IMG/VR virus record: IMGVR_UViG_3300021400_000027 | Span: 64,001 to 128,000 of that record | From: a virus | Taxonomy: Duplodnaviria > Caudoviricetes | DNA length: 64,000 bases | Direction: 5' to 3' (one strand) | In this document: positions 1 to 64,000 of the stretch, one piece after another | Numbering within the stretch: position 1 is the first letter of the stretch | Layout: each line of letters opens with the position of its first letter | Notes under the pieces: model-generated | Told to the model about the DNA's origin: nothing | The model's database searches: none | Seen by the model: only the letters and a program-made list of their open reading frames with translations | Program-made: the position numbers and the translations under genes

Positions 1-10898: not shown

Positions 10899-12053
10899 TT
10901 AAGCAATTTGAGAAAACTCACAATCTTCTTTGCTTTTGTCTGAACGCCATTTGGCAATTTTCCCATGACGTAAAGTATAAATACCATTGGTCTTTTCAAT
11001 TTCCATTGCGGTTAATTCCGCTACTTTACCAATTAAGGTTTTTCTTTTTTCGGAATCAATAATATCTTTCTTTAATTCGTCTGTAATACCAGAAATCCAA
11101 CCAATATGATAAGGTTTTCCATCTTTCATTACAGAGAAAGATACTGCACTTGCCCAACCATTAAAATAAGGTTTTGTTACAGGCTCCCACGGTGCGCCGG
11201 CGACATATTCTTGATAATGGTTGTCACTTGACTTCTCTCCGGTTTTAATATTCTCCCAGTAGTTCCAATTCTCAATTTCCTTACCAGAATAGAGACGAGT
11301 AGGAAATTTATAATCACCATCAAGAAAAGCATCAATTGTTTGCTCAATTTCCATTTTTACTTTTAAAGTTTTTCTTGCAGTTCTCTTTCCGGGTTCAGGC
11401 TTACTATCTTGTCTTGTAATAACAATTCCTTCTCCGCCAGCATCAAGAATTTTTCTTAATTCTTCCCAAAGCTCATCGCCTTTTAAATATTCTGCAAATT
11501 CTACACAAGCCGGCGCAAGGTCATTTGAGGATTTTTCTACATTAAGCCAACTTTCATAAAGAGAGTTTAATGCCTTAACTCTCTTCTCCATTGTCTTATC
11601 AAGATAGGTTTCGCCGCCTAATGCCCACATGTCAAAAATATAGTAATGTAAGGGTGAACCTTTTTCTTGACGTTGAACCGCTTTTTCTTTTAAACAACCA
11701 AGAATTGTAGTTACGTTTCTACTTCCTCTTTTTTCGGGAAAATAAAGTTCTCCTAATAATACTGTGCCGGCAGGCAACCAGTCAAAGAAAGTATTAAGCT
11801 GAGGAACCCACTCATGCTTATCCAAATACTCTCCATTCACGGACTTAGTCCTACCCTGCATAATAATATTGCCGTCCATATCTTTAATTAAACGAGAATA
11901 ATGTCCGTCCTTTTTCTCTGCACCCAGATAGGTGCCGGAAGTGATAAAGTTTTTAGTTTCCTTTTTTGAATCTCCTTTATAAGATTTCGGGAAACTCCAA
12001 TATTTCTCTGCCGGAAGTTCAATAAAATCTTTTTCTCCGATATAACCTCTCAT
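10899..12053 (-). CDS. ATP-dependent DNA ligase
   Basis: EKKDG adenylation motif, LLGEL, YIFD, GEGIVI, LKVK, C-terminal OB fold LRHG...WRSDK. Confidence 0.88.
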   Translation of the reverse strand: MRGYIGEKDFIELPAEKYWSFPKSYKGDSKKETKNFITSGTYLGAEKKDGHYSRLIKDMDGNIIMQGRTKSVNGEYLDKHEWVPQLNTFFDWLPAGTVLLGELYFPEKRGSRNVTTILGCLKEKAVQRQEKGSPLHYYIFDMWALGGETYLDKTMEKRVKALNSLYESWLNVEKSSNDLAPACVEFAEYLKGDELWEELRKILDAGGEGIVITRQDSKPEPGKRTARKTLKVKMEIEQTIDAFLDGDYKFPTRLYSGKEIENWNYWENIKTGEKSSDNHYQEYVAGAPWEPVTKPYFNGWASAVSFSVMKDGKPYHIGWISGITDELKKDIIDSEKRKTLIGKVAELTAMEIEKTNGIYTLRHGKIAKWRSDKSKEDCEFSQIA

Positions 12054-12520
12054 TGCACACTCTCCTTTGCTTTTACTGCAAGTCTATCAACAATTTCATT
12101 ATATTGATTACCAGAATGACCTTTAACTTTAACAAAACTAACGCAATCCTCATACTCATCAAGAATGCTCATGGCTTCCTTAATAATTTCTAAGTTCTTG
12201 ATTTCGCCGCCTTTTTTCTTCCAACCATTTGCTCTCCATTTCTTAGCCCATTGAGTTAAGGTATTAAGACTATAGGCACTATCAGTATAGATAACACAAG
12301 CATCAAAAGTTGAACCCGTTTTTGTGAAATCTTTTAGTGCTTCAAGAATAGCCATTAACTCCATGCGATTGTTTGTAGATTCTTTCTCTCCGTAAGACCA
12401 TTGATTAACAACTATTCCGTCAATTAACTTAACATACGCACATCCGCCATTATCTCTTATATATTCTCCATTTACCACACGCATAGTCGCTGCGCCATCA
12501 GTATAATATTCTACCATCAT
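12050..12520 (-). CDS. rnhA: Ribonuclease HI
   Basis: YTDGA, STNNRMELMA, YTDSAY, KVKGHSG..NE.VD.LA. Confidence 0.95.
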   Translation of the reverse strand: MMVEYYTDGAATMRVVNGEYIRDNGGCAYVKLIDGIVVNQWSYGEKESTNNRMELMAILEALKDFTKTGSTFDACVIYTDSAYSLNTLTQWAKKWRANGWKKKGGEIKNLEIIKEAMSILDEYEDCVSFVKVKGHSGNQYNEIVDRLAVKAKESVQ

Positions 12521-12530
12521 CTAATCTCCT

Positions 12531-13157
12531 TTAAATCTTTTTCATGCGCCGCCACGGCTGAATTGGTTTCCAACCTTTCTTGGATTTTACCCCAAGCCGG
12601 CGCAACAAGTCATATTCGTCCAATGCATCTGCTAATCCCATATGAACTTCATTATATCCTTTATTTCCAGTATAGAACTGATAAACTGTTTCAAAAGTTG
12701 CACTGGGGTAGCCCTTTTCTGTTTTATAATCATTCTATTTACAGAACTCAACATATTCCGGCGTATCCATAATTTCAAAAAACGCCGCTGTCATTATATC
12801 ACACGGAGTTAAAATTTTTTTAAGTTCTTCTTCTGGCATTATCTTGCTGAGTTTTCGCCAATCAAACTTTACATTATAAGCATATAATTCCTTAATATCA
12901 TATTCCTATACCATTTTATAAAAGTCATAGGTAAAATCCTCATCAGTATCATAACAAAGAAATTCATCTTTATTTAAATTAAAGTATGATAAATTTTCAG
13001 GAGCATATCTTGCACTCCTATTTTCTTTTATATGATTTGTCATTATAATATTTTTAGTTTCAATTACATTATCCTAATTACCAATTACAATACCAATGTT
13101 ATAAGGTGCTTGTTCGTAAATGTCCGCTTCAACGTCAACTACCATAAAATTTCTCAT
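12531..13157 (-). CDS. DEDDh 3'-5' exonuclease (code 15)
   Basis: VVDVE, AYNVKFD, HMGLADA motifs; intact only with TAG read-through. Confidence 0.8.
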
Positions 13158-13161
13158 ATAA

Positions 13162-13665
13162 TCACTCCATAATATACTTATTCGTAAAAATAACTGCTTT
13201 TTCTTTTAAATCTTCAATTGTATCAATATTATCCACTATAATATCGTAGTTATAATTAAACACATTATCATCTGCATGATTACCATATCTTATCGGTTCG
13301 CCACGTTTTACAAGAATAGTAGTTGCATTAAAATCTTTTACTAATCGTTCAATATCTGAACGTTCTCTTGCATCAATAAAAAGGACTTTAGTCCCAGCTT
13401 CCTGTTCCATTAAGATTCTGGACTTTATAACCTGATAAGGACTATCATTATATTCAGCAAGTAAGTCCTTAAGACGACTTAAGAAAAGTCTATCTCTCAT
13501 ATCTTTACTGCCGTCCCAACCAATTGAAGTAGCTATATCCTTTATCATATCAATCATTGACATTTTTGTAAAACGAATATATCTCATCGTACAAACCTCT
13601 TGAACGAGTCTTTCAAATGTGTCTTTACCTACGCCGCCTTGTCCATTTACAATAAATACTTTCAT
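13162..13665 (-). CDS. P-loop dNMP kinase-like protein
   Basis: GQGGVGKDT P-loop, FIDARE, YDIIVDN. Confidence 0.75.
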   Translation of the reverse strand: MKVFIVNGQGGVGKDTFERLVQEVCTMRYIRFTKMSMIDMIKDIATSIGWDGSKDMRDRLFLSRLKDLLAEYNDSPYQVIKSRILMEQEAGTKVLFIDARERSDIERLVKDFNATTILVKRGEPIRYGNHADDNVFNYNYDIIVDNIDTIEDLKEKAVIFTNKYIME

Positions 13666-13677
13666 TGAAATCTCTCC

Positions 13678-14559
13678 TTACTTATATTTAAGTTTTTCGG
13701 TAGAACTCCATTCTCCAAAGTATATTGGCTAAATATCATGTGACCTTAATATAGCAATCGGCATATCACAATTGTTAATATTGCTTTCATCAGGAATATT
13801 CGCCTTATTCTTTAAATAGAATGAAAATTCGCTATCAAGAATTTGAGGATACTTGTCTGTGTAAAAATAGAAGATTAACCCATCAAAATCTTCTACTGCA
13901 TTCAGGATTATCGTATCTTCTTCAATTTCGCCTGTTAATTTTACAAGTGCAATATTATTCTAATATTCTTTTTTTGAAAAGTCAATTAAACATTTGTCTC
14001 TGTTACAGAAACGGTTAAATTGTTGAATCACTGGATTCTTGTCTAATTGAATTTTATCTTTTGGATAATAACCTAACTAATAGAAAATTTGCACCTATCT
14101 TAACTAATCTGGTGTGAATTTTTTTAAAGGTCTCCATATCGGGCAATCAAATTCTTTAAACTCAATGCCTGTTTTTGCTACTTCATATAGAGGATTAAAA
14201 GGCTATATTATAATAGTATTATTACTTTTAATAAGTTTTTTTAATCTGAAAGAAAAAATTTTTTTCTCTTTTTTTACAATGTCTTTCTTTGTATATTTGA
14301 CTTTTCCATAAAGGACAAGCTAAAATTTAAAAGGACAGACTTGTTGTAAATTTTTTAACATTCGATAACAAATTAAACTAATTAAATCATCTTTATAATC
14401 AAGAACAAAAATTTTATTTGCACTATTTTCAAACTATTTAACAAACTCATTCATTTTCTGATTTACTAAATAATTTGTATAGGCTTCTAATGAGAAGTTT
14501 TTAACAGGATATTCCATATCCATATTAAACATTTGAATCTTCTATTCTGTATCTATCAT
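13678..14559 (-). CDS. Hypothetical protein (code 15, many TAG)
   Basis: RBS AAGGAGG and TTGACT..TATAAT promoter upstream; frame ends at TAA 13678. Confidence 0.65.
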
Positions 14560-14636
14560 TATTATCAACCTCCTTATATAATATAATATCATAAAATTAA
14601 TAAATAGTCAATTAAACTATTTTCTTAAAAAAAGGA

Positions 14637-14703
14637 GTGATTGCGTCAATGGAGCGCGAAGCGCGAAATTGACACAATCACGCGCCCAGCGAAGCTGGAG
14701 CGC
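14637..14703. other. GC-rich double hairpin with two GCGAAGC loops at the strand switch
   Basis: GTGATTGCGTCAAT/ATTGACACAATCAC stem enclosing GCGCGAAGCGC, then CCAGCGAAGCTGG. Confidence 0.6.
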
Positions 14704-14803
14704 AACCTACAAGGCTTAAATCCTTATTTAAAGTAAAACTGGCTAAATTGACTTTATAATAAAAATATGTTAAAATAATAGAGAAATAAGGGAGATGATT
14801 AAG

Positions 14804-15052
14804 ATGAATATAACATATAAGTTATAGAGAGATATTGTATCAAGAAGAGCTACAATGCTTGCTTGGAATTTAAAGTCTCTCCACTCTGCTGTACGCATAG
14901 TCCATAATGAAAATGTTATAAATGGAAAATCTCTTATTGGGATTCTTAATACGTATATGCGTGCCGGCGAAACAATTACTGTTGTAGTTGATGAATTAGA
15001 GGACGTTGATAATGTAAAGGAAATTTTTAATGAATTTGCGGTTCTGGTTTAA
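14804..15052 (+). CDS. HPr/Crh-like protein (code 15)
   Basis: INGKSLIGIL matches the HPr Ser46 motif; no His15 motif; one TAG at codon 8. Confidence 0.7.
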
Positions 15053-15271
15053 ATGAACGAGAACAACAATTTTCTCAATTTAATTAATATTGCTGACTTT
15101 GTACTTGGAATAATGAACTTATAGGAAAATCTAACACAAAGTGATAAGCAAGAAATTGTTGATAAATTAGGAAAGGAATCTGATGTAATTCTAAATAAAA
15201 TCCATGAACATTTGGAATAGTAGGATAAGAAAATAGATAGGATTTTAGAAATTTTAGAGAAAAAATTGTAA
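15053..15271 (+). CDS. Small coiled-coil hypothetical protein (code 15)
   Basis: MNENNNF...NL(Q)ENLTQSDKQ...; ends TAA. Confidence 0.65.
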
Positions 15272-15381
15272 TTCGTTTCTGGCTCAAATAACTAACCCAT
15301 CAAGTTATTTTACGAAGTACAATTTACCATAATGGGATAGGGTTTAGCTCTATCCCTTTCTTACTAAGGAGGAGATATAAG

Positions 15382-16392
15382 ATGAATAGAGATTGTGGTT
15401 GTAAACATCATGCAAGAAACATTATGATTGACGACCTTGGTGATAATTTTAATTGGACTGATAGAGAAAAGAATGTATAGAATGCGTTGGAATTGCTCGC
15501 CGGCGCAAGAGACCTTGAATAGTTATCAAAATTAATTAATTCTTTAACAAATAATTTAACTGCTTTAATTAATTTAGAAAATTAGATTAAAGCATTGCAA
15601 GATAAACTTGATGACGTTATCAGTTCTTATAACTTATATGGAACAGTAGATACAGACGGTATATATATAAATCCATATTATAATGGAGATGAAGATGAGC
15701 CTTATTACTATAGAACAATTTTTTGGGATGATGAAAATTAGAAACTTCTATTCCCAGATTTAAATGGCGATGGTGTGGTTGATTTTGCAGACTATAATAT
15801 TGCTTTTTATTTAAAATACTATATAAATGAGGCTTATGAGAAGGGAACTGAAGAAACTCTAAGGAATTATTTGACTCAATCAAAAGAAGAAAGAGAGAGT
15901 GTCGACTTAGCAAATATTAAAGATTTAACACCAGAATTTAGTTAGCTCATTATTTCTTTATTAAATAAAGAACGTAACTTAACTGATTATGACCTTCAAA
16001 TTATTAGTGACTATATTAAAGATGCTACAACTGGTAAGTTAATTTATACTGATGATAAAGATATTGCAAGTGTAGTTGAAATGAGTGAGGACGGGTTTAA
16101 TGATTATGTTAATTTTAAAAATCCTTTACTTTTCTTGCAGTGGCCTGATATAAATGGAGATGGAAGTGTAAATGCTCAGGATGCATCCGCAGTTTTAGTT
16201 ATTTCTGCGAATATAGGTGCAGGAAATAGTAGTGCAATTCCAGCAAATCGACAGAAATGGGTAAAGGATTATGTTAATGCAGGATTCGCCTCAAAGATAT
16301 TAGTTTTTGTGGCAGATAGCGGAGCAGGAAATGTAACAAATAATGAAAAAGGATGGGCAGAATTTTTAATACAGAAAGGAGATAATACTTAA
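15382..16392 (+). CDS. Dockerin-motif-containing protein (code 15)
   Basis: RBS AAGGAGGAG; two Ca-binding loops DLNGDGVVDFAD and DINGDGSVNAQDA. Confidence 0.75.
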
Positions 16393-17510
16393 TGCCATTA
16401 CTACCAGATTCAACTTATAAGATAGATGGATTAATAGTTAAAGAATACTTCTTAACTAAACATAATCAAAATAAAATTTCTATGCCGTCCTATGCTATGC
16501 CGGCGAAACCCGTAGGAGTTACAATTCATAATACAGATTAGATTACTGTTGCAAGTAATACAACTCCTGCAGAGCAATATACAAGAGCGACAGTTAATGG
16601 GCATATGAAAGACGTTCGAGTTCATTTCTATGTAGATGAAGAGTGCGCATGGTAGAATTTACCTTTAACTTTAAGTGGCTGGCATGCTGCTGATGGTAAT
16701 GGAGATGGAAACAGAAAAACTATTGCAATTGAAATAATTGGTAGTAGTAAGAAAGCAGAAGAAAATGGAATTAAACTTGCAGCTTGGTTACTTAACAAAT
16801 ATGAGCTTAATATTGACCACCTCTATACTCACACTTATTGGCTTAATATTAGAGATAGAAAGAAAGGAACTATTGATTCTCTTAACGTACTATATAATAA
16901 AAGTAAAATGTGTCCTGCTTATATTTTGCCTCATTGGCAAGAATTTAAAGATAAAGTAAAAGAAAAACTTAATATAAAAGACAGTTCTCCTACTGTTGCG
17001 CCGGCAGCCAAAACTTTAAAGGAAGCTCCTAAAGTCGAGAAGGAAATTGAAGTTGACCCAACCTATGAAAAATTAGGTGTTGCGGCGCAAAGTGAAGTAG
17101 ATGTGTTCTATTAGGTTTATACTAAAAGGAAATGGCTTCCAATTGTTAAAAATTTAGAGGACTATGCTGGCTTAAAGAATAATTCCTTTACTTGTTTAGC
17201 TGCCTATTCTTCACAAGGTAAATTAATCTATCGAGTGCATTAGCTTGGCTCATATTGGATGAAATGGGTTAATAAATATGACTTAAAACATATTGATGGT
17301 TATGCCGGAATTGGAGGAGTTAAAATAGATGCAGTTCAAATTAAACTTGAAGACTTACCGGGTTATACTGTAAGATATAGAGTAGCGGCGGTAGGACAAG
17401 ATTACTATCCTTGGGTAGTGGGAGCGAATGACAATACTTTTGCTGGTTTGCAAGGTAAACAAATTGATAGAATTCAAATTGAAATTGTAAAGATAAGAGG
17501 AAACAACTAA
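16392..17510 (+). CDS. N-acetylmuramoyl-L-alanine amidase endolysin (Amidase_2) with C-terminal cell-wall-binding repeats (code 15)
   Basis: TIHNT, VHFYVD, AW(TAG)NLP, GWHAADG, IAIEI, YTH, CP; joins track ORFs 16908 and 17259. Confidence 0.92.
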
Positions 17511-17569
17511 AGAGTTTCCTCTTTAATTCTACTTTGAGGTTAGAAATCTGAGAAAAAGGAGGGATTTGA

Positions 17570-17881
17570 ATGTTGACTAGTTTAACAGCAGGCACTACGC
17601 TTGGAGTGCTAGGAGCATTATCGGCACTAACAAATATAATTGTAGAACTGGTTAAAGGCTATTTACCTAAAGTTCCAACTAAAATTGTTACTTTAATTGT
17701 GGCAATCACAGTTTGTTTGGTCTATGCAATCATGGAAATGGGATTCGTTGCGCCGGCACTGGTATTTGGAATTTTTGGTGGATTTGTCGTTGCTTATATA
17801 GCAATGAATGGATTTGATACGTTAAGAGATATTACTAACAGATTTAAATTAGAAGATAAAGGAGGTGGAAAGAATGAATGA
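17570..17881 (+). CDS. Holin
   Basis: Three hydrophobic helices, AMNGFD motif, next to endolysin. Confidence 0.8.
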   Translation: MLTSLTAGTTLGVLGALSALTNIIVELVKGYLPKVPTKIVTLIVAITVCLVYAIMEMGFVAPALVFGIFGGFVVAYIAMNGFDTLRDITNRFKLEDKGGGKNE

Positions 17882-20800
17882 GTATAATAGTGTAGAGGAA
17901 TTATTAAATGATTTACTTGATGGTGAAGTTGATGGAGTTTTAGACGCTTCTGCGAATAATAGTGAGAAAATAACTAAGAGTAATTTTAATTAGGCTTCAT
18001 TAAAAAATTACTTCTTACATCAGCCAGATTTTTGGTGGGAGTTTGCAAAATACATGAAATAGCATAATGGTACTTTGCAATCTAATTTAAAAGATGTTGG
18101 CGGCACAGGTGATGAAGAGCAATTTTCAGTTGGTAAATATATAGATTCTAAAATTGATTTTTATAATTTATTTGATAATATTTACAACAATTACATTAAA
18201 TAGAATAAGGATTCTATTGATTTGACTTCTGAAACTGGTTTAAGTCCGGAAATTAAAGACTATTTTTGGAACGAATCTATGAATAAATTATTAGCATATT
18301 TCTATGCTAAAATTGACCCAGAAGGAGCAGAAAGTTTAGAAAAAACAAATACAGATGAAGTTCTTCCAGATACAAATAATGTTTTTGAAGATGGAGCAAT
18401 TCCAACTGATGGAACTATTAAAAATTTCTATATGAAAGATGTTAGAAGAGCTGACGCTGGTTTTACATTCAATGCCGGCGGACCGTGGGTTAAGCCTCAA
18501 TATAATATTGATGGAGAAACTTACAAATATGTTCGTGGAATTGATAAAATTATTAGTGTTCTTGCTAATGATGCGGAACTCCAATTTACAAGAAGTGCAA
18601 ATAAAGAAAATGAAAACTATCCAAAATATCTTAGACTATTAATGCCTAAATATTTAAGATATGTTGAAGTAGAAGACCTTAATAGAAATTTCTGGGTAAT
18701 CGGTCAAACAATCTCTGCAATTTCTGCTTATTTATTTTCAGATGATTCTCCTTTAAAAAATGGATTAAAAGGAGCATTAGATGAAATTGCTCAGTTATGG
18801 GAAAATGTTTTCTTTCTTTGGCTAACGGCTGCGGCAACGTCTTAGAAACCAAAATATACTGATTTACATGTAGAAACAGTTTATTTACCAAATTCTGAAC
18901 ATCAGAACTATTTAAAATTTGATGATTTTGATAAGAATAATTTAATAGAATTTGATGAGAATAATCCTCGTTTTGCTATTGGTGCGAATTGGGCAGAAAT
19001 TAAAAAGAGAATTGCTTACATTAAAGATTCATATCCAAAATGTAATATTTGTATAATTCCGGAAATTAGAGCTTTTAATTATAAACACAATTACTATTCT
19101 TTATCTTACTTTCCCGGTCTTTACCTATATGATAGAAATAAAGATGAAGAATATATTGTTAATTTTAAATCTACTGGAAGCGAAAGTGATGGAATAATTT
19201 TTGATATATACAATTATGTAGATTTCTTGTGGGCAATTAGTGAAAATGATTATGAAAATACTTATGAATATTATTTTCCACTTTCAAATATGGCTGTTCG
19301 CACAGAAGAGAAAGACAAAATTTTTTATTGTCTTGGATAGGTAACTTCTGAAATTAATATCGAATATAATGCGGAACAGCAGGCATTTGTGCTTAAAAAA
19401 CTCAGCATTGAACTCATAGACCGTGCTTCTGAATTAATTAATAAAAGAATTAATGCTCCTATATTAATATGTAGACCTACAGAAGCACTTGGAAATGATG
19501 GTATTATTATTAATCCTGATAATTATTTGCTAATGTATAAGGCTTATCCTTATCGTTTATCTCCTTCATTAGTTCCAAAATCTTCTTCTACTATAGAATC
19601 GACTCCAATAGAAGCTGGATATTATCAAGGTGAATTATTAAGCTATTGGAAAGAAGTCACTGTAACTCCTTATAATTTTCAAACTAAAGATATAGGCTTG
19701 TTACCAGCATTTTATTTTTATAAAGTAGAGTAGAGTACGTTAAAATATTTATCTGATGCAGAAAGAAATGTAGATATATATAATAATTATGTTAAGAATT
19801 TTTATGATGCTCTTCCTAGTAACATGCAAAATAATGATAAAATAAAAATGCTTAATAATCAATTTTTATACGCCGGCGGCGCAATTGAAATTTTGGAAGC
19901 TATTGAGCAAGAAATTAAATAGCGTAATTCAGATAAAAACGTTTATATTTTTAAAACGTTCGATTCAAATAATAATTTAAGTTTTTATAGTTGGTCTACA
20001 GCATATGCCTCAATTATTGATAAAATTGTCGATTAGGAAGATATTACCGTTTCTGTATCTTTAAATAATACTCAAATTATTGAAGATAAAGAAGGAGAAT
20101 TCTTTAACGGATTATTTGAATCAATTGGAGAATAGTTAAAAAATAATCAGTTATCAGTTGATGATTTAATTTCATTTGATATAGAGGGCAAAACTGTTGA
20201 AGTCAAAGTTACGGAAGATATGCTTTATGATTTGGCAGATTATTTTGAAAAATGGAATAAAATAAATCAAGTTGTATTAACACTTCTTGGACAAAAGATA
20301 AGAGGAGAAAAAGATACAGTAAATTTAGTAAATCCTTCACAATATATTGAAGGACTATTAAATATGAATTATTATAATGCAAACACAGGTAATAGCTATA
20401 TTCCTTACTATAATTATAATGATGCGATAAGTGTTAATGTTTCTCCAAATACTCAACCATTTAATCCTCATCCATTTATTGTAAATCCAATAGCAGATAA
20501 TGAAAATAATTATTATATTGTTGATGCTTAGTCTAATAGTAGAACAGCGTCAATTAATAGATATGATTTGGATTTAGTCGAAAGAGCAGTAGATTACTGG
20601 GGTAGATATTATGATTCTTTAGGAGATTATAGAACAATTATAATTTCTATGGGTGGTAGACCAGCAGCAGTAGGAAGCAATCTACCTTTCGGTCCAGATA
20701 ATGCAGTTTTTGAAATTTATAATGATATGACCGTAGGCTTAGATAAAAATGAGACACCTTTATCTATTTAGTTGCCGGCATATACAACCATTACTTCAAT

Positions 20801-21848
20801 GGAAAGAGCTGTTGCAGTAAGAGTTCCATATATGGATAATGGAGTACTAAAAAATAAAATAATTAGCTATAAAAATTATCATTCTGCTTATGGCTTTGAA
20901 GATTTTCATAAAAAGTTAATTAATGACTTAAATAATAGCACTTCTCAAAATTATCAATATCGTGGAAATGGAAGCATGTCTTTATTAGGAATTATAAATG
21001 GTTCTGTTGCTGATGGATATTTAGATGGAGACACATATACAACTTCCGTTTCTGGAAATGGCGATAAACAATATTTATTAATGACTGTTGATGGGGACCC
21101 TCTTGGTGAAGATAATTGGTTAATAGTTAAGGTTTCTTTCCCATATGGTGCCGCCGCACCTGATATATTCTATACAAGTAAAATGGTTGGAACACAAGTT
21201 GAAAATACTGACATTGAGTTCAATATTTTCCCATATTGTATGGGATGGAGTGGTGTAGATATTGAGCATACGTATTCTGAAATGAATGAGAATACTATTA
21301 ACAATGCTTATAATGATTACGTTAGAGATAGATTGAGACGACAATTAAGATATAGAAACTCTTTAGTTAATGCTGGAGGAAAATGGTATACTTAGAATAC
21401 TCGTGGTGTAGATGTATTTCTTAATGCTGATATAGTTAATTAGTTAAGAGTAGATATATTTGCGCCGGACGGCAGTTTCTCTACTACAAAATATATTAGA
21501 AATTACACTGGAATGACTATAAATGGAATTCCGAATGTAAAATGGTGTAAGAATACTGAACAGGCTGTAATAAATGATGTAAATAATATTTATTTCCCTT
21601 ATTCCTATAAGTATAATGCATCTACTGGTGTAATTACTCCGGGCGCAGAAATTTCAAGAGAAGGATATTAGGTCATTTATAATTCTAATTCTGGAAAAGA
21701 TTATGAACGTTATAAATCTAATGGACGTTATATTCCTTGTACTGCCGATGACCCTTATACTCCAGATGCTATATTAAATGAATACAATTTGTAGCCAGAT
21801 GATAATGATGACAACTGGCCTATTGTTTGGGCAGAAGGTGTTGAATAA
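17874..21848 (+). CDS. Large putative virion protein, ~1324 aa (code 15)
   Basis: Track ORFs 18222, 19389, 20220, 20568, 20772 share one frame and each ends in TAG; N-terminal domain paralogous to the next gene. Confidence 0.8.
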
Positions 21849-24800
21849 TGCAAGATAAAAAGATTAAAGAATTATTTGAAGAAATTTCTAAATTGAAAGA
21901 TGGTAAAAATTCAGTTGAAGAAATATTGAAAGAAATGCAAAATGTCGACATTATAAATAATTTGGAATATATTAAAAATGAAATCATAGAGCCGGAAGAG
22001 GATAGTCCTCTTTCGGCAATTGGTTAGAAAATTTATGATTTAGTAAATAGTGATATAGATTTAGATGATTTAGTTTCATATTTTAATAATCATTAGAACT
22101 TAGACTATTGGAACGAATCAATAAATACTCTTTACAATAATTATAAAAAATATTTAAAAGATAAAGAGTAGAATGTGATTCCTGTTTCTAATGGTCGAGT
22201 TGTTGAATGGAAAGAAATTGGAATGGCGGATGCTGCAAACAGTTTTGAAGCTGAATAGAAATGGGTTATTCCTTGGTTTTCAATTTTTGATAGAAGAATA
22301 GAGAATGAGGCTAATTTAGAAGAATTAACTCCAAAGTAGTTTAAAGACTATTTAAAATCCTATAGTGATATAAGAGATATAGATAAGTTTATGAAAGCTA
22401 TCATGTCTAAAAATAATTTACAATTTACTCATGAGAAATAGAATGAAGAATTGTGGTATTGGATAAGATTAATTATGCCAAAAAACACAAGACGAGTAGA
22501 AGTTGAAGATTTAAATAGGAATTTTTGGGTAATTGCCTAGACACTTAGTGGAATTATGGCATACCTTTGGGATACAAAATCTCCTATTACCAATCTATTA
22601 AAAGGAATTTATGATGAATTATTACAATTATGGGAAAACGTATTTTATTTATGGCTTTACTATATATATACTATGGCGGCGAAGGTTAATGGGATTCACA
22701 TTGAATTTTTATACTTATCTGAATCCCCTCATGAAAGAAGTGCTGAATTAAGATTTGATAACTTTTCAAAAATTGAAACAATTGATTATATGAATAAAGA
22801 CTATTGTATAAGAATTAGCTCTTATTTAAAAGAGTTAATAAAAAAATATCCAGACAAACATTTGTGTATAATTCCTTGTATAAGAGAAGAGAATTATGAG
22901 AAAAATTATTTTTCATCTTGTTCAATTCCTATGGTATATTTTTATGATAGAGTTAAAGGAGAATCTTCTATTAAAATGCTTGCAAAAAAAGTTGGAAATA
23001 CTGTAAAGCCATTTAAAGTAGGCATATATGGAGCTTATAAAAATGATGTGGATTATTCCTCTTATTTATATGGATGGTGCGATAATGGTAAAAAGGAATT
23101 AATTTCTTATCCATTTAATCATATAAGTGCTTTTTCAGAAAGTGTTTAGAAGAAGTACTATTGTGCTTTAAGAATTTTACCTGAAATTGATTTAGATTAT
23201 ATTAATGGAGAGTTTATAATTAATTCTTTATCCTTTACTTTAATTGATGCCGTTTAGTCAATGCTTAAAAATAGAGATATGCCAATAGCTAAATGGGAAG
23301 GCACTGGTAATACTACAATATTATTAGAAGAAACCAAATTAAGTAATGAAATAACAAGAGATAGAAAACCTTATGCCGCAAGAGCATTAAGAAGAAGATT
23401 TTATTTAGGTGAAGTTTTGAGTGCAAAGAAGTGGAGTAAACTTAAAACTGAATATCTATTTGACGGAATAGAATAGATAGGTGCAGAAGAAGGAATCTTA
23501 ATAAAAATAGGAAACTATTTGCCGAATTCAACAAGAATTAATAATAGTGACTTTTATAAGGGGGGTAAAGTAGAAGGTCTTGATTTTGCTCCATAGGTTA
23601 CAGCATCAAATTCAAGAACTAATTATTTGTTTAATTTTGTGAGAACGGCATTAAGAACTGGTTCAACACCAAGCGTTAAAGATAGTAATGGAAACTCTTA
23701 TTCATCAAGTGATGTTTCAAAATCTTTAATTAAAGATTGTAATTTCTATATTCCTTGTCAGATGAGTGAGTTATAGAATTATGACCATATAAATATATCT
23801 GGCGAAGTACCAATTTCCAATGCTGAATATTATTGGAATGTAGTTGACGAAGAAATTAATTCAGAAGAATGGAATAGCTTTACTTCTAGCTTTATTCCTT
23901 ATATAACGAATAAAAAAGAATTGCGAGGATATTTGCCGGCAACATCTATCAGTTTGAGAGGATTAAGATTATTAGGCTTTTATATAATTATGAACTATTT
24001 ATTATCTGATTTTAAAAACAATAATTCCAAATTAGATAGTAAAAATATACAAATCTTTTTAAGTGCTTTTGGCGGAAATCCATGGGTTGGCGGCACAATG
24101 AAATATTTGTAGAATCAAAGTAAAAAAATAACCTAGTTCTATTTTAAAGAAAATATGTTATTAGATAATTTTGTATACGTTCCAAAAAGTTATATAACTA
24201 ATGAAGATTTTATTAAATTAAATAATGGATTAGATATATACAAAGATTCTTTAAATTCAGAGCAAATTGCTTCAATTTAGGGTATTAAAGTTGGAGAATA
24301 TGGATATTTACTATATAGAGGTTACATAGGAAAATCTGAAATAAATTTTGGTAGAGACAGTAGCGAAAATTTACAAACTAAATTTAACGAAAATTTAAAA
24401 GATAATCTTTATTTAGATATTTATAATAAGGATAGATGGAGATTACCTCAAATTAATAATATTCCTGTCTTTTCCTCTATTATAAAAGTAAAAGAAGTTG
24501 GCATATAGGATACGAATTCTTTTTATTTAATTTATGATAAAACATTACAAACTTTATATGAAACAGACCCAGAGTCTTTTTCTGACTATATAGATACAGA
24601 AATTAATAAAGAAGACTCTCAATTAATCCCTTTAACTAAAGAAGAAGCACTTAAAAAATTAGGAACTATGTTAATTAAAGACTATAAAGCGAAATGGACT
24701 GTATTTGATGGGTATACTAATTATGCTGATGGTACAGCGGCGAAAAATAATATTTTATCACAAAATTTAATTACAACTGGATTGGGAAGTACTTATGATG

Positions 24801-25933
24801 AACTTGCAGAATTTACTTTTGCTTTTTACAATGGAAATATTGGTCCAGTATTAAAAACAGGAAGACTTCGTTCTATAATTAGAGATAAGAGTGAAGGAGT
24901 AATAAGGTCTTCATGGTATTAGGTGACAACATGGAGTAAAATGGCAGAGCAATTAAATATGATGTGGGTAACTTCTCGTTCGTTTACGGATGATGATTAC
25001 GATCCTTGTTCAGATACTACTCCATATTCACAAAATGAAAAGGATAAATGGGGATAGAAATTTAATATTGAAAAACTTCATGACTTTTATAATGAAGAAA
25101 ATTTAATTTCGTTAGGAATTCCAGAAGAAGAAAAAGTAGTTATACCAGATAATACAAATTTAACATCTTTTAATTATGGAATAGACGTATCAGAAGAATA
25201 GAAGACAATTAATTGGAACACTTTTAGTACAAATACGTCTTCAAATATGGCTAATGCAACTTTTAAAAGAGATTTCGTTATAATTAAAGCTGGCTATGGA
25301 AAATATACGTCTCAAATTGATTAGCAATTTGCTAATAATGTAAACGGATGTAAAACTAATAGTATACCTTTTGGCTTGTATTATCATGCATATGCTCAAT
25401 CTGAGGCAGAAGCAGAACAAGAAGCACAAACATTTTTAAGTATAGCTAATGGAATTTGTGTACCTTCGGATTTAACACTACCAGTTTATTACGAATATGA
25501 TTTAATTAATTCTAATGCCGGCAATATAATTGAAGCCTTTTGTAGAAAAATTGAATAGGCTGGTTTTACTCCCGGATTATGTATTAATGAGTCTAAGCTA
25601 TATGATAAAATAAAGAAGAATAAAGATACTACATAGCTTTCTATAAAAAGGAATACTTATATAAAAAATAATATTGTAGATAGAAAGAGAACATGGGTTA
25701 AATATTATCCTTATAAAGGAGTTAATGGTATGCCAGATGCTGAACAAAGGAAATGTCTTGATTTATTTAAAGATGAAGAAGGGAATTATTTATATGGAAT
25801 TTGGCAATATTCTAATGGTACTGAAACTAATTTAACTAAGGATAATAATAACCAATTAATTGAAAGTCGAGAAATTAATGGTATTAATACTAATACCACT
25901 ATTAATAGAGATATTTTATTTTATGGCTTATGA
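21848..25933 (+). CDS. Large putative virion protein with C-terminal GH25 muramidase-like domain, ~1361 aa (code 15)
   Basis: Track ORFs 22556-25730 in one frame; YGIDVSE, FVIIKAGYG, GLYYHAYA, IWQYS. Confidence 0.8.
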
Positions 25934-25945
25934 GAGGTGATTTAA

Positions 25946-26143
25946 ATGCCAGAACTAAATGAGCAAAACGGAATGCATGAAGCTGATATTACTTGGGCAG
26001 ATTACAAATCAATAATTGCCGCAGGCGGATATGAGCCAGACAAAATTTATTTCATTGAGGACTTATCAAGCCAATCTGAGGCTTTAAGAGACCTATTAAC
26101 AACAATGAATTAGTTATAGGCTTTGATTAACAATCATACTTAA
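25946..26143 (+). CDS. Small fibre-associated hypothetical protein (code 15)
   Basis: RBS GAGGTG; ITWADY...PDKIYFIED motif. Confidence 0.65.
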
Positions 26144-26218
26144 AAATAGTAAAATGTTGCGCCGGCACGCATTAAATTGATGAGTGGCGGCGCAAAATAA
26201 ATTGAGAGGTGAAATTAA

Positions 26219-29044
26219 ATGGGTGTAATTATAAGAAATGGTAACGCTTATGGCGGATTTGATAAAGACTTTACTGTAGTAGAAAGTTTAGCTAGCATTG
26301 AATCGCCAAAAACAGAACATTTATATGCAGTTGGAAAGAAACTTTATTATCATAATGGTACTGAATGGATTGAGTTTAATCCTGATATTGAAATTCCGAT
26401 TGGAACTCCGGAAGTTATTAATGCAGAAGAAAATCAAATTTTAGTTGGAGATGGAGATGGATGGACTAAAGGCTCTCATTTTAAATAGTTAAATGGTTCT
26501 TTTGGTGCTGGTATTGATGTTTCAGAAAATGTTCCAATTGAATTTGGTTATAGAGATGGAGACGACTTTAAATATGGTTTATAGATTAAAGCAACTCCTA
26601 ATATTCCTAAAAAAGTAAGACATTGGTCTAATGAATTTGATGGACCTACGATAATCGTAGATGGTGGTTTTATTGAATTAAAAACACAAGGAGCATCTTA
26701 GGAACATTGGACTGGACCAAATATTTCTTTAAGAGGAGATAGTTTAATTGATATTTCAAGTACTCCTACTACTCCATATTATACGCCTTTAAAAAATGAA
26801 GACCATTAGCGTATTAGATAGGCTTTTGATTTACCTCAATATCCAAGCGTAAAATTTACAGCTACTAATATACCAATGTTAAAAATGAAAGATAGTGCAA
26901 CAATAATTATGGAAGAAAATTCTTTACTTCAAATGAAAAATGATGCTATTGTTGAAGTTAGTGGTGCAGCGAAAGTTTCAATTGATGGATATTATAGTAC
27001 TAAAGGCGGCCCTATAGTTAGTGGACCGGACCCAACAGAAGTATTTATTGGACCGGGGTCACATATTAAAATAAGTGGATAGGGCCGTGATAAAACAGGC
27101 TATCCATATGCTGCGATTTCATCCCCATATTTTTGTATGGAAAAAGACCATATAATAATGGCAGTTTTCCCTCCAAGTTCATCAACAATTGAGTATAAGT
27201 CTGGGGGAGATACTTCATTTAGAGTTACTCCTGTTTTTGATGGTGGTACAGGATGGGCCCCTTCTTTAGGTTTCGGTGATGATTCTTCATTTAATGGCAA
27301 ATAGATTGCTGCACATCCTACTCTATGTGATAATCGTACCACATTGAGCGATTCAATGTTATCTTGGAATGGTAGAATTTAGAATCCATATGTTTTAGTT
27401 CAAGGTAAAACAACTATGGAAATTGGAGATGGCGGTGTAATTGGTATTAAAATGGGACCAGAAGAAGGTGGAGTCTTAGGTATTGATTTTACGCCCAGCG
27501 CAGGCTCTTATACTTATATTAAAGCTGGTAGTAAGGGTGGCTCTTCGACTATTTTAGATTTAACAAGTGGTGCCGGAAGTTTTAAGCATATTAAATTTGG
27601 TTTAGAGGACGGTGCGCATTTGGATATGGCTGTAGATTTTGGTGGACATAGTTCAATTAAAATCGCTCCCGGTTCACATGAATCTAATTCTGGTAGCGGT
27701 AACTGTCACCTGCCTACTTAGTTTGCTTTTAATTTAACTCCAGTTCATACTGATATAAGAGCTTAGTGGCATGAGACTTTATGCTATCTTGAAAGTAGAA
27801 AATCTTATATTAAAACATCTGATATTAATCATATTGATATGTCTGGTGGCTTATTAATTTTAAGAAGGAAAAAAGAAGAGGTCGCTTCTTCTTCTTCATG
27901 GCGAGTATATGCAGATACGAATACATATACATATCAAACAAAGACAAATTATAATTCAATTTCTGCATTTTTAGCTGATACTAATAGAAATGAAGAAAAT
28001 ATAGATGCTTTTAATACTGACTTTGGACAAGGTGTCTTTACTAAATATAAACGCATAGTTAATTCAAGTGTAAATTCCGTTCCTTCTGATGGATATGAAG
28101 ATATGTATCAAATTACTCTTTCTAAAGTAATTTGTGATGGAGATATAGTTGTTAATTCAAATACTCCTGTTAATAACTATACTACTTGGTCTTAGGTATA
28201 GAGAAACTCTTCTTATACTTATATAGTTAATAGAGACGGTATGACAAAGAAGGATACTTCTACTTTTAGCGTATCTGGCTATAAGATTCAATTAAAAGAT
28301 ATGCATTTTATTAAAAAGGAATTTACAGTAAAAGGACTTAAAAACTCCTATGATACTCAAACAGTAACATCTTTTGCTGATTTAAATGCAGAAGATTAGG
28401 CAATTATTTAGGCAGATTTAGAAAATTAGGGCTATACAAATATTGACTTTTCTGCTGCAAAATTATCTTCTTCTACTGTTCGTTCAGATATGCGTTATGA
28501 TACTACTATTTCTAATATACAATATTATACTGGTTCTCCAATGGCACATGATTATAGTGGAGTTGTTTAGCCTACTGACGATTATGAAGGATTGCCAATT
28601 CTTCAATTATGTGGTATGTCAAGTATTTTAATGGGTGATTATGTTTATTCTGATAATACTTTTTATGAGTCTTAGGAGGACTTACCTTTATCTGGAGATT
28701 ATGTAGATGTTACAGCATTTAAACAATCTACCGCTTACTCTGCGCTTATAACAGACTTAAAATAGAATAATAGAAATCTAATTAGTTTAGGTAACATATC
28801 CAAGAATCCCGGTTCAACGGCAAATACTTATAAATATTTTTATTCATATGTATATAGACAACATATGATTGCAAGAGATAATCCTATTATTGATGTTCAA
28901 GGAAAATCAACATTATAGCTTGAAAACTTTAATATTAAAGGTTATATCGGAGAAAATGGACCAACAGTTGAATTTGGATATGAAGGAACAACAGTAAGTT
29001 TTACTATTGACGAATTACAAAGATTAAAAGCATTATTAAGCTAA
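26219..29044 (+). CDS. Putative tail fibre / receptor-binding protein, ~941 aa (code 15)
   Basis: Track ORFs 26219, 26876, 27416, 27839 in one frame, broken at TAG; Gly/Ser/Ile-rich beta-type composition. Confidence 0.7.
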
Positions 29045-29134
29045 ATTTATTGCAATTAAACAATTATTCTTTTGACTTCTTTAAAATTCTATGCTATAAT
29101 TAATGCATAAAATAATTCAAAAGGAGTGATTCAA

Positions 29135-30247
29135 ATGGCTACATTTGTTAATTTTGGAACAGACGGCGGTGAATTCGCCGAAACTAACTTCATTGGCGGT
29201 CCAAACATTGGCTACTCAGATGGCTCACCTTTCTTAAGTGCAAATCGTCCAGTGCCGTCTTTCGACCCCAAAGAAAAAATTTGTGGCTTCACATACGGAT
29301 ATATGGCTAATCGTGGGGAGTATCGCTCCCCCCGAGGTGTCGACTCTCAACGTAGACTCTTCGACCTCGGCGTGAATTGGATTTGTTTGGCAATTGCTAA
29401 TTATCAAAACAAATACTATTCAACCGAAATCCATGCAGACTACTTAAAAACACCTACTGACCGTGACATTGCGGCAGTTGTTGAGAGGGCGCACAATAAT
29501 GGTGTTAAGGTCTGTTTAAAACCAATGGTAAATACAGAAGATGGCGTGTGGAGAGCACATATCGGATTCCCTGACCTTCATTCAGGAGACATGGACTATT
29601 ATTGGAAACAGTGGTTCATTAGCTATAAAAATTTCTTACTCCACTATGCTGAACTTGCACAAGAACTTAATTGTGAAATGTTATGTATTGGTTGTGAAAT
29701 GATTGGTACAGAGCATAGAAAATATGATTGGCTTTATTTAATTGAGCAAGTTAGACGTGTTTATAGTGGTAAAATTGTTTATAATGCTAACCATGACCGA
29801 GAGGACGCAGAAAGTTGGTTTGACGAACTCGATTATATTGGTACTTCTGCTTATTACCCTGTCGGACAGAACGGCATTAATGAACAGGCTATGAGAGATG
29901 AATGGCAGAAAATTAAGTGGAGACTTGATGCTATTGCTGAAAGTAGAAATAAGCAATATATTTTTATGGAGACGGGTTGCCGCTCTGCTACAGGAAATTC
30001 AGTAGAACCTTGGGATTTCAGCGACAAGTTCAACGAATTTAATGACCATGAGTAGGCTCTTTACTATTCAACTTGTATGGACGTATTTAAAGATGAGCCT
30101 AAGTTTGCTGGTGTATTCTGGTGGGATTGGCCTACTATATTACCTAGTCAAGAGTTCACAAAGAAAGACCTCACTTATTCTATTTATAATAAGGAAGCGG
30201 AACGAACTCTTAATAAAATTTATAGAGGAATTAGAGGGGTGAGATAA
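29135..30247 (+). CDS. Glycoside hydrolase family 113 (beta-mannanase-like), one TAG
   Basis: CLKPMVN, WRAHI, CIGCEM, SAYYP, FMETGC, PWDF, E(TAG)A, GVFWWDW; own promoter. Confidence 0.88.
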
Positions 30248-30990
30248 TGCCTGAAATTGAAAACGAGAAAAAACTAAGTAAGCATAAATTTTCTTATGAC
30301 ATTCAAAGAAAATAGTATGTTGAAGGTGACGAAAAGTTTAATACTGAAATGAAAGAAGATGGTTATATATTCTAGTTTGACCGCCTTTATACAGCTCATG
30401 ATGATTAGGATTTAAAGACTTATAAATTTAAAGCTAAATTAACAGAAGAAACTTTAGAAAAAGAGTCCGATGAAGATAGTGAAGTAACCAATATAAGTGA
30501 TGAACAAAATGCTCCATTTGTTTGGTCGTTACTTGATAATGAAATTTGGCATATTGATACTACAATTGCTGATTATAATGCAATGGTAGATACACTTTGG
30601 TAGAATGTATATGATGATACTACTGGAGAACGCCTAAATGAACAAGAAGAAGAAACTATAAATGCAGAACGTGGCGTTCAGTATTATAAAGAAATGAATA
30701 TTATCCTTAATAATGAGGAGTATCATTTACCAGAAGATTGGAATGGTAAAGATAAAATTTATTTCATTACTGATATGAATCCAGAAACCAATCTCGATGT
30801 ATCAAAAACTTATCCACAAATTCCAGAAGGCACAGATGGAATTATTGAATAGGCAATTGGAACAATTGTTAAAGGTCTTAAAGCTCTTGTTACTTTAGAA
30901 GTTGATTATGATGATGTTGTCGCCGGTGGCATTAATCCAGAGGAATATGGTTTTAAAAAGAGCGAAAGTGGAAAGCTGATTAAATCCTAA
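30247..30990 (+). CDS. Acidic hypothetical protein (code 15)
   Basis: ATG overlaps the preceding TAA; open under code 15; KIYFITD motif as in 25946. Confidence 0.7.
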
Positions 30991-31063
30991 AAGTCAATCA
31001 TTAGATTGACTTTTTTATTTTTCTTTAGTATAATTTAAGAAAAAGTTTTGGAGGGATATTTTA

Positions 31064-32149
31064 ATGGAATTTAATGTACGTCAAAAAAAAGTTATAAATG
31101 CAGAAGAGCCTAAAATTCTCTGCTTATCTTCCGCCGCCAGTGGCAAAACTCGTGTACTCACTGAAAGAGTTAGAGTTTTAATTGAAGAAAAAGGTGTGCC
31201 GGCGAAGGAAATCGTAGCAATTACTTTCACCAATCTTGCAGCAGATGAAATGAGGAAAAGATTAGGTTCAATTGCAGAAGGAATGTATATTGGTACGATT
31301 CATGCCTATGCGGCGAGAATTTGTTATGAAAATAATATAGATGTTTAGCATTTTATTGATACTGAATACTTTGATAAAATTTTGGATAAGGCTTTAACTA
31401 TCAGCAGAAGTCACTATCCTAAAGTTCGTCATCTTTTAATTGATGAGTGTCAGGATTTAAATGACCTTAACTATCGCTTCATCAATCGCATTCCGGCGGA
31501 AAACATCTTTTTCGTAGGTGACGAGAAACAAATGATTTATCAGTTTAGAGGAGCTTCTGAAAAAGAACTTATGAATATCTATAAAGACGTTAATTATAAA
31601 AAGTATTATCTTATAGATAATTATCGTAATGCTCCTTCAATTGTAGAATTTGCAGAAGATTTTCTTGCAAGTTCACATCATTTAAGTCCTCTTTCCAATC
31701 CTGTAAAAAAGAAAAGAGGAACAGTAGTGGAATGTTCTTTTAGAGAAGCGGTTGAAGAATTAGAATATAGTGGCAACTGGGGGTCTTGGTTTGTACTAGG
31801 AAGAACTAATGCTCAAATTCAAGAAGCCCAACGTATCCTTAATGAAAAAGGAATCCCTAATATTAGTTTTAAGAAAGGAGATTTTGACCTTGATGAATTA
31901 ACAGAATTAATGGCATCAGATAAAGTTAAAGTCCTTACCATTCATACGGCAAAAGGGCTTGAAAATAAAAATGTAATTGTTACTGGTGCTAAATTATATA
32001 ATGAGGAAGAGAGACGAATTGCTTATGTTGCGGCTACAAGAGCAGAAAACTCTCTTTATTGGTGCCCTGGAATTGTTTCTCCTCGTAAACAAGTCAATAA
32101 AAAGGGAAACATTTTTGCACAAGGCAATACTAAAGTAATTGAATTTTAA
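31064..32149 (+). CDS. UvrD/Rep-like SF1 helicase (one TAG)
   Basis: AASGKT, ITFTN.AA.EM, LIDECQD, VGDEKQ.IY.FRG, NYRN, LTIHTAKGLE, YVAATRA; the two track ORFs join at TAG 31346. Confidence 0.93.
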
Positions 32150-32631
32150 TGGATTTTCCTAATTACTTACTTTATGAAGATGAGGATATAAGAATTGAGA
32201 TTGATGGTATGGCACATTATTACATTGATACAATTGTAATTCCTCATATTAAGCCGCCAGAGGTCTTTCTTAATACTATTCTCCCTTTTATTATGAATTG
32301 GCTTGAAAAGGAAGGATGGAATAAAGGAAAGAAACCTGTTAAATTTTGTGGACAAGCCCCTATCATTCAGCAAGGAAAATATGCTGTATTTTCTGAACCC
32401 TTTTCTGTATTTGAGCCGGCGCAAGCTGTATTAGCAGAAGTTGGCTCTCTTAATGGTAAAGAGGAAGAAGTTGAAAGTCTTGTAAATGAGTGCTATGAAG
32501 ATACTCTTGAAGAAGGAGAGCATTTCTATTGTAAAATTCTGAAAGAGGAAATCGAAGGCATTAAAGGTTATTTCATTTTTATTAACGAAAAAGAAATTAT
32601 AATGATGACATGGGGTTTTGAAACGAATTGA
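32149..32631 (+). CDS. Hypothetical protein
   Basis: Translationally coupled ORF. Confidence 0.7.
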   Translation: MDFPNYLLYEDEDIRIEIDGMAHYYIDTIVIPHIKPPEVFLNTILPFIMNWLEKEGWNKGKKPVKFCGQAPIIQQGKYAVFSEPFSVFEPAQAVLAEVGSLNGKEEEVESLVNECYEDTLEEGEHFYCKILKEEIEGIKGYFIFINEKEIIMMTWGFETN

Positions 32632-32733
32632 TTATATTGTCCTAAAATCAATTCTACTTATAAATTACCAGTTTTTCTGGTGAAGCGTGATTCCTTTTCT
32701 AAGACTTTTTAGTCATAAAAGGAGGAATTTTTA

Positions 32734-33741
32734 ATGAAGTTTGAAAAAATTATGACAGTTTTAGCAATAGCTTTAACCACAATCGTTTCGGTAGGTTGTA
32801 TGGAAAAGGATGCTATTGCTGTGGGAGAACCGACAACAGAAAGTAGTATTGTATCTACAGTTGAGACAACTTCAACTTCAACTACTTCTACTTTTGAAAC
32901 AACCACAAGTAGTGACACTACAACCACAACCAGTGAAACTACAAGTGGTGAAACCTCTGCCGCCACAACAGAGTTAGCCAGTAGTACTACTATTAATACT
33001 ACTACTAATGAAGTAAGTACTACTTGTCTGTGTGATACTAATTGTAGTTGCGCCGGCACAACAAGTTCAAAGGAAACCACTACAATGACTGTTGATGAGG
33101 TTAAACCTGAACCAACTGAACCTACAACTGCTGAAAAGGCAGAAGAAATTGTAGATGCTTTAATCACTAATGTAAGTGATTTTTTAGAATCAGTTGAGAC
33201 ACAAATAGAGACAGAAACAGAAAAAGAAACAAGACAAAGAGAATTTGTCGTTTACAAACCAAGCACATACTACGTTCATCGCTCAACTTGCCATTGGGTA
33301 GATTCAACTTGTTATGAAATTGAAGACACCAGTGGTCTTGAAGCTCGGAAATGTACAGAGTGTAATCCAGATATTGAGATTGTAACTCCATATGTTGTTG
33401 AGACTACGGCTGAACGGAATGAGAGGGCATCCAGTATGAGTGCAGATTATCTTGGAAATTTCCGTATTACTGGATACTATGGCGATAGTCAGACTGCCAG
33501 TGGTAAGACCCCAAAAACAAACCACACAATTGCTATGAATAATGCTCAACGTAAGGAATTAGGACTTTCTTATGGTGATGTAATTTACATTGATGGAGAT
33601 ACCATTAAAGGTTATTATACCGTTGAAGATTGCGGTTGTAAGTGGGGAGTAATTGATGTGTTCTGTAGCAGTGAAGCAGAGTGCTATCGCATTACTTCTT
33701 ATGCAGATGCTTATTCTAATGTTATTATAAATGAGAATTAA
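32734..33741 (+). CDS. Exported or lipoprotein with Thr-rich linker and C-terminal 3D (MltA-like) domain
   Basis: Signal peptide ending IVSVGC; ITGY...TASG...IA...YTVEDCG...IDVF. Confidence 0.8.
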   Translation: MKFEKIMTVLAIALTTIVSVGCMEKDAIAVGEPTTESSIVSTVETTSTSTTSTFETTTSSDTTTTTSETTSGETSAATTELASSTTINTTTNEVSTTCLCDTNCSCAGTTSSKETTTMTVDEVKPEPTEPTTAEKAEEIVDALITNVSDFLESVETQIETETEKETRQREFVVYKPSTYYVHRSTCHWVDSTCYEIEDTSGLEARKCTECNPDIEIVTPYVVETTAERNERASSMSADYLGNFRITGYYGDSQTASGKTPKTNHTIAMNNAQRKELGLSYGDVIYIDGDTIKGYYTVEDCGCKWGVIDVFCSSEAECYRITSYADAYSNVIINEN

Positions 33742-33933
33742 CCCATAGAGTATGGGGCTTTGAAGATTGGCAACCTTCAATTTTAAAGGGAAACAAGAAT
33801 AAGAGCAACAAACAATATGGGAATCACGCAAATTTTAGGGTGGCGGCGCAACGTCACCCTTTTATTATTTATTTGATTTTTTTAAAAAATTGTGAGATAA
33901 TATAGGTACGATAAAAGAAAGAGGTGAAAGTAA

Positions 33934-34437
33934 ATGGTTTATGTAGCTTCGGACTTAAAAATTAAAGAGTCTGATGAAAGAGATTAGGATATTATTAGAG
34001 GTTGGAATTCTGTCATTACTGATGAAGATTGGGTTCTTTTAACTGGAATTATTACACCTTCAAAGGAGGCTGCAAGTGTTAAAAGAATTTTTGATACGCT
34101 GAAAGGAAAAAAGCGTATTATGGATATTTCTTTTAGGAACAGTGATGAGGTTGAACGTTTTAAATTTATAACTGGAAATCAGCCCTATCAAATTTCTGGG
34201 TTTGTTCCGGGCGTAATTCAAGGTGAAGAAGTTAATGTAGTATTGCCAATTAATGCTGATTAGCTTAAACGGGAAAAGGATAGAAAAAATTACTGTGCCG
34301 GCGCAGGGTCTTTATTAAATTAGGAAGAAGTTTATTAGGACAAATGTCTTGATATTAGTATTGATAGGTGGGGTTTTATACCTATAGTTTATACTGATAT
34401 TCCAGTTTTAATTAACAATATTTTAACTTATGATTAA
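33934..34437 (+). CDS. Degenerate calcineurin-like phosphoesterase (code 15)
   Basis: YVASDL, WNSVI..ED.V..L.G, L.GKK, DISIDRWGF.P; metal ligands missing. Confidence 0.6.
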
Positions 34438-34445
34438 AGGAGAAA

Positions 34446-34685
34446 TTGATTATGGAGTTATTTAAAATTTCTACGGTTGGAGAATTCTTTGGGCTATTAT
34501 TGCTCGCAATCGCAATTTGGTTTGCACTTACAACTTTTTATTTATGGCTTTGGAAAGTAATCGCTGTTGCAATTTTTGGACTTCCTCAGCTTTCATTTTG
34601 GCAGTTTGTTGGACTTGAATTACTTACAAGGTCATTAACTGCTCATAATGATATTGGTCAGTTTAAAATTAAGGAGCGTGAATAA
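34446..34685 (+). CDS. Small membrane protein
   Basis: Hydrophobic helices, FGLPQLSFWQ motif. Confidence 0.7.
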   Translation: MIMELFKISTVGEFFGLLLLAIAIWFALTTFYLWLWKVIAVAIFGLPQLSFWQFVGLELLTRSLTAHNDIGQFKIKERE

Positions 34686-34686
34686 T

Positions 34687-35373
34687 ATGGGAAAGGTTAT
34701 AATTAGAACTGATACTACCGACATTCCAATCACTATGATTGGAGAATATGCAGGCTTATGTTGGAATGCAAATACTACAGACCACTTTAAAAATTATAGA
34801 CGTGGTTTAGATTGTATTCGGTCAAATCATGGCAGAGCACTTGAATTTCCTCAAATTTATTTAGAACTTGATGGATATTCCGCAAAAGTAATTCGAGAGT
34901 TCTATACCCATATTGGAGGTGCACCGACTCGATTACAGTCATCTACTCGCTATGTTGATTATACTAATTTTAATTGTATTATGCCGCCAAGTATTGACTC
35001 TAATGCGAAAGCTCGTTGGATTTATTCTGACGTGATGGAGAATATTGCAAAAGCGATTTCTAAATTAGAAAAAATTGGTATACCCAGAGAAGATGCAACC
35101 ATGTTACTGCCGCTTGGCATGGAAACTAAAGTTGTGTGTCGTACCAATCTTCGTTCTCTTATTGATATGGCGGCGCAACGTAAGTGTAATAGAGCCTTTT
35201 GGGAATATAGACAATTGTTTAAAGACATTGAAGATGCTTTAGCTTTCTACTCTGATGAATGGGAATATTTAGTTAAAGAAGAAAAAATCTTTAAGACTAA
35301 ATGTGATATATTGGGCTATTGTCCTGAAAAGAGAGGATGTGGAAGAAAACCTAAAAAAGATGAACTGGAGTGA
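34687..35373 (+). CDS. thyX: Flavin-dependent thymidylate synthase
   Basis: HGRALEF, SAKVIREFYTH, QSSTRY, REDA..LPLG, NLRSL, RAFWEYR. Confidence 0.92.
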   Translation: MGKVIIRTDTTDIPITMIGEYAGLCWNANTTDHFKNYRRGLDCIRSNHGRALEFPQIYLELDGYSAKVIREFYTHIGGAPTRLQSSTRYVDYTNFNCIMPPSIDSNAKARWIYSDVMENIAKAISKLEKIGIPREDATMLLPLGMETKVVCRTNLRSLIDMAAQRKCNRAFWEYRQLFKDIEDALAFYSDEWEYLVKEEKIFKTKCDILGYCPEKRGCGRKPKKDELE

Positions 35374-35378
35374 TGTAA

Positions 35379-36422
35379 ATGGACGGAAAGTTATATGGAT
35401 TTGATTTTGATATTCCAGATAATGACGCTATTTTTAAAGCTTTTTAGAAATGTAAGGTAATTTTAGAAAGACACAGTAATATACTCGTAAGTCTAAGTGG
35501 CGGTTCAGATTCAGATATTATGTTGGATATGATTGTGAAATGTAAAGCAGACAATAATAACATTCACTATGTGTTCTTTGATACTGGTCTTGAATTTGAT
35601 GCAACTAAGAGACACTTAGACTATTTGGAAGAAAAATATGGTATTAAAATTGAGAGAAGTAGACCCAAAATTCCTGTGCCGGCATCGGTTAAAAAAATGG
35701 GAGAACCTTTCTTTAGTAAAACTGTATCAGATTACATCTATCGTTTGCAATCCCATGACTTCCAGTGGGAAGATGAGCCATTTGACGTACTCTATGAACG
35801 TTATCCAAACTGTAAAACCGCTCTTCAATGGTGGTGTAATGAAAAGGGAGATGGCTCTAAATTTAATATAAAGAAAGCAAGTTGGCTTAAGCCCTTTATG
35901 GTTGCTAATCCTCCAGACTTTAAGATTTCTAATTATTGCTGTATCCATGCAAAAAAGAATTTATCTAAAGAATGGAAGAAGCATAATCAAATTGACCTTC
36001 AGTGTGTAGGTATTAGAAAAGCAGAGGGTGGCGCAAGAGCAACAATTAAATCTTGCTTTACTATGAAACCCGGAGAGACAGACGAATTTAGACCTGTATT
36101 TTGGCTTGTAAAAGAAGATAAGGAAGTTTATAATAAATTCTATGGAATTTAGCTCTCTGAATGTTATACAAAATATGGATTAAAAAGAACTGGCTGTACT
36201 GGCTGTCCATTCGCAAATGAATGGAAAAAAGAAGTTGAAGTAATTGATGAGTATGAGCCTAAGTTTTCTAAGGCTGTTCGTAATATTTTTAAAAACTCTT
36301 ATGCCTATACTTTAAAGTATGAAGCCTTTCGTGATGAGATGAATGAGAAGTATGGTTCTTGGGCAGCTTACTTAAGAGGAATAGAAGATGGCTCAATTGA
36401 ACCTATCAAAGGAGGAACTTAA
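35379..36422 (+). CDS. PAPS reductase family protein (2 TAG)
   Basis: VSLSGGSDS, FDTGLEF, CC..KK, GIRKAEGG.R, RTGCTGCPF. Confidence 0.85.
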
Positions 36423-36934
36423 TGCTTAAACCTGCAATTTTATATAAGGACCAACTGGAACAGAAATTTAAGGAAGTTTTCTATGACCTTAAATATCAAT
36501 ACTTTACTCATGGTTCAATGAATAATGTACCTGACATTCCTAATAACAATGAAAAATTTCATTGTTTTGCGTCAGTAGATGAGGATGGTAATGTTCTTGG
36601 CTACGTGTCTTACGGCGTTGATTGGGAAGCTATGACGACTGTTGGCTTTGGTGCAATTAGTTTTGTGCCGGGCGGCAGCGTCACCTACGCTTATGATTTA
36701 AGAGAAGCTATTGACAACATTTTTATGAAGTTTAATTTTAACCGAATTGAGTGGTGGGCTTATGCTGATAATCCTGCTATTAGAGGTTATGATGCTTTCA
36801 TTAAACGCTATGGCGGCAGCAGAGTAGGTTATCTCCATCAAAATGTGAAATTGCTTGATGGCAAGGTTCATGACTCTATAATCTATGAGGTATTGAGAGA
36901 AAATTATATTGCACATAGAAAAGGAGTGAAGTAA
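36422..36934 (+). CDS. GNAT (RimJ/RimL-like) acetyltransferase
   Basis: FNFNRIEW...DNPA...Y...G...DG..HD..IYE. Confidence 0.75.
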   Translation: MLKPAILYKDQLEQKFKEVFYDLKYQYFTHGSMNNVPDIPNNNEKFHCFASVDEDGNVLGYVSYGVDWEAMTTVGFGAISFVPGGSVTYAYDLREAIDNIFMKFNFNRIEWWAYADNPAIRGYDAFIKRYGGSRVGYLHQNVKLLDGKVHDSIIYEVLRENYIAHRKGVK

Positions 36935-37429
36935 ATGGATTGGGTAAGTGATATGGAGAAGAAAGAACTTGAACAGCACATTAATTCTGTTATTAGCCTT
37001 GTCCAGAATATGCAAAAAAGAGATGAGGAAAAGAGCAGAAAAATTCAAGGTTTAAAAGAAGAATTGGAACAAAATAAAACTGCAAGAGAAGTCCAGCTTG
37101 AAGCTGAAATCCAAGCTTTGAAAAGTGAATTGGCAGAATGGAAGCGTGGAGAATTTCTCTATGGTTTTGACCCAGAAGAAAGAAAAATTGTAGGTAAGTG
37201 GTTTCAAAAACATTATGAAGAAAATCAAATAAATGACGGAAAACTTAGAAAGGCAGCACCACATTCTCATGTGACCTATTCTATTGACATACATCCTGAA
37301 GTTTTGATTAAGTCTGCTAAGTGCGCAACTTGTGGCAAAGAACTGGTTATGTATGATGGTATTGGGGCTATGTGGGAGTATGATAAGGAAGGTAATAAAA
37401 AGAAAATCAATGTGAGGGATTTAAATTGA
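36935..37429 (+). CDS. Coiled-coil hypothetical protein with CxxC
   Basis: ORF in operon. Confidence 0.7.
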   Translation: MDWVSDMEKKELEQHINSVISLVQNMQKRDEEKSRKIQGLKEELEQNKTAREVQLEAEIQALKSELAEWKRGEFLYGFDPEERKIVGKWFQKHYEENQINDGKLRKAAPHSHVTYSIDIHPEVLIKSAKCATCGKELVMYDGIGAMWEYDKEGNKKKINVRDLN

Positions 37430-38493
37430 TGATAGTAATTGCAATTATTGTGGGGGCTATTAGTGGGGTATTATCTTATTACCTCATTAATAAAGCTCCT
37501 TCTAATATTGACGAATTAAGAGAGACATTTAACAAAAATTAGAATTAGGCAATTAAAGGCTTAATTGAAAAGAAAGATACATGTGAGAAAGAGATGACAG
37601 AAGAAATTCAGCAAAAAATCCAAGACCTTAATAAGGCTCTTGATGAGAGATAGAGTTATTATAATCAAGAAAAGGGTAGGCTAAATGAAGAATTAAGTAG
37701 GGCTATTGAAGAGCATGAAAAAGAAGTTAAACATTTAGCTAATGAATATGAAGATATTAAAAGGAAATGGGTTGAAGCTGAATCTAAAGAACAGCAAGAA
37801 ATGAGAAAGAAAACTTTAGATGAGATTAAAGCATATGAAGATGAGAAAAATGCAGAAATTGAAAAGCTAAAGGTTGCTTATGGACATAAGGAGAAAGGTT
37901 TAACCGAAGATTTTTTAGCCTACAGCGCAGAGATAGATTTGAAAAGGGCGGAATTGACTAAAGAAATTGAAGCCTATGAGAACTAGAAGTCTGCGCTTAT
38001 TGACAGAATTAAAAAAGAGAATGAGGTTAAAAGTTAGATTGATTTCTATCATATTAACCTTGATGCGCCGGCACGGCATGATTTAGAGCAACTTAGAAGT
38101 CTTGCTATGTCTTTCTCTAAGCCAACTGTAATTTATAAGGTAATTTGGGAATCTTTTTATAAAACTCCAATGGAAGCCTTGTTTAAAAAAGTTTTAGGTG
38201 AGAACTTGAATAAGGGTGGAATTTATAAGATTACAGATTTGACTACTGAGAAATCATATATAGGAAGAACCGTAAATTTTTAGGAGCGTTGGCGTACTCA
38301 CGCAAAGAGAGGCTGCGGCATTGATAAGATTAATGGACTTCTTTATGATGAAATGATGAAGAAGGGCTTAGAAAATTTTACCTTTGAAGTGATTGAGGTT
38401 TGTGGGAAAGATAGACAGCCGGCGCAAGAAAAATATTGGATTAAGTACTATCGTTCTGATGAGTACGGATTTAATTAGAATAAAGGGGGTTAA
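37429..38493 (+). CDS. TM plus coiled-coil protein with C-terminal GIY-YIG nuclease domain (code 15)
   Basis: N-terminal TM helix; GGIYKIT...SYIGRT..F(Q)ERW.TH...EKYWI. Confidence 0.82.
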
Positions 38494-38497
38494 ATAA

Positions 38498-39088
38498 ATG
38501 GAAGCTCTTGATATAAATGGATTAAGAGAACTTTGGAATAGAATTGATAGTAGAGATACTTAGGTCTTATAGGTTCTTGATATGATTATGAGAGAAGGGT
38601 CTGATAATTTATTTTCTCTTCAAACTGCAACTGCCGGCGTAGGGTATACTATTAATTGGGAAGGAGGCGTTATTGAAGTAAGTGCAGATGGTTCTCAGAG
38701 AGGCGGGAATCCAGTTATTTTAAATTCTAATTTTAGTTTACCTGCAGGAGACTATTTTTTAAGTGGCTGTCCTAATGGTGGTGGAAGTTTAACATATTAC
38801 TTAGATTTATAGTATTATGATGCTGAAAATGACACATATGTGAGAGCAGTGCCTTAGCCAGATTATGGTCGTGGGAGAGAATTTACTTTGGAATCTACTA
38901 CAACTCTTAGAATGATTTTTATTGTGCCGGGTGGTGGCGTATTTAATGGTTTAATTGTGAAGCCAATGATTAAAAGTTTAAGTGCAGATTCAACAATTTA
39001 TGTACCTAAATTTGATTCACTTTATGAAATGTAGAAGAAGATTGATGACTTAGAAAATAGAATAGCTGTATTGGAGGGCTCTAATTGA
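38498..39088 (+). CDS. Putative fibre/decoration protein (code 15)
   Basis: N-terminal LDINGLRELWNRI motif; LPAGDYFLSGCP.GG...KPMI beta-sandwich-like region. Confidence 0.7.
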
Positions 39089-39180
39089 AAAAATTAGAGT
39101 CCTCTTTTTGTATATTTACATTAATTTCAGATAGGCAAGAAATTGCCCAAATTTTTTTATTTTAAAGGAGTTGATTTTTA

Positions 39181-40164
39181 ATGGCGACAAAGACATATTT
39201 GGATACTGCTGGCTTACGAGCATTATGGGGCATTATTAATACAAGAGATACTGCAACTCAAACAAAAATTGCTACTCTTATTGGTAATGTATCAGGCGAT
39301 AACGAAAAATCCGTAAGAGAAATTTCCGCAGAAGAAGTTGCAAAAATTGTTGCAGGTGCAGACGAAAATTATGACACCTTAAAAGAAATCGCAGATTGGA
39401 TTAAAGATGATACAACTGACGCAGCTAGAATGGTAAGTGACATTAACAGCTTAAAAACTACTGTAGGTGATTCTACAAGCGGTCTTGTAAAAGATGTTGA
39501 TGATTTACAAGGTACTGTAGGCGATTCTACAAGTGGTCTTGTAAAAGATGTTAATGATTTAAAAACTGCAGTTGGAGATTCTAATAGTGGTCTTGTAAAG
39601 CAAGTTGCTGATTTAGAAGCTGCATCTGAGGATTATTTAACAGAAGAAGATTTAGGTAATGATGGTACTGGACAGGGTGCTACAAGAAGTGGTATCAAGG
39701 GAGATATTGAAGATTTAAAGGATGACGTGAACGCTCTTGAAACTACAGTTGGAGATTCTAATAGTGGTCTTGTAAAAGATATTGCTGATATTAATACTGA
39801 GATTGGTGGTGACGCTAATTATAATGGTGCTACAGGTGTAAATCCTACTGCTCCCGGCAGTGGAATTAAGGGTAGAATTTCTGTCCTTGAACATGGTTTA
39901 GGTCAAGTTACCGATGCAGTCCTTCCTATTGCAAATACCTTAACAGTTGTGAAAGGTGCATTAGGTACTCAAGATGATTTAAATTCTGCAACTTATACGG
40001 GTGCAAATGCTCAAAATACAAAGACTGCTTTTGCAAGAATTAAAGCGTTAGAAGAAATTAATGCAAGTGCAGATACAATTGAAGCAATTCCTACAGCTGC
40101 AAGCGACCCTGCAACTGGAGATTCTGTTGCTGAAATTTGCGTATTCACATACGGACAATCCTAA
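39181..40164 (+). CDS. Head/tail fibre protein with VGDSxSGLVKD coiled-coil repeats
   Basis: YLDTAGLRALW, YDTLKEIADWI, four VGDS(T/N)SGLVK repeats. Confidence 0.8.
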   Translation: MATKTYLDTAGLRALWGIINTRDTATQTKIATLIGNVSGDNEKSVREISAEEVAKIVAGADENYDTLKEIADWIKDDTTDAARMVSDINSLKTTVGDSTSGLVKDVDDLQGTVGDSTSGLVKDVNDLKTAVGDSNSGLVKQVADLEAASEDYLTEEDLGNDGTGQGATRSGIKGDIEDLKDDVNALETTVGDSNSGLVKDIADINTEIGGDANYNGATGVNPTAPGSGIKGRISVLEHGLGQVTDAVLPIANTLTVVKGALGTQDDLNSATYTGANAQNTKTAFARIKALEEINASADTIEAIPTAASDPATGDSVAEICVFTYGQS

Positions 40165-40183
40165 TTGACGGAGGTGAGACCAG

Positions 40184-42415
40184 ATGGCAGACTATAAATT
40201 CTTAGACGCAGACGGTCTCCAAGCCGTCTGGTCTATTATTGATGCTGAGAAGGTTGGAAAGAAAGAGAGAAGAGTAAGTGATAACGCTCCTCTTGGAGAA
40301 GTTTTTAATACCTATAGCACAAATAATTGGGAAGCTAATACGGCAAGTGCTGCCGGCTCTCATGCAGAAGGATAGCATACAACTGCAAGCGGATAGGCTG
40401 CTCATGCACAAGGAATAGATACAGTTGCAAGTGGTGTTGCATCTCATGCAGGTGGACAAAATACTACTGCAAGTGGTAATTATTCTATGGCTATTGGCCA
40501 AGGTACAGAGGCTAGTTCTGGTGGTTCTTTAGCTATGGGTGTTGGTACATGGACCGATAGTGCAGATGGAGCATTAGCACTAGGTAAATATAATAAGAAA
40601 GATGCATATAATTTCTTAATTGCTGCAGGTAATGGTACTGCGGCGGATGCACGTTCAAATGCGTTTACTGTTTATTCAAATGGTAATACTGAAATTGGCG
40701 GCAACGGAACAATTAGTGGTACATTAAGTGTTACTGGTGCAGGTACATTTAGCAGTAATTTAAGTGTAACTGGAACTGTTACTGCCGGCAGTATTTCAAT
40801 GATGTAGAGTGGAATTGCTACACCATTATCGAGTATTTTTGTTAGCTAGGTTGCCGGCAAAGGTTTGAGTACAGAAGATTTTACTGCTGCTCATAAGACT
40901 GCACTTGATGACTATATGGATAATAATTATGGCTCATTACTTTCAAACGTACAAACACTTGATGATTATTAGAGTAATGGTTATGTAAGTGCAAATAGTG
41001 AGAAATTAGTAAATGCCGGCTATGTAAATGAGTTTATTACTGATGCTACAAGTGGTTTTGTTGAAGAAGAAAGCGGTAAAGGATTAAGTACAAATGATTT
41101 TACTAATGCTTATAAATCTTTACTTGACACATATAATAGTAGCTATGTTAATTCGTTAGATACTTATGTAGCTAACTATGAATCTATTTTAGCAGATATT
41201 AAAAATAAAGATGATTATGCTTCTAATTATAGCTCTCAATTTGATGGAAAGTTAATTACTGCGGATTATTTAAATTCTGCACTTGAAGATAAAGTACCTT
41301 ATCATTTAAATGATAGTGATTTTATTGATAATGGCGGATATTACTCTGGAAATTCAGATGACCCAATTACTGCAGGTTATTTGAATGAATATATTACGAA
41401 CGCAACTTATGGTAAGTTGGGTAGTGCGAATGTATTGAATGGTACTTATGCAAATAATTATGTTGCTTCTACTTAGCAAAATAAATTAGTTACAGCAAGT
41501 TATGTACAAGTTAAAGCTAATACACTAAGTTCAAGAATTTCTTCATTGGAAAATGCTTCAACTGGAAAAGATAGTGGAAATATGCTTTAGCCTGGATATG
41601 AATAGTGGTATGAAGGTGATGAGTATTCCGGCAGAAGACAGAGTGATCATTATATTCCAGTCATTTCTAGAGAGGGTTATTTATATCCAAATAAAAATTG
41701 GCATATTTATTTTAGAACAGAGCCGGGAAATTAGGTAGAATTTACTATATGTGATAATAATAAAAATGCTTGTGGAGGAGCAATAATTAAGACTGCTGAT
41801 AGTTATGGTATAATAGACTTTGCGGTAACATTTGGAAGTCCTCGACAAAATCCTCCAATGTGGATTAATACTACGAATGAAGATGATGATTATAATTATG
41901 AAATGTATTATCTTAAATTTAAACTTTCTGTTAATAGTTTATATTCATCTTCATAGGTTTATGAATATGCTTTTTATGATTCTAGTTCTTATTATTTATC
42001 AGATGTAAACACTTTTAATGGTGGAGTTTATGCAGGAAATAAAGTTAATAATTTAATTAAATAGCTTTAGTTCCCATTTAAACGTCTGTTTGGTATCACC
42101 CCTGGTGAATTTGAAGATTAGGGATATTATGATGAAGGATAGTTTTCAGATTATAATGAACTTAATGAAATAGGCATATATGCTATATATGATGCTGAAA
42201 ATCCTGATAATAATCCAACTTTTGATAGTGAAGATGTAGCTATTGCCCCTGGTGAGTAGGTTTTATTAATTGTATTTCCGCCTTTAAGTATGTTTTTAAC
42301 ACAAGTAATGATTGTTGAAGATGTAATTTATATAAGAAGATTACATTATGATGATACTAATAATGCTTGGAGTTCTGCTGGTTGGAAAAAAATAACTACG
42401 ACTTCAGCATCATAA
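40184..42415 (+). CDS. Tail fibre/adhesin with YadA-like head repeats, ~743 aa (code 15)
   Basis: SHAEG/AHAQG/SHAGG repeats, GNGT...RSNAFTV neck, GKGLST(E/N)DFT twice. Confidence 0.8.
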
Positions 42416-42439
42416 TTAATTTAAAAGTGAGGTGATAAG

Positions 42440-43360
42440 ATGGTAAACAAGGAAACAATTTGGCAATTCCTTAAATCTGCCGGGCTGTCCAATGCCGGCG
42501 CAGCAGGTTTAATGGGGAATCTTGAAGCTGAATCTGGTTTTAATCCAAAGAACTTAGAAGATTCTTTTGAAGAAAAACTTGGCTTTACTGATGAAACCTA
42601 TACAACCGCTGTTGATGAAGGGGAATATGACCATTTCTCTAATGACGGTGCAGGTTATGGGTTAGCTTAGTGGAGCTACTATACTAAAAAATTAGCACTT
42701 CTAAGCTATTCTAAAATTAAAGATAAATCCATAGGCAATCTTGACTTATAGTTAGGATTCCTGAAAAAAGATATGGAAAAACACTTCAATAAACTTTGGA
42801 ATTTCCTTAAGACAACAGATAGTATTTATGAAGCTACTGTAGAGGTTCTAACAAAATATGAGGCTCCGGCAGATTAGTCAGATTCTGTAAAGGACAAACG
42901 TTATGAACTTGCAAAAGCAATTTATAATGAGTTTGTTAGAGAAGAAGAAAAGACTAAAAAAGTTGAGGACGAAATTAAAACTGAGGAAACTAAATTTGAT
43001 GAAGAAGAGATTAAAAAAGAATCTAAACCAAAATCTGAACTCACTCCTGTTGCGCCGGCTCCCATTAAAATTAACAACAATCCTCAATATGTAAATGGAA
43101 TTGCAACAGAAATTGTTAATGGAATTTGGGGAAATGAGTGGAAAGAACCAGTAACCTCAAAAATTGAAGATGTCGTTGAAGGAATTCGTGCAACTGCTGG
43201 TGAGTCGGAACAATACTATAAAGTAGTAGCCGGTGATACATTAACAAAAATCGCAAATCGTTTTGGTACAACGGTTGAAAAAATTATTCATGATAATTCT
43301 ACAATTTATCCTACAATTGTTAAGTCCTATCTTAACGTAGGTTGGGTATTAAAAGTTTAA
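42440..43360 (+). CDS. Phage tail lysozyme (Phage_lysozyme2) plus LysM (code 15)
   Basis: GAAGLMGNLEAES, GYGLA(TAG)W, YKVVAGDTLTKIA LysM. Confidence 0.9.
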
Positions 43361-43381
43361 TTTTAAAGGGGAGGTGTTTCA

Positions 43382-43801
43382 ATGCCAGATTATTCTTATA
43401 TTCATATAGGTCGTGGTAGAATTTATTCCGATCTTAATAAAGGCTCAGATTCTACTATCGAAGCGTCCTATCTGAATCCTAAATTAAATAAGGTCGAGGT
43501 AGGAGATATTGACTCTGCAACCCTTGCTGAATTAAAGCAACGCCTCTCCACTATTGAATAGAACTCTGGTGATAATGCTGAAATTCAGAACTTAATTAAT
43601 CAAATCGAATCAATTCTTTCTAAGTCAAATTTAACTTAGGAAGATGTTGATTAGATTAAAAATTTAATTACTCAAATAGAAAACAAAGGCGGAGAAGTCA
43701 CAGAGGAATTTAAAGATAAACTCAATTAGCTAGCTGATTCAATTGAAATTGAGGAAAGTGAAATCGAACCTATTCCTTTGGATGTAATCTGGTCTTTATA
43801 A
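43382..43801 (+). CDS. Coiled-coil hypothetical protein (code 15)
   Basis: RBS GGAGGTG; open under code 15; ends IEPIPLDVIWSL. Confidence 0.7.
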
Positions 43802-43826
43802 TAAAATTAAAAAGGAGTTGATTTTA

Positions 43827-44417
43827 ATGGCTAAAACACAATATCTCGATTTAGCAGGCGTACAGGCGTTATGGACTAAGATTTGTGCAAACGATACTGT
43901 AAATAAGAATGCGATTGAAGCAGTTGCTGCTGATGTTGCTGTTCTTAATGCATCTGCAGAAACAGCAGGTTCTGTTGATAACAAAATTGCTACTTAGATT
44001 GCAGAAAAAATTGATTCTGCTAAAATCGCTGAATTACAGGCTCTTGTTGAATCTCTTGGTGAATATCCTGACCAGACAGGACTTGTTAATCAGGTAACAA
44101 CTAATAAGAATGATATTGCTGACCTTAAGACTGCTATCGCAGGTCTATCTGGTGGCGTAACTGCTGAACAGCTTGCTGCTGTTGATACAAAAGCTACAAA
44201 TGCTGCTACAGCTGCTGCTACTGCTCAGTCTGCTGCAGAAGCTGCTGATGCAAAGGCAACAACAGCTAACACAACCGCAAATGCAGTTAAGGCAATTACT
44301 GATGCCCTTGCAGTTGATGGAGTTACAGGTACAACTTTAAAGGAAAAGATTGATGCTGAAATCGAAGCTAACTTCGAAGCAATTGACGTTGATAACCTTA
44401 ACTTAACTTGGAACTAA
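43827..44417 (+). CDS. Ala-rich fibre protein (one TAG)
   Basis: RBS AAGGAG; YLDLAGVQALWTKI motif; terminator at 44424-44452. Confidence 0.75.
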
Positions 44418-44473
44418 TTTAACGAGGGGCTTTTAAGCCCCTCTTTTTTTTTATTAAATGGAGGTGAGTAGGA

Positions 44474-45730
44474 ATGGCTGTAATTAGTTATAAGTATGAT
44501 GATAAAACTTAGCTTTCGCCGCACTTCAACGTTCAGGAATTCCATTGTAAGTGTGGACAAAATCACGATATTTTAATTGCAGAAGAACTTATCTCTCAAT
44601 TGGAGAAACTTTATTCCACTTTAAACTGCTCTAAAATAATTGTTTCTTCTGGACATCGTTGCGCCGCCTATGATAAAAAGATAGGAAATTCTGGAAAAGG
44701 CTAGCACATTTTAGGTAAAGCCGCAGATGTTTACTGCTATGACAAAAATGGTAAAGCTATTTCTACAAAAATTGTTTCCTGTGTTGCTTAGGATTTAGGC
44801 TTTGGCGGCATAGCAAATATTAATTCAGGATATACATGGATTCATTTGGATGTAAGAACTTCTAATTTTTATATGGGTAATGAGATTATTAACTATAGAA
44901 CTCTTACTAATGATTTTTATAAATACTATGGACTTACAAAGGAGCAGGTTTATGGAACTTAGGCTGTGCCGGCGCAAGGTAAGGAAGAGACAAAAGAGGT
45001 GAATAAAATGGGAACAATTCATGGGGTAGACCTTTCTGTTCATAATGGAACAGTTGATTTCTCTAATTTGAAAAATTCTGGTAAGGCAAATTTTGCAATT
45101 CTACGTGCTGGCTATGGAAAATTAGCTTCACAAAAAGATAAGAAGTTTGAGACCTATTATAATAGTTGTAAGTAGGTAGGTATTCCAGTAGGAACTTATT
45201 GGTATTCCTATGCTACTTCTGTAAGTGAAGCAGAACAAGAAGCAAGAGTTTTCCTTGAAACAATTAAAGGAAAATAGTTTGAATATCCGCTTTATTTTGA
45301 CCTTGAAGAACGCTCTGCTTTTAATACAGGTAAGGCAAATTGCTCTGCTATGGTTCGTGTATTTTGTGGTCTTTTAGAAAAGAATGGATACTATGCCGGC
45401 TTATATATGAGCCGTTCTCCATTCACAACCTATATGGAATCTGATATTAAAGACCGCTACACTTTATGGCTTGCAGAATATGGTTCTAGACTTAACTATT
45501 CTGGAAATGCAGATATGTGGTAGTATAGCTCTACAGGTAGGGCTTCTGGTATTAGTGGAAATGTAGATGTGAATTATTGCTATAAAGATTTTCCAACCAT
45601 AATTAAGTCTGCAGGATTAAATGGATTTGGAGCTAATAAGGTTGAAATTTCTGAAATAACTGGTAAGCCAAAAGAATATGATAGAGACGGGGTAGAATTG
45701 ATTGACGCTCCTGAATATGCGCCTATTTAA
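44474..45730 (+). CDS. Endolysin: peptidase M15 plus GH25 muramidase (code 15)
   Basis: LSPHF...EF.CKCG, SSGHRC, G(Q)H..GKAAD; GVDLS, LRAGYG, GK(TAG)FEYP.YFDLE, W(TAG)YSS. Confidence 0.92.
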
Positions 45731-45949
45731 AAGAGGGAATTAATTTCCCTCTTTTTTATTTGACATTTAAAATAGAATTTGATAGAATTAAAAGAAAGGG
45801 GTGGAGATAATGATAACATTTATTGTAGTAGCATTTTTACTATTATATTACTTTGGTAAGAATTTCATGAATTTATTTTTTTAATAAATTGAAATTTCTT
45901 TAATTTTATTGTATAATATTTAAAGAAAATTGATAAGGAGGAAGATAAA

Positions 45950-46207
45950 ATGAGAGTAAGAATTTATCTTGATACAAATAGTGCTTGTAATCGCTTTTGC
46001 GAAACTGTAAGAGGCTTTGGTGGAAAGGGTGAACTCGTAAATGAAAGTGGACGCTATCGTGTTTCTGCCGCCAGTCTTATGGGTTGTTTAATGGCATCTG
46101 CTGAATGGGGGGGCGTAATTTACTTTGAAAGTGAAGAAGACCGTTATACCGAACTTGAAGAATGGATTGCTGATACAGCAGATGACAATATTTCTATTCA
46201 CGAATGA
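45950..46207 (+). CDS. HPr-like small protein
   Basis: YRVSAASLMG resembles the HPr Ser46 motif; own promoter and RBS. Confidence 0.6.
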   Translation: MRVRIYLDTNSACNRFCETVRGFGGKGELVNESGRYRVSAASLMGCLMASAEWGGVIYFESEEDRYTELEEWIADTADDNISIHE

Positions 46208-46419
46208 TAATTGTGGGTGTATGTGGGTTAAGTTTACTCTTAATAATTGGGGGTTTCTTAGCCCAAGAAGAAGACAAAGGTACAATACTGGTTCTGCTTG
46301 GTATAGTGGGACTAGCTTTTGCCATTGTAGTAGATGGATTTGAAAGGAGTGATGAACTATATGACTTACATGGGAGGAAAACAACGGTTAGCACCGAATA
46401 TAGTACCGATACTGAATAA
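46204..46419 (+). CDS. Small membrane protein
   Basis: Two TM helices, ATGA overlap. Confidence 0.55.
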   Translation: MIIVGVCGLSLLLIIGGFLAQEEDKGTILVLLGIVGLAFAIVVDGFERSDELYDLHGRKTTVSTEYSTDTE

Positions 46420-47125
46420 ATATATAAAAGAAAATGGAATTGAGAATTTTTATGATGTAATGTGTGGCGGCGCAAACATTATTTCGGGGGTTGAATGTAA
46501 TGAACTCTATGCTAATGATTTAAGTCCAACTCTTATTGCACTTCATTAGGCGGCGCAACAAGATTTTTCTTCAATTTGTACCGACAGTTCTCGTGAGCAA
46601 TGGGACAGATGTTATGGGGAGTATAAAAAGTTAAAGTCTGCAAATTTCAAGAAAGAATCTTCAATTCCTCTTGCTGAAATTGGAGCAATTGAATGGTTTG
46701 GAGGATTTTCTGGGCGGGGATTTCCCGGTGGATATGCAGTTTTATCTCAGGGGCGAAACCAGTTTGAAGAGCGTTATAATAACTTAAAAAAGCAATCTCA
46801 ATTACCATCTTACTTAAAAATCCATTTTACTTGTGGGGATTATCGAGATTTAGAGTTTAAACCTAATTCTTTAATCTATTGTGATGGTCCTTATAGGGGA
46901 ACTAAAACTTACGGGATTAGTACAAAATTCGTTTACTCGGATTATTATAAATGGTTAATGAGAACGGCAAAAACTACCCCTATCTTTATAAGTGAACAAG
47001 AACTTCCTCTTGAAATACCAGCTTCAATAATTTGGCAAAAAGGGGTTAAGAGAGACATAGACCCAGCGAAAAATAAAACTGAAAAAATTGAAAAATTATT
47101 TTTCTTAGATTTAAGAGAGGAGTAA
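46361..47125 (+). CDS. DNA adenine methyltransferase, Dam/D12 class (one TAG)
   Basis: YMGGK, DVMCGGA, ANDL, DYRD, IYCDGPY, FISE, EKLF. Confidence 0.85.
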
Positions 47126-47129
47126 GACA

Positions 47130-47831
47130 ATGGACAGATTATTTATTACCGGAGACACTCACGGCACAATTGACATTGAAAAACTGACATATAGGAAATT
47201 CCCTATTCAGAGTGAACTTTATCGTTCTGATGTAATGGTAATACTTGGAGATTCTGCTTTGTGTTGGGATGGTGATGGAACAGATAGATGGTTACAAAAT
47301 TGGTATAAAGAGAAGAAATTTTCAACCCTGTCTGTTCGTGGCAATCATGATAATCCTGACTTAATTGCAAAACTTCCTCTTGAACCTCGTTATGGCGGTA
47401 TGGTCTATTCCATATCTCCCAATGTATGTTACGCCGCCACTGGTGAAATTTATACATTAAGTGGCTTTAAGTGTCTTTGTGTAAATGGGGCAGACTCTCA
47501 CGATATTGCCTTTAGAAAAGAAGGCGAAAGTTGGTGGCGCGGCGAGACAATTACTAAGGAACAATATGAAAAATGTATGAAGAATCTGGAAAAGCATAAT
47601 TTTAAAGTTGACTTTGTTTTTTCTCATACTGGTGGACTTCAAGTCAATGCATTTCTGGGCTTCAATGAGACTCAATCTGATAAATATCTGGATAAAATTT
47701 TAGAACAGCTTACCTATACCTATCACTATTGTGGACATTATCACGTAGACAAATGGGTAAACTCTAAAACCAGAATCCTTTATAATGACATAATTGAATT
47801 AACTAATTGGGAAAATCAATGGAAATTTTGA
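47130..47831 (+). CDS. Metallophosphoesterase
   Basis: GDTHG, LGD, GNHD, SHT, GHYH. Confidence 0.9.
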   Translation: MDRLFITGDTHGTIDIEKLTYRKFPIQSELYRSDVMVILGDSALCWDGDGTDRWLQNWYKEKKFSTLSVRGNHDNPDLIAKLPLEPRYGGMVYSISPNVCYAATGEIYTLSGFKCLCVNGADSHDIAFRKEGESWWRGETITKEQYEKCMKNLEKHNFKVDFVFSHTGGLQVNAFLGFNETQSDKYLDKILEQLTYTYHYCGHYHVDKWVNSKTRILYNDIIELTNWENQWKF

Positions 47832-47882
47832 TTTTCCTTTAATTTTTACTATAATTTTAATAGAAATAAAGGAGTGATTCAA

Positions 47883-48326
47883 ATGGCAGACATTATCTTC
47901 TTTTCAAGTAAAGCTGAAAATTATCAAATGTTTTCCAATTTCTACCCTTGTAAGGTTAAATATAGAGATGAAATTTTTGATTCTTCCGAGGCGGCGTTTC
48001 AAGCCTCAAAATGTTGGGAAAGAGTAGAAGATTTTATTGGAATTTCAGCTTCAGAAAGTAAACAATTGGGAAAACGAGTTAAGTTAAGACCAGATTGGGA
48101 AGAGGTTAAAGACGAGATTATGTATGAGGTTTGTTTGGCAAAATTTTGCCAAAATCCAGACCTTCGTAAAATTCTTCTTTCAACTGGTGAAGCTATACTT
48201 GTCGAAAAGACTAATTGGCATGACCGATATTGGGGTATTTGTACTTGTGGACGCTGTAAAAGTGCTGGACGGAATCAACTTGGAAAAACATTAATGAGAG
48301 TAAGAGAAACTTTAAGGAGGAACTGA
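47883..48326 (+). CDS. NADAR (YbiA-like) family protein
   Basis: FSNFYP, SEAAFQA.K, LRPDWE, KF.QN..L...LL.TG, WG, G.N.LGK.LM.VR. Confidence 0.9.
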   Translation: MADIIFFSSKAENYQMFSNFYPCKVKYRDEIFDSSEAAFQASKCWERVEDFIGISASESKQLGKRVKLRPDWEEVKDEIMYEVCLAKFCQNPDLRKILLSTGEAILVEKTNWHDRYWGICTCGRCKSAGRNQLGKTLMRVRETLRRN

Positions 48327-48509
48327 ATGGTAATTAAATTGTATGGCTACGATAAGGAGAATAAAGAAGTTTATGTTGGCTCATTTACAAGTCAAAACGC
48401 AGCTCAGATAGCAGTTAAAAATCTCAAACTTAAATCCTATTTTTTCTATCGAGAGAAAAATTTTTTTCAGGGAGAGAAAAAATTGTTTAATCCACACGTA
48501 TGCTTGTAA
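48327..48509 (+). CDS. Hypothetical protein
   Basis: RBS AAGGAGG, coupled to previous gene. Confidence 0.6.
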   Translation: MVIKLYGYDKENKEVYVGSFTSQNAAQIAVKNLKLKSYFFYREKNFFQGEKKLFNPHVCL

Positions 48510-48590
48510 AATTTTAGATGTAATGGCAATTGATTCTACCTTAATATGAGGTGGCATAGTCTACCTAATTATATTAATGGAGGGATTTAA

Positions 48591-48791
48591 ATGCCAAATA
48601 ACACAGAAATTACAATTGTTGCTGGACACATTAAGGCTGTTCCAGAAGAAAGACCGGGGAAGACAGACAAAGTTTATACCGTACTTCGTAAACAGGAAAT
48701 GTATGGTTCTGGAGATATTAAAGCTAATCAAACCATGCTTGAAGAATTAAAGGCTGCGGCAGAAAAAGAAGATTCAGGTCTTTCTGGCTAA
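48591..48791 (+). CDS. Hypothetical protein
   Basis: RBS GGAGG, terminator downstream. Confidence 0.65.
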   Translation: MPNNTEITIVAGHIKAVPEERPGKTDKVYTVLRKQEMYGSGDIKANQTMLEELKAAAEKEDSGLSG

Positions 48792-49292
48792 AAAGTCAAG
48801 GTTAAAACCCTTGACTTTTTCTTTAAAGAGGTGAGATTAAGTGAGAAATAGAAATAGAGATATGTTGACACAAATAAGTACAATTGATTTACTTTATAAG
48901 ATTTAGAATAATGTTGAGGGGTGTGTACTAAAAGGATTATGTAATCGAGATTTTGACATTTCTAAGTGTAAAAAGGAAGAGTGTTTTCAATGTTTGTGCG
49001 AATGGTTAAATAAAGAAAGAAATGAACCTCCTAAATAATTGAAAAATTTATATATTCATAGTATAATATTTATAGAAATTGAAAAGGAGTGATGTAAGTG
49101 AGTATAAATGCAATTTGCGTTGGTTGGACATTGTTAATAGTAGCAATTATACTTATTATTAAGTGTTGTTGTTTTTGTTACTCTTCCAATTGGGGCGATA
49201 GTGAACAGGCATGTGCAATGTTTGGGATTATCATTCTTATAGTTGCTCTTTGTTGTATGTTTCTATAATTTATTAAAAGGAGAAGATTATCT

Positions 49293-50153
49293 ATGAATGT
49301 AAAGAAAATTGTTATTGGTTCAGTTACAGGTGCGGTTGCAGTTATTACACTTCTTGCATCTATGACGATTGTGCCGGCTGGGTATTCTGGTGTTGTTGTA
49401 ACAATGGGGAGCGTAAGTAATATTGCGTTGACAGAGGGCTTCCATTTTAAAAAGCCGTATATACAATCAGTATACGACATATCAAATAAGATTCAGGTCT
49501 ATGAAACTCCAGCAGATTCAGTCTCTAAAGACCTTCAAGCAGTTAGCTCTACAATTGCAGTAAACTATCGACTTGCTTCAGCTCAGTCTGCTTATATCTA
49601 TCAGAATGTGGGTATGGATTATCAGACTGTACTTATTGCACCTACAGTTCAGGAATGTATGAAGGCGGCAACCGCAAAATATACAGCAGAGCAGTTAATT
49701 ACTGAACGTGCAGCAGTAGGAGATGCGGTTAAAGAAGGTCTTGACCAGAAGTTAAATCCTTATGGTATTTATATTGAGAAATTTAATATTGTAAATTTTG
49801 ACTTCTCTCATGAGTTTAATGCCGCAATTGAAGCAAAACAGGTTGCAGAGCAGAATTTACTCAAAACTAAAACAGAACAGCAAGAACAGATTACAATTGC
49901 AGAAGCAGAGGCTAAGAAAAAGGTTATTGCTGCCGATGCAGAAGCAGAAGCTACAAGAACTAAGGCTCAGGCGGATGCAGATGCAATTCAAATTAAAGCT
50001 GATGCTCAGGCAGATGCTAACCAGAAAATTGCACAGTCTTTAACTCCAGAAGTTCTTCGGGATAAGGCTATTTCTCAGTGGGATGGTGTCGCACCTAAGA
50101 TTACTGGTAGCTCTGATGATTTTCTGTTCGATATTGGTGAATTAACTGAATAA
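49293..50153 (+). CDS. SPFH/prohibitin (band 7) membrane protein
   Basis: TM helix, VPAG..GV, SKDLQ, FS.EF..AIEAKQVA.Q, AEA repeats, WDG. Confidence 0.92.
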   Translation: MNVKKIVIGSVTGAVAVITLLASMTIVPAGYSGVVVTMGSVSNIALTEGFHFKKPYIQSVYDISNKIQVYETPADSVSKDLQAVSSTIAVNYRLASAQSAYIYQNVGMDYQTVLIAPTVQECMKAATAKYTAEQLITERAAVGDAVKEGLDQKLNPYGIYIEKFNIVNFDFSHEFNAAIEAKQVAEQNLLKTKTEQQEQITIAEAEAKKKVIAADAEAEATRTKAQADADAIQIKADAQADANQKIAQSLTPEVLRDKAISQWDGVAPKITGSSDDFLFDIGELTE

Positions 50154-50269
50154 GATAAAAGTGCCGTCATACCAATTTGTGTATGGCGGCACAACGCTTT
50201 TAAAAATTTGAATAAAAAAATTTTTTTTGATATAATATATATAGAAATTCTGAAAGAGAGGAAAAAGTT

Positions 50270-51166
50270 ATGACTACTTTTTATATGACTATTGGTCTCC
50301 CCGGGAGCGGAAAAGATTACTTAATTGAACATAATTATTCCGATTGTGTTCATATTTCTTCTGATGCTATTCGTGAAGAAGTATTTGGAGATGTGAATGA
50401 CCAGACTCATAATGTTCAAGTTTTTAACATTATGAAAAAGAGAACTATTGAAGCTTTAAAAGAGGGGAAAGATTGTATTTATAATGCAACTAATCTTTCC
50501 GCCAAAAAGAGAATTGCTTTCCTTAAAGAATTGGAAAGATTTCCTGATGTAAGAAAAGTTGCAGTTCTTAATGTTGTTCCGCCGGCAGTCGTTCTTCAGC
50601 GTAATGCTTCAAGAGAGCGTCATGTTCCTGAAAATGTTATCATAAGAATGTTAAAATCTTTTGAAGTACCTCATTATTCTGAAGGTTGGGATTTCATTCA
50701 AGTCTATGGATTTGATGGAAACTCTTCTTTTCTTGAAGATGAACTTCGGAAATTAGTAGGCGTATCTCATGATAATCCTCATCATGAATATTCTGTAGGT
50801 AATCATATGCTTGCCGCAGAATCGCATTATTTAGCAAAAACTACTGCACCTCGGCTTGATTTAATTCTTGCTTGTCGTTATCATGATATTGGAAAAGGTT
50901 TCTGCAAAACTTTTACTAACACAAAGGGCGAATCAACAAAAGACGCTCATTACTACAATCATGAAAATGTAGGGGCATATCTGTTTTTAGCTCATTCTCC
51001 AGTTGACAAAGGCAGACTTATGTATCTGAATATTGCTAACTTAATTAATCATCATATGGATTACTTTAAAGGGGAGAAATATTTAGAAAAAATTGCTACT
51101 CGTTTCGGCTCTGATTTCATGGATGAATTAGCCATAATTCATAATGCGGATATAAATGCTCATTAA
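50270..51166 (+). CDS. Polynucleotide kinase (AAA_33) plus HD-domain protein
   Basis: GLPGSGK, SSD.IR, YNATN; H...HM, HDIGK, HEN, HM, HNAD. Confidence 0.85.
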   Translation: MTTFYMTIGLPGSGKDYLIEHNYSDCVHISSDAIREEVFGDVNDQTHNVQVFNIMKKRTIEALKEGKDCIYNATNLSAKKRIAFLKELERFPDVRKVAVLNVVPPAVVLQRNASRERHVPENVIIRMLKSFEVPHYSEGWDFIQVYGFDGNSSFLEDELRKLVGVSHDNPHHEYSVGNHMLAAESHYLAKTTAPRLDLILACRYHDIGKGFCKTFTNTKGESTKDAHYYNHENVGAYLFLAHSPVDKGRLMYLNIANLINHHMDYFKGEKYLEKIATRFGSDFMDELAIIHNADINAH

Positions 51167-51262
51167 CTAAAAAATTAGAGGAATTAAATTAAAACTGTAC
51201 TTTCCATGTAGAGAGGATACCGTTGCGGTATCCTTTAATTTTTATATAAAGGAGGTTTTGTA

Positions 51263-51934
51263 ATGCCAAATGCAGATTTAGTTTACAATGCTGATTTAAG
51301 CACTGAGCCTGTTGTAGTAGAAAACGGTTGTAACTGTAATTGTGGATGTCATGGTATCTACTGGATGCCGCCACCTCCACCACCAGATTACCCTGACACA
51401 CCACCTACTCCACCGGAAGGAATTAAACCACCGCCACCGCCACCCTTCCCATTCCCTTGGGGCTGGCCTTATCCTTTTTATCCACCTTTCTTCCCACCGC
51501 CACCACCACCACCTAAGCCAGATGATGGAGGCGGAGATAATCCTGATAATCCGGGTCCGCCTAAGCCAGACGACCCAGACAATCCTAAGCCACCAAGCCA
51601 AGACGAAATTCAGGAGATTGAAAAGCAGATTTAGGCTCTTACTAAGAAACTCGCTACTATTAAGTGTATGATTAAGTGCATCAGCGAAAAGAAAAAGGAC
51701 GTAATTATTAAAACAGATTGTTGCAGTTATAACTTCGGTAATATTGATACTGCCGTTGATGGCTGGGATGACGTATCTTATGCACAGACAGTTCTTCGTA
51801 TCCTGTATAAGGAAAAATCTTTAATTAGTGAAAAAATTAGAGAACTTGCTGAAAAGATTAGCGAAGATGTAAGTGTTGACGGCACAACTGTATGTGCTTG
51901 TGATAATGAAACTTGCGATTGTAATGATGATTAA
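51263..51934 (+). CDS. Pro/Cys-rich hypothetical protein (one TAG)
   Basis: Track ORFs 51263 and 51668 in frame across TAG 51632; poly-Pro tracts. Confidence 0.75.
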
Positions 51935-52025
51935 TTTAAAATAAAGTCAAAGCAAAAAATGCTTTGACTTTTCTTTTTATTTTTAGTATAATTTTATTAA
52001 AGAAAATTTAAAGGAGGAAAATAAA

Positions 52026-52694
52026 ATGTACAATGTTCAGAAGAACCTTACCTATTTTGTAGTAAATAGAAGTTCTGGAAGAACAACTGAAATGACCAGA
52101 GATGAACTGGTTGTATGGGTAGCTCATTTGCTTAAAAATACCCGTGCCGGCGTGGATAATCCGTTTAGGGATATTGACTTTAGCGGAAATGACAAAGTTC
52201 TGGTAACTAAGACGACTCAAACTTGGAGATACAGACCTCGCTTTGTTGATGGTGAGGTTAAACTTGTAGAATGTTGGGGTCTGGATACCGTTTCTTCTTA
52301 TGAATCTCGCTCTACTATTGTTCTTGATTCTACTGGTAGAATTGTTGATGTAAGAGATTTTGTTGATGAAGCTAAAAAAGTTAATGTTTTTTCTTGTAAA
52401 AAGGAAAAAAGAAGAACTTTTAAAGCTGGTGCTCTTCTTTTAGTTTATCACTGGCTTGGCAGTAAGAAAGAAACCTTTAAATTTAGACAGAGTGCAGTTC
52501 CTTTTGTTCATAAGCATGGTGGGAACTATACTCCCAAAACTCATAGACTCCAGAATTATAAGAATGCTGAAAATCTGAGACCTAAGAATAGAGTTAGTAT
52601 GGATGACATGTGGGATTTTCCTTATCGTCATACTGATAGAAGTTGGAAGTCCAGTTGTAAGAAAAGACATCAGTGGGAAAAGCACTTAAAGTGA
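52026..52694 (+). CDS. Basic hypothetical protein
   Basis: Promoter and RBS; C-terminal RSWK...K.RHQW. Confidence 0.8.
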   Translation: MYNVQKNLTYFVVNRSSGRTTEMTRDELVVWVAHLLKNTRAGVDNPFRDIDFSGNDKVLVTKTTQTWRYRPRFVDGEVKLVECWGLDTVSSYESRSTIVLDSTGRIVDVRDFVDEAKKVNVFSCKKEKRRTFKAGALLLVYHWLGSKKETFKFRQSAVPFVHKHGGNYTPKTHRLQNYKNAENLRPKNRVSMDDMWDFPYRHTDRSWKSSCKKRHQWEKHLK

Positions 52695-52810
52695 GACGTT
52701 TCGCCGCCATGCCATTGTCCGGCGTGGTGGTATTTTTGTATCTAAGGGGATTTTTATACATTTATATATTATCTATTTATATATTTCTCTATTAAATTTA
52801 TTCCTATCAA

Positions 52811-52925
52811 ACGGTAAAATCATTCCAAAGTGCGGAATAAATTTAGTAGATAGAACGGTAAATTTATTCCACGGAAATTCTATTCCACTCGGTAAATTTA
52901 TTCCGCCAAACGGAAAGAGAATACC
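52811..52925. repeat. Iteron-like repeats (A)CGG(T/A)AAATTTATTCC, about 6 copies, one inverted; candidate origin
   Basis: Copies at 52811, 52833 (inverted), 52855, 52871, 52890, 52910; AT-rich tract at 52750-52800. Confidence 0.65.
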
Positions 52926-53053
52926 AGATTTTTAGAAAAATTTTTCCATGTTATTACCTATTAATGCGTCCCGGCGCAACACAATAAAAAATTTGATTTT
53001 TATAGAATTTTATACTATAATAAATATAGAAAATTTGAAAAGGAGTTGAGTAT

Positions 53054-53815
53054 ATGCCACCTATGCATTTTAAAGACGATAGCTGGAATTTTTGGGTTAT
53101 GTATAGACGACTTGAAAATCAGTTTAAAGAGCATAAGACTTTAATAATTGCTTATGACCTTGATGACACTGTTCGTCCTTATCGCTCCTCAACTTGTGAG
53201 GAAACTATTAAGGTAATTAAGCGTTGTAATGAATTACTTCACCCTATTTTCATTGTCTATACTGCAAATCCAGACCTTAAACAGGCGAAGGTAGACCTTG
53301 AAAAATTAGGCTTGCCATATCATGCAATTAACGATTATCCGCAGGGTACAATGCCCTATCAGTTTTGGAAAGCAAAACAGGATAATCCTACAATGAAACT
53401 TTATTATAACGTACTACTTGATGATAAAAGTTTTGGCTTACGAGATAGTTGTCGTGCCCTCGGTATTCTTTGTAATAAAGTTGAAAGTGCTTTCGGTACT
53501 GGAGGGGAGTTTGATACTGCCTATCTTTATCATGACAAGAAACCTTCTGAAGATTTTGTATTCTATCATATTTATGACGGCGTACCGGCAGATACAACTT
53601 ATATAGACTTAAATCAAGATTGTGGTTCTCCAATTGAGTTCGGTGAATCTATTCATGATGAAGAAGATTTAAAAGAATTTATTTATGAATGGCTTGAAGA
53701 GAATGACATTGATAAAGATAAAGTCTATACTTTTGTTGTTCAAATTGCTGTACCAGATGGGTATGGAGATTATGATTACTACGATTTGTCTACAACTGGA
53801 CGGTTTAAAAATTGA
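53054..53815 (+). CDS. HAD-superfamily-like protein
   Basis: IAYDLDDTV, VYTA, K.YYNVLLDDK. Confidence 0.75.
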   Translation: MPPMHFKDDSWNFWVMYRRLENQFKEHKTLIIAYDLDDTVRPYRSSTCEETIKVIKRCNELLHPIFIVYTANPDLKQAKVDLEKLGLPYHAINDYPQGTMPYQFWKAKQDNPTMKLYYNVLLDDKSFGLRDSCRALGILCNKVESAFGTGGEFDTAYLYHDKKPSEDFVFYHIYDGVPADTTYIDLNQDCGSPIEFGESIHDEEDLKEFIYEWLEENDIDKDKVYTFVVQIAVPDGYGDYDYYDLSTTGRFKN

Positions 53816-53872
53816 CTTTTAATAAAATTTAAAGTATAATTTTTATAAAGAAAAGTTAAGGAGATGAATTGA

Positions 53873-54289
53873 ATGAGTGTACCTAAGATTACTTTAAAAC
53901 AGGCTGAAAAGGCTGTTAAGAAGAATCACTTTAAAATCTCTGAATCTGGCTATTCTAAAAAGTATGTTAAAAAAGCAGATAAATTTGAACGTAAGCACGG
54001 TTTTCGTTATGAAGATGCATGGAATCTTGACCATGCTATTGCTTGCTTTATTCTGCCTCGACTTGTTCAACTTCGGGACACCCAACATGGATACCCTGCT
54101 TATTTTGAGCATAATTACCCTACAGAAGAGGAAGCCGTTGCCGCATGGGATGATGTTCTTAATGAAATGATTTATGGCTTCTACATTTATGTTACTAAAG
54201 ATGGAATTTTTTGGGAAGATGAGGATAAGATTGCTTGGAATAGAGCTAAAAGTTGGCTGTGCCGTTACTTTTCTTCCTTATGGGATTGA
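53873..54289 (+). CDS. Hypothetical phage protein
   Basis: Promoter and RBS; WNLD...ILPRL...GYP...W...L.EMI.GF...LWD. Confidence 0.8.
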   Translation: MSVPKITLKQAEKAVKKNHFKISESGYSKKYVKKADKFERKHGFRYEDAWNLDHAIACFILPRLVQLRDTQHGYPAYFEHNYPTEEEAVAAWDDVLNEMIYGFYIYVTKDGIFWEDEDKIAWNRAKSWLCRYFSSLWD

Positions 54290-54298
54290 GGTGAGATT

Positions 54299-54550
54299 AT
54301 GAGATTAAAAATAACGAAGGTCGAAAAAGTTGTAGACGAGGGTGGAAAAGAACACTTAATAGTACTCGATTCCAACTGGTTTACGATTAGTAACAAAGAT
54401 TTACGAGAATCTTTAGCTAATCCATCTACTCGTGTCGAATTTTGTAGTGCCGCACCCACACGTTTTCAGCTTAATACTCTCTATGTTCGTGCTGATAGAA
54501 AGGCGGCATGGGCATATGTGTTGAAAGAGGAGGAGAATAGTGATGGATGA
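54299..54550 (+). CDS. Hypothetical protein
   Basis: RBS GAGGTG. Confidence 0.65.
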   Translation: MRLKITKVEKVVDEGGKEHLIVLDSNWFTISNKDLRESLANPSTRVEFCSAAPTRFQLNTLYVRADRKAAWAYVLKEEENSDG

Positions 54551-54695
54551 AAAGGAATATGAGAACATTTGTTAGAATTGCGGTACTGCTTTTCTGACAG
54601 ATGACGAAGACGAAGCCTATTGCCCCTCATGCTGGTCTAAGGTAATAAACCTTGAAAATGAGGGAAGCGGCGAAACAATTGAAAATTTGAATTAA
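54543..54695 (+). CDS. Small zinc-ribbon protein (one TAG)
   Basis: C(TAG)NCG...YCPSC; RBS GGAGGAG. Confidence 0.6.
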
Positions 54696-54739
54696 AATAA
54701 AATTTATGATATAATTTTTATACAATCTGAAAAGGAGAG

Positions 54740-55042
54740 ATGAGTATGAAGGTTTATGTAGCAGTTCGTTATGAAGATTTTGATTGTCCTGAAGTTAAAG
54801 GCTTTAGTACTTTGGAAAAGGCTCAGAAACAGCTTTATGTCTGGGGCGGACAGCGACTCTTTGATGCATTTCATCGTGCCGGCGTAACAATTGAGGAAGC
54901 TGATGAGAAAGAATTTCTTGCAAAAGATATTATGGGTTCTTGGGTTGAATATGACAAAGACGGCGGAATCGAATCTGTTTGCTGGGGTAGTGAAGGTGAA
55001 AACAAAACAGAATGTTGGATTGAAGAAGTTGAAATTGAATAA
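54740..55042 (+). CDS. Hypothetical protein
   Basis: Promoter and RBS AAGGAG. Confidence 0.7.
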   Translation: MSMKVYVAVRYEDFDCPEVKGFSTLEKAQKQLYVWGGQRLFDAFHRAGVTIEEADEKEFLAKDIMGSWVEYDKDGGIESVCWGSEGENKTECWIEEVEIE

Positions 55043-55117
55043 AACATAAGCACTTAAAAATTTGATTTCTTTTTAAAAATAAAGTATAATATATATACAA
55101 TTTAAAAAGAAAGTATA

Positions 55118-55186
55118 AAGACAGTTCAGCAACTCTTAAAAAAACATTAGCTTTTGGGGACTAATTAGTTTAAACGAAACTGTCTT
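55118..55186 (+). ncRNA. CAGCAA-stem RNA copy 1 (anticodon-loop-like cargo)
   Basis: AAGACAGTT-CAGCAA...AACTGTCTT; inner ATTAG/CTAAT hairpin with TTTGGGG loop. Confidence 0.7.
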
Positions 55187-55193
55187 GTTATTT

Positions 55194-55267
55194 GCGTCTG
55201 TAGCTCAGATGGTTAGAGCATCGCTCTTTTAAAGCGAGGGTCATGCGTTCAAATCGCATCAGACGCA
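55194..55267 (+). tRNA. tRNA-Lys(TTT)
   Basis: Cloverleaf; TCGCT-CTTTTAA-AGCGA. Confidence 0.9.
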
Positions 55268-55271
55268 CTAT

Positions 55272-55340
55272 GGAGATGCAGCAGGATATTTATTTATAAA
55301 TTTGAATCTGCATGAGGGTCAAATCCTTCCATCTCCACCA
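55272..55340 (+). ncRNA. D-armless tRNA-like RNA ending in ACCA
   Basis: GGAGATG/CATCTCC-ACCA acceptor, T-like arm, one central hairpin. Confidence 0.55.
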
Positions 55341-55407
55341 TTTAAAAAATTGACTTTTAATTAAAAATTGTATATAATATATATACAATTTAAAAAGAAA
55401 TTTAAAT

Positions 55408-55478
55408 TGCCCGTTCGTCTAAAGGTAGGACAGCAGTTTTTGGCACTGCTGATAGGAGTTCGATTCTCTTACGGGCAA
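55408..55478 (+). tRNA. tRNA-Gln(TTG)
   Basis: U1-A72 acceptor; GCAGT-TTTTGGC-ACTGC. Confidence 0.9.
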
Positions 55479-55486
55479 TCATAAAT

Positions 55487-55561
55487 GCAGGGAGAGCTTA
55501 TTAGGTACAAGCACTCGCCTTATAAGCGAGAGATAGTCGGGTTCAAATCCCACGCCCTGTA
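55487..55561 (+). tRNA. tRNA-Ile(TAT), imperfect stems
   Basis: CTCGC-CTTATAA-GCGAG; bulged T stem. Confidence 0.7.
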
Positions 55562-55563
55562 TA

Positions 55564-55634
55564 AAGACAGTTCAGCAACTCTTTTTAAGAACATTAGTAT
55601 TTGGGAACTGATTAGTTTAAAATGAAACTGTCTT
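55564..55634 (+). ncRNA. CAGCAA-stem RNA copy 2 (Pro-type TTTGGGA loop cargo)
   Basis: Near-duplicate of copy 1. Confidence 0.7.
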
Positions 55635-55641
55635 GTTATTT

Positions 55642-55714
55642 GCTCCCATAGCTTAGTTGGTAAAGCATCACACTTTTAATGTGAGGAGCGAGAGTTCGAG
55701 TCTCTCTGGGGGCA
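55642..55714 (+). tRNA. tRNA-Lys(TTT)
   Basis: TCACA-CTTTTAA-TGTGA. Confidence 0.9.
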
Positions 55715-55718
55715 TTAT

Positions 55719-55806
55719 GGAGATGTGGCAGAGTTGGTCGAATGCGGCACACTGCTAATGTGTTTGTCATTAAGTTGGCACGAAGGTTCGAATCCTTTCA
55801 TCTCCG
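55719..55806 (+). tRNA. tRNA-Ser(GCT)
   Basis: GCACA-CTGCTAA-TGTGT, long variable arm, G73. Confidence 0.9.
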
Positions 55807-55882
55807 TCAATTAAAAAATTGACTTTTAATTAAAAATTATGTATAATATATATACAATTTGATTTAAAAGTCAAATATAAAC

Positions 55883-55956
55883 TGCCCTGTGGACAAGTGG
55901 CTTAAGTTGGGAGTCTCTAAAACTCTAAGACCTCCGTTCGAATCGGAGCAGGGCAA
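55883..55956 (+). tRNA. Amber suppressor tRNA (CTA anticodon), Gln-type acceptor
   Basis: GGAGT-CTCTAAA-ACTCT with anticodon at 55917-55919; TGCCCTG/CAGGGCA acceptor like tRNA-Gln; own promoter at 55819-55847. Confidence 0.9.
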
Positions 55957-55963
55957 TCGAACT

Positions 55964-56018
55964 AAGACGGTTCAGCAACTCTATTTATTTGATATGTGGC
56001 TTCAAATTTCTCCGTCTT
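55964..56018 (+). ncRNA. CAGCAA-stem RNA copy 3 (His-type TGTGGC loop cargo)
   Basis: AAGACGG-TT-CAGCAA...CCGTCTT; inner TTTGA/TCAAA hairpin. Confidence 0.7.
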
Positions 56019-56116
56019 GAAAGTTCAAATCAATTAAAAATTTGAAATTTCTTTTAAAATTTGCTATAATATTTATAGTAAATGAGAAAGAAAGCCAAAT
56101 TGAAAGGAGCAAGCCT

Positions 56117-56362
56117 ATGTATATTTCAGTTCAGTTTAAGAATAAAAACAAAGAGTTTGTTGGTAAGCATTATGACTATGAATTGCTTCCTGATGAAAAA
56201 GTACCGGCAGTTGGCTCTATTATCCGAATGATGGACGAAAATTATAATTTTGTGTGTTACGGCACAAGAGTTATGGTTACTTCCGTTAAAATGAAAAGTG
56301 CTTCGGCAAAGGTCGCTATCAGATGTCTTGAAACGACACTTGATGATGAACAGGACAGTTAA
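56117..56362 (+). CDS. Hypothetical protein
   Basis: RBS AAAGGAG then ATG 56117; own promoter. Confidence 0.7.
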   Translation: MYISVQFKNKNKEFVGKHYDYELLPDEKVPAVGSIIRMMDENYNFVCYGTRVMVTSVKMKSASAKVAIRCLETTLDDEQDS

Positions 56363-56416
56363 AAATTTGAAATAAAAAATAAAATGAAGTATAATAATTA
56401 TAGAAATTAAAGAAAT

Positions 56417-56490
56417 GGGAGAGTAGCTCAGTCGGTGGTAGCAAACGGCTGTTAACCGTTAGGTCAAGGGTTCGAGTCCCTTCTCTCCCG
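56417..56490 (+). tRNA. tRNA-Asn(GTT)
   Basis: AACGG-CTGTTAA-CCGTT. Confidence 0.9.
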
Positions 56491-56500
56491 TTATTTAAAT

Positions 56501-56573
56501 GGGGTTGTAGTTCAGTTGGGAGAACGTTTGTCCTGCAAACAAAAGGTCGTGGGTTCGATTCCCACCTTCTCCA
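56501..56573 (+). tRNA. tRNA-Ala(TGC), acceptor mismatches
   Basis: G3-U70; TTTGT-CCTGCAA-ACAAA. Confidence 0.8.
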
Positions 56574-56577
56574 CTTT

Positions 56578-56654
56578 GGGAACGTAGCTTAGTTGGTAAA
56601 AGCACTCGGCTGATAACCGAGAGACCAGCGGTTCGAGTCCGCTCGTTCCCACCA
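56578..56654 (+). tRNA. tRNA-Ile(GAT)
   Basis: CTCGG-CTGATAA-CCGAG; CCA encoded. Confidence 0.92.
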
Positions 56655-56657
56655 AAT

Positions 56658-56731
56658 GCGGAATTGGTGTAATGGTAGCATTTCTGCCTTCCAAGCAGAC
56701 AGTGGGGGTTCAAATCCCCTATTCCGCTCCA
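56658..56731 (+). tRNA. tRNA-Gly(TCC)
   Basis: TCTGC-CTTCCAA-GCAGA; TCCA end. Confidence 0.92.
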
Positions 56732-56733
56732 AT

Positions 56734-56818
56734 GGGTAAGTATGCAAACTGGTGAAGCGAGCTGTCTGTAAAACAGTTGCCATTGGCGTTGTAGGTTCGA
56801 GTCCTACCTTACCCACCA
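56734..56818 (+). tRNA. tRNA-Tyr(GTA)
   Basis: GCTGT-CTGTAAA-ACAGT, variable arm, ACCA. Confidence 0.92.
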
Positions 56819-56820
56819 TT

Positions 56821-57033
56821 AAGACAGTTACAGCAACTTCACATAGAAAAGATATTTATTTAGTAAATTTAGTTTGTGGAGTTCTCCCGTGATGTGATAG
56901 GGAGAAAGAATTAAAGTTCGCACTCAACTATAAAGTGCAATAAAAATTTATTTTCGCCGTATAGGTGGCGGAGTTGTTTCGCCGCCGGCGGGTTTCCCTT
57001 GACCTTATAAGGAATTTAAATTTTAGCTGTCTT
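56821..57033 (+). ncRNA. CAGCAA-stem RNA copy 4 (~190-nt multi-hairpin cargo)
   Basis: AAGACAGTTA-CAGCAA...TAGCTGTCTT. Confidence 0.7.
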
Positions 57034-57036
57034 GCA

Positions 57037-57434
57037 TAGGTCGCCTAAATAAAGGCTTACCCTTTAAAGTTAAATTTATGCATGGTTTCAGGAAACCGAA
57101 AAATCCGAATCGAAGTTGAGCCGCCATTCAACTTCGTCCTGTGGCGGCAGGTTTTGAGGGTGGAGACCTTTTAAACTCCCGTTTGACGAACGTTATTAAA
57201 GTCTGACAGATGACATAATATTGCTCTAAATAGCCTCATCTAAGAATGGAATTTGAGCAGGTTAGAGTTTATCCTTAAAGCCAACCGGTTGAAAGTCCGT
57301 TGGACGGTAATAATCGTCCAAAGAATGGGAACTATTTGCTGACCTTCACGTGGTGTTTCTGAGTTTGGCTAACAGCAAAAAGTGATACTCGGCTTTATAG
57401 TTGAGAAAGTTATCCGAGTTAAACGCTTCTCAAC
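57037..57434 (+). ncRNA. Chain of compact pseudoknots and hairpins
   Basis: e.g. GAAGTTGA/TCAACTTC with loop GCCGCCAT pairing GTGGCGGC; ACTCGG/CCGAGT with GTTGAGAA/TTCTCAAC. Confidence 0.6.
57327..57379 (+). ncRNA. Minimal HDV-like (theta-type) self-cleaving ribozyme
   Basis: P1 GGGAAC/GTTTCT with G-U first pair, P2 TTTGCTG/CAGCAAA, P3 ACC/GGT, L3 TTCACGT, P1.1 TC/GA, J4/2 GCTAA. Confidence 0.78.
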
Positions 57435-57452
57435 AAAATTTATTAGATAGGA

Positions 57453-58037
57453 GTGATAACTTTGGTTGGAAATTGGGACATTAATGTTGTTGTAGGTAAG
57501 CTTCCGCAGAAAGTTGCTACTGCTTTTGCAAATCTTGGTGAAACAATTATTGGAGCAACATATACTCCAATTGCATATATTGGTTCACAGATTGTGAATG
57601 GAGTAAATCATGCGGTATTGGCTGAACAGACAATTATTACCGGCAGAGATACAAAGAATATCGTCTTAATTATTTTTAATGAAAAACCAGAGGGTGTTTC
57701 GTTAGTTAATATTGAGAGAGTTGTTGAAGGCGGTTTGGAACTCGGCGGAACAAAAATTGATGTAAAAACTGAAATTCCAGAAGATGCTCAGTCTGCATTC
57801 AATGAAGCAATTGGTAGCTTTGTTGGTTCTACAGTAGAACCCTTTGCATTAGTTGCAACTCAGGTTACAAAAGGTACGGACTACATCTTTGTAGCAACTG
57901 TTAAGCCTTTGGCACTTGAAGCAAAAGCAACTGTTGCTCTGGTTACGGTGAATACTCTTGAAAAGAGAATTTCCTTTATTGATGTGATTCAGCCGAATCT
58001 TAATAAAGCAAGTCTTGGATATGCTTTTACTTGGTAA
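57453..58037 (+). CDS. Hypothetical protein with internal domain duplication (start uncertain)
   Basis: Two repeats of LP..A..AF...G....P.A....Q.V.G.. Confidence 0.8.
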   Translation: MITLVGNWDINVVVGKLPQKVATAFANLGETIIGATYTPIAYIGSQIVNGVNHAVLAEQTIITGRDTKNIVLIIFNEKPEGVSLVNIERVVEGGLELGGTKIDVKTEIPEDAQSAFNEAIGSFVGSTVEPFALVATQVTKGTDYIFVATVKPLALEAKATVALVTVNTLEKRISFIDVIQPNLNKASLGYAFTW

Positions 58038-58134
58038 TAGGGAGATTAAATTCTCCCCTACCAATTAAAAATTTGAAATTTCTTTTAAAATTTGCTATAA
58101 TATTTATAGTAAATGAGAAAGAGATAAAAAAAAT

Positions 58135-58210
58135 AGCGGAGTGGAGCAGTTGGTAGCTCGCAAGATTCATTATCTTGAGGTCGTAGGTTCAAGTCCTGCC
58201 TCCGCAACCA
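58135..58210 (+). tRNA. tRNA-Met(CAT), initiator-like 1:72 mismatch
   Basis: CAAGA-TTCATTA-TCTTG; ACCA. Confidence 0.85.
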
Positions 58211-58217
58211 GCACTTA

Positions 58218-58347
58218 AAGATACGTACAGCAAACCACTTAGCTTAGGAATTTTAATCCCCGTGATGCAGGTTCGAGTCCTGTCTTTACAGTCTTTACTG
58301 TAAAGTAGCTTAATTGGCAGAGCAGGTAAATGCAAACAACGTATCTT
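58218..58347 (+). ncRNA. CAGCAA-stem RNA copy 5 enclosing circularly permuted tRNA-Lys(TTT)
   Basis: Order anticodon arm, T arm, acceptor hairpin CTTTACAG/CTGTAAAG, D arm; inside AAGATACGT/ACGTATCTT. Confidence 0.8.
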
Positions 58348-58354
58348 GTTAAAT

Positions 58355-58429
58355 GCCTCATTAGCTTAGATGGTCGAAAGCACCCGACTCTTAATCGGGG
58401 GAGCATGGGTTCAAATCCCATATGGGGTA
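58355..58429 (+). tRNA. tRNA-Lys(CTT)
   Basis: CCCGA-CTCTTAA-TCGGG. Confidence 0.9.
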
Positions 58430-58433
58430 CTAT

Positions 58434-58510
58434 GGCGGTGTAGTTCAGTAGTGTAGAACATCGGACTGTCACTCCGAAGGTCGCCGGTTCGAGTCCGGTC
58501 ATCGTCGCCA
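58434..58510 (+). tRNA. tRNA-Asp(GTC)
   Basis: TCGGA-CTGTCAC-TCCGA; GCCA. Confidence 0.92.
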
Positions 58511-58512
58511 TA

Positions 58513-58635
58513 AAGACACATCAGCAAAACAATTCTTTTGCATTGGGAGCATGAGTTAGAGGTTCGATTCCTCTATCCACGACCAAATTATACTGTGGAT
58601 TGGTGAAATGGTATCACGCATTATAAGTGTGTCTT
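58513..58635 (+). ncRNA. CAGCAA-stem RNA copy 6 enclosing circularly permuted tRNA-Pro(TGG)
   Basis: TGC-ATTGGGA-GCATG, T arm, ATCCACG-ACCA, linker, TGTGGAT, D arm; inside AAGACACA/TGTGTCTT. Confidence 0.82.
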
Positions 58636-58642
58636 GTATTTT

Positions 58643-58715
58643 GCTTCTGTAGCACAATTGGTAGTGCATCTCACTTGTAATGAGAGGGTTGTAGGTTCGA
58701 GTCCTATCAGAAGCT
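58643..58715 (+). tRNA. tRNA-Thr(TGT)
   Basis: TCTCA-CTTGTAA-TGAGA. Confidence 0.9.
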
Positions 58716-58719
58716 CTAT

Positions 58720-58793
58720 GCCGGTGTAGCTCAGTTGGTAGTAGCGTATGCCTGAAGAGCATAGCGTCAGAGGTTCGATTCCTCTCGCCGGCA
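58720..58793 (+). tRNA. tRNA-Phe(GAA)
   Basis: TATGC-CTGAAGA-GCATA. Confidence 0.9.
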
Positions 58794-58799
58794 TCAGTT

Positions 58800-58925
58800 A
58801 AGATTCGTCAGCAGAAGTATTTCAAAATTTACATACACCAAATGCCAGTATGTATGGTGTAACGGTAGCACACTCACCAGTTAAGTGAGAGGTAAAGGTT
58901 CAACTCCTTTGGCAGAACGAATCTT
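58800..58925 (+). ncRNA. CAGCAG-stem RNA copy 7 enclosing permuted tRNA-Asn(GTT)-like RNA
   Basis: TACATAC-ACCA, linker, GTATGTA, D arm, CTCAC-CAGTTAA-GTGAG, T arm; inside AAGATTCGT/ACGAATCTT. Confidence 0.8.
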
Positions 58926-58930
58926 GTTTC

Positions 58931-59002
58931 CGCCCTATCGTCTAACGGTTAGGACATCGCACTTTCTATGCGAAAATCCCAGTTCGAGTCTGGGTAGGGT
59001 GA
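58931..59002 (+). tRNA. tRNA-Glu(TTC)
   Basis: TCGCA-CTTTCTA-TGCGA. Confidence 0.88.
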
Positions 59003-59049
59003 TTAAGCGTTATTAAAACGCAAAAATAAGTAAAAGGAGAAGAGAGGTC

Positions 59050-59553
59050 ATGAATACTAAAAAATTTTATCGTGGTAATGGTCAAATCGTAACCTACGAT
59101 GGAATGATGAAAGTAATTGCAGACTACATCATGGAAGATACGAAAAGTGATTATGAAATCACAGTAGGCACAGATAGCCAAAACCATGACCTAACAAAAA
59201 TGGTTGAAGTTATCGCTGTACATCGTGTTGGAAAAGGTGGTATCTTCTTCTACAGAACAGAATATGTTCGTAAAATTCGAGTTTTAAAAGAAAAAATTGT
59301 TGAAGAAACATCTCGTTCTTTAGAGAACGCAGAGGGGTTATTAGATACAGTTCAACTTTATTTACTCGAAAAAGATATTGATATTGACAAACTCAATATT
59401 CATTTTGTAATTCATTGTGATATTGGTCATGCCGGCAAGACACAAGCACTTATTAAAGAAATTGTTTCTTGGGTTCAGTCTTGTGGTTATGAATGTCAGA
59501 TTAAGCCAGATAGCTATGCTGCGTCTGGTATTGCAAACAAAATTTCTAAGTGA
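59050..59553 (+). CDS. YkuK/DUF458 RNase H-like protein
   Basis: VGTDSQ, HR.GKGG.FF, ETSRSL, IH.DIG..G.T, IKPDSYAAS..A.K. Confidence 0.88.
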   Translation: MNTKKFYRGNGQIVTYDGMMKVIADYIMEDTKSDYEITVGTDSQNHDLTKMVEVIAVHRVGKGGIFFYRTEYVRKIRVLKEKIVEETSRSLENAEGLLDTVQLYLLEKDIDIDKLNIHFVIHCDIGHAGKTQALIKEIVSWVQSCGYECQIKPDSYAASGIANKISK

Positions 59554-59558
59554 ACAAT

Positions 59559-59662
59559 GCGTTGATAGCCAAGCATTAAAAGGCACTAAGACAATAGGAG
59601 TCCTTGTCGTGGGAACTTCACCCACATGGAATGCGTGTGATTGAAACTGCACACTCAACGCT
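59559..59662 (+). ncRNA. Aberrant tRNA-like RNA with two central hairpins
   Basis: GCGTTGA/TCAACGC acceptor, D-like arm, GACAA/TTGTC and GTGGG/CCCAC hairpins, T-like arm. Confidence 0.5.
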
Positions 59663-59665
59663 TTT

Positions 59666-59749
59666 GCCGCTGTGGTGGAATTGGCAGACACAAGGGACTT
59701 AAAATCCCTCGGAGTAAAATCCGTACCGGTTCAAATCCGGTCAGCGGCA
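59666..59749 (+). tRNA. tRNA-Leu(TAA)
   Basis: AGGGA-CTTAAAA-TCCCT, variable arm. Confidence 0.92.
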
Positions 59750-59753
59750 CTAT

Positions 59754-59813
59754 AAGACGGTTACAGCAATCTTTAAGGATTTATTTGGTTCGATTCCAGA
59801 GGTTTTCCGTCTT
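59754..59813 (+). ncRNA. CAGCAA-stem RNA copy 8 (isolated T-arm cargo)
   Basis: AAGACGG-TTA-CAGCAA...CCGTCTT; inner TTTGG-TTCGATT-CCAGA. Confidence 0.72.
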
Positions 59814-59845
59814 GAAGATTTTATTTTGAAAAGGAGATAATCTAA

Positions 59846-60460
59846 ATGAGAAAAGTTATTATTGTTATTTTATCCGTTATTGCTATTGCGACAATTGTAC
59901 TGCCTGAGGGAGAGTACGGTCCGGTAACTATTACTTCTTACGCCGCAGAGGGACAGTTTAATTCAAATGGATTACAGGCTAATAACCTTGGTATTCCTAT
60001 TAATGAATTTGTTGACGCTCCGGCAACAGCACCAATTCCTTTTGGTCAGCTTGTTGATGCTCCTATGACTGCACCAGTATCAGTTCCTTCTGATAAGTTT
60101 GTTGATGCTCCTATGACTGCACCGTCAGCGGAGACTTCTATGACTACAACTACAAAAGAAACTACAACTACAGCTGAACTTGTGTCAGCTCCAGAAACCG
60201 CACCAGAAGTTTTAGATACTGCTCCAGCGACAGCACCAACAACTACTACCTCAACCACTACTTCAACTACTACTACAGTAACAACCACCACAACTACAGC
60301 TACCACTTCGGCTTCAACCGTTTTGGCAGATATGAAGTGTGCAGATGGTGCTGAATTAAGAGTAAGTGAAGATTCAAACGGTAAGGTTGAAATTGAAGCA
60401 TCAGGCGAAAAAGACTTACTTAAAGAAATTTTTGGTTTTATTAAAGACCTGTTTTCTTAA
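59846..60460 (+). CDS. Exported Thr-rich protein with (V/L)xAPxTAP repeats
   Basis: Signal peptide, five APxTAP repeats, poly-Thr linker. Confidence 0.8.
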   Translation: MRKVIIVILSVIAIATIVLPEGEYGPVTITSYAAEGQFNSNGLQANNLGIPINEFVDAPATAPIPFGQLVDAPMTAPVSVPSDKFVDAPMTAPSAETSMTTTTKETTTTAELVSAPETAPEVLDTAPATAPTTTTSTTTSTTTTVTTTTTTATTSASTVLADMKCADGAELRVSEDSNGKVEIEASGEKDLLKEIFGFIKDLFS

Positions 60461-60479
60461 GCGGTTCGCCGCTTAATAT

Positions 60480-60553
60480 CGGGGATTACGTCAATTTGGT
60501 AGACGGCGGCATTTGGGATGCCGAGGCTGCGAGTTCGAGTCTCGCATCTCCGA
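60480..60553 (+). tRNA. tRNA-Pro(TGG)
   Basis: CGGCA-TTTGGGA-TGCCG. Confidence 0.9.
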
Positions 60554-60643
60554 CTAAAGCACCTAATGCGGATATGGTGCTATATTTTCATGGTGATTAC
60601 CTCCTAAAATTGCCAAAGTTGTGTCGCTTGGCGGCACAACGCT

Positions 60644-60722
60644 GGGGATATGGTGGAATGGCAGACACGCTTGCCTTAGAAGCAAGTGCTTCGGCGTGAG
60701 AGTTCAAGTCTCTCTATCCCCA
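60644..60722 (+). tRNA. tRNA-Leu(TAG)
   Basis: CTTGC-CTTAGAA-GCAAG. Confidence 0.9.
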
Positions 60723-60729
60723 CTAAAAT

Positions 60730-60802
60730 GGAGTCGGTAGTGTAATGGCTAACACGTCAGTTTGTGGCACTGATAATGAGAGTTCGATTCTCTCCCTTCT
60801 CC
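60730..60802 (+). tRNA. tRNA-His(GTG), acceptor mismatches
   Basis: TCAGT-TTGTGGC-ACTGA; G-1. Confidence 0.8.
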
Positions 60803-60891
60803 CTTGGTGCGCAGGTTTGATGCAATGCGACATGTTCAGAAATCCGTGTACTATAGAGTATTCCTGCACAATCTATAGCGGTATTTAATTA

Positions 60892-61036
60892 AAGACACTA
60901 CAGCAAAACATTTCTAAATGGACTGTAAATCCGTTGGGGAAGTCCCTTCGTAGGTGCAAATCCTATCCTCGCCCACCAAAATATGGGCGAGTAGCCAAGT
61001 AGACAAAGGCGACGGACCATATATTAAAAGTGTCTT
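60892..61036 (+). ncRNA. CAGCAA-stem RNA copy 9 enclosing circularly permuted tRNA-Tyr(GTA)
   Basis: ATGGA-CTGTAAA-TCCGT, V arm, T arm, CTCGCCC-ACCA, linker, GGGCGAG, D arm, ACGGAC; inside AAGACACT/AGTGTCTT. Confidence 0.82.
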
Positions 61037-61041
61037 GAAAT

Positions 61042-61122
61042 GTGGAGATGCCAGAGTGGTTGATTGGGACGGACTGCAACTCCGTTGCGTAAGCCTCGTC
61101 GGTTCGAATCCGACTCTCCACT
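61042..61122 (+). tRNA. tRNA-Cys(GCA) with enlarged variable arm
   Basis: ACGGA-CTGCAAC-TCCGT; U73. Confidence 0.85.
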
Positions 61123-61127
61123 TTAAT

Positions 61128-61201
61128 CTCCCCTTAGCTCAATTGGATAGAGCAACGGATTTCTAATCCGTAGGTTGAAGGTTCGAGTCCTTCAGGGGAG
61201 G
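61128..61201 (+). tRNA. tRNA-Arg(TCT)
   Basis: ACGGA-TTTCTAA-TCCGT. Confidence 0.9.
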
Positions 61202-61209
61202 CTTAATTT

Positions 61210-61283
61210 GTCGCTTTAGTTCAATTGGATTAGAACCTCCGGCTACGAACCGGAAGATACGAGTTCAAGTCTTGTAGGCGGCG
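61210..61283 (+). tRNA. tRNA-Arg(ACG)
   Basis: TCCGG-CTACGAA-CCGGA. Confidence 0.9.
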
Positions 61284-61287
61284 TAAA

Positions 61288-61360
61288 AAGACAACTTACA
61301 GCAATTTAATTATATCGCCTTAAGTTTTTCCTGTACAGTGATATGTCAGGGTGTTGTCTT
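61288..61360 (+). ncRNA. CAGCAA-stem RNA copy 10 (pseudoknot-like cargo)
   Basis: AAGACAAC-TTA-CAGCAA...GTTGTCTT; ATATCGC/GTGATAT and CCTG/CAGG. Confidence 0.7.
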
Positions 61361-61369
61361 GATTTAATT

Positions 61370-61458
61370 GGAAGATTAATTCAGCCGGCGCTGAACCTCG
61401 TCTTGAAAACGAGTGGTGCGGTGAAACGCATGGGGCTCGACACCTCAGTCTTCCGCCA
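61370..61458 (+). tRNA. tRNA-Ser(TGA), atypical 6-bp D stem
   Basis: CTCGT-CTTGAAA-ACGAG, long V arm, GCCA. Confidence 0.82.
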
Positions 61459-61466
61459 CTAACCTT

Positions 61467-61500
61467 AAGACCTTACGGCATTAAATTAAATAAAGGTCTT
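61467..61500 (+). ncRNA. Minimal cargo-less stem copy 11 (ACGGCA variant)
   Basis: AAGACCTT-ACGGCA...AAGGTCTT immediately upstream of the DUF2828 promoter. Confidence 0.55.
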
Positions 61501-61607
61501 GAAGTTAAAATAATTTGAGTTTTTAAAAATTTTTTGCTATAATATTTATAGTGAAAAGGAAAAAGTCCGAATTAACTTTAACTTACAATGAAAAGGAGAA
61601 ATGTGTA

Positions 61608-63077
61608 ATGAGTTTTGTAAATCAGTTCAAAAGAATGTCCGATATGACCACCACTGAAAATGGAGGTCTGGCTTATAAGTCTACCGGCTCTGACCTTTTA
61701 TCTCTGTTCGCTAATATTGGCGGTATGAGAGATAGAAATGATAGCGATATTATTTCTGCTTGGAAACTCGCAAGAAAGGAAGATAAGCTGTTAGCAGATA
61801 ACCTTATTCTCTATTCTCGTGATATTCGTAATGCCGGACTTGGTGAGCGTAGAATTGGCAGACTCTTATTAAAAGAGCTTGCTATGGTTGACCCTCGTAA
61901 GGTAGAGCGTAATCTCCAGAAGATTGTCGATGCCGGCAGATGGGACGACTTGTTCGTATTTGAGGGAACTCCTGCATGGGATGAAACCGTTCGCTTTATC
62001 CAGAATCAGTTCCGTACTGATGTCAATGGAATGAAGAAGAACGAACCTATTTCTCTGCTTGCAAAGTGGCTTCCTTCTATTAACGCTTCTTCTGAAAAGA
62101 CTAAGCGTCTGGCTCGTACTTTCTGCACCTTGTTCAGCTTAACTCCTCGTACTTATCGTAAGAGCCTCTCCGCTATGCGTAAGTACATTGATGTAGTTGA
62201 ACGTAAGATGTCAGCTGGTCAGTGGAATGAAATTAACTTTGAAACTGTTCCTTCTGTTGCAATGTCTCGTTATATTGCAACCTACAATAAGCGTTGTCAG
62301 GAACGCTTTGCCGAATACAAGGCTTCCCTTGAAAAGGGCGAAGCTAAGGTTAATGCGGCAACTCTCTTCCCTTATGACATTGCTTTAAAGTTCATAGGCA
62401 ATTGTAATGGCTATGGTTGTAGATATACTCATCTGGATGCAGTTGATGAAGCACAGTGGAAGGCTCTGCCTAACTATGTTTCTGACGAGTTCGATGTAGT
62501 TGTAATGGCAGACGTATCCGGCTCTATGTACTCTTCTGATAGTCGTCCTATGGCAACTTCTATTGGTCTGGCAACTTACTTTGCTCAACGCAACAAAGGT
62601 GCATATCACAATATGTATTTAAGTTTCACTGACCGTCCTCATTTCATTACCCTGCGTGACGAGATGTCGCTGGAAGATTGCTTAAAATACGTGTTAAAGG
62701 AGGGTGTTGGCTACAATACTGACCTTGACCTTGCTTTTGAAGCTATCTATAAAGTGGCAAGCACTGCCGGAGAAGCACCTAAAGCTCTTGTCATTATTAG
62801 TGATATGGAGATTGATTCTTTCTGCGGAGAGAATTATGAATCCATTGCTCAAAAATGGCAGAGAATTTACGCTAAAGCTGGATTAACTGCTCCTAAGTTA
62901 ATTTGGTGGAATGTAGATTCCAGAGAGGGTAGAGTTCTCGCTCGTCAGGACGAGAATGTAGGATTTGTATCAGGTTATGGTGTCGGTCCGTTCAAGAATC
63001 TTCAATCTCTGATTGAAAAAGACGCTTATACCGCAATGGTAGAAATCCTCTCTCAGGACGCTTTCACTTGGAATTAA
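61608..63077 (+). CDS. DUF2828 / TROVE(Ro60)-like protein with C-terminal vWA domain
   Basis: TENG..AY.ST, RDIR..GLGER, GRWDDL, SLLAKWLPS, MIDAS DVSGSM, ISDME.D, WNV; ATG 61608 behind AAGGAG. Confidence 0.88.
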   Translation: MSFVNQFKRMSDMTTTENGGLAYKSTGSDLLSLFANIGGMRDRNDSDIISAWKLARKEDKLLADNLILYSRDIRNAGLGERRIGRLLLKELAMVDPRKVERNLQKIVDAGRWDDLFVFEGTPAWDETVRFIQNQFRTDVNGMKKNEPISLLAKWLPSINASSEKTKRLARTFCTLFSLTPRTYRKSLSAMRKYIDVVERKMSAGQWNEINFETVPSVAMSRYIATYNKRCQERFAEYKASLEKGEAKVNAATLFPYDIALKFIGNCNGYGCRYTHLDAVDEAQWKALPNYVSDEFDVVVMADVSGSMYSSDSRPMATSIGLATYFAQRNKGAYHNMYLSFTDRPHFITLRDEMSLEDCLKYVLKEGVGYNTDLDLAFEAIYKVASTAGEAPKALVIISDMEIDSFCGENYESIAQKWQRIYAKAGLTAPKLIWWNVDSREGRVLARQDENVGFVSGYGVGPFKNLQSLIEKDAYTAMVEILSQDAFTWN

Positions 63078-63099
63078 GGCGGTTACGCCGCCTTGATTT

Positions 63100-63313
63100 T
63101 AGGCTCTATACAGCAAAATCAATAGAAATATACATCAAATTGATTTTAGTTAAATAATTGGCATTTACCTGTAGTTGTCAAAACCTTGTAACAGGTTAAG
63201 TTACCGCACACTTCTTTTGTGTAAATGAAGTCCCTCCCGTTCCAGTTTGGGATTGTATAACTGGTGATAGTGGAATAAATTTTCTACCGAAGTCTGAGAA
63301 CAGCAAGAGCCTA
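63100..63313 (+). ncRNA. CAGCAA-stem RNA copy 12 (~190-nt cargo with three small pseudoknots)
   Basis: TAGGCTCT-ATA-CAGCAA...AGAGCCTA. Confidence 0.68.
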
Positions 63314-63319
63314 GTCTTA

Positions 63320-63366
63320 ACGATTCTTCAGCAGAATTGTTTCAAGAATTGAAAAAAAAGAATCGT
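63320..63366 (+). ncRNA. CAGCAG-stem RNA copy 13 (short hairpin cargo)
   Basis: ACGATTCTT-CAGCAG...AAGAATCGT; terminator-like hairpin follows at 63369-63404. Confidence 0.65.
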
Positions 63367-63426
63367 GAGGGAGTTGAACAATTAAAAAAGTTCAATTCCC
63401 TTTTGTAATTTTTAAGGGGTGATACT

Positions 63427-63816
63427 GTGAGAATTAAGAGTAGGGTAAAGGATAAAAAAGAAATTGTAGTAAAAAAAGCGTGTGTTTTAGTATCTGATGA
63501 GAATTAGAATAATTTCTTTATTTTTGATACTGATGATACTAACATTAGATTTGGAACTGACTCGGCAGAAATTGTAATGTGGTTTAAGGATACACGTCCA
63601 TTTGATAGATATAATATTTCTGGGGCGAAGCCATATGATGTTAAAATTTTTTTAAGTAGGAATGATACTACTCCTATTATTACTTATAAACTTGAAGGAG
63701 GTTATTTCTCTTATCTTGGATTTTATAATCTTATAATAAAAGGGAAGATTACCTATTTTAAGAATTTAAAGATAAGTGGTGAGAAAAATGTATTGTTACG
63801 AAGTTCAAGGTTCTGA
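63427..63816 (+). CDS. Hypothetical protein (one TAG)
   Basis: GTG behind AAGGGGTG, in frame with track ORF 63577. Confidence 0.55.
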
Positions 63817-64000
63817 CAGTAGAGGGCGTTTTACAGAATCCAAAAAAATTTATTGTCCAGAACCAATTCCAAATGTCAAGGTCGGTGACATTATTATATC
63901 CAGCAAGGACGGCATGAAGAAGAGGTTTATTATAAAAGGAGAACCAATTTGTGTTGCGCCGCCTTGCAATGTTGATGATATTATTGACAACATCTATATT

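What the first reader, a model, noticed from the sequence alone, without database searches (positions are those of the whole stretch)
57037..57434. Tandem chain of dissimilar compact H-type pseudoknots
Seen: ~400 nt without an ORF containing GGTTT/AAACC with GGA/TCC (57084-57107), GAAGTTGA/TCAACTTC with GCCGCCAT/GTGGCGGC (57112-57148), GAGG/CCTT with GGAG/CTCC (57156-57179), and ACTCGG/CCGAGT with GTTGAGAA/TTCTCAAC (57387-57434), plus a CGGTTGAAAGTCCG hairpin. Known: type III antitoxins (ToxI, CptI) are small pseudoknots and phage phiTE uses pseudo-ToxI repeats to escape ToxIN. Inference: a panel of antitoxin-like decoys, or a new large ncRNA.
Basis: partly seen in the sequence, partly recalled or inferred. 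Interest (0 to 1): 0.7.

Follow-up and report, generated by a model that had tools for sequence, protein, structure and literature searches.

The report
Ribozyme-trimmed stable phage RNA, tRNA island
The stretch is not a chain of antitoxin-like knots: it holds the body of an abundant, structured non-coding RNA of a rumen T4-like phage, a small self-cleaving ribozyme that probably cuts that RNA's 3' end, and the leader of the next gene; the RNA belongs to no known family and its function is unknown.

Summary
Window 57037-57434 lies in a 24-tRNA island of a 180-kb T4-like rumen phage and has no ORF under any code. It contains three things.

(1) 57034/57037-57326 is a structured RNA of about 290 nt. 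Six of its pairings keep base pairing, most through changes on both sides, in the only diverged relative found (L001) and in strain variants.

(2) 57327-57379 is an HDV-like "theta" ribozyme. It shares its core with tRNA-adjacent ribozymes at 33 IMG/VR loci.

(3) 57380-57461 is the leader of a tandem cystatin-fold gene.

Contigs from three metatranscriptomes of three studies cover 56833-57314, stop, and restart at 57349-57359. A DNA contig runs straight through. The gap brackets the predicted cleavage site.

Of the four proposed pseudoknots:
- one is real (57111-57151; it covaries, and is better read as two adjacent hairpins with complementary loops);
- two are at chance level and are not conserved;
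- one lies in the downstream mRNA leader and is untested.

The ToxI-like decoy reading fails: there are no tandem repeats in the window and no Rfam match. The "new ncRNA" reading holds, with different borders.

Function is unknown. The closest analogues are the T4 RNAC/RNAD stable RNAs and ROOL/GOLLD. Other readers of this scan noted this same stretch and the ribozyme in this genome; nothing was noted on other DNA.

The parts
56821..57036 (+). Upstream 'handle'-type module. Its closing stem is AAGACAG 56821-27 with CTGTCTT 57027-33, followed by ACAGCAA. It is context, and possibly the 5' domain of the same mature RNA.
Evidence: Stem complementarity is. RNA contigs of X3, X4 and X5 run through the 57036/57037 junction without a break.
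57034..57326 (+). Body of the structured non-coding RNA, about 290 nt. It corresponds to L001:2539-2836, which lies between tRNA-Lys and tRNA-Gly.
   Evidence: Models R1 and R2 hit only the window, L077 and L001. RNA contigs end at 57299-57314. No ORF. No Rfam hit.
57034..57081 (+). P1 (57034-41 with 57074-81). It encloses hairpin H1 (57043-46 with 57053-56) and motif copy 1, CTTACCCTTTAAAG (57056-69).
   Evidence: L001 P1 is CATAGT/ACTGTG, all canonical. H1 is GCCT/AGGC in the window and AGTC/GACT in L001, so 4 of 4 pairs changed on both sides. L077 has C57081T, which turns G-C into G-U.
57084..57097 (+). Hairpin H3, GGTTT-CAGG-AAACC.
   Evidence: G85-C96 becomes C-G in L001. The loop is GAAG in L001, so the proposed GGA/TCC pairing is not kept.
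57099..57112 (+). Conserved segment AAAATCCGAATCGA, identical in the window, L077, X8, X5 and L001. It is probably single-stranded. The A-run before it varies in length.
   Evidence: No complementary partner was found inside the RNA.
57111..57151 (+). Hairpin HA (57111-19 with 57128-36), a 1-nt linker (57137), and hairpin HB (57138-41 with 57148-51). The loops are complementary: CCGCCA 57121-26 with TGGCGG 57142-47.
   Evidence: 5 of 9 HA pairs changed on both sides in L001. X8 carries G57118A together with C57129T. The loop pair C122-G146 becomes T-A in L001. The HB closing pair is replaced in L001. Loop-loop duplex energy is -16.4 kcal/mol.
57160..57207 (+). Variable segment deleted in the natural variant L077.
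   Evidence: deletion; MFE pairing 57150-75 with 57258-83. T57272C in X8 and L077 turns G160-U272 into G-C.
57260..57285 (+). A 26-nt unit carrying motif copy 2 (TTTATCCTTAAAG). It is present once here and tandemly duplicated in L077 and in DNA run X8.
57300..57321 (+). Terminal hairpin TTGGACG-GTAATAAT-CGTCCAA, 5 nt before the cleavage site.
   Evidence: L001 has an analogous hairpin at 2815-2833, 2-3 nt before tRNA-Gly. Most ribozymes of this family that are not behind a tRNA are preceded by such a hairpin.
57327..57379 (+). HDV-like (theta-type) self-cleaving ribozyme with predicted cleavage 5' of G57327. Elements: P1 57327-32 with 57355-60; P2 57335-41 with 57373-79; P3 57342-44 with 57352-54; L3 TTCACGT; P1.1 57346-47 with 57361-62; J4/2 CTAA with the candidate catalytic C at 57369.
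   Evidence: It is the only full descriptor hit with C in the 180-kb genome. The homologue L121:727-778 has covarying P1, P2 and P1.1. The core is shared with 33 IMG/VR loci, of which at least 14 sit exactly at tRNA 3' ends. The RNA contig gap 57303-57348 occurs in three studies. T57358C turns G-U into G-C in P1.
57380..57461 (+). Leader of the downstream gene. It holds the candidate pseudoknot 57387-57434 (ACTCGG/CCGAGT with GTTGAGAA/TTCTCAAC), the word AAGTTATC 57407-14 complementary to GATAACTT 57455-62 across the start region, and the Shine-Dalgarno GGAG at 57450-53.
   Evidence: RNA contigs starting at 57349-57359 run into the ORF.
57462..58037 (+). ORF of 191 aa with a TTG start, predicted to have a tandem cystatin-like fold. 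It often sits directly behind a tRNA in related phages.

Best explanation
The finding region is a composite of three elements on one tRNA-operon transcript of a T4-like rumen phage.

(a) 57034/57037-57326 is a stable structured non-coding RNA.
- Its 5' border is the 3' end of the preceding tRNA-like or handle module. In L001 the same border is the 3' end of tRNA-Lys.
- Its 3' end is made by the self-cleaving HDV-like ribozyme that starts at G57327. In L001, RNase P cutting at the next tRNA-Gly does the same job.
- A terminal hairpin is left at the 3' end.
- Its conserved 5' domain has helix P1, hairpins H1 and H3, an invariant single-stranded AUCCGAAU word, and two adjacent hairpins whose 6-nt loops are mutually complementary.
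- Its 3' half is variable. It carries a repeated UUACCCUU(U)AAAG word and tolerates a 48-nt deletion and a 26-nt duplication.

(b) The ribozyme stays at the 5' end of the downstream mRNA.

(c) That mRNA's leader has a possible pseudoknot of its own.

Shown: non-coding status, presence in RNA libraries, the break at the ribozyme, conservation of the helices, and family membership of the ribozyme.

Inferred: the exact ends; that the RNA stays joined to the upstream handle module (contigs are continuous there), giving a species of about 506 nt; and its role.

The most likely role is as a stable scaffold or decoy RNA. It would act in trans through its conserved single-stranded word, its repeated motifs and its loop pair, by binding a phage or host protein or by self-association. 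It is unlikely to be a cis regulator.
For: - Non-coding under three codes.
- GC is raised to tRNA-like levels.
- No Rfam family at E<=10.
- Contigs of metatranscriptomes from three studies cover 56833-57302, 56855-57299 and 56735-57314. All restart at 57349-57359 with 2-4 times lower contig depth, while DNA contig X8 is continuous.
- The ribozyme descriptor hits the genome once, at 57327.
- The ribozyme homologue L121 covaries in P1, P2 and P1.1, and the core is shared with tRNA-adjacent ribozymes.
- The pair table shows compensatory changes in H1, H3, HA, HB and the loop pairing, and retained pairing in P1. G57118A with C57129T in X8 is an independent compensatory event.
- The L001 counterpart is bounded by two tRNAs and has nearly the same length, 298 nt against about 290.
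- The RNA part differs less from X8 than the adjoining ORF does.
Against: - Only two diverged lineages plus strain variants were found, so covariation rests on few independent events and no statistical test such as R-scape was possible.
- The RNA evidence is from assembled contigs. These cannot give true ends, strand or level, and DNA carry-over in RNA libraries cannot be excluded. The tool itself rates coincident contig stops as a weak hint.
- The window ribozyme does not reach any Rfam HDV model at E<=10. Decoy versions of my descriptor hit the genome 5 times, so the descriptor alone is not significant.
- L077 lacks the 3' strand of one helix I first proposed (57057-63 with 57157-63), so part of the fold is unsettled.
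- Nothing here bears directly on function.
Confidence: 0.7

Rival explanations
1. A panel of type III antitoxin-like pseudoknots (ToxI, CptI or AntiQ mimics) that act as decoys against host ToxN/AbiQ-type toxins.
For: One compact pseudoknot-like pairing is real and conserved. A 26-nt unit varies in copy number between strains, which distantly recalls the repeat expansion of pseudo-ToxI in phage phiTE (my own knowledge, not checked here).
Against: There is no tandem repeat in the window, and the unit duplicated in variants is 26 nt, not about 34-45 nt. There is no Rfam match of any kind at E<=10. Pseudoknots 1 and 3 are at chance level and not conserved. Pseudoknot 4 lies on another RNA. The elements share no sequence with each other.
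Confidence: 0.03
2. A passive spacer. The stretch would be only processing scaffolding between the tRNA array and the next gene (hairpins that guide RNases, plus the ribozyme). It would be stable because it is structured, with no function of its own.
For: In about half of 40 related phages the cystatin-like gene follows a tRNA directly, with only 24-174 nt between, so the RNA is dispensable for that gene. The RNA was found in only two lineages. Its 3' half tolerates a large deletion and a duplication.
Against: A 14-nt word is invariant, and six pairings are kept by compensatory change between lineages whose neighbouring protein is only 79% identical and whose other intergenic sequence is unalignable. 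The length is kept (about 290 against 298 nt). Contig depth is higher than that of the adjoining mRNA in three runs (a weak measure).
Confidence: 0.15
3. A cis-acting leader, such as a riboswitch or attenuator, that controls the downstream 191-aa gene.
For: It lies directly upstream on the same strand. The hairpin GCCGCCA...TGGCGGC followed by GGTTTTG looks a little like a terminator. The leader proper has alternative pairings around the start site.
Against: RNA contigs break between the RNA and the gene, at a ribozyme. In L001 a tRNA separates them. There is no riboswitch match in Rfam. RNA contigs read through the terminator-like hairpins.
Confidence: 0.05
4. Cargo of a Ro60/Y-RNA-like particle. 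The 290-nt body would stay covalently attached to the upstream handle module (56821-57036), which docks onto the phage Ro60-like protein (61551-63077). The whole would be a 506-nt Y-RNA-like molecule with a very large appendage. This overlaps the best explanation rather than excluding it.
For: RNA contigs are continuous across 57036/57037 in all three runs, whereas two of them break at the tRNA-Tyr/handle junction. The handle stem is present. A DUF2828/TROVE-like protein is encoded 4 kb downstream.
Against: In L001 the same RNA body follows a tRNA, not a handle. Contigs can bridge through unprocessed precursors. There is no YrlA match in 56700-57600 even at E<=10. Binding of the handles to Ro60 is itself only inferred, by earlier notes.
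Confidence: 0.3
5. A minimal RNase P-like RNA. GAAAGTCCG at 57291 resembles conserved region I of RNase P RNA, and ACTCGGCTTTAT at 57387 resembles region V; together they could form helix P4.
For: The 9-mer and its partner are present and complementary with the usual bulged U. The resemblance to RNase P is from my own memory of the E. coli M1 sequence.
Against: No RNase P model (bacterial A or B, archaeal, or type T) matches at E<=10. The two strands lie on opposite sides of the RNA break and the ribozyme. L001 lacks both words.
Confidence: 0.01

Closest known systems
T4 'species 1' and 'species 2' stable RNAs (RNAC/rnaC, RNAD/rnaD)
   Same: They are small stable non-coding RNAs encoded inside the tRNA cluster of a T4-type phage, on the tRNA strand, directly abutting a tRNA. 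They are annotated as stable RNAs and are still of unknown function (PMC9697503).
   Different: The T4 RNAs are 139 and 119 nt, against about 290 nt (or 506 nt) here. There is no sequence or structure match (R1 gives nothing on the T4 region). T4 has no ribozyme at their ends.
ROOL and GOLLD large ornate RNAs
   Same: They are phage-associated, lie next to tRNAs, include rumen-derived members, are non-coding and have unknown function. They carry covarying loop-loop pairings; cryo-EM showed some pairings first read as tertiary contacts to be intermolecular bridges (PMC12286853).
   Different: There is no match to the Rfam ROOL or GOLLD models even at E<=10. This RNA is shorter and has far fewer known members. 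Oligomerisation was not tested here.
Theta ribozymes (minimal HDV-like ribozymes of gut phages; PMC10879173)
   Same: The 57327-57379 element has the nested double pseudoknot, a reduced P4, and C as the first base of J4/2. It shares the core ACC-TYCACGT-GGT...CTAA with ribozymes that sit exactly at tRNA 3' ends in other phages.
   Different: Here, as in L121, L155 and L176, it follows a long non-coding RNA that ends in a hairpin, not a tRNA. It would therefore mature an ncRNA 3' end and an mRNA 5' end. The window copy is below every Rfam HDV threshold.
ToxI and other type III antitoxin RNAs, including pseudo-ToxI of phage phiTE
   Same: They are small pseudoknotted RNAs used in phage-host conflict. 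One compact pseudoknot-like pairing exists here.
   Different: There is no tandem repeat array, no toxin partner, no sequence similarity and no repeated unit of antitoxin size.

Membership tests
Type III antitoxin RNA (ToxI, CptI, AntiQ, or a pseudo-ToxI decoy) | Tandem direct repeats of roughly 34-45 nt | tested here: not met
   TRF finds no array in 56800-57480. Variants have 2.2 copies of a 26-nt unit.
Type III antitoxin RNA (ToxI, CptI, AntiQ, or a pseudo-ToxI decoy) | Sequence or structure similarity to a known antitoxin repeat | tested here: not met
   No Rfam family of any kind matches at E<=10 in 56700-57600.
Type III antitoxin RNA (ToxI, CptI, AntiQ, or a pseudo-ToxI decoy) | Processing by, and neutralisation of, a ToxN/AbiQ-type endoribonuclease | not testable with these tools
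   Needs a rescue assay.
HDV-like / theta ribozyme (for 57327-57379 only) | Nested double pseudoknot P1, P2, P3 and P1.1, with G at +1 | tested here: met
   Full descriptor match. P1, P2 and P1.1 covary in L121. T57358C gives G-C in P1.
HDV-like / theta ribozyme (for 57327-57379 only) | Cytosine at the first position of J4/2 | tested here: met
   C57369 in CTAA. The same CTAA is present in nearly all hits of the core scan. The criterion comes from PMC10879173.
HDV-like / theta ribozyme (for 57327-57379 only) | Score above a curated Rfam HDV-type model threshold | tested here: not met
   No hit at E<=10 in the window. The homologue L121 scores 22.5 bits against a gathering score of 44 for RF02682.
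HDV-like / theta ribozyme (for 57327-57379 only) | Self-cleavage at the 5' edge of P1 | tested here: inconclusive
   RNA contigs of three studies leave a gap at 57303-57348 around the site, while DNA is continuous. Contigs cannot show ends, so an in vitro assay is needed.
HDV-like / theta ribozyme (for 57327-57379 only) | Position within a few nt of a tRNA 3' end (the feature that names theta ribozymes) | tested here: not met
   The nearest upstream tRNA ends at 56818. Relatives with the same core do sit at tRNA ends.
ROOL / GOLLD | Match to the family covariance model | tested here: not met
   No hit at the gathering score or at E<=10.
ROOL / GOLLD | Phage or prophage context next to tRNAs | tested here: met
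   24 tRNAs on the same strand in 55194-61284. The phage is T4-like.
ROOL / GOLLD | Homo-oligomeric assembly | not testable with these tools
   There is only the indirect argument from the loop-loop pairing of adjacent hairpins.
RNase P RNA | Conserved regions I and V forming P4 within one RNA, and a match to a family model | tested here: not met
   No model hit. The two strands are separated by the RNA break.
T4 RNAC/RNAD-type stable RNAs | Encoded in, and processed from, the phage tRNA cluster | tested here: met
   (context only).
T4 RNAC/RNAD-type stable RNAs | Sequence or structure homology to rnaC or rnaD | tested here: not met
   R1 finds nothing in T4 68000-76000.
YrlA / Y RNA | Match to RF02553, or a Ro-binding stem formed by the RNA's own two ends | tested here: not met
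   No YrlA hit in 56700-57600 at E<=10. The ends of 57034-57326 do not pair with each other. The upstream handle module was not evaluated here.

The most novel reading that the evidence does not exclude
The RNA may be a new, smaller relative in kind of ROOL, GOLLD and OLE: a self-associating phage RNA.

The covarying 6-bp pairing joins the loops of two hairpins separated by a single nucleotide, and in L001 both 6-nt loops are fully consumed by it. A fully stacked kissing complex would put the two stem bases about 19 bp apart, which such a linker cannot span. This is inference from helix geometry, not a test. The pairing is therefore most simply formed between molecules (loop A of one with loop B of another), giving closed dimers or rings.

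The theta ribozyme and the terminal hairpin would then serve to release a precisely ended, exonuclease-resistant building block from the tRNA transcript.
Probability: 0.15. Interest if true: 0.8.

Novelty: new variant of a known kind. Interest (0 to 1): 0.5.

Why it matters
Phage tRNA islands are known to carry stable RNAs of unknown role, from T4 RNAC/RNAD to ROOL and GOLLD. This adds a further, unrelated RNA with a defined conserved core and evidence of expression in the rumen.

It also shows a maturation scheme not described for such RNAs. A terminal hairpin followed by a theta-type HDV-like ribozyme sets the 3' end of the ncRNA and the 5' end of the next mRNA at once. The same cassette lies behind other ORF-free stretches and behind ORFs in related phages. 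Theta ribozymes may therefore be general RNA-end makers in these phages, not only tRNA trimmers.

The intra- versus intermolecular question for the loop pairing can be tested directly with two compensatory mutants.

Tried and rejected
- **Recoding.** The island has a CTA suppressor tRNA, but no frame opens under TAG=Q or table 4.
- **Known RNA families.** Rfam gives only tRNAs at the gathering score and nothing credible at E<=10. ARAGORN finds no tmRNA.
- **RNase P-like core** (GAAAGTCCG with CGGCTTTAT). Rejected; see the rival explanations.
- **blastn searches.** Nothing against 50,697 phage records, and only short chance matches in five relatives' genomes.
- **Paralogues.** There are none in the phage's own genome.
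- **Pattern scans for the conserved 14-mer plus loop.**
  - IMG/VR gave only the L001 contig as a true hit; three other hits were one unrelated coding sequence.
  - JGI and other metagenomes gave 84 stretches, of which only L077 and the L001 contig are real.
- **Covariance models.** R1 and R2 found nothing in 8 whole related phage records, 36 loci holding the neighbouring gene, 33 ribozyme loci or the T4 tRNA region.
- **Alignments with L001.** MAFFT and single-sequence CM alignments of L001 were structurally inconsistent, so pairs were counted on a hand-set register.
- **Kissing-hairpin descriptor.** It hits by chance about once per 15-30 kb, so it is useless for discovery.
- **Closing helix 57057-63 with 57157-63.** I proposed it from L001. 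It loses its 3' strand in L077 and crosses P1, so it is left open.
- **Targets for the AUCCGAAU word.** The two 10-mer complements in the genome are the antisense of the 3' ends of two minus-strand genes, so they are not transcribed targets.
- **Promoter or terminator as the cause of the RNA break.** There is no sigma-70-like site near 57320-57350, and the 57300-57321 hairpin lacks a U-tract.
The closest relatives of the neighbouring protein (P0001-P0004, 80-97% identity, in ENA and Logan) could not be fetched.
- **Depth values of contigs** were not used to rank expression beyond a weak remark.
Full report
**Context.** The window is bases 64001-128000 of a 179,787-bp viral record with direct terminal repeats. 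It encodes both topoisomerase II subunits, NrdD, a fibritin-like protein and a polynucleotide kinase-like protein, so it is a T4-like myovirus. Sequencing runs that hold the stretch are labelled gut or bovine gut metagenomes.

Positions 55194-61284 carry 24 tRNA genes, all on the + strand, including a CTA suppressor. The finding lies between tRNA-Tyr (56734-56818) and an ORF whose likely start is TTG 57462, behind GGAG 57450-53. The 630 nt between them have no ORF under table 11, TAG=Q or table 4. Their GC content (0.42-0.43) is nearer to that of the tRNAs than to that of the coding flanks.

**The observation.**
- In 200 dinucleotide shuffles, pseudoknot-like pairs as small as nos. 1 and 3 are as frequent as observed, whereas the 6+8 bp class is about seven times rarer than observed.
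- TRF finds no repeats.
- Rfam finds nothing except tRNAs, even at E<=10 with permissive filters.

**Relatives.**
- The neighbouring 191-aa protein led to five IMG/VR loci. Only L001 (79% protein identity) has recognisable similarity upstream.
- A pattern built from the shared 14-mer and loop found only L001 again in IMG/VR.
- In the metagenome collection, among 84 mostly chance hits, it found one further true relative, L077. This is a strain-level variant that includes the same tRNAs.
- A covariance model from the window alone (R1) scores L077 at 133 bits and L001 at 30 bits (E about 1e-4). It finds nothing in eight whole related phage records, 36 further loci with the neighbouring gene, 33 ribozyme loci or the T4 tRNA region.
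- The RNA is therefore confined, as far as these models can see, to two lineages.

**Transcription and borders.** Six metatranscriptome runs hold the stretch. Contigs of three of them, from three studies, were laid on 56400-58100 together with one DNA run.

| Run | Kind | First contig | Next contig starts |
|---|---|---|---|
| X3 | RNA | 56833-57302 | 57349 |
| X4 | RNA | 56855-57299 | 57357 |
| X5 | RNA | 56735-57314 | 57359 |
| X8 | DNA | 56888-58100 (continuous) | no break |

- In each RNA run the second contig runs into the ORF at 2-4 times lower contig depth.
- The tool rates coincident stops in RNA runs where DNA goes on as a weak hint. Here three studies agree within 15 nt.
- The tRNAs upstream are nearly uncovered in the RNA runs, which argues against simple DNA carry-over.
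- X3 and X4 also break at the tRNA-Tyr 3' end. None of the three breaks at 57036/57037.

**The break is a ribozyme.** An earlier first-stage note had proposed an HDV-like ribozyme at 57327-57379. I tested it as follows.
- A descriptor requiring P1, P2, P3, P1.1 and C-N-R-A in J4/2 hits the 180-kb genome, both strands, exactly once, at 57327. Decoys with A, G or T in place of the catalytic C hit 3, 0 and 2 loci. The descriptor alone is therefore not significant, but its coincidence with the 46-nt RNA gap is.
- The same descriptor found L121:727-778 in a related phage. P3, L3 (TYCACGT) and J4/2 (CTAA) are identical there, and P1, P2 and P1.1 are all different but complementary. Rfam gives L121 a sub-threshold match to RF02682.
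- A scan of IMG/VR for the shared core returned 33 loci. At least 14 place the first ribozyme base on the last base or two of a tRNA (Met, Ser, Thr, and a CTA suppressor). That is the arrangement that defines theta ribozymes (PMC10879173).
- T57358C in L077 and X8 turns a G-U of P1 into G-C.
- The copies not behind a tRNA, including the window's, are mostly preceded within 0-5 nt by a stable hairpin. The upstream DNA is either ORF-free (window, L121, L155, L176) or the end of an ORF.

I conclude that 57327-57379 is a member of this ribozyme family. Its cleavage most likely makes the 3' end of the upstream RNA, leaving hairpin 57300-57321 plus 5 nt, and the 5' end of the downstream mRNA.

**The RNA body.** In L001 the homologous RNA fills the 298 nt between tRNA-Lys and tRNA-Gly, and it also ends in a hairpin 2-3 nt before the tRNA. 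Two different end-making devices thus frame an RNA of the same length.

On a hand-set register, checked by script, the following pairings are canonical in the window, L077 and L001:

| Element | Window positions | Change seen |
|---|---|---|
| P1 | 57034-41 with 57074-81 | Two one-sided changes in L001; G-C to G-U in L077 |
| H1 | 57043-46 with 57053-56 | All four pairs changed on both sides in L001 |
| H3 | 57084-88 with 57093-97 | One double change in L001 |
| HA | 57111-19 with 57128-36 | Five double changes in L001; an independent double change, G57118A with C57129T, in X8 |
| HB | 57138-41 with 57148-51 | Closing pair replaced in L001 |
| Loop-loop | 57121-26 with 57142-47 | One double change in L001 |

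The word AAAATCCGAATCGA (57099-57112) is identical in all versions, while the A-run before it varies in length.

The 3' half is not alignable between lineages.
- Within the window lineage it shows a 48-nt deletion (57160-57207, L077) and a 26-nt tandem duplication (after 57259, in L077 and X8).
- A word TTACCCTT(T)AAAG occurs at 57056 and 57268, and three times in L077.
- Both copies can pair with the G-rich word at 57152-65. T57272C strengthens the pairing with the second copy.

**The four pseudoknots.**
- No. 2 is real, but the downstream strand of its second stem is itself the loop of a conserved hairpin (HB). The motif is therefore two adjacent hairpins with complementary loops.
This is inference from helix geometry.
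  - Either HB opens to give a strained H-type pseudoknot, or the pairing is between molecules. The second was found for loop pairings of ROOL and GOLLD that covariation had first assigned as tertiary contacts (PMC12286853).
- No. 1 is only a hairpin.
- No. 3 is chance.
- No. 4 lies in the mRNA leader. Its paired positions are unchanged in all variants, so it remains a prediction (p about 0.04 by shuffling).

**Other readings.** ToxI-like decoys, a cis leader, an RNase P-like core and a passive spacer are weighed in the rival explanations. The Ro60/Y-RNA link is left open. The contigs suggest that the body stays joined to the upstream handle module (56821-57036), giving a species of about 506 nt, but L001 shows that the body does not need a handle.

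**Verdict.**
- The decoy interpretation is not supported.
- The 'new ncRNA' interpretation is supported, with revised borders.
- The RNA belongs to no curated family. Its nearest analogues are the T4 stable RNAs of the tRNA cluster and the ornate phage RNAs.
- Its function is unknown. I favour a trans-acting scaffold or decoy role, with self-association as the most novel possibility that is not excluded.

Noticed in passing
window 56923-56935 and 57393-57405: There is a perfect 13-nt complementarity (duplex -19.2 kcal/mol) between the loop region of a hairpin in the upstream handle module and the leader of the 191-aa gene. It overlaps the 5' strand of the leader's own GTTGAGAA/TTCTCAAC stem. 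About 0.003 such matches are expected by chance in this 630-nt stretch. Both sides are unchanged in L077 and X8. It could be a trans pairing of the abundant RNA with the mRNA leader.
   Followed up: partly
window 57407-57414 and 57455-57462: AAGTTATC in the leader is the exact complement of GATAACTT, which spans the gap between the Shine-Dalgarno sequence and the first base of the TTG start. This pairing is an alternative to the proposed leader pseudoknot, which would hold AGTTAT in a loop. It may be an on/off arrangement for translation.
   Followed up: no
window 57462-58037: The 191-aa ORF has no Pfam or PHROG match but folds confidently (pLDDT 85) into two tandem cystatin-like domains, each with a QxVxG-like word. 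The best PDB matches are phytocystatin, fetuin-B, multicystatin and latexin. There are 575 homologues in metagenomes. In about half of 40 related phage loci the gene sits 24-174 nt behind a tRNA.
   Followed up: partly
L121:1-1141 (IMGVR_UViG_3300021400_000244): A different ORF-poor stretch follows a perfect TTGACA-N17-TATAAT promoter (about 91-118). It ends in a hairpin plus a homologous theta-type ribozyme at 727-778, and a further 360 non-coding nt reach the first tRNA. There is no Rfam match. It is probably another unknown large phage RNA matured in the same way. A sub-threshold YrlA match lies at L121:1959-2075.
   Followed up: partly
L156, L158, L163, L166, L167 (IMG/VR loci): In these phages the same ribozyme family sits about 27 nt behind an ORF, right after a GC-rich hairpin. 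It seems to trim mRNA 3' ends as well as tRNAs and ncRNAs.
   Followed up: no
window 57160-57207 and 57260-57285: Natural structural polymorphism occurs within one phage population. There is a 48-nt deletion (L077) and a 26-nt tandem duplication (L077 and DNA run X8) in the 3' half of the RNA, while the 5' domain stays nearly invariant.
   Followed up: yes
window 55883-55956: There is a tRNA with a CTA anticodon (amber suppressor; ARAGORN labels it Pyl) in the island. Reading TAG as sense opens no frame in the region studied.
   Followed up: partly
window 56952-56992: Two terminator-like hairpins on the + strand lie inside the handle module, and RNA contigs read through them. In L077 several substitutions fall in and around the first one (T56954C, C56958T, G56959A, A56961G, G56971A). 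I did not work out whether they compensate each other.
   Followed up: no

What the first reader, a model, noticed from the sequence alone, without database searches (positions are those of the whole stretch)
58218..58635. Two circularly permuted tRNAs (Lys-UUU, Pro-UGG) broken at the same point in the anticodon stem
Seen: both read anticodon arm, T arm, 3' acceptor strand, short linker, 5' acceptor strand, D arm. Joining the 2 nt after the D arm to the 3 nt before the anticodon loop rebuilds perfect 5-bp stems: GG+GGA pairs TCCCC (Lys) and CA+TGC pairs GCATG (Pro). The Pro copy keeps an encoded ACCA. Known: permuted tRNA genes matured through circular intermediates are described in some unicellular algae and an archaeon. 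Inference: either the handle is excised and ligated to give a functional tRNA, or the RNA stays intact as a tRNA mimic that, unlike YrlA, retains an anticodon loop. Standard tRNA finders would likely miss these.
Basis: partly seen in the sequence, partly recalled or inferred. Interest (0 to 1): 0.9.

Follow-up and report, generated by a model that had tools for sequence, protein, structure and literature searches.

The report
Phage Y-like RNAs mimicking permuted tRNAs
The two "scrambled" tRNA genes are real, but they are most likely not tRNA genes awaiting repair: they look like tRNA-shaped partner RNAs of a Ro60-like phage protein encoded next to them, a variant of the known bacterial Y RNA called YrlA that has kept an anticodon-type loop.

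Summary
Window 58218-58348 and 58513-58636 each read anticodon hairpin, T arm, 3' acceptor strand, linker, 5' acceptor strand, D arm. Re-joined in silico, ARAGORN calls them tRNA-Lys(UUU) and tRNA-Pro(UGG). None of 150 control windows did this.

They are two of at least 10 plus-strand elements in the tRNA array of a 180-kb phage. All share one terminal "handle": a 7-10 bp covarying stem, an unpaired CAGCAA on the 5' side and a G after the 3' strand. The cargo varies: small hairpins, or tRNA bodies opened at 28/29 or 65/66.

A 489-aa DUF2828/vWA protein is encoded 0.3-6.5 kb downstream on the same strand. Its AlphaFold model matches Ro60 structures over its full length.

The same handle lies beside this protein's gene in Mycobacterium, Shigella/E. 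coli and Listeria phages. Helices and two elbow tertiary pairs covary, while the "anticodon" drifts among orthologues.

Best reading (about 0.7): YrlA-type Y-like tRNA mimics bound by the Ro60-like protein, probably opened by RNase P at the acceptor loop. Splicing into working tRNAs is unlikely (about 0.07).

This is a new variant of a known kind. The scan has already met this CAGCAA/Ro60-like system in at least 37 other genomes.

The parts
58218..58348 (+). E1: handle RNA with a permuted tRNA-Lys(UUU)-like body. Handle 58218-26 pairs with 58339-47, followed by G 58348. CAGCAA lies at 58228-33. The anticodon stem is split 28/29.
   Evidence: Sequence. ARAGORN on the re-joined sequence. CM R1 83.3 bits. 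Rfam YrlA 31.6 bits over the full model. Folding z-score -2.7.
58513..58636 (+). E2: handle RNA with a permuted tRNA-Pro(UGG)-like body. Handle 58513-21 pairs with 58627-35, followed by G 58636. CAGCAA lies at 58522-27. ACCA lies at 58582-85 inside the acceptor loop. The anticodon stem is split 28/29.
   Evidence: CM R1 98.5 bits. Orthologues L006:714, L011:8382, L020:1796 and L024:8541 carry compensatory changes.
58800..58926 (+). E3: same handle, tRNA-Asn(GUU)-like body opened between the T arm and the 3' acceptor strand. ACCA lies in the acceptor loop. The loop is CAGTTAA, with A at position 33.
   Evidence: 98 re-joined variants, all called Asn-gtt. Rfam tRNA partial hit 58855-58910.
60892..61037 (+). 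E4: same handle, tRNA-Tyr(GUA)-like body with a long variable arm and ACCA. The 3' anticodon strand TCCGT can pair either with a local ATGGA or with ACGGA after the D arm.
   Evidence: CM R1 48 bits.
55118..55187 (+). Short handle RNA with hairpin cargo. A near-identical copy lies at 55564-55635.
   Evidence: 36-38 bits.
55964..56019 (+). Short handle RNA
56821..57033 (+). 213-nt handle RNA with GC-rich hairpin cargo
59754..59814 (+). Short handle RNA whose cargo is a T-loop-like hairpin
61288..61361 (+). Short handle RNA just upstream of the Ro60-like gene
63320..63367 (+). Short handle RNA (ACGATTCTT / AAGAATCGT) downstream of the Ro60-like gene
61608..63077 (+). Gene for a 489-aa DUF2828 + DUF7788/vWA protein with a Ro60 fold, the proposed protein partner of the handle
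   Evidence: Pfam and PHROG 850 'RNA-binding protein'. AF2 model pLDDT 89. Foldseek top 13 hits are all Ro60/TROVE structures, probability 1.0.
58073..58101 (+). Sigma-70-like promoter (TTGAAA, 17-nt spacer, TATAAT, with TG) upstream of the operon tRNA-Met, E1, tRNA-Lys, tRNA-Asp, E2, tRNA-Thr, tRNA-Phe, E3, tRNA-Glu
   Evidence: Pattern scan only. The same module is repeated at 56042-56070.
59050..59553 (+). PF04308 RNase H-like ORF inside the array. It is conserved in this position in relatives; any role is untested.
   Evidence: Synteny in L046 and L048.

Best explanation
E1 and E2 are Y-RNA-like non-coding RNAs of the YrlA type. They are transcribed within a phage tRNA operon and released by the enzymes that cut out the neighbouring tRNAs.

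Proposed fold and action:
- The two ends pair into a 9-bp handle carrying an unpaired CAGCAA. The neighbouring Ro60-fold DUF2828/vWA protein is proposed to bind this handle.
- The rest folds into an L-shaped tRNA body. Its acceptor stem is closed by a loop. Its anticodon stem is interrupted on the 5' strand between positions 28 and 29, where the handle emerges, leaving a 3-bp stub with a 7-nt anticodon-type loop.
- By analogy with M. smegmatis YrlA, RNase P probably cuts at the 5' acceptor strand. This would give a two-piece RNA with an NCCA 3' end, held together by the handle and the stems.
- The RNP would present a tRNA look-alike to tRNA-binding host or phage factors, within an RNA-repair or anti-defence module that also includes Rnl1 and Rnl2 ligases.

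Shown here: the anatomy, the family, covariation of the helices and of the elbow pairs, the Ro60 fold of the protein, and the co-occurrence across phyla.

Inferred: protein binding to the handle, RNase P opening, and the biological role.
For: Context in this genome:
- E1 and E2 share a handle with at least 8 other plus-strand elements of the array.
- In the whole 180-kb genome, every CM hit lies at 119118-125361 on the plus strand, directly upstream of the Ro60-like gene.
- The protein's model matches Ro60 structures, including the Ro60 of Thermus phage phiLo, over its full length.

The handle elsewhere:
- In 42 sources oriented on the protein gene, all 180 CM hits are on the gene's strand.
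- In Mycobacterium phage Krypton555 the single whole-genome hit lies 104 nt after the 'Ro-like RNA binding protein' gene. In Shigella phage Sf18 the single hit lies 1.07 kb after the DUF2828 gene.
- Listeria phage LMTA-148 has three stem-CAGCAA mini-elements directly upstream of its homologue.

Structure under selection:
- 84.6% of cells are paired, against 60% in shuffles and at most 49.5% when the partner is slid. 29 of 30 pairs change on both sides. The handle is 97.7% paired and the T arm 99.3%.
- The elbow pairs covary. G56 T-loops go with C19 D-loops, G55 T-loops go with A18, and one RNA (L046:2942) has both changes.

Link to YrlA:
- The Rfam YrlA model aligns over its full length to E1, and its core aligns to the Krypton555 element.
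- M. smegmatis YrlA, which has a 7-bp acceptor stem, is cut by RNase P and receives CCA in vivo (PMC4201824).

Against decoding:
- Orthologues of E2 carry UGG, UGG, UUG, UAG or an 8-nt loop.
Against: - No binding data exist; the protein-handle link rests on co-occurrence only.
- The YrlA signature motif GNCGAA is absent and the Rfam score (31.6 bits) is far below the gathering score (69).
- Pfam TROVE does not hit the protein.
- All 13 seven-nt loops I read keep U33 and a purine at 37, and NCCA is often kept. This could equally point to a real tRNA-like activity such as charging or modification.
- The handle joins the tRNA body at different places (26/27, 28/29, 65/66, or the acceptor ends), so there is no single fixed geometry.
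- One homologue-bearing phage (Fusobacterium Fnu1) gave no handle hit.
Confidence: 0.7

Rival explanations
1. They are true permuted pre-tRNAs. The handle brings the halves together, a nuclease removes it, and a phage RNA ligase (Rnl1 or Rnl2) joins position 28 to 29. RNase P and 3' trimming then open the acceptor loop to yield working tRNA-Lys and tRNA-Pro.
For: - The re-joined sequences are good cloverleaves.
- ACCA is encoded after the 3' acceptor strand in E2, E3 and E4.
- U33 and R37 are kept in all 13 seven-nt loops read.
- Rnl2- and Rnl1-type ligases are encoded 2.4-5 kb beyond the Ro60-like gene, and this arrangement is conserved in relatives.
Against: - No bulge-helix-bulge and no conserved sequence at the junctions. 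Spacers between handle and body range from 0 to 17 nt.
- No tRNA splicing endonuclease and no RtcB in the genome.
- The break point differs between elements.
- The anticodon is not conserved among orthologues, and 8-nt loops and A33 occur.
- Purine 32 is seen in 4 of the 13 seven-nt loops.
- Canonical Lys-UUU (two copies) and Pro-UGG genes are present. The permuted copies are no closer to them (65-69% identity) than to other tRNAs.
- Many family members carry no tRNA body at all.
Confidence: 0.07
2. The handle is a Ro-independent clamp, for example a processing or stability module of tRNA-operon transcripts. The tRNA-like cargos would act alone, for instance as decoys for anticodon nucleases or other tRNA-targeting defences.
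For: - The elements occupy 'tRNA slots', 2-7 nt from the flanking tRNAs.
- Cargos carry loops of tRNAs known to be attacked by anticodon nucleases (Lys-UUU, Tyr, Asn). That link rests on my own knowledge of PrrC and colicin E5.
- No binding evidence ties the handle to the protein.
Against: - The handle co-occurs with the DUF2828 gene, on the same strand and within a few kb, in phages of Actinobacteria, Firmicutes and Proteobacteria whose proteins are only about 30% identical.
- Single whole-genome hits lie next to the gene.
- A stem formed by the two ends plus a conserved unpaired 5'-strand motif is the known Ro60-binding layout (PMC4201824).
Confidence: 0.15
3. They are decaying leftovers of rearranged tandem tRNA genes and have no function.
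For: The 3' half, NCCA, a short spacer and the 5' half are exactly what the junction of two tandem tRNA genes looks like. The YrlA model also hits ordinary tRNA-tRNA junctions weakly.
Against: - Compensatory changes occur in every helix and in the tertiary pairs across many phages.
- CAGCAA is invariant.
- The break point and the handle are conserved.
Confidence: 0.03

Closest known systems
YrlA, the tRNA-like Y RNA of bacteria and mycobacteriophages bound by Ro60/Rsr (Rfam RF02553; Chen et al. 2014, PMC4201824)
   Same: - Encoded within a few kb of a Ro60-fold protein gene, on the same strand.
- The 5' and 3' ends pair, with a conserved motif on the 5' strand.
- The interior reads T arm, closed acceptor-like hairpin, D arm, which is the 'permuted tRNA' order.
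- tRNA tertiary pairs are preserved.
   Different: - The motif is CAGCAA, not GNCGAA(N)G.
- The Rfam score is 31.6 bits against a gathering score of 69.
- The protein is DUF2828, not Pfam TROVE.
- In E1 and E2 the stem leading to the handle branches off the middle of the anticodon stem and leaves a 7-nt anticodon-type loop, whereas in the Rfam YrlA consensus that stem runs on into the long terminal stem with no such hairpin.
- There are many copies per genome, embedded in a tRNA array, with exchangeable cargo.
M. smegmatis YrlA processing (PMC4201824)
   Same: A 7-bp acceptor stem closed by a loop. There, RNase P cuts it in vivo and in vitro, and CCA is completed, giving two Rsr-bound halves.
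   Different: Here NCCA is already encoded (E2, E3, E4). Cleavage is only predicted.
Thermus phage phiLo Ro60 with Yrl1 and Yrl2 (PMC12135203; PDB 9KOP, 9L5Y)
   Same: A phage-encoded Ro60 with partner RNAs encoded beside the gene. These structures are the best structural matches to the protein here.
   Different: The phiLo RNAs were picked by a CGAA motif and a stem-bulge-stem shape, and are not described as tRNA arrays. Sequence identity to the protein here is about 16%.
Bas63 gp130 (preprint 10.1101/2024.10.10.617714)
   Same: A Ro60-like phage protein next to a tRNA array. The authors guess that some 'tRNAs' there are Y RNAs, and gp130 counters the Ppl defence. Sf18, a phage of the same subfamily, has a CAGCAA-handle tRNA mimic in that array, conserved in 241 records.
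   Different: No RNA was identified in that work. I did not verify that gp130 itself is a DUF2828 homologue.
Circularly permuted tRNA genes of Cyanidioschyzon merolae and other algae and an archaeon; split tRNAs of Nanoarchaeum
   Same: The 3' half is encoded before the 5' half, and the re-joined sequence is a good tRNA.
   Different: None of these was found here, and the anticodon is not conserved.
Two-piece tmRNA from permuted ssrA genes
   Same: A bacterial precedent for a permuted tRNA-like domain that works as two base-paired chains.
   Different: No mRNA-like part. Rfam permuted-tmRNA models score only 10-19 bits.

Membership tests
YrlA / bacterial Y RNA (RF02553) | Encoded near a Ro60 orthologue and on the same strand | tested here: met
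   E1 and E2 lie 3.0-3.4 kb upstream of the Ro60-fold gene at 61608-63077, on the plus strand. All genome-wide CM hits lie in this array.
YrlA / bacterial Y RNA (RF02553) | Terminal stem formed by the 5' and 3' ends | tested here: met
   9-bp handles. They are 97.7% paired across 30 sequences, and all 9 pairs show changes on both sides.
YrlA / bacterial Y RNA (RF02553) | tRNA-like domain in the order T arm, acceptor-like hairpin, D arm, with tRNA tertiary pairs | tested here: met
   Covariation at 19:56 and 18:55.
YrlA / bacterial Y RNA (RF02553) | GNCGAA(N0-1)G motif near the 5' end | tested here: not met
   By my reading of the sequences, E1 and E2 have no such motif. An invariant CAGCAA takes its place.
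YrlA / bacterial Y RNA (RF02553) | Reaches the Rfam gathering score | tested here: not met
   E1 scores 31.6 bits and the E2 core 16.5 bits, against 69.
YrlA / bacterial Y RNA (RF02553) | Bound by the Ro60 protein | not testable with these tools
   Needs RIP, CLIP or EMSA.
Ro60 / TROVE proteins (for the neighbouring gene) | HEAT-repeat ring plus vWA domain | tested here: met
   Foldseek matches 9kop, 9l5y, 1yvp, 2i91 and 9nfa: probability 1.0, TM 0.5-0.59, 520-565 aligned columns. Pfam VWA_2 hit is weak.
Ro60 / TROVE proteins (for the neighbouring gene) | Matches Pfam TROVE (PF05731) or a PDB Ro60 sequence | tested here: not met
   No TROVE match anywhere in the genome. phmmer against PDB sequences gave nothing relevant.
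Circularly permuted tRNA genes (algal / archaeal type) | 3' half upstream of 5' half, and the re-joined sequence scores as a tRNA | tested here: met
   0 of 150 controls scored.
Circularly permuted tRNA genes (algal / archaeal type) | Bulge-helix-bulge at the junction of leader and trailer | tested here: not met
   Judged by reading the sequences, not by a dedicated scan. In E1 a helix leaves the junction directly. In E2 the spacers are 17 nt and 6 nt. No conserved 3-nt bulges flanking a 4-bp helix were seen.
Circularly permuted tRNA genes (algal / archaeal type) | tRNA splicing endonuclease available | tested here: not met
   PF01974 is absent from the phage. The host genome is unknown.
Circularly permuted tRNA genes (algal / archaeal type) | Circular intermediate and a mature tRNA with a ligated junction | not testable with these tools
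   Needs RNA sequencing.
Circularly permuted tRNA genes (algal / archaeal type) | Anticodon conserved, as expected of a decoding tRNA | tested here: not met
   Orthologues of E2 carry UGG, UGG, UUG, UAG or an 8-nt loop.

The most novel reading that the evidence does not exclude
After RNase P opens the acceptor loop, these RNAs would be two-piece, CCA-ended, anticodon-bearing tRNAs tethered to a Ro60-like ring. They would then act as chargeable or cleavable baits. The ring would hold out a specific anticodon loop to host tRNA-targeting defences (anticodon nucleases) or to tRNA enzymes. It would couple that encounter to the neighbouring Rnl1 and Rnl2 ligases or to exonucleases, making a programmable tRNA-decoy and repair particle.
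Probability: 0.15. Interest if true: 0.85.

Novelty: new variant of a known kind. Interest (0 to 1): 0.6.

Why it matters
Ro60/Y-RNA particles are conserved from bacteria to humans, yet what the tRNA-like part of bacterial Y RNAs is for remains open.

- **A diverse natural series.** This phage branch has one constant protein handle joined to tRNA bodies opened at different points. Some keep an anticodon-type loop and an encoded CCA. This amounts to a natural mutagenesis series for asking which tRNA features matter.
- **Tractable model phages.** The same RNA is present but unannotated, or annotated as something else, in 241 cultured Felix O1-type phage records, and also occurs in Mycobacterium and Listeria phages. 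One such Ro60-like protein has been reported to counter a defence system. The question could therefore be tested in E. coli.
- **Annotation.** These loci should not be called tRNA genes or pseudogenes.

Tried and rejected
- blastn of 58100-59000 against cultured phages found only ordinary tRNA similarity.
- phmmer of the protein against PDB sequences found nothing relevant. Pfam TROVE, RtcB and the tRNA splicing endonuclease are absent from the genome.
- 'DUF2828' in the paper library returned only unrelated plant and animal papers. 'Permuted tRNA' plus 'phage' returned nothing on bacteriophages.
- The cut-and-rejoin ARAGORN screen cannot name the 'anticodon' when the break lies in the anticodon arm, because trimming creates artificial loops. 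I read the loops from alignments instead.
- My stem finder allowed at most 2 nt between stem and CAGCA, so it missed the Listeria elements, which have 3 nt.
- The automatic scoring of anticodon hairpins on the CM alignment mis-registers several rows, E1 among them. The hairpin-versus-CCA table (Fisher p = 0.06) is therefore only indicative. By my own reading of the alignment, all 12 NCCA-bearing elements keep a hairpin, and none of the tetraloop-closed, hairpin-less ones has NCCA.
- Fusobacterium phage Fnu1 gave only tRNA-dimer-like partial hits far from its homologue.
- I considered an RNase III site and rejected it because 9 bp is too short. That judgement rests on my own knowledge.
- I considered a terminator. 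The elements are followed within 4-7 nt by the next tRNA.
- I did not test whether the handle ever occurs without the protein gene.

Full report
**What is there.**
The window is bases 64001-128000 of a 179,787-bp, 34% GC virus record with terminal repeats. The record carries 27 tRNA genes and a tmRNA. Window 55.1-61.3 kb is a plus-strand tRNA array.

In the native order neither ARAGORN nor the Rfam tRNA model calls them. I joined 58299-58326 to 58247-58298, and 58594-58620 to 58539-58593. ARAGORN then calls a 73-nt tRNA-Lys(ttt) and a 74-nt tRNA-Pro(tgg) with perfect 5-bp anticodon stems. The same cut-and-rejoin pipeline gave no call on 150 random 125-nt windows of this genome. ACCA follows the 3' acceptor strand of the Pro copy at 58582-58585.

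**The two elements are not isolated.**
Each is closed by a 9-bp stem formed by its own ends (AAGATACGT/ACGTATCTT and AAGACACAT/GTGTGTCTT). An unpaired CAGCAA follows the 5' strand and a G follows the 3' strand.

The same handle closes at least eight more plus-strand elements of the array:
- short hairpin RNAs at 55118, 55564, 55964, 59754, 61288 and 63320;
- a 213-nt element at 56821;
- a tRNA-Asn-like body opened between the T arm and the 3' acceptor strand (58800-58926);
- a tRNA-Tyr-like body opened at 28/29 (60892-61037).

The elements sit 2-7 nt from the flanking tRNAs. A sigma-70-like promoter pattern at 58073-58101 lies upstream of the stretch from tRNA-Met through E3 to tRNA-Glu (pattern only).

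**The neighbouring protein.**
The ORF at 61608-63077 is 489 aa, with DUF2828 and DUF7788/vWA domains, and belongs to PHROG 850 'RNA-binding protein'. It gave a confident AlphaFold model (pLDDT 89). Its 13 best PDB matches are all Ro60/TROVE structures aligned over the full length. They include the Ro60 of Thermus phage phiLo and Xenopus Ro60 bound to Y RNA (probability 1.0, TM 0.5-0.59). Sequence methods do not see this: there is no Pfam TROVE hit and no relevant PDB sequence hit. Homologues in Mycobacterium phages are annotated 'Ro-like RNA binding protein'.

**The handle travels with this protein.**
I built a covariance model on 16 elements.
- It found 180 matches in 42 sources oriented on the protein gene. 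All lie on the gene's strand. Some low-scoring ones are ordinary tRNA-tRNA junctions.
- In this genome every match lies in the array upstream of the gene.
- In whole-record searches, Krypton555 (76 kb) has a single match, 104 nt after the Ro-like gene. Sf18 (90 kb) has a single match, 1.07 kb after its DUF2828 gene. Aeh1 has three matches on the gene's strand.
- Listeria phage LMTA-148 has three stem-CAGCAA mini-elements between a promoter-like sequence and its homologue.
- The Sf18 element is conserved in 241 cultured phage records. There it is mostly unannotated, sometimes covered by a 'hypothetical protein', and once called tRNA-Thr.
- Fusobacterium phage Fnu1 gave no handle match.

**Structure under selection.**
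On 30 matches, 84.6% of cells pair, against 60.2% in shuffles and at most 49.5% when the partner is slid. 29 of 30 pairs change on both sides. The handle is 97.7% paired, the T arm 99.3% and the inner anticodon hairpin 91%. The alignment was fitted to the model, so these counts lean towards the structure.

The split anticodon stem is kept by compensation. It is CA+TGC/GCATG here, CCG+GC/GCCGG in L006, L011 and L024, and CGT+GC/GCACG in L020.

The elbow pairs covary:
- T-loops with G56 go with D-loops that have C19 (L006, L011, L024).
- T-loops with G55 go with A18 (E4, L005:9618, L005:8854).
- L046:2942 has both changes.

These RNAs therefore fold like tRNA.

**Decoding tRNA or mimic?**
Evidence against decoding:
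- Orthologues of E2 carry UGG, UGG, UUG, UAG or an 8-nt loop, while G36-G37-A38 and the stem stay fixed.
- E3 has A33.
- The break lies at 26/27 in Sf18, at 28/29 or 29/30 in the E1/E2 type and at 65/66 in E3. Some relatives carry an unbroken cloverleaf inside the handle.
- Spacers between handle and body range from 0 to 17 nt, and I saw no bulge-helix-bulge.
- The phage has no splicing endonuclease and no RtcB.
- Canonical Lys-UUU (two copies) and Pro-UGG genes exist. The permuted copies are no closer to them (65-69% identity) than to other tRNAs.

Evidence that keeps the door ajar:
- All 13 seven-nt loops I read keep U33 and a purine at 37.
- NCCA plus a tRNA-spacer-like linker is frequent. 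By my reading it occurs only in elements that keep the anticodon hairpin.
- Rnl2- and Rnl1-type ligases are encoded 2.4-5 kb past the Ro60-like gene, an arrangement conserved in relatives.

**Comparison with the known.**
YrlA RNAs are encoded beside Ro60. Their ends pair, they carry a conserved 5' motif (GNCGAA), and their interior reads T arm, acceptor-like hairpin, D arm. M. smegmatis YrlA, which has a 7-bp acceptor stem, is cut by RNase P and gains CCA in vivo (PMC4201824).
- The Rfam YrlA model aligns over its full length to E1 at 31.6 bits, against a gathering score of 69.
- Its core aligns to E2 and to the Krypton555 element.

E1 and E2 therefore work like YrlA but fail two membership tests, the motif and the score. 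They also differ in keeping an anticodon-type hairpin at a three-way junction.

A preprint reports that a Ro60-like protein of phage Bas63, next to its tRNA array, counters the Ppl defence. Its authors guessed that some 'tRNAs' there are Y RNAs, but no RNA was identified (10.1101/2024.10.10.617714). Thermus phage phiLo Ro60 binds two neighbouring Y-like RNAs and host PNPase in vitro (PMC12135203).

I found no paper or Rfam family describing the CAGCAA handle.

**Earlier notes of this scan.**
They list the same family on this genome and report the CAGCAA/Ro60-like pairing in at least 37 other genomes, with the same reading. I had formed my reading before opening them.

**Verdict.**
The best reading is a YrlA-type tRNA mimic serving a Ro60-like phage protein (about 0.7). 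The splicing model is unlikely (about 0.07). This is a new variant of a known kind, of moderate to high interest because it can be tested in model phages.

Noticed in passing
window 55883-55956: ARAGORN calls a tRNA with anticodon CTA (an amber suppressor, labelled 'Pyl'). I only used TAG=Q when listing ORFs.
   Followed up: partly
G000:C1 129476-130399 and 131147-132268 (1.5-4.3 kb beyond the window end): Rnl2-type (PF09414) and Rnl1-type (PF09511) RNA ligase genes lie downstream of the Ro60-like gene. The order RNase H-like, then Ro60-like, then ligase genes downstream recurs across relatives L046-L048, each of which shows part of it.
   Followed up: partly
window 57034-57452: About 420 nt of GC-enriched, hairpin-rich sequence with no ORF lies between the 213-nt handle element and the ORF at 57453. 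No Rfam match at E <= 10.
   Followed up: no
L040:6460-7011 (Listeria phage LMTA-148): A ROOL RNA match (90 bits, gathering score 99) sits among the tRNAs about 1 kb upstream of the Ro60-like gene.
   Followed up: no
L045:8067-8272 (Aeromonas phage Aeh1): The annotated 122-nt 'tRNA-Val' overlaps a handle-model hit. A tRNA 5' half and a distant T arm with its 3' acceptor strand are separated by handle-like sequence, and the motif reads CCTGCAA instead of CAGCAA.
   Followed up: no
window 60892-61037 and L005:9618-9763: In the Tyr-like elements the 3' anticodon strand TCCGT can pair either with a local 5' strand (giving a complete hairpin) or with an identical-function strand after the D arm. 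This may be a two-state switch.
   Followed up: partly
window 56042-56070 and 58073-58101: A promoter module of roughly 50 nt (TTGAAA, 17-nt spacer, TGCTATAAT, plus flanks) is repeated almost exactly in front of two sub-operons of the array.
   Followed up: no
L001:7167-7282, L004:8010-8128, L012:8692-8810, L005:7393-7501: In these relatives the handle encloses an unpermuted cloverleaf (Leu-UAA-like or Cys-ACA-like) and simply extends the acceptor ends.
   Followed up: partly

What the first reader, a model, noticed from the sequence alone, without database searches (positions are those of the whole stretch)
58800..58925. Permuted tRNA-Asn-like cargo with a different break point (between T arm and acceptor)
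Seen: the 3' acceptor strand TACATAC-ACCA comes first, then a linker, GTATGTA, D arm, full anticodon arm (loop CAGTTAA, A instead of U33) and T arm. The handle is attached at the T-arm/acceptor junction. Inference: the handle has captured tRNAs independently at different positions. A break anywhere is what cutting a circular or tandem tRNA template would give, which hints at a cargo-acquisition mechanism.
Basis: partly seen in the sequence, partly recalled or inferred. Interest (0 to 1): 0.8.

Follow-up and report, generated by a model that had tools for sequence, protein, structure and literature searches.

The report
Phage Y-RNA-like tRNA mimic, new topology
A small RNA cut out of a phage tRNA array folds into a complete tRNA shape with a sealed acceptor end and a conserved terminal stem that most likely docks it onto a phage Ro60-like protein, so it is an unusually wired relative of bacterial Y RNAs rather than a working tRNA.

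Summary
At 58830-58910 the 3' acceptor strand plus ACCA comes first. A 7-nt spacer, the 5' acceptor strand and D, anticodon and T arms follow. A 9-bp terminal helix (58800-58808 with 58917-58925) encloses all of it.

- **Conservation.** Four distinct homologues exist in other uncultured phages. Across the five sequences 19 of 30 base pairs show compensatory changes, including 5 of 7 in the acceptor hairpin.
- **Not a tRNA.** The anticodon differs among homologues (GUU, GUU, GUA, GCU, none). U33 and the CCA are not conserved.
- **Family.** It is one of about 13 'stem + (A)CAGCAA' RNAs beside a DUF2828/vWA gene whose model matches Ro60. I found the same handle beside Ro-like genes in four cultured phages, of B. 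subtilis, E. coli, Listeria and Mycobacterium.
- **Reading.** It is a Y-RNA-like tRNA mimic. Its handle leaves at the T-stem/acceptor junction, not at the anticodon stem as in the YrlA-like order.
- **Expression.** RNA contigs bound it at 58794-58930, the predicted RNase Z and RNase P sites. One contig joins 58930 back to 58794, so it may be circular.

The same first-stage scan had already noted this family and the Ro60-like gene on this window. The proposed cargo-capture mechanism stays untested.

The parts
58719..58793 (+). tRNA-Phe(GAA) with no encoded CCA. Its discriminator A58793 sets the expected RNase Z cut, which would create the 5' end of the element.
   Evidence: ARAGORN, Rfam tRNA 60.4 bits and the sequence.
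58794..58799 (+). 5' tail of the processed RNA.
   Evidence: RNA contigs begin at 58794 (X3 record 20). The joint 58930->58794 was seen in X1.
58800..58808 (+). Handle, 5' strand (AAGATTCGT).
   Evidence: Pairs with 58917-58925. 5 of its 9 pairs change on both sides among homologues.
58809..58816 (+). Family motif CAGCAGAA, unpaired. The family consensus is (A)CAGCAA.
   Evidence: The motif is conserved in 127 unique handle RNAs and in four cultured phages.
58817..58829 (+). A/U-rich linker containing TTTCAAAATT.
   Evidence: Similar A/U-rich runs are present in L001, L045 and L172.
58830..58836 (+). 3' acceptor strand TACATAC.
   Evidence: Forms a perfect 7-bp helix with 58848-58854. 5 of 7 pairs are compensatory among homologues.
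58837..58847 (+). Acceptor hairpin loop: ACCA plus spacer AATGCCA.
   Evidence: Sequence. L001 and L045 keep GCCA, while L172 has the loop TTCCT without CCA.
58848..58856 (+). 5' acceptor strand GTATGTA plus U8 and G9.
58857..58871 (+). D arm (GTGT / AACGGTA / GCAC) with A14, G18 and G19.
   Evidence: Rfam tRNA alignment. These columns are invariant among the four sequences aligned.
58873..58889 (+). Anticodon-like arm with loop CAGTTAA, so A33 and GUU.
   Evidence: All 5 stem pairs covary, and the loop differs among homologues.
58894..58910 (+). T arm with loop TTCAACT.
58911..58916 (+). Linker between the T stem and the handle. This is the point where the chain leaves the tRNA fold, position 65/66.
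58917..58925 (+). Handle, 3' strand (ACGAATCTT).
58926..58930 (+). Conserved G plus 3' tail, ending at the RNase P site of tRNA-Glu.
   Evidence: G follows the handle in 94% of family members. RNA contigs end at 58930.
58931..59002 (+). tRNA-Glu(UUC). Its 5' maturation would create the 3' end of the element.
61608..63077 (+). Ro60-like protein gene (DUF2828 + vWA). This is the presumed partner of the handle.
   Evidence: Pfam, an AF2 model with pLDDT 87 and Foldseek, whose top 13 hits are all Ro60/TROVE.
58218..58347 (+). Paralogous handle RNA with the YrlA-like order (T arm, acceptor hairpin, D arm).
   Evidence: Rfam YrlA full-length match, 31.6 bits, below the gathering score. Class A.
58513..58635 (+). 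Paralogous handle RNA with the YrlA-like order.
60892..61036 (+). Paralogous handle RNA with a Tyr-like permuted tRNA.

Best explanation
The element is a small non-coding RNA, about 58794-58930. It is released from the phage's tRNA-array transcript by the cuts that mature the flanking tRNA-Phe (RNase Z side) and tRNA-Glu (RNase P side).

It has two modules.
- **Handle.** A 9-bp terminal helix followed by unpaired CAGCAGAA. This is shared by about 13 RNAs of this genome and by RNAs next to Ro-like genes in many phages. I infer that it docks the RNA onto the phage's Ro60-like DUF2828/vWA protein, as the terminal stem of a Y RNA docks onto Ro60.
- **tRNA-shaped module.** It keeps the D arm, T arm, an anticodon-like arm and a 7-bp acceptor helix sealed by a loop, which is a leftover ACCA plus spacer. 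I infer that it presents a tRNA elbow and an anticodon-like loop to a tRNA-binding partner, acting as tether or decoy. It is not there to decode.

What is special here is the wiring. The chain enters and leaves the tRNA fold between the T stem and the 3' acceptor strand (position 65/66). In YrlA it does so at the anticodon stem.

Shown: the fold and its conservation, the genomic link to the Ro-like gene, and presence in RNA libraries with ends at the tRNA processing sites. Inferred: protein binding and the decoy or tether role.
For: **Structure.** Across five homologues (four independent of the window) 96.6% of cells pair, against 34-67% when partners are slid. 19 of 30 pairs have changes on both sides. 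All five helices covary (alignment).

**tRNA character.** Rfam tRNA scores 36.6 bits over model positions 8-63. U8, A14, G18, G19, T54-T55-C56 and A58 are invariant in the four sequences aligned.

**Family link.**
- The strict handle motif occurs 134 times on the gene strand and 2 times on the other strand in 2.5 Mb of DUF2828 loci. It occurs 0 times in 0.31 Mb of control loci.
- A handle-only DNA pattern found 12 IMG/VR contigs, and all 12 encode DUF2828.
- The same stem + (A)CAGCAA + trailing G RNAs lie beside Ro-like genes in B. subtilis phage FADO, E. coli phage garuso, Listeria phage LP-048 and mycobacteriophage Faith1.

**Protein.** The AF2 model has pLDDT 87. Its top 13 PDB matches are all Ro60/TROVE, at probability 1.0 and TM 0.45-0.59 over about 520-560 columns. 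The MIDAS residues D302, S304 and S306 are invariant.

**Paralogues.** A paralogue matches Rfam YrlA over the full model, below threshold.

**Expression.** RNA-library contigs from two studies cover or end at 58794 and 58930.

**Precedent.** Y RNAs with tRNA-like modules of differing topology are known, YrlA versus Yrn1 (PMC4201824).
Against: - No binding data exist. The handle-protein link rests on co-occurrence in related large phages, so shared ancestry could explain part of it.
- The handle lacks the GNCGAAN0-1G motif of canonical YrlA (PMC4201824). Rfam's YrlA model does not hit this element.
- Only five sequences have this topology. The acceptor helix is weak in one of them, L048.
- The structural alignment was fitted to the model, which favours pairing.
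- The back-joined RNA contig hints at a further step, circularisation, that a plain Y-RNA model does not predict.
Confidence: 0.6

Rival explanations
1. The handle is mainly a splint. After RNase Z and RNase P excision the RNA has a 5' phosphate and a 3' hydroxyl held side by side by the helix. A phage ATP-dependent RNA ligase then seals it into a circular tRNA-shaped RNA. In a circle there is no permutation, and the 'break point' is only where an extra arm is inserted. The circle could act as a nuclease-resistant decoy, or be reopened at the acceptor loop by RNase P.
For: - One RNA contig (X1, depth 6, 65 nt on the shorter side) joins 58930 directly to 58794, exactly the predicted RNase P and RNase Z sites.
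- A like joint, 63318->63096, encloses another handle RNA. A third, 61122+C->60805, was also seen (all).
- The genome encodes two ATP-dependent RNA ligase homologues, at G000 129458-130396 and 131132-132265, 1.5-4.3 kb beyond the window's end.
- No DNA with the junction exists in IMG/VR.
- An archaeal ATP-dependent RNA ligase (Rnl) circularises C/D box sRNAs (PMC9014305, abstract).
- The acceptor hairpin of M. smegmatis YrlA is cut by RNase P.
Against: - The joints come from contigs of a single run.
- End-to-end template switching by reverse transcriptase, or ligase steps in library preparation, would give the same junction. The extra C in the third joint fits that.
- A tandem duplication in a strain is not excluded, because no DNA run could be laid.
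- The ligases lie within 10 kb of only a minority of DUF2828 loci.
Confidence: 0.2
2. It is a true permuted tRNA-Asn gene, matured through a circular intermediate into a working tRNA as in the red alga Cyanidioschyzon merolae.
For: - The 3' half with ACCA lies upstream of the 5' part, joined by a short linker.
- There is a possible circular junction.
- ARAGORN calls the rearranged sequence tRNA-Asn.
Against: - The anticodon is not conserved among homologues: GUU, GUU, GUA, GCU, and a 5-nt AAAAA loop in L045.
- A33 replaces the universal U33.
- L172 has no CCA in a 5-nt loop.
- In the wider family the acceptor loops include GAAA and TTCG tetraloops, which seal rather than open the stem.
- The observed junction keeps the roughly 56-nt handle inside the molecule.
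- A normal tRNA-Asn(GTT) already exists at 56416-56491.
- There is no bulge-helix-bulge motif.
Confidence: 0.04
3. A dedicated mechanism repeatedly loads pieces of tRNA, cut from circular or tandem templates at arbitrary points, into a constant handle.
For: - The handle sits at several positions in different RNAs. One is inside or after the anticodon arm, as read by the first-stage notes and by eye. Another is 65/66, in this element. A third is around whole tRNAs.
- About a third of the acceptor loops keep NCCA plus a spacer like an inter-tRNA gap.
- The cargo is colinear with a tRNA-tRNA junction.
Against: - Each topology forms conserved lineages. The 65/66 class has five related members only.
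- No donor tRNA is recognisable.
- I did not look for a reverse transcriptase or recombinase tied to the array.
- Ordinary duplication and deletion inside a tRNA array would be enough.
Confidence: 0.1
4. It is a decaying by-product of rearrangements in the tRNA array and has no function.
For: L048 has a weakened acceptor helix, and L045 has lost the anticodon loop.
Against: Compensatory changes occur in all five helices among phages whose Ro-like proteins are only 42-60% identical. The tertiary-contact nucleotides are conserved. The element is present in RNA libraries as a discrete species.
Confidence: 0.04

Closest known systems
YrlA, the bacterial and mycobacteriophage Y RNA-like RNA (Rfam RF02553; Chen et al. 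2014, PMC4201824)
   Same: - A small RNA encoded beside a Ro60-type gene.
- A terminal stem plus a purine-rich 5'-strand motif.
- A tRNA-like module with T arm, D arm and an acceptor helix closed by a loop.
- Often co-transcribed with tRNAs.
   Different: - Here the chain leaves the tRNA fold at the T-stem/acceptor junction. In YrlA the Ro60-binding stem continues from the anticodon stem.
- A full anticodon-like arm is kept.
- The motif is (A)CAGCAA, not GNCGAAN0-1G.
- The partner protein scores as Pfam DUF2828, not TROVE.
- There are about 13 such RNAs per genome.
- Rfam's model does not detect it.
Deinococcus radiodurans Yrn1
   Same: It is a Y RNA whose tRNA-like part is wired differently from YrlA. 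The stem-loop between its T and D arms sits in the anticodon position (PMC4201824). Topology variation within Y RNAs therefore has precedent.
   Different: Yrn1 lacks a clear D arm and has a 6-nt 'anticodon' loop. It has no closed acceptor hairpin with CCA. Its Ro-binding helix resembles the metazoan one.
Circularly permuted tRNA genes of Cyanidioschyzon merolae, and permuted tmRNA genes
   Same: The 3' acceptor strand with CCA is encoded upstream of the 5' part. There is a short linker at the acceptor end. Break points vary between genes.
   Different: Those mature into working tRNAs through bulge-helix-bulge cleavage and ligation. Here the anticodon, U33 and CCA are not conserved, and the flanking helix is a plain stem shared with non-tRNA cargos.
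Phage Ro60 with Yrl RNAs (Thermus phage phiLo, PMC12135203), and the proposed Y RNAs of Listeria phage CKA15 (PMC12282133) and E. coli phage Bas63 gp130 (PMC11482910)
   Same: A phage-encoded Ro60-like protein sits next to candidate partner RNAs and tRNA arrays.
   Different: The phiLo Yrls carry the CGAA motif. For CKA15 and Bas63 the partner RNAs were only conjectured. The (A)CAGCAA handle RNAs found here in LP-048 and garuso, phages I take to be their relatives, are candidates for them.

Membership tests
Functional tRNA | A contiguous cloverleaf with open 5' and 3' acceptor ends. | tested here: not met
   ARAGORN makes no call in place. Rfam tRNA matches model positions 8-63 only. The acceptor strands are in reversed order and joined by a loop.
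Functional tRNA | U33 and an anticodon conserved among orthologues. | tested here: not met
   The loops are CAGTTAA, TTGTTAA, TTGTAAA, TAGCTAA and a CCCC/AAAAA/GGGG hairpin.
Functional tRNA | The nucleotides that build the elbow: U8, A14, G18, G19, T54, T55, C56 and A58. | tested here: met
   These columns are invariant in the four sequences, and they align.
YrlA (Rfam RF02553) | Encoded next to a Ro60 orthologue. | tested here: met
   The Ro60-like gene at 61608-63077 lies 2.7 kb downstream on the same strand. Twelve of 12 contigs found by a handle-only pattern encode DUF2828.
YrlA (Rfam RF02553) | T arm, closed acceptor helix and D arm in that order, with the Ro60-binding stem continuing from the anticodon stem. 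| tested here: not met
   The order here is acceptor hairpin, D arm, anticodon arm, T arm, and the handle leaves after the T stem. Paralogues at 58218 and 58513 do have the YrlA order.
YrlA (Rfam RF02553) | The GNCGAAN0-1G motif near the 5' end. | tested here: not met
   CAGCAGAA is found here and (A)CAGCAA across the family. The canonical motif is taken from PMC4201824.
YrlA (Rfam RF02553) | A score at or above Rfam's gathering threshold of 69 bits. | tested here: not met
   There is no YrlA match on 58796-58930 at E up to 10. The paralogue at 58239-58355 scores 31.6 bits.
Ro60 / TROVE proteins (the partner gene) | A HEAT-repeat ring plus a vWA domain with a MIDAS motif. | tested here: met
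   Foldseek's top 13 hits are all Ro60/TROVE over nearly the full length. DxSxS (D302, S304, S306) is invariant. Pfam assigns DUF2828 + DUF7788, and TROVE is not among the matches.
Ro60 / TROVE proteins (the partner gene) | Binds the terminal stem of its partner RNA. | not testable with these tools
   Only co-occurrence and strand bias are available.
Permuted tRNA genes (C. merolae type) | The 3' part lies upstream of the 5' part, with a linker at the acceptor end. | tested here: met
Permuted tRNA genes (C. merolae type) | A bulge-helix-bulge motif at the termini, and maturation to a working tRNA. | tested here: not met
   The termini form a plain 9-bp helix. The decoding features are not conserved. 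The maturation products themselves were not observable.
Circular RNA | A covalent 3'-to-5' junction in RNA that is absent from DNA. | tested here: inconclusive
   The joint 58930->58794 appears in one RNA-library contig. The junction is absent from IMG/VR DNA. No DNA run of the same sample could be laid, and artefacts are not excluded.

The most novel reading that the evidence does not exclude
The handle RNAs of Ro-like-encoding phages are cut out by RNase Z and RNase P. Phage RNA ligases then seal them covalently into circular tRNA-shaped RNAs, with the conserved stem acting both as ligation splint and as docking site for the Ro-like protein. The 'permuted' genes would then simply be circles opened at different places. 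Phages would make a set of nuclease-resistant circular tRNA mimics, possibly decoys for anticodon nucleases or other defences.
Probability: 0.2. Interest if true: 0.85.

Novelty: new variant of a known kind. Interest (0 to 1): 0.6.

Why it matters
Two recent papers each suggested that a phage Ro60-like protein next to a tRNA array has Y-RNA partners, but neither defined them. One reports three very abundant RNAs upstream of an Rsr-like gene in Listeria phage CKA15 (PMC12282133). The other shows that Bas63 gp130 counters the Ppl defence system (PMC11482910).

The stem + (A)CAGCAA handle gives a concrete, searchable signature for those partners. I saw it beside the Ro-like gene in the four cultured phages I checked. 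Homologues of the protein occur in 706 cultured phage records.

This element adds that the tRNA-shaped module can be wired to the handle at more than one point while keeping a full anticodon-like arm. That constrains how the protein and the tRNA mimic sit relative to each other. It also argues that the tRNA shape and the loop matter, not a fixed architecture.

The possible circularisation, if real, would add a new class of phage RNA. It would also link the Ro-like proteins to the RNA ligases that these phages carry.

Tried and rejected
- **Exact 16-mer handle search.** Searching IMG/VR with an exact 16-mer of the commonest handle gave 36 hits. None had a partner strand, so all were chance.
- **Core pattern search.** A degenerate pattern of the D/anticodon core found only the contig already known.
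- **Near relatives among phage records.** blastn of the region against cultured phages found only tRNA-level matches.
- **MAFFT alignment of homologues.** It misaligned the acceptor hairpin. I therefore built a covariance model from the window sequence with a hand-written structure and re-aligned with it.
- **More members of this topology.** The model found none in about 2.6 Mb of related loci beyond five sequences.
- **Donor tRNA.** blastn-short of the core against all fetched loci gave only short D-arm or T-arm matches to assorted tRNAs.
- **ARAGORN on rearranged sequences.** It calls tRNAs readily even with 5 of 7 acceptor pairs, so it is weak evidence.
- **PDB by sequence.** Searching with the DUF2828 protein found nothing. 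Only the fold search showed the Ro60 likeness.
- **Ligases near Ro-like genes.** RNA ligase and RNase H-like genes lie within 10 kb of only a minority of DUF2828 loci, so no firm neighbourhood link exists.
- **RtcB.** It is absent from this genome.
- **Junction in DNA.** The junction 25-mer is absent from IMG/VR DNA.
- **Parts without RNA-contig cover** were not interpreted.

Full report
**What is there.** The window is part of a complete 179,787-bp phage genome with direct terminal repeats. Positions 55.1-63.4 kb hold 24 tRNA genes, interspersed with non-coding elements. The finding lies between tRNA-Phe (58719-58793) and tRNA-Glu (58931-59002).

- a 9-bp terminal helix, 58800-58808 with 58917-58925;
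- the motif CAGCAGAA;
- an A/U-rich linker;
- TACATAC, ACCA and a 7-nt spacer;
- GTATGTA, then U8 and G9;
- a D arm;
- an anticodon-like arm with loop CAGTTAA;
- a 4-nt variable region;
- a T arm with loop TTCAACT;
- a 6-nt linker back to the helix.

Rfam's tRNA model matches only positions 8-63 of 71, at 36.6 bits. That is what a tRNA lacking a contiguous acceptor stem should give. A perfect complement of the 5' acceptor strand in the upstream 39 nt arises in 0.9% of shuffles, and in 0.014% when also followed by NCCA.

**Is the fold real?** I built a covariance model from the window sequence with this structure. I searched about 2.6 Mb of loci fetched through the neighbouring protein. Besides the window it found four independent homologues:
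- L048:6975-7092;
- L172:9377-9492;
- L001:5525-5667, which is the same sequence as L123;
- L045:5974-6114.

On their structural alignment 96.6% of cells pair, against 34-67% with slid partners. 19 of 30 pairs change on both sides, and every helix covaries. The acceptor hairpin changes from TACATAC/GTATGTA to TAACGCC/GGCGTTA (L001, L045) and TATCTC/GAGATA (L172).

There are caveats. The alignment is fitted to the model. There are only five sequences. In L048 the acceptor helix is reduced to a few A-U pairs.

**It is not a decoding tRNA.** The anticodon-like loop reads GUU in the window and in L001, GUA in L048 and GCU in L172. In L045 a CCCC/AAAAA/GGGG hairpin replaces it. Position 33 is A in two homologues. 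The CCA is absent in L172, whose loop is TTCCT.

In the wider family, acceptor loops range from NCCA plus spacer down to GAAA and TTCG tetraloops. Those seal the helix. A normal tRNA-Asn is present at 56416-56491. The elbow nucleotides are conserved in the four sequences aligned. Selection therefore appears to act on the tRNA shape and on the presence of a loop, not on a codon.

**What family it belongs to.** The terminal helix plus (A)CAGCAA recurs about 13 times in the window. The first-stage scan had already noted this on this window.

The ORF at 61608-63077 hits Pfam DUF2828 + DUF7788. Its AlphaFold model (pLDDT 87) matches Ro60/TROVE structures in the 13 best Foldseek hits, among them the Thermus phage phiLo Ro60 and the Deinococcus Rsr. 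The MIDAS DxSxS motif is invariant.

The link between handle and protein rests on three counts:
- A strict handle motif occurs 134 times on the gene's strand and twice on the other strand in 2.5 Mb of DUF2828 loci. It never occurs in 0.31 Mb of unrelated viral loci. G follows the 3' strand in 94% of cases.
- A DNA pattern made of the handle alone retrieved 12 IMG/VR contigs, and all of them encode DUF2828.
- The protein family occurs in 706 cultured phage records, including mycobacteriophage genes annotated 'Ro-like RNA binding protein'.

The same RNAs (stem, (A)CAGCAA, stem, G) lie next to the gene in four cultured phages. They are B. subtilis phage FADO, E. coli Felixounavirus garuso, Listeria phage LP-048 (three in tandem just upstream of the gene) and mycobacteriophage Faith1.

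The literature had proposed, without defining them, that such phages have Y RNAs. The examples are three very abundant RNAs upstream of an Rsr-like gene in Listeria phage CKA15 (PMC12282133) and Bas63 gp130, a Ro60-like protein that counters Ppl (PMC11482910).

Canonical YrlA RNAs carry GNCGAAN0-1G and have the order T arm, acceptor hairpin, D arm (PMC4201824). Rfam's YrlA model hits a paralogue at 58239-58355 only weakly (31.6 bits). It does not hit the finding or the cultured-phage RNAs at E up to 0.05.

**What is different about this element.** Among unique handle RNAs with a tRNA-like cargo, 25 have the YrlA-like order. Of the RNAs scored with the finding's order, only the window's and L001's proved genuine, and the others were misassignments. 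L045, L048 and L172 join this lineage through the model searches.

Other related RNAs have the handle around a whole, unpermuted tRNA, for example L001:7167-7281, which contains an ARAGORN tRNA-Leu. By eye, a FADO RNA is opened after the anticodon loop. The handle can therefore be attached at several points of a tRNA fold, and this is the 65/66 version. Y RNAs with differently wired tRNA-like parts have a precedent in YrlA versus Yrn1. I therefore class it as a new variant of a known kind.

**Expression and ends.** Contigs from animal-gut RNA libraries of several studies cover the array very unevenly. Their ends fall at tRNA boundaries.
- One contig (X3) covers exactly 58794-58930 without a mismatch.
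- 58794 is the first base after the discriminator of tRNA-Phe, which has no encoded CCA, so an RNase Z cut is expected there.
- 58930 is the last base before tRNA-Glu, which is the RNase P site.
- In the family, 41 of 133 unique handle RNAs have a tRNA starting 4-10 nt after the handle, and 36 have a tRNA ending 1-13 nt before it.

The RNA therefore seems to be released by tRNA maturation. These are contigs from RNA libraries. They show presence and boundaries, not abundance, and DNA carry-over cannot be excluded formally.

**An unexplained lead.** One contig (X1) joins 58930 directly to 58794. A second such joint (63318->63096) encloses the long handle RNA at 63099-63314. A third joins 61122 plus one C to 60805.

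RNase Z and RNase P leave a 5' phosphate and a 3' hydroxyl on the spacer RNA (established enzymology). The handle would hold these ends together. The phage encodes two ATP-dependent RNA ligase homologues, 1.5-4.3 kb beyond the window's end. In-vivo circularisation is therefore mechanistically plausible.

Other explanations remain open. All the joints come from one run. End-to-end template switching or a ligase step in library preparation could produce them. A DNA tandem duplication in a strain is not excluded either. The junction is absent from IMG/VR, but I could not lay a DNA run. I rate it at about 0.2.

A tandem-tRNA origin is reasonable. The cargo is colinear with 'end of tRNA, spacer, next tRNA'. 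The model also aligns positions 31-111 to the natural tRNA-Ile/tRNA-Gly junction at 56645-56720. Chen et al. noted that tRNA dimers mimic YrlA in searches.

An active capture mechanism has no support. The class is one small lineage. No donor tRNA is recognisable. Array duplication and deletion would suffice.

**Verdict.** The element is best read as a Y-RNA-like tRNA mimic with a new topology, partnered with a divergent phage Ro60. The function (tether or decoy) is inferred, and circularisation is an open lead.

Noticed in passing
window 56820-57434: A long-cargo handle RNA (56820-57034) is followed by about 400 nt without an ORF. This stretch has by far the highest depth in RNA-library contigs (up to 82 in X1), with contigs from four studies. 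No Rfam family matches it.
   Followed up: partly
window 63096-63369 and 60805-61122: Two further back-joined RNA contigs were seen in run X1. One joins 63318->63096 around the handle RNA at 63099-63314. The other joins 61122 plus an extra C to 60805, spanning a tRNA-His trailer, the Tyr-like handle RNA and tRNA-Cys.
   Followed up: no
window 55883-55956; also L001:3594-3687, L002:3936-4013 and 8837-8913, L045:4604-4759: tRNAs with anticodon CUA, which ARAGORN labels 'Pyl', occur in this phage and its relatives. These are amber-suppressor-type tRNAs and hint at TAG recoding.
   Followed up: no
L001:8487-8728: One handle encloses two interleaved tRNA-like units. A second tRNA-like sequence sits inside the acceptor loop of a permuted one.
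   Followed up: partly
L217:5460-6011 (Listeria phage LP-048): A ROOL-like RNA (Rfam 90 bits, just under the gathering score of 99.1) lies about 650 nt upstream of the three tandem handle RNAs and the DUF2828 gene. RtcB-like and other RNA ligase genes follow downstream.
   Followed up: no
window 56033-56100, 58060-58125, 61510-61570: A near-identical A/T-rich segment containing TTGCTATAAT is repeated three times inside the array. These look like internal promoters.
   Followed up: no
window 59050-59553: A Pfam RNaseH_like (PF04308, DUF458) gene sits directly after tRNA-Glu. Within 10 kb of DUF2828 genes it was found in 9 loci, and all 9 carry handle RNAs.
   Followed up: partly
L216:9422-9547 (E. 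coli phage garuso): A 126-nt handle RNA with T arm, closed acceptor helix and D arm (the YrlA-like order) lies about 1 kb downstream of the gene annotated 'vWFA protein'. It is a candidate for the Y RNA conjectured for Bas63 gp130.
   Followed up: partly

What the first reader, a model, noticed from the sequence alone, without database searches (positions are those of the whole stretch)
60892..61036. Permuted tRNA-Tyr with terminal redundancy of the anticodon-stem 5' strand
Seen: cargo begins ATGGAC-TGTAAATCCGT and ends D arm-ACGGAC, so both ends carry a strand able to pair with TCCGT; ACCA is retained. Inference: this gives two alternative folds (local anticodon hairpin, or a YrlA-like fold with the handle replacing the anticodon loop). 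The short direct repeat could also be a scar of how the permuted copy formed.
Basis: partly seen in the sequence, partly recalled or inferred. Interest (0 to 1): 0.7.

Follow-up and report, generated by a model that had tools for sequence, protein, structure and literature searches.

The report
Permuted tRNA-Tyr mimic with spare strand
A small phage RNA is a scrambled copy of tyrosine tRNA that carries one strand of its anticodon stem twice, so it can fold in two ways. Relatives show that the sealed, Y-RNA-like fold is the conserved one, and the spare strand is most likely left over from how such tRNA mimics arise.

Summary
Window 60892-61036 is a handle-flanked, circularly permuted tRNA-Tyr(GUA). 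Once de-permuted, ARAGORN calls it tRNA-Tyr. AUGGA (60918-22) and ACGGA (61012-16) can each pair with UCCGU (60930-34), and ACCA is kept. The 3' linkers of sister elements are A/T-rich, so the extra GGA is unlikely by chance (p about 0.002, or 0.02 over ten elements).

The two folds are nearly equal in energy: -43.3 kcal/mol for the local hairpin, -45.3 for the distal closure.

I found three orthologues:
- One (L135) keeps both copies, and its substitutions preserve pairing.
- Two (L218, L219) keep only the 3' copy. Their anticodon loop has decayed to a bulge.
- The cloverleaf closed by the 3' copy is kept in all four, with 11 compensatory pairs. The local hairpin is intact in two of four.

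Fourteen other permuted elements have a nicked anticodon stem and no full redundancy.

The neighbouring DUF2828 protein models as Ro60.

Best reading: a YrlA-like tRNA-Tyr mimic whose working fold is the sealed cloverleaf. The duplicated strand is an inherited remnant of a tandem-tRNA origin. A real two-state switch is not excluded.

Earlier notes of this scan described the family on this same genome, not on other DNA. The orthologues are new here.

The parts
60892..60899 (+). Handle, 5' strand (AAGACACU) of the closing stem shared by the phage's Y-like RNAs
   Evidence: It pairs with 61029-61036. In four orthologues 3 of the 7 scored handle pairs change on both sides and stay paired. The same stem type closes 10-11 elements in the array.
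60900..60906 (+). Conserved unpaired motif ACAGCAA next to the handle
   Evidence: Invariant in all four orthologues and present in nearly all handle elements. Its role as a protein-binding site is inferred.
60907..60917 (+). A/U-rich 5' linker
   Evidence: Only about 50% identical to the L135 orthologue, close to the random level for this composition.
60918..60922 (+). 5' copy of anticodon-stem strand 27-31 (AUGGA). It can pair with 60930-60934 (local hairpin), or through AUGG with CCAU at 61017-61020
   Evidence: Kept as GCGGA in L135 and lost in L218 and L219.
60923..60929 (+). Tyr anticodon loop CUGUAAA (anticodon GUA)
   Evidence: ARAGORN on the de-permuted sequence. It reads CAGUAAA in L135 and survives only as AAGUAAA or AGGUAAA in L218 and L219.
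60930..60934 (+). Anticodon-stem 3' strand 39-43 (UCCGU), the contested partner of both copies
60935..60949 (+). Long (class II) variable arm
   Evidence: All three of its pairs change on both sides among the orthologues and stay paired.
60950..60966 (+). T arm, GUAGG UGCAAAU CCUAU, followed by one extra C at 60967
   Evidence: The same T loop occurs in natural, unpermuted tRNA-Tyr genes.
60968..60991 (+). Sealed acceptor stem: CUCGCCC, then ACCA (60975-60978), spacer AAAUAU, then GGGCGAG
   Evidence: 7-8 bp, paired in all orthologues, with one pair changed on both sides. ACCA is kept in all four.
60994..61010 (+). D arm (GCC AAGUAGACAAA GGC), followed by G26 at 61011
   Evidence: Two of its three stem pairs change on both sides. 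The D loop matches natural tRNA-Tyr genes of the UGCAAAU type.
61012..61017 (+). 3' copy of strand 27-31 plus C (ACGGAC). It closes the cloverleaf by pairing with 60930-60934
   Evidence: Pair probability about 0.95 in E9. Conserved in 4 of 4 orthologues, with 27:43 as A-U, G.U or G-C. It is part of the RNAalifold consensus.
61018..61028 (+). A/U-rich 3' linker. Its first bases, together with C61017, form CCAU, which is complementary to AUGG of the 5' copy
   Evidence: Adding AUGG/CCAU lowers the energy of the distal fold by 1.9 kcal/mol. Matching short helices: CGG/CCG in L135, and AACC/GGUU in the L218 MFE.
61029..61036 (+). Handle, 3' strand (AGUGUCUU). tRNA-Cys starts 6 nt later, at 61042
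61608..63077 (+). DUF2828 + DUF7788/vWA gene, the presumed protein partner (Ro60-like fold)
   Evidence: Pfam hits. AlphaFold model with pLDDT 90.1. The best 12 PDB matches are all Ro60/TROVE proteins over the full length, E 2.6e-9 to 3e-5.

Best explanation
E9 is one of this phage's Y-RNA-like small RNAs.

Proposed parts and roles:
- A conserved 8-bp handle plus the ACAGCAA motif is presumed to dock the RNA on the Ro60-shaped DUF2828-vWA protein encoded 570 nt downstream.
- The handle carries a circularly permuted tRNA-Tyr.
- The working fold is a sealed cloverleaf. The 3' copy ACGGA (61012-16) pairs with UCCGU (60930-34), closing the variable arm, T arm, looped acceptor stem and D arm. This is the YrlA topology.
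- The 5' copy AUGGA and the GUA loop are what remains of the parental tRNA-Tyr anticodon arm.

Proposed origin: the element most likely arose from a stretch of two tandem tRNA-Tyr genes, running from nt 27 of the first to about nt 32 of the second. That stretch holds strand 27-32 twice.

Consequence: the leftover gives a competing local hairpin of almost equal stability. In the sealed fold it is instead taken up as a short helper helix (AUGG/CCAU) beside an 8-nt bulge. The hairpin is tolerated or mildly useful, not essential.

Shown here: the sequence features, the permuted tRNA identity, conservation and covariation of the sealed fold, loss of the local hairpin in two orthologues, and the Ro60-like fold of the neighbouring protein.

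Inferred: binding to that protein, the tandem-gene origin, and which fold dominates in the cell.
For: - Identity: the de-permuted sequence is called tRNA-Tyr(gta).
- Sealed fold: four orthologues (E9, L135:6618-6763, L218:2804-2953 minus strand, L219:798-945 minus strand) keep it. 99.2% of cells are paired and 11 pairs change on both sides. 0 of 500 shuffles reach that, and slid controls reach 34-48% paired.
- Distal stem: 95.8% paired, with 27:43 as A-U, G.U or G-C. RNAalifold finds it on its own.
- Local helix: only 70% paired and broken in L218 and L219. There the loop survives as a relic, (A/G)GUAAA.
- Thermodynamics for E9: distal pairs have P about 0.95 and local pairs 0.03.
- Origin: the order is 3' half, ACCA, 4-6 nt spacer, 5' half, like the junctions between neighbouring tRNAs in these arrays. 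My model of the permuted core also scores on true tRNA-tRNA junctions, for example window 56466-56525 at 44.7 bits.
- Tandem same-anticodon tRNAs exist in related arrays.
- Parent type: the cargo matches natural unpermuted tRNA-Tyr genes with T loop UGCAAAU and D loop AAGUAGNCAAA.
- Other states in relatives: fully YrlA-like elements without an anticodon loop (L146:1659, L137:6735, L141:6336, L149:5947), and nicked elements without redundancy.
- Protein partner: Ro60-like model.
Against: - A neutral leftover should have decayed. The flanking linkers are only about 50% identical between E9 and L135. Both still keep a fully pair-capable 5' copy, and the two substitutions there (A to G, U to C) both preserve pairing.
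- The two folds differ by only about 2 kcal/mol, within model error. With the linkers left unpaired the local fold is slightly better: -39.6 against -38.8 kcal/mol.
- In L135 the model prefers the local fold.
- Transcription order favours the local hairpin first.
- The helper-helix explanation rests on 3-4 bp helices.
- Only four orthologues were found.
- No expression or binding data could be obtained.
Confidence: 0.5

Rival explanations
1. True two-state RNA. Both folds are used. The local hairpin presents a tRNA-Tyr anticodon arm, as bait or sensor for anticodon-directed enzymes such as anticodon nucleases, Tgt or TyrRS. Strand displacement by the 3' copy converts the RNA to the sealed YrlA-like form. 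The balance is set by transcription order, protein binding, or a cut in the loop.
For: - The folds are nearly equal in energy, and the preference is opposite in E9 and L135.
- The local hairpin forms first in growing transcripts.
- The redundancy is kept in two lineages that are about 75% identical, with pair-preserving substitutions and a conserved G/C-rich copy inside A/U-rich linkers.
- GUA loops are also displayed by other handle elements (L002:5936, L121:157, L137:3976).
Against: - The 5' copy and an intact loop are lost in L218 and L219, while the rest of those elements stays well conserved.
- U33 is not conserved. It is A in L135.
- No pair of the local helix shows changes on both sides.
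- Conservation of the 5' copy can also be explained by the AUGG/CCAU-type helix.
- There are no experimental data.
Confidence: 0.25
2. E9 works like its sister elements E5 and E6, with a nicked anticodon stem. Positions 27-28 come from the 3' end and 29-31 from the 5' end, so a complete tRNA shape with anticodon loop is presented and the handle leaves at the nick. The extra bases at both ends are idle.
For: - Fourteen related elements have exactly this split, at 27/28 to 29/30. The two copies together always cover all five pairs, and 27:43 and 28:42 covary.
- E9 shares its handle and 5' linker type with E6.
Against: - The hybrid state is about 8 kcal/mol worse than the distal fold for E9 in the nearest-neighbour model.
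- L218 and L219 cannot form it at all.
- Idle G/C bases would not be expected to persist in L135.
Confidence: 0.12
3. A true permuted tRNA gene. The handle is removed, the ends are joined, and the acceptor loop is opened to give a working tRNA-Tyr, as in the permuted tRNA genes of Cyanidioschyzon merolae.
For: - All tRNA-Tyr parts are present, including A73 and CCA.
- The 7-8 bp acceptor stem with a leader resembles an RNase P substrate. M. smegmatis YrlA is cut by RNase P and receives CCA (PMC4201824).
- In related composite elements a whole tRNA sits in the acceptor loop.
Against: - There is no bulge-helix-bulge motif, and the distance from the handle to the junction is not fixed.
- The redundancy gives no defined junction.
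- The phage has a normal tRNA-Tyr at 56734-56818.
- Orthologues L218 and L219 have lost the anticodon arm.
Confidence: 0.05
4. Chance resemblance: the duplicate strand has no meaning.
For: It is short: 5-6 nt with one mismatch between the copies.
Against: p is about 0.002 given the linker composition, or 0.02 corrected for ten elements. The duplicate is present again in orthologue L135.
Confidence: 0.02

Closest known systems
YrlA, the tRNA-like Y RNA bound by bacterial and phage Ro60/Rsr (Rfam RF02553; Chen et al. 2014, PMC4201824)
   Same: - The ends form a closing stem.
- Inside lie a variable arm, a T arm, an acceptor-like stem-loop and a D arm in permuted tRNA order.
- It is encoded beside a Ro60-shaped protein.
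- A 7-bp acceptor stem with CCA recalls M. smegmatis YrlA.
   Different: - E9 keeps a complete Tyr anticodon loop and a second copy of the stem strand.
- It has no Rfam YrlA match even at E <= 10.
- The handle sequence (AAGAC.../...GUCUU plus CAGCA) is its own.
- The protein partner is DUF2828, not Pfam TROVE.
- The gene sits in a phage tRNA array with about ten sister RNAs.
Circularly permuted tRNA genes of Cyanidioschyzon merolae and other algae
   Same: The 3' half lies upstream of the 5' half, joined through the acceptor end with a short spacer.
   Different: - No bulge-helix-bulge processing signal.
- The break lies inside the anticodon stem and is duplicated.
- A normal tRNA-Tyr is present in the same genome.
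- Orthologues lose the anticodon arm.
Sister elements of the same phage group with a nicked anticodon stem (E5 at 58219, E6 at 58514, and relatives)
   Same: Same handle, same permuted order, and the anticodon loop is kept.
   Different: There the two ends supply complementary parts of the strand (2+3, 1+4 or 3+2) with no full overlap. In E9 and L135 both ends carry the whole strand.
Natural tRNA-Tyr genes with T loop UGCAAAU and D loop AAGUAGNCAAA (viral contigs L235 and L258; 39 species genomes, mostly Patescibacteria MAGs)
   Same: Same T arm, D loop, anticodon loop, class II variable arm and ACCA.
   Different: They are in normal linear order and have no handle.
Mutually exclusive helices of riboswitch and attenuator expression platforms
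   Same: One strand has two competing partners. The order of transcription favours the upstream helix.
   Different: No ligand-binding domain or downstream gene-control element is evident. The competition sits inside a tRNA mimic.

Membership tests
YrlA (Rfam RF02553) | Matches the Rfam covariance model at or above the gathering score (69 bits) | tested here: not met
   No YrlA match at E <= 10 when 60800-61045 was searched alone. Sister element E5 scores 31.6 bits.
YrlA (Rfam RF02553) | tRNA-like module (V arm, T arm, acceptor-like stem-loop, D arm) enclosed by a stem formed by the RNA's two ends | tested here: met
   All helices are conserved, with 11 compensatory pairs in four orthologues.
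YrlA (Rfam RF02553) | Anticodon position occupied by the stem that leads to the ends, with no anticodon loop | tested here: not met
   E9 and L135 keep a 7-nt GUA loop and its own stem strand. L218 and L219 come close to the YrlA state, with only a loop relic as a bulge.
YrlA (Rfam RF02553) | Encoded next to a Ro60/TROVE protein | tested here: inconclusive
   Pfam finds DUF2828, DUF7788 and a weak VWA_2 hit, but not TROVE. The sequence search against PDB finds nothing. The model matches Ro60 structures over the full length, TM 0.45-0.59, E down to 2.6e-9.
YrlA (Rfam RF02553) | Bound by the Ro60 protein in the cell | not testable with these tools
   Needs pull-down or RIP-seq.
Permuted tRNA genes (C. 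merolae type) | 3' half upstream of the 5' half of one tRNA | tested here: met
Permuted tRNA genes (C. merolae type) | Bulge-helix-bulge motif at the termini and maturation through a circular intermediate into a working tRNA | tested here: not met
   The termini form an 8-bp handle plus CAGCA. The distance from handle to junction differs between elements.
Canonical tRNA (RF00005) | Linear cloverleaf found by tRNA detectors | tested here: not met
   No tRNA is called at 60892-61036 by ARAGORN or Rfam. It is called only after de-permutation.

The most novel reading that the evidence does not exclude
E9 and its L135 orthologue are natural two-state tRNA mimics. The same RNA alternates between a form that offers a tRNA-Tyr anticodon arm and a sealed Y-RNA form, by three-strand displacement. 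The state could be set or read by the Ro60-like protein, or flipped when a host anticodon nuclease cuts the offered loop. Separately, the lineage would be a preserved series showing how Y RNAs are born from tandem tRNA genes: natural tRNA-Tyr, then a permuted copy with a duplicate strand, then a loop relic, then a plain YrlA-like RNA.
Probability: 0.22. Interest if true: 0.75.

Novelty: new variant of a known kind. Interest (0 to 1): 0.55.

Why it matters
Chen et al. 2014 proposed that bacterial Y RNAs such as YrlA descend from tRNAs. No intermediate forms are described there or in the papers my searches returned.

This lineage shows several states side by side in related phages:
- A parental type of tRNA-Tyr.
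- A permuted copy that still holds the whole anticodon arm plus a duplicate strand.
- Copies where the loop has decayed to a bulge.
- Loop-free YrlA-like RNAs.

That makes the origin of tRNA-mimicking Y RNAs open to test. It also points to tandem tRNA genes in phage arrays as the raw material.

If the two folds are both used, this would be a compact natural RNA switch built into a tRNA mimic, in a phage whose tRNA array suggests conflict over tRNAs with its host.

It also adds to the case that DUF2828 proteins, of which more than 7,000 relatives were scored, are Ro60-like RNA-binding proteins with their own partner RNAs.

Tried and rejected
Tools that did not run:
The contigs of the closest DUF2828 proteins (P0001 at 99%, P0002-P0014 at 66-75% identity) could not be fetched.

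Searches that led nowhere:
- The exact 16-mer of the T arm in viral contigs gave 116 or more stretches. After filtering for a handle motif only the L001 contig was related; the other flagged stretches were not handle elements.
- blastn against named phages found only ordinary tRNAs.
- The PDB sequence search with the protein found nothing.

My own errors, corrected:
- My first screens missed the L135 orthologue. I had filtered on GTTCRA-type T loops and on YTGTAAR loops. A DNA search of whole related records found it.
- The first constrained folds used a handle register shifted by one base and gave meaningless energies. They were redone.
- Model R1 was built with a structure shifted by one column and replaced by R2.

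Ideas rejected:
- E9's odd T loop (G55) and D loop (no GG) mark a dead tRNA. Natural tRNA-Tyr genes carry the same loops.
- E9 is a recent copy of the phage's own tRNA-Tyr. The resident gene at 56734 is of a different type.

Full report
**Setting.** The window lies at 64001-128000 of a 179,787-nt phage record with 34% G+C. Between 55118 and 61500 a tRNA array of 24 genes, including a CTA suppressor, is interleaved with ten to eleven non-coding elements. These share a closing stem (AAGAY.../...RUCUU) and an unpaired CAGCA motif. All are on the + strand and all lie inside the array. Just downstream (61608-63077) is a DUF2828 + DUF7788/vWA protein. Its AlphaFold model (pLDDT 90.1) matches Ro60/TROVE structures over the full length. 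The best 12 PDB matches are all Ro60 proteins, including Thermus phage phiLo Ro60 and D. radiodurans Rsr, with E 2.6e-9 to 3e-5. Earlier notes of this scan on this same genome had already described the family. My task was one member, E9.

**The observation.** It is correct in every detail. The order is:
- handle 60892-99, ACAGCAA, linker;
- AUGGA (60918-22), CUGUAAA, UCCGU (60930-34);
- a long variable arm and the T arm GUAGG-UGCAAAU-CCUAU;
- CUCGCCC-ACCA, spacer AAAUAU, GGGCGAG;
- the D arm, G, ACGGAC (61012-17), linker, handle 61029-36.

Once de-permuted, ARAGORN calls an 88-nt tRNA-Tyr(gta). In genomic order no tRNA or YrlA model matches, even at E <= 10. The element folds to -43.8 kcal/mol, z = -3.46.

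**Is the redundancy chance?** No. In nine sister elements with the same layout the 3' linker is 65% A, 25% U, 5.6% G and 4.2% C. A pair-capable GGA after positions 27-28 therefore has p about 0.002, or 0.02 for ten elements. It also recurs in an orthologue, described below.

**Two folds on paper.** With the handle fixed, the ensemble energies are -43.3 kcal/mol for the local hairpin, -45.3 for the distal closure and -37.0 for a hybrid nicked stem. With the linkers kept single-stranded, the local fold is -39.6 and the six-pair distal fold -38.8. The unconstrained ensemble gives the distal pairs P about 0.95 and the local pairs 0.03. Growing transcripts hold the local hairpin until the 3' copy is made. 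The difference is within the error of the energy model, so computation alone cannot pick a fold.

**Sister elements.** I tabulated which end can supply each of positions 27-31. In nine permuted elements (E5, E6, L120:4236, L002:8918, L121:2407, L146:1797, L133:5810, L143:6419, L001:8510) the 3' end always gives 27-28, sometimes 29. The 5' end gives 29 or 30 to 31. Together they cover all five pairs, and 27:43 and 28:42 covary. Five more elements in more distant phages behave the same way: L156:13582, L149:5587, L172:6608 and two in L218. The break sits at 27/28, 28/29 or 29/30. None has full redundancy. Other relatives have a full distal stem and no anticodon loop, which is the plain YrlA topology: L146:1659, L137:6735, L141:6336, L149:5947. 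E9 can do both.

**Orthologues.** My first screens missed them. A DNA search of whole related records found L135:6618-6763, 75% identical and 240 nt upstream of that phage's DUF2828 gene, which is 59% identical in protein. A pattern from the shared T arm then found L218:2804-2953 and L219:798-945, both on the minus strand.
- L135 keeps both copies: GCGGAC at the 5' end and GCGGAC at the 3' end, against UCCGU, with loop CAGUAAA. Relative to E9 the 5' copy has two substitutions, and both preserve pairing.
- L218 and L219 keep only the 3' copy (GCGGA with UCCGC). The 5' copy is replaced by non-pairing bases, and the loop survives only as AAGUAAA or AGGUAAA.

**Counting pairs on the four-sequence alignment A3.** For the cloverleaf closed by the 3' copy, 99.2% of cells are paired and 11 pairs change on both sides. 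None of 500 shuffles reaches that, and slid controls give 34-48% paired. The distal stem is 95.8% paired, with 27:43 as A-U, G.U and G-C. The local helix is 70% paired, is broken in two of four, and has no double change. RNAalifold independently returns the distal closure. The energy model prefers the distal fold in E9, L218 and L219 but the local hairpin in L135.

**A further helix.** Next to the distal stem a short helix is possible in all lineages: AUGG/CCAU in E9 (60918-21 with 61017-20, worth -1.9 kcal/mol), CGG/CCG in L135, and AACC/GGUU in L218, where it is part of the MFE. This would turn the old anticodon loop into a bulge. It could also explain why the G-rich 5' copy is kept without invoking the local hairpin. 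These helices are short, so I treat this as a lead.

**Origin.** The de-permuted E9 lineage does not resemble the phage's own tRNA-Tyr (56734-56818). It resembles natural, unpermuted tRNA-Tyr genes that share the unusual T loop UGCAAAU and D loop AAGUAGNCAAA (L235, L258 and others). Such genes occur in 39 species genomes, mostly Patescibacteria MAGs. These loops are therefore a natural tRNA-Tyr variant, not decay. The order '3' half, ACCA, short spacer, 5' half' is that of a junction between two neighbouring tRNA genes. My covariance model of the permuted core also scores on real tRNA-tRNA junctions, and tandem same-anticodon tRNAs exist in related arrays. A segment from nt 27 of one tRNA-Tyr copy to about nt 32 of the next would hold strand 27-32 twice, as E9 does. 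This origin is inferred, not shown.

**Verdict.** The most likely reading (0.5) is a YrlA-like tRNA-Tyr mimic. Its conserved, working fold is the sealed cloverleaf. Its duplicate strand and anticodon loop are an inherited remnant, lost in some lineages. A real two-state switch (0.25) remains possible, because two diverged lineages keep a fully pair-capable 5' copy inside fast-changing linkers. A nicked-stem fold like E5 and E6 (0.12), a true permuted tRNA gene (0.05) and chance (0.02) are less likely. Membership in Rfam YrlA fails on score and on the retained anticodon loop, so I file it as a new variant that works like YrlA.

Noticed in passing
L001:8510-8747; L133:5810-6010; L143:6419-6616: Composite handle elements. 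A complete tRNA-like gene, with its own ACCA and short spacers, sits inside the acceptor loop of an outer permuted tRNA. In L133 ARAGORN calls the inner one tRNA-Leu(aag), and in L143 an odd tRNA. Releasing the inner tRNA would split the outer mimic into two RNAs.
   Followed up: partly
window 58219-58346, 58514-58634; L120:4236; L002:8918; L121:2407; L146:1797; L156:13582; L149:5587; L172:6608; L218 (minus strand): Fourteen permuted tRNA mimics have an anticodon stem assembled from both RNA ends, nicked at 27/28 to 29/30, with covarying long-range pairs 27:43 and 28:42. The design reaches phages whose DUF2828 protein is only 33-45% identical.
   Followed up: partly
window 60804-60891: An 88-nt gap between tRNA-His and E9 has no ORF. 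It holds an imperfect inverted repeat (GUGCGCAGG ... CCUGCAC) and the 8-mer AAAUCCGU, which recurs in E9's anticodon arm at 60927. In the three orthologues the element follows a tRNA directly instead.
   Followed up: no
window 60899-60903 with 60923-60927: In E9's MFE the freed anticodon loop CUGUA pairs with UACAG, which overlaps the conserved CAGCA motif beside the handle. The sealed fold might therefore mask the presumed protein-binding motif.
   Followed up: no
L002:5936-6037; L121:157-257; L137:3976-4091: Tyr-type GUA loops are shown by other handle elements. Two minimal ones have only an A/U stem, a T arm and a hairpin. One is an E7-type element, where the window's copy (58801) has GUU.
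   Followed up: no
L133:622-744: This permuted element carries the handle's 3' strand twice (AACGUAU, then 10 nt later AACGUAUCU). It is another case of a duplicated strand, here in the handle.
   Followed up: no
Genome-contig loci L274-L312: tRNA-Tyr genes with T loop UGCAAAU are found in 39 species genomes, mostly Patescibacteria (Saccharibacteria, Parcubacteria, Falkowbacteria), plus some Gammaproteobacteria and Omnitrophota MAGs. Whether they are chromosomal or phage-borne was not checked.
   Followed up: no
window 59050-59553; L120:5856-6373: A PF04308 (RNase H-like, formerly DUF458) gene sits inside the tRNA and handle-RNA array. It is conserved at the same place in a relative.
   Followed up: no
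window 55883-55956; L120:2718-2866; L133:1604-1759; L218: CTA suppressor tRNAs, in tandem pairs in L120 and L133, point to TAG being read as a residue in this phage group.
   Followed up: no
window 56466-56525, 56549-56603 and many loci: A covariance model of the permuted core (T arm, sealed acceptor, D arm) scores up to 44.7 bits on ordinary junctions between neighbouring tRNA genes. Such searches need a check that the acceptor strands really pair.
   Followed up: yes
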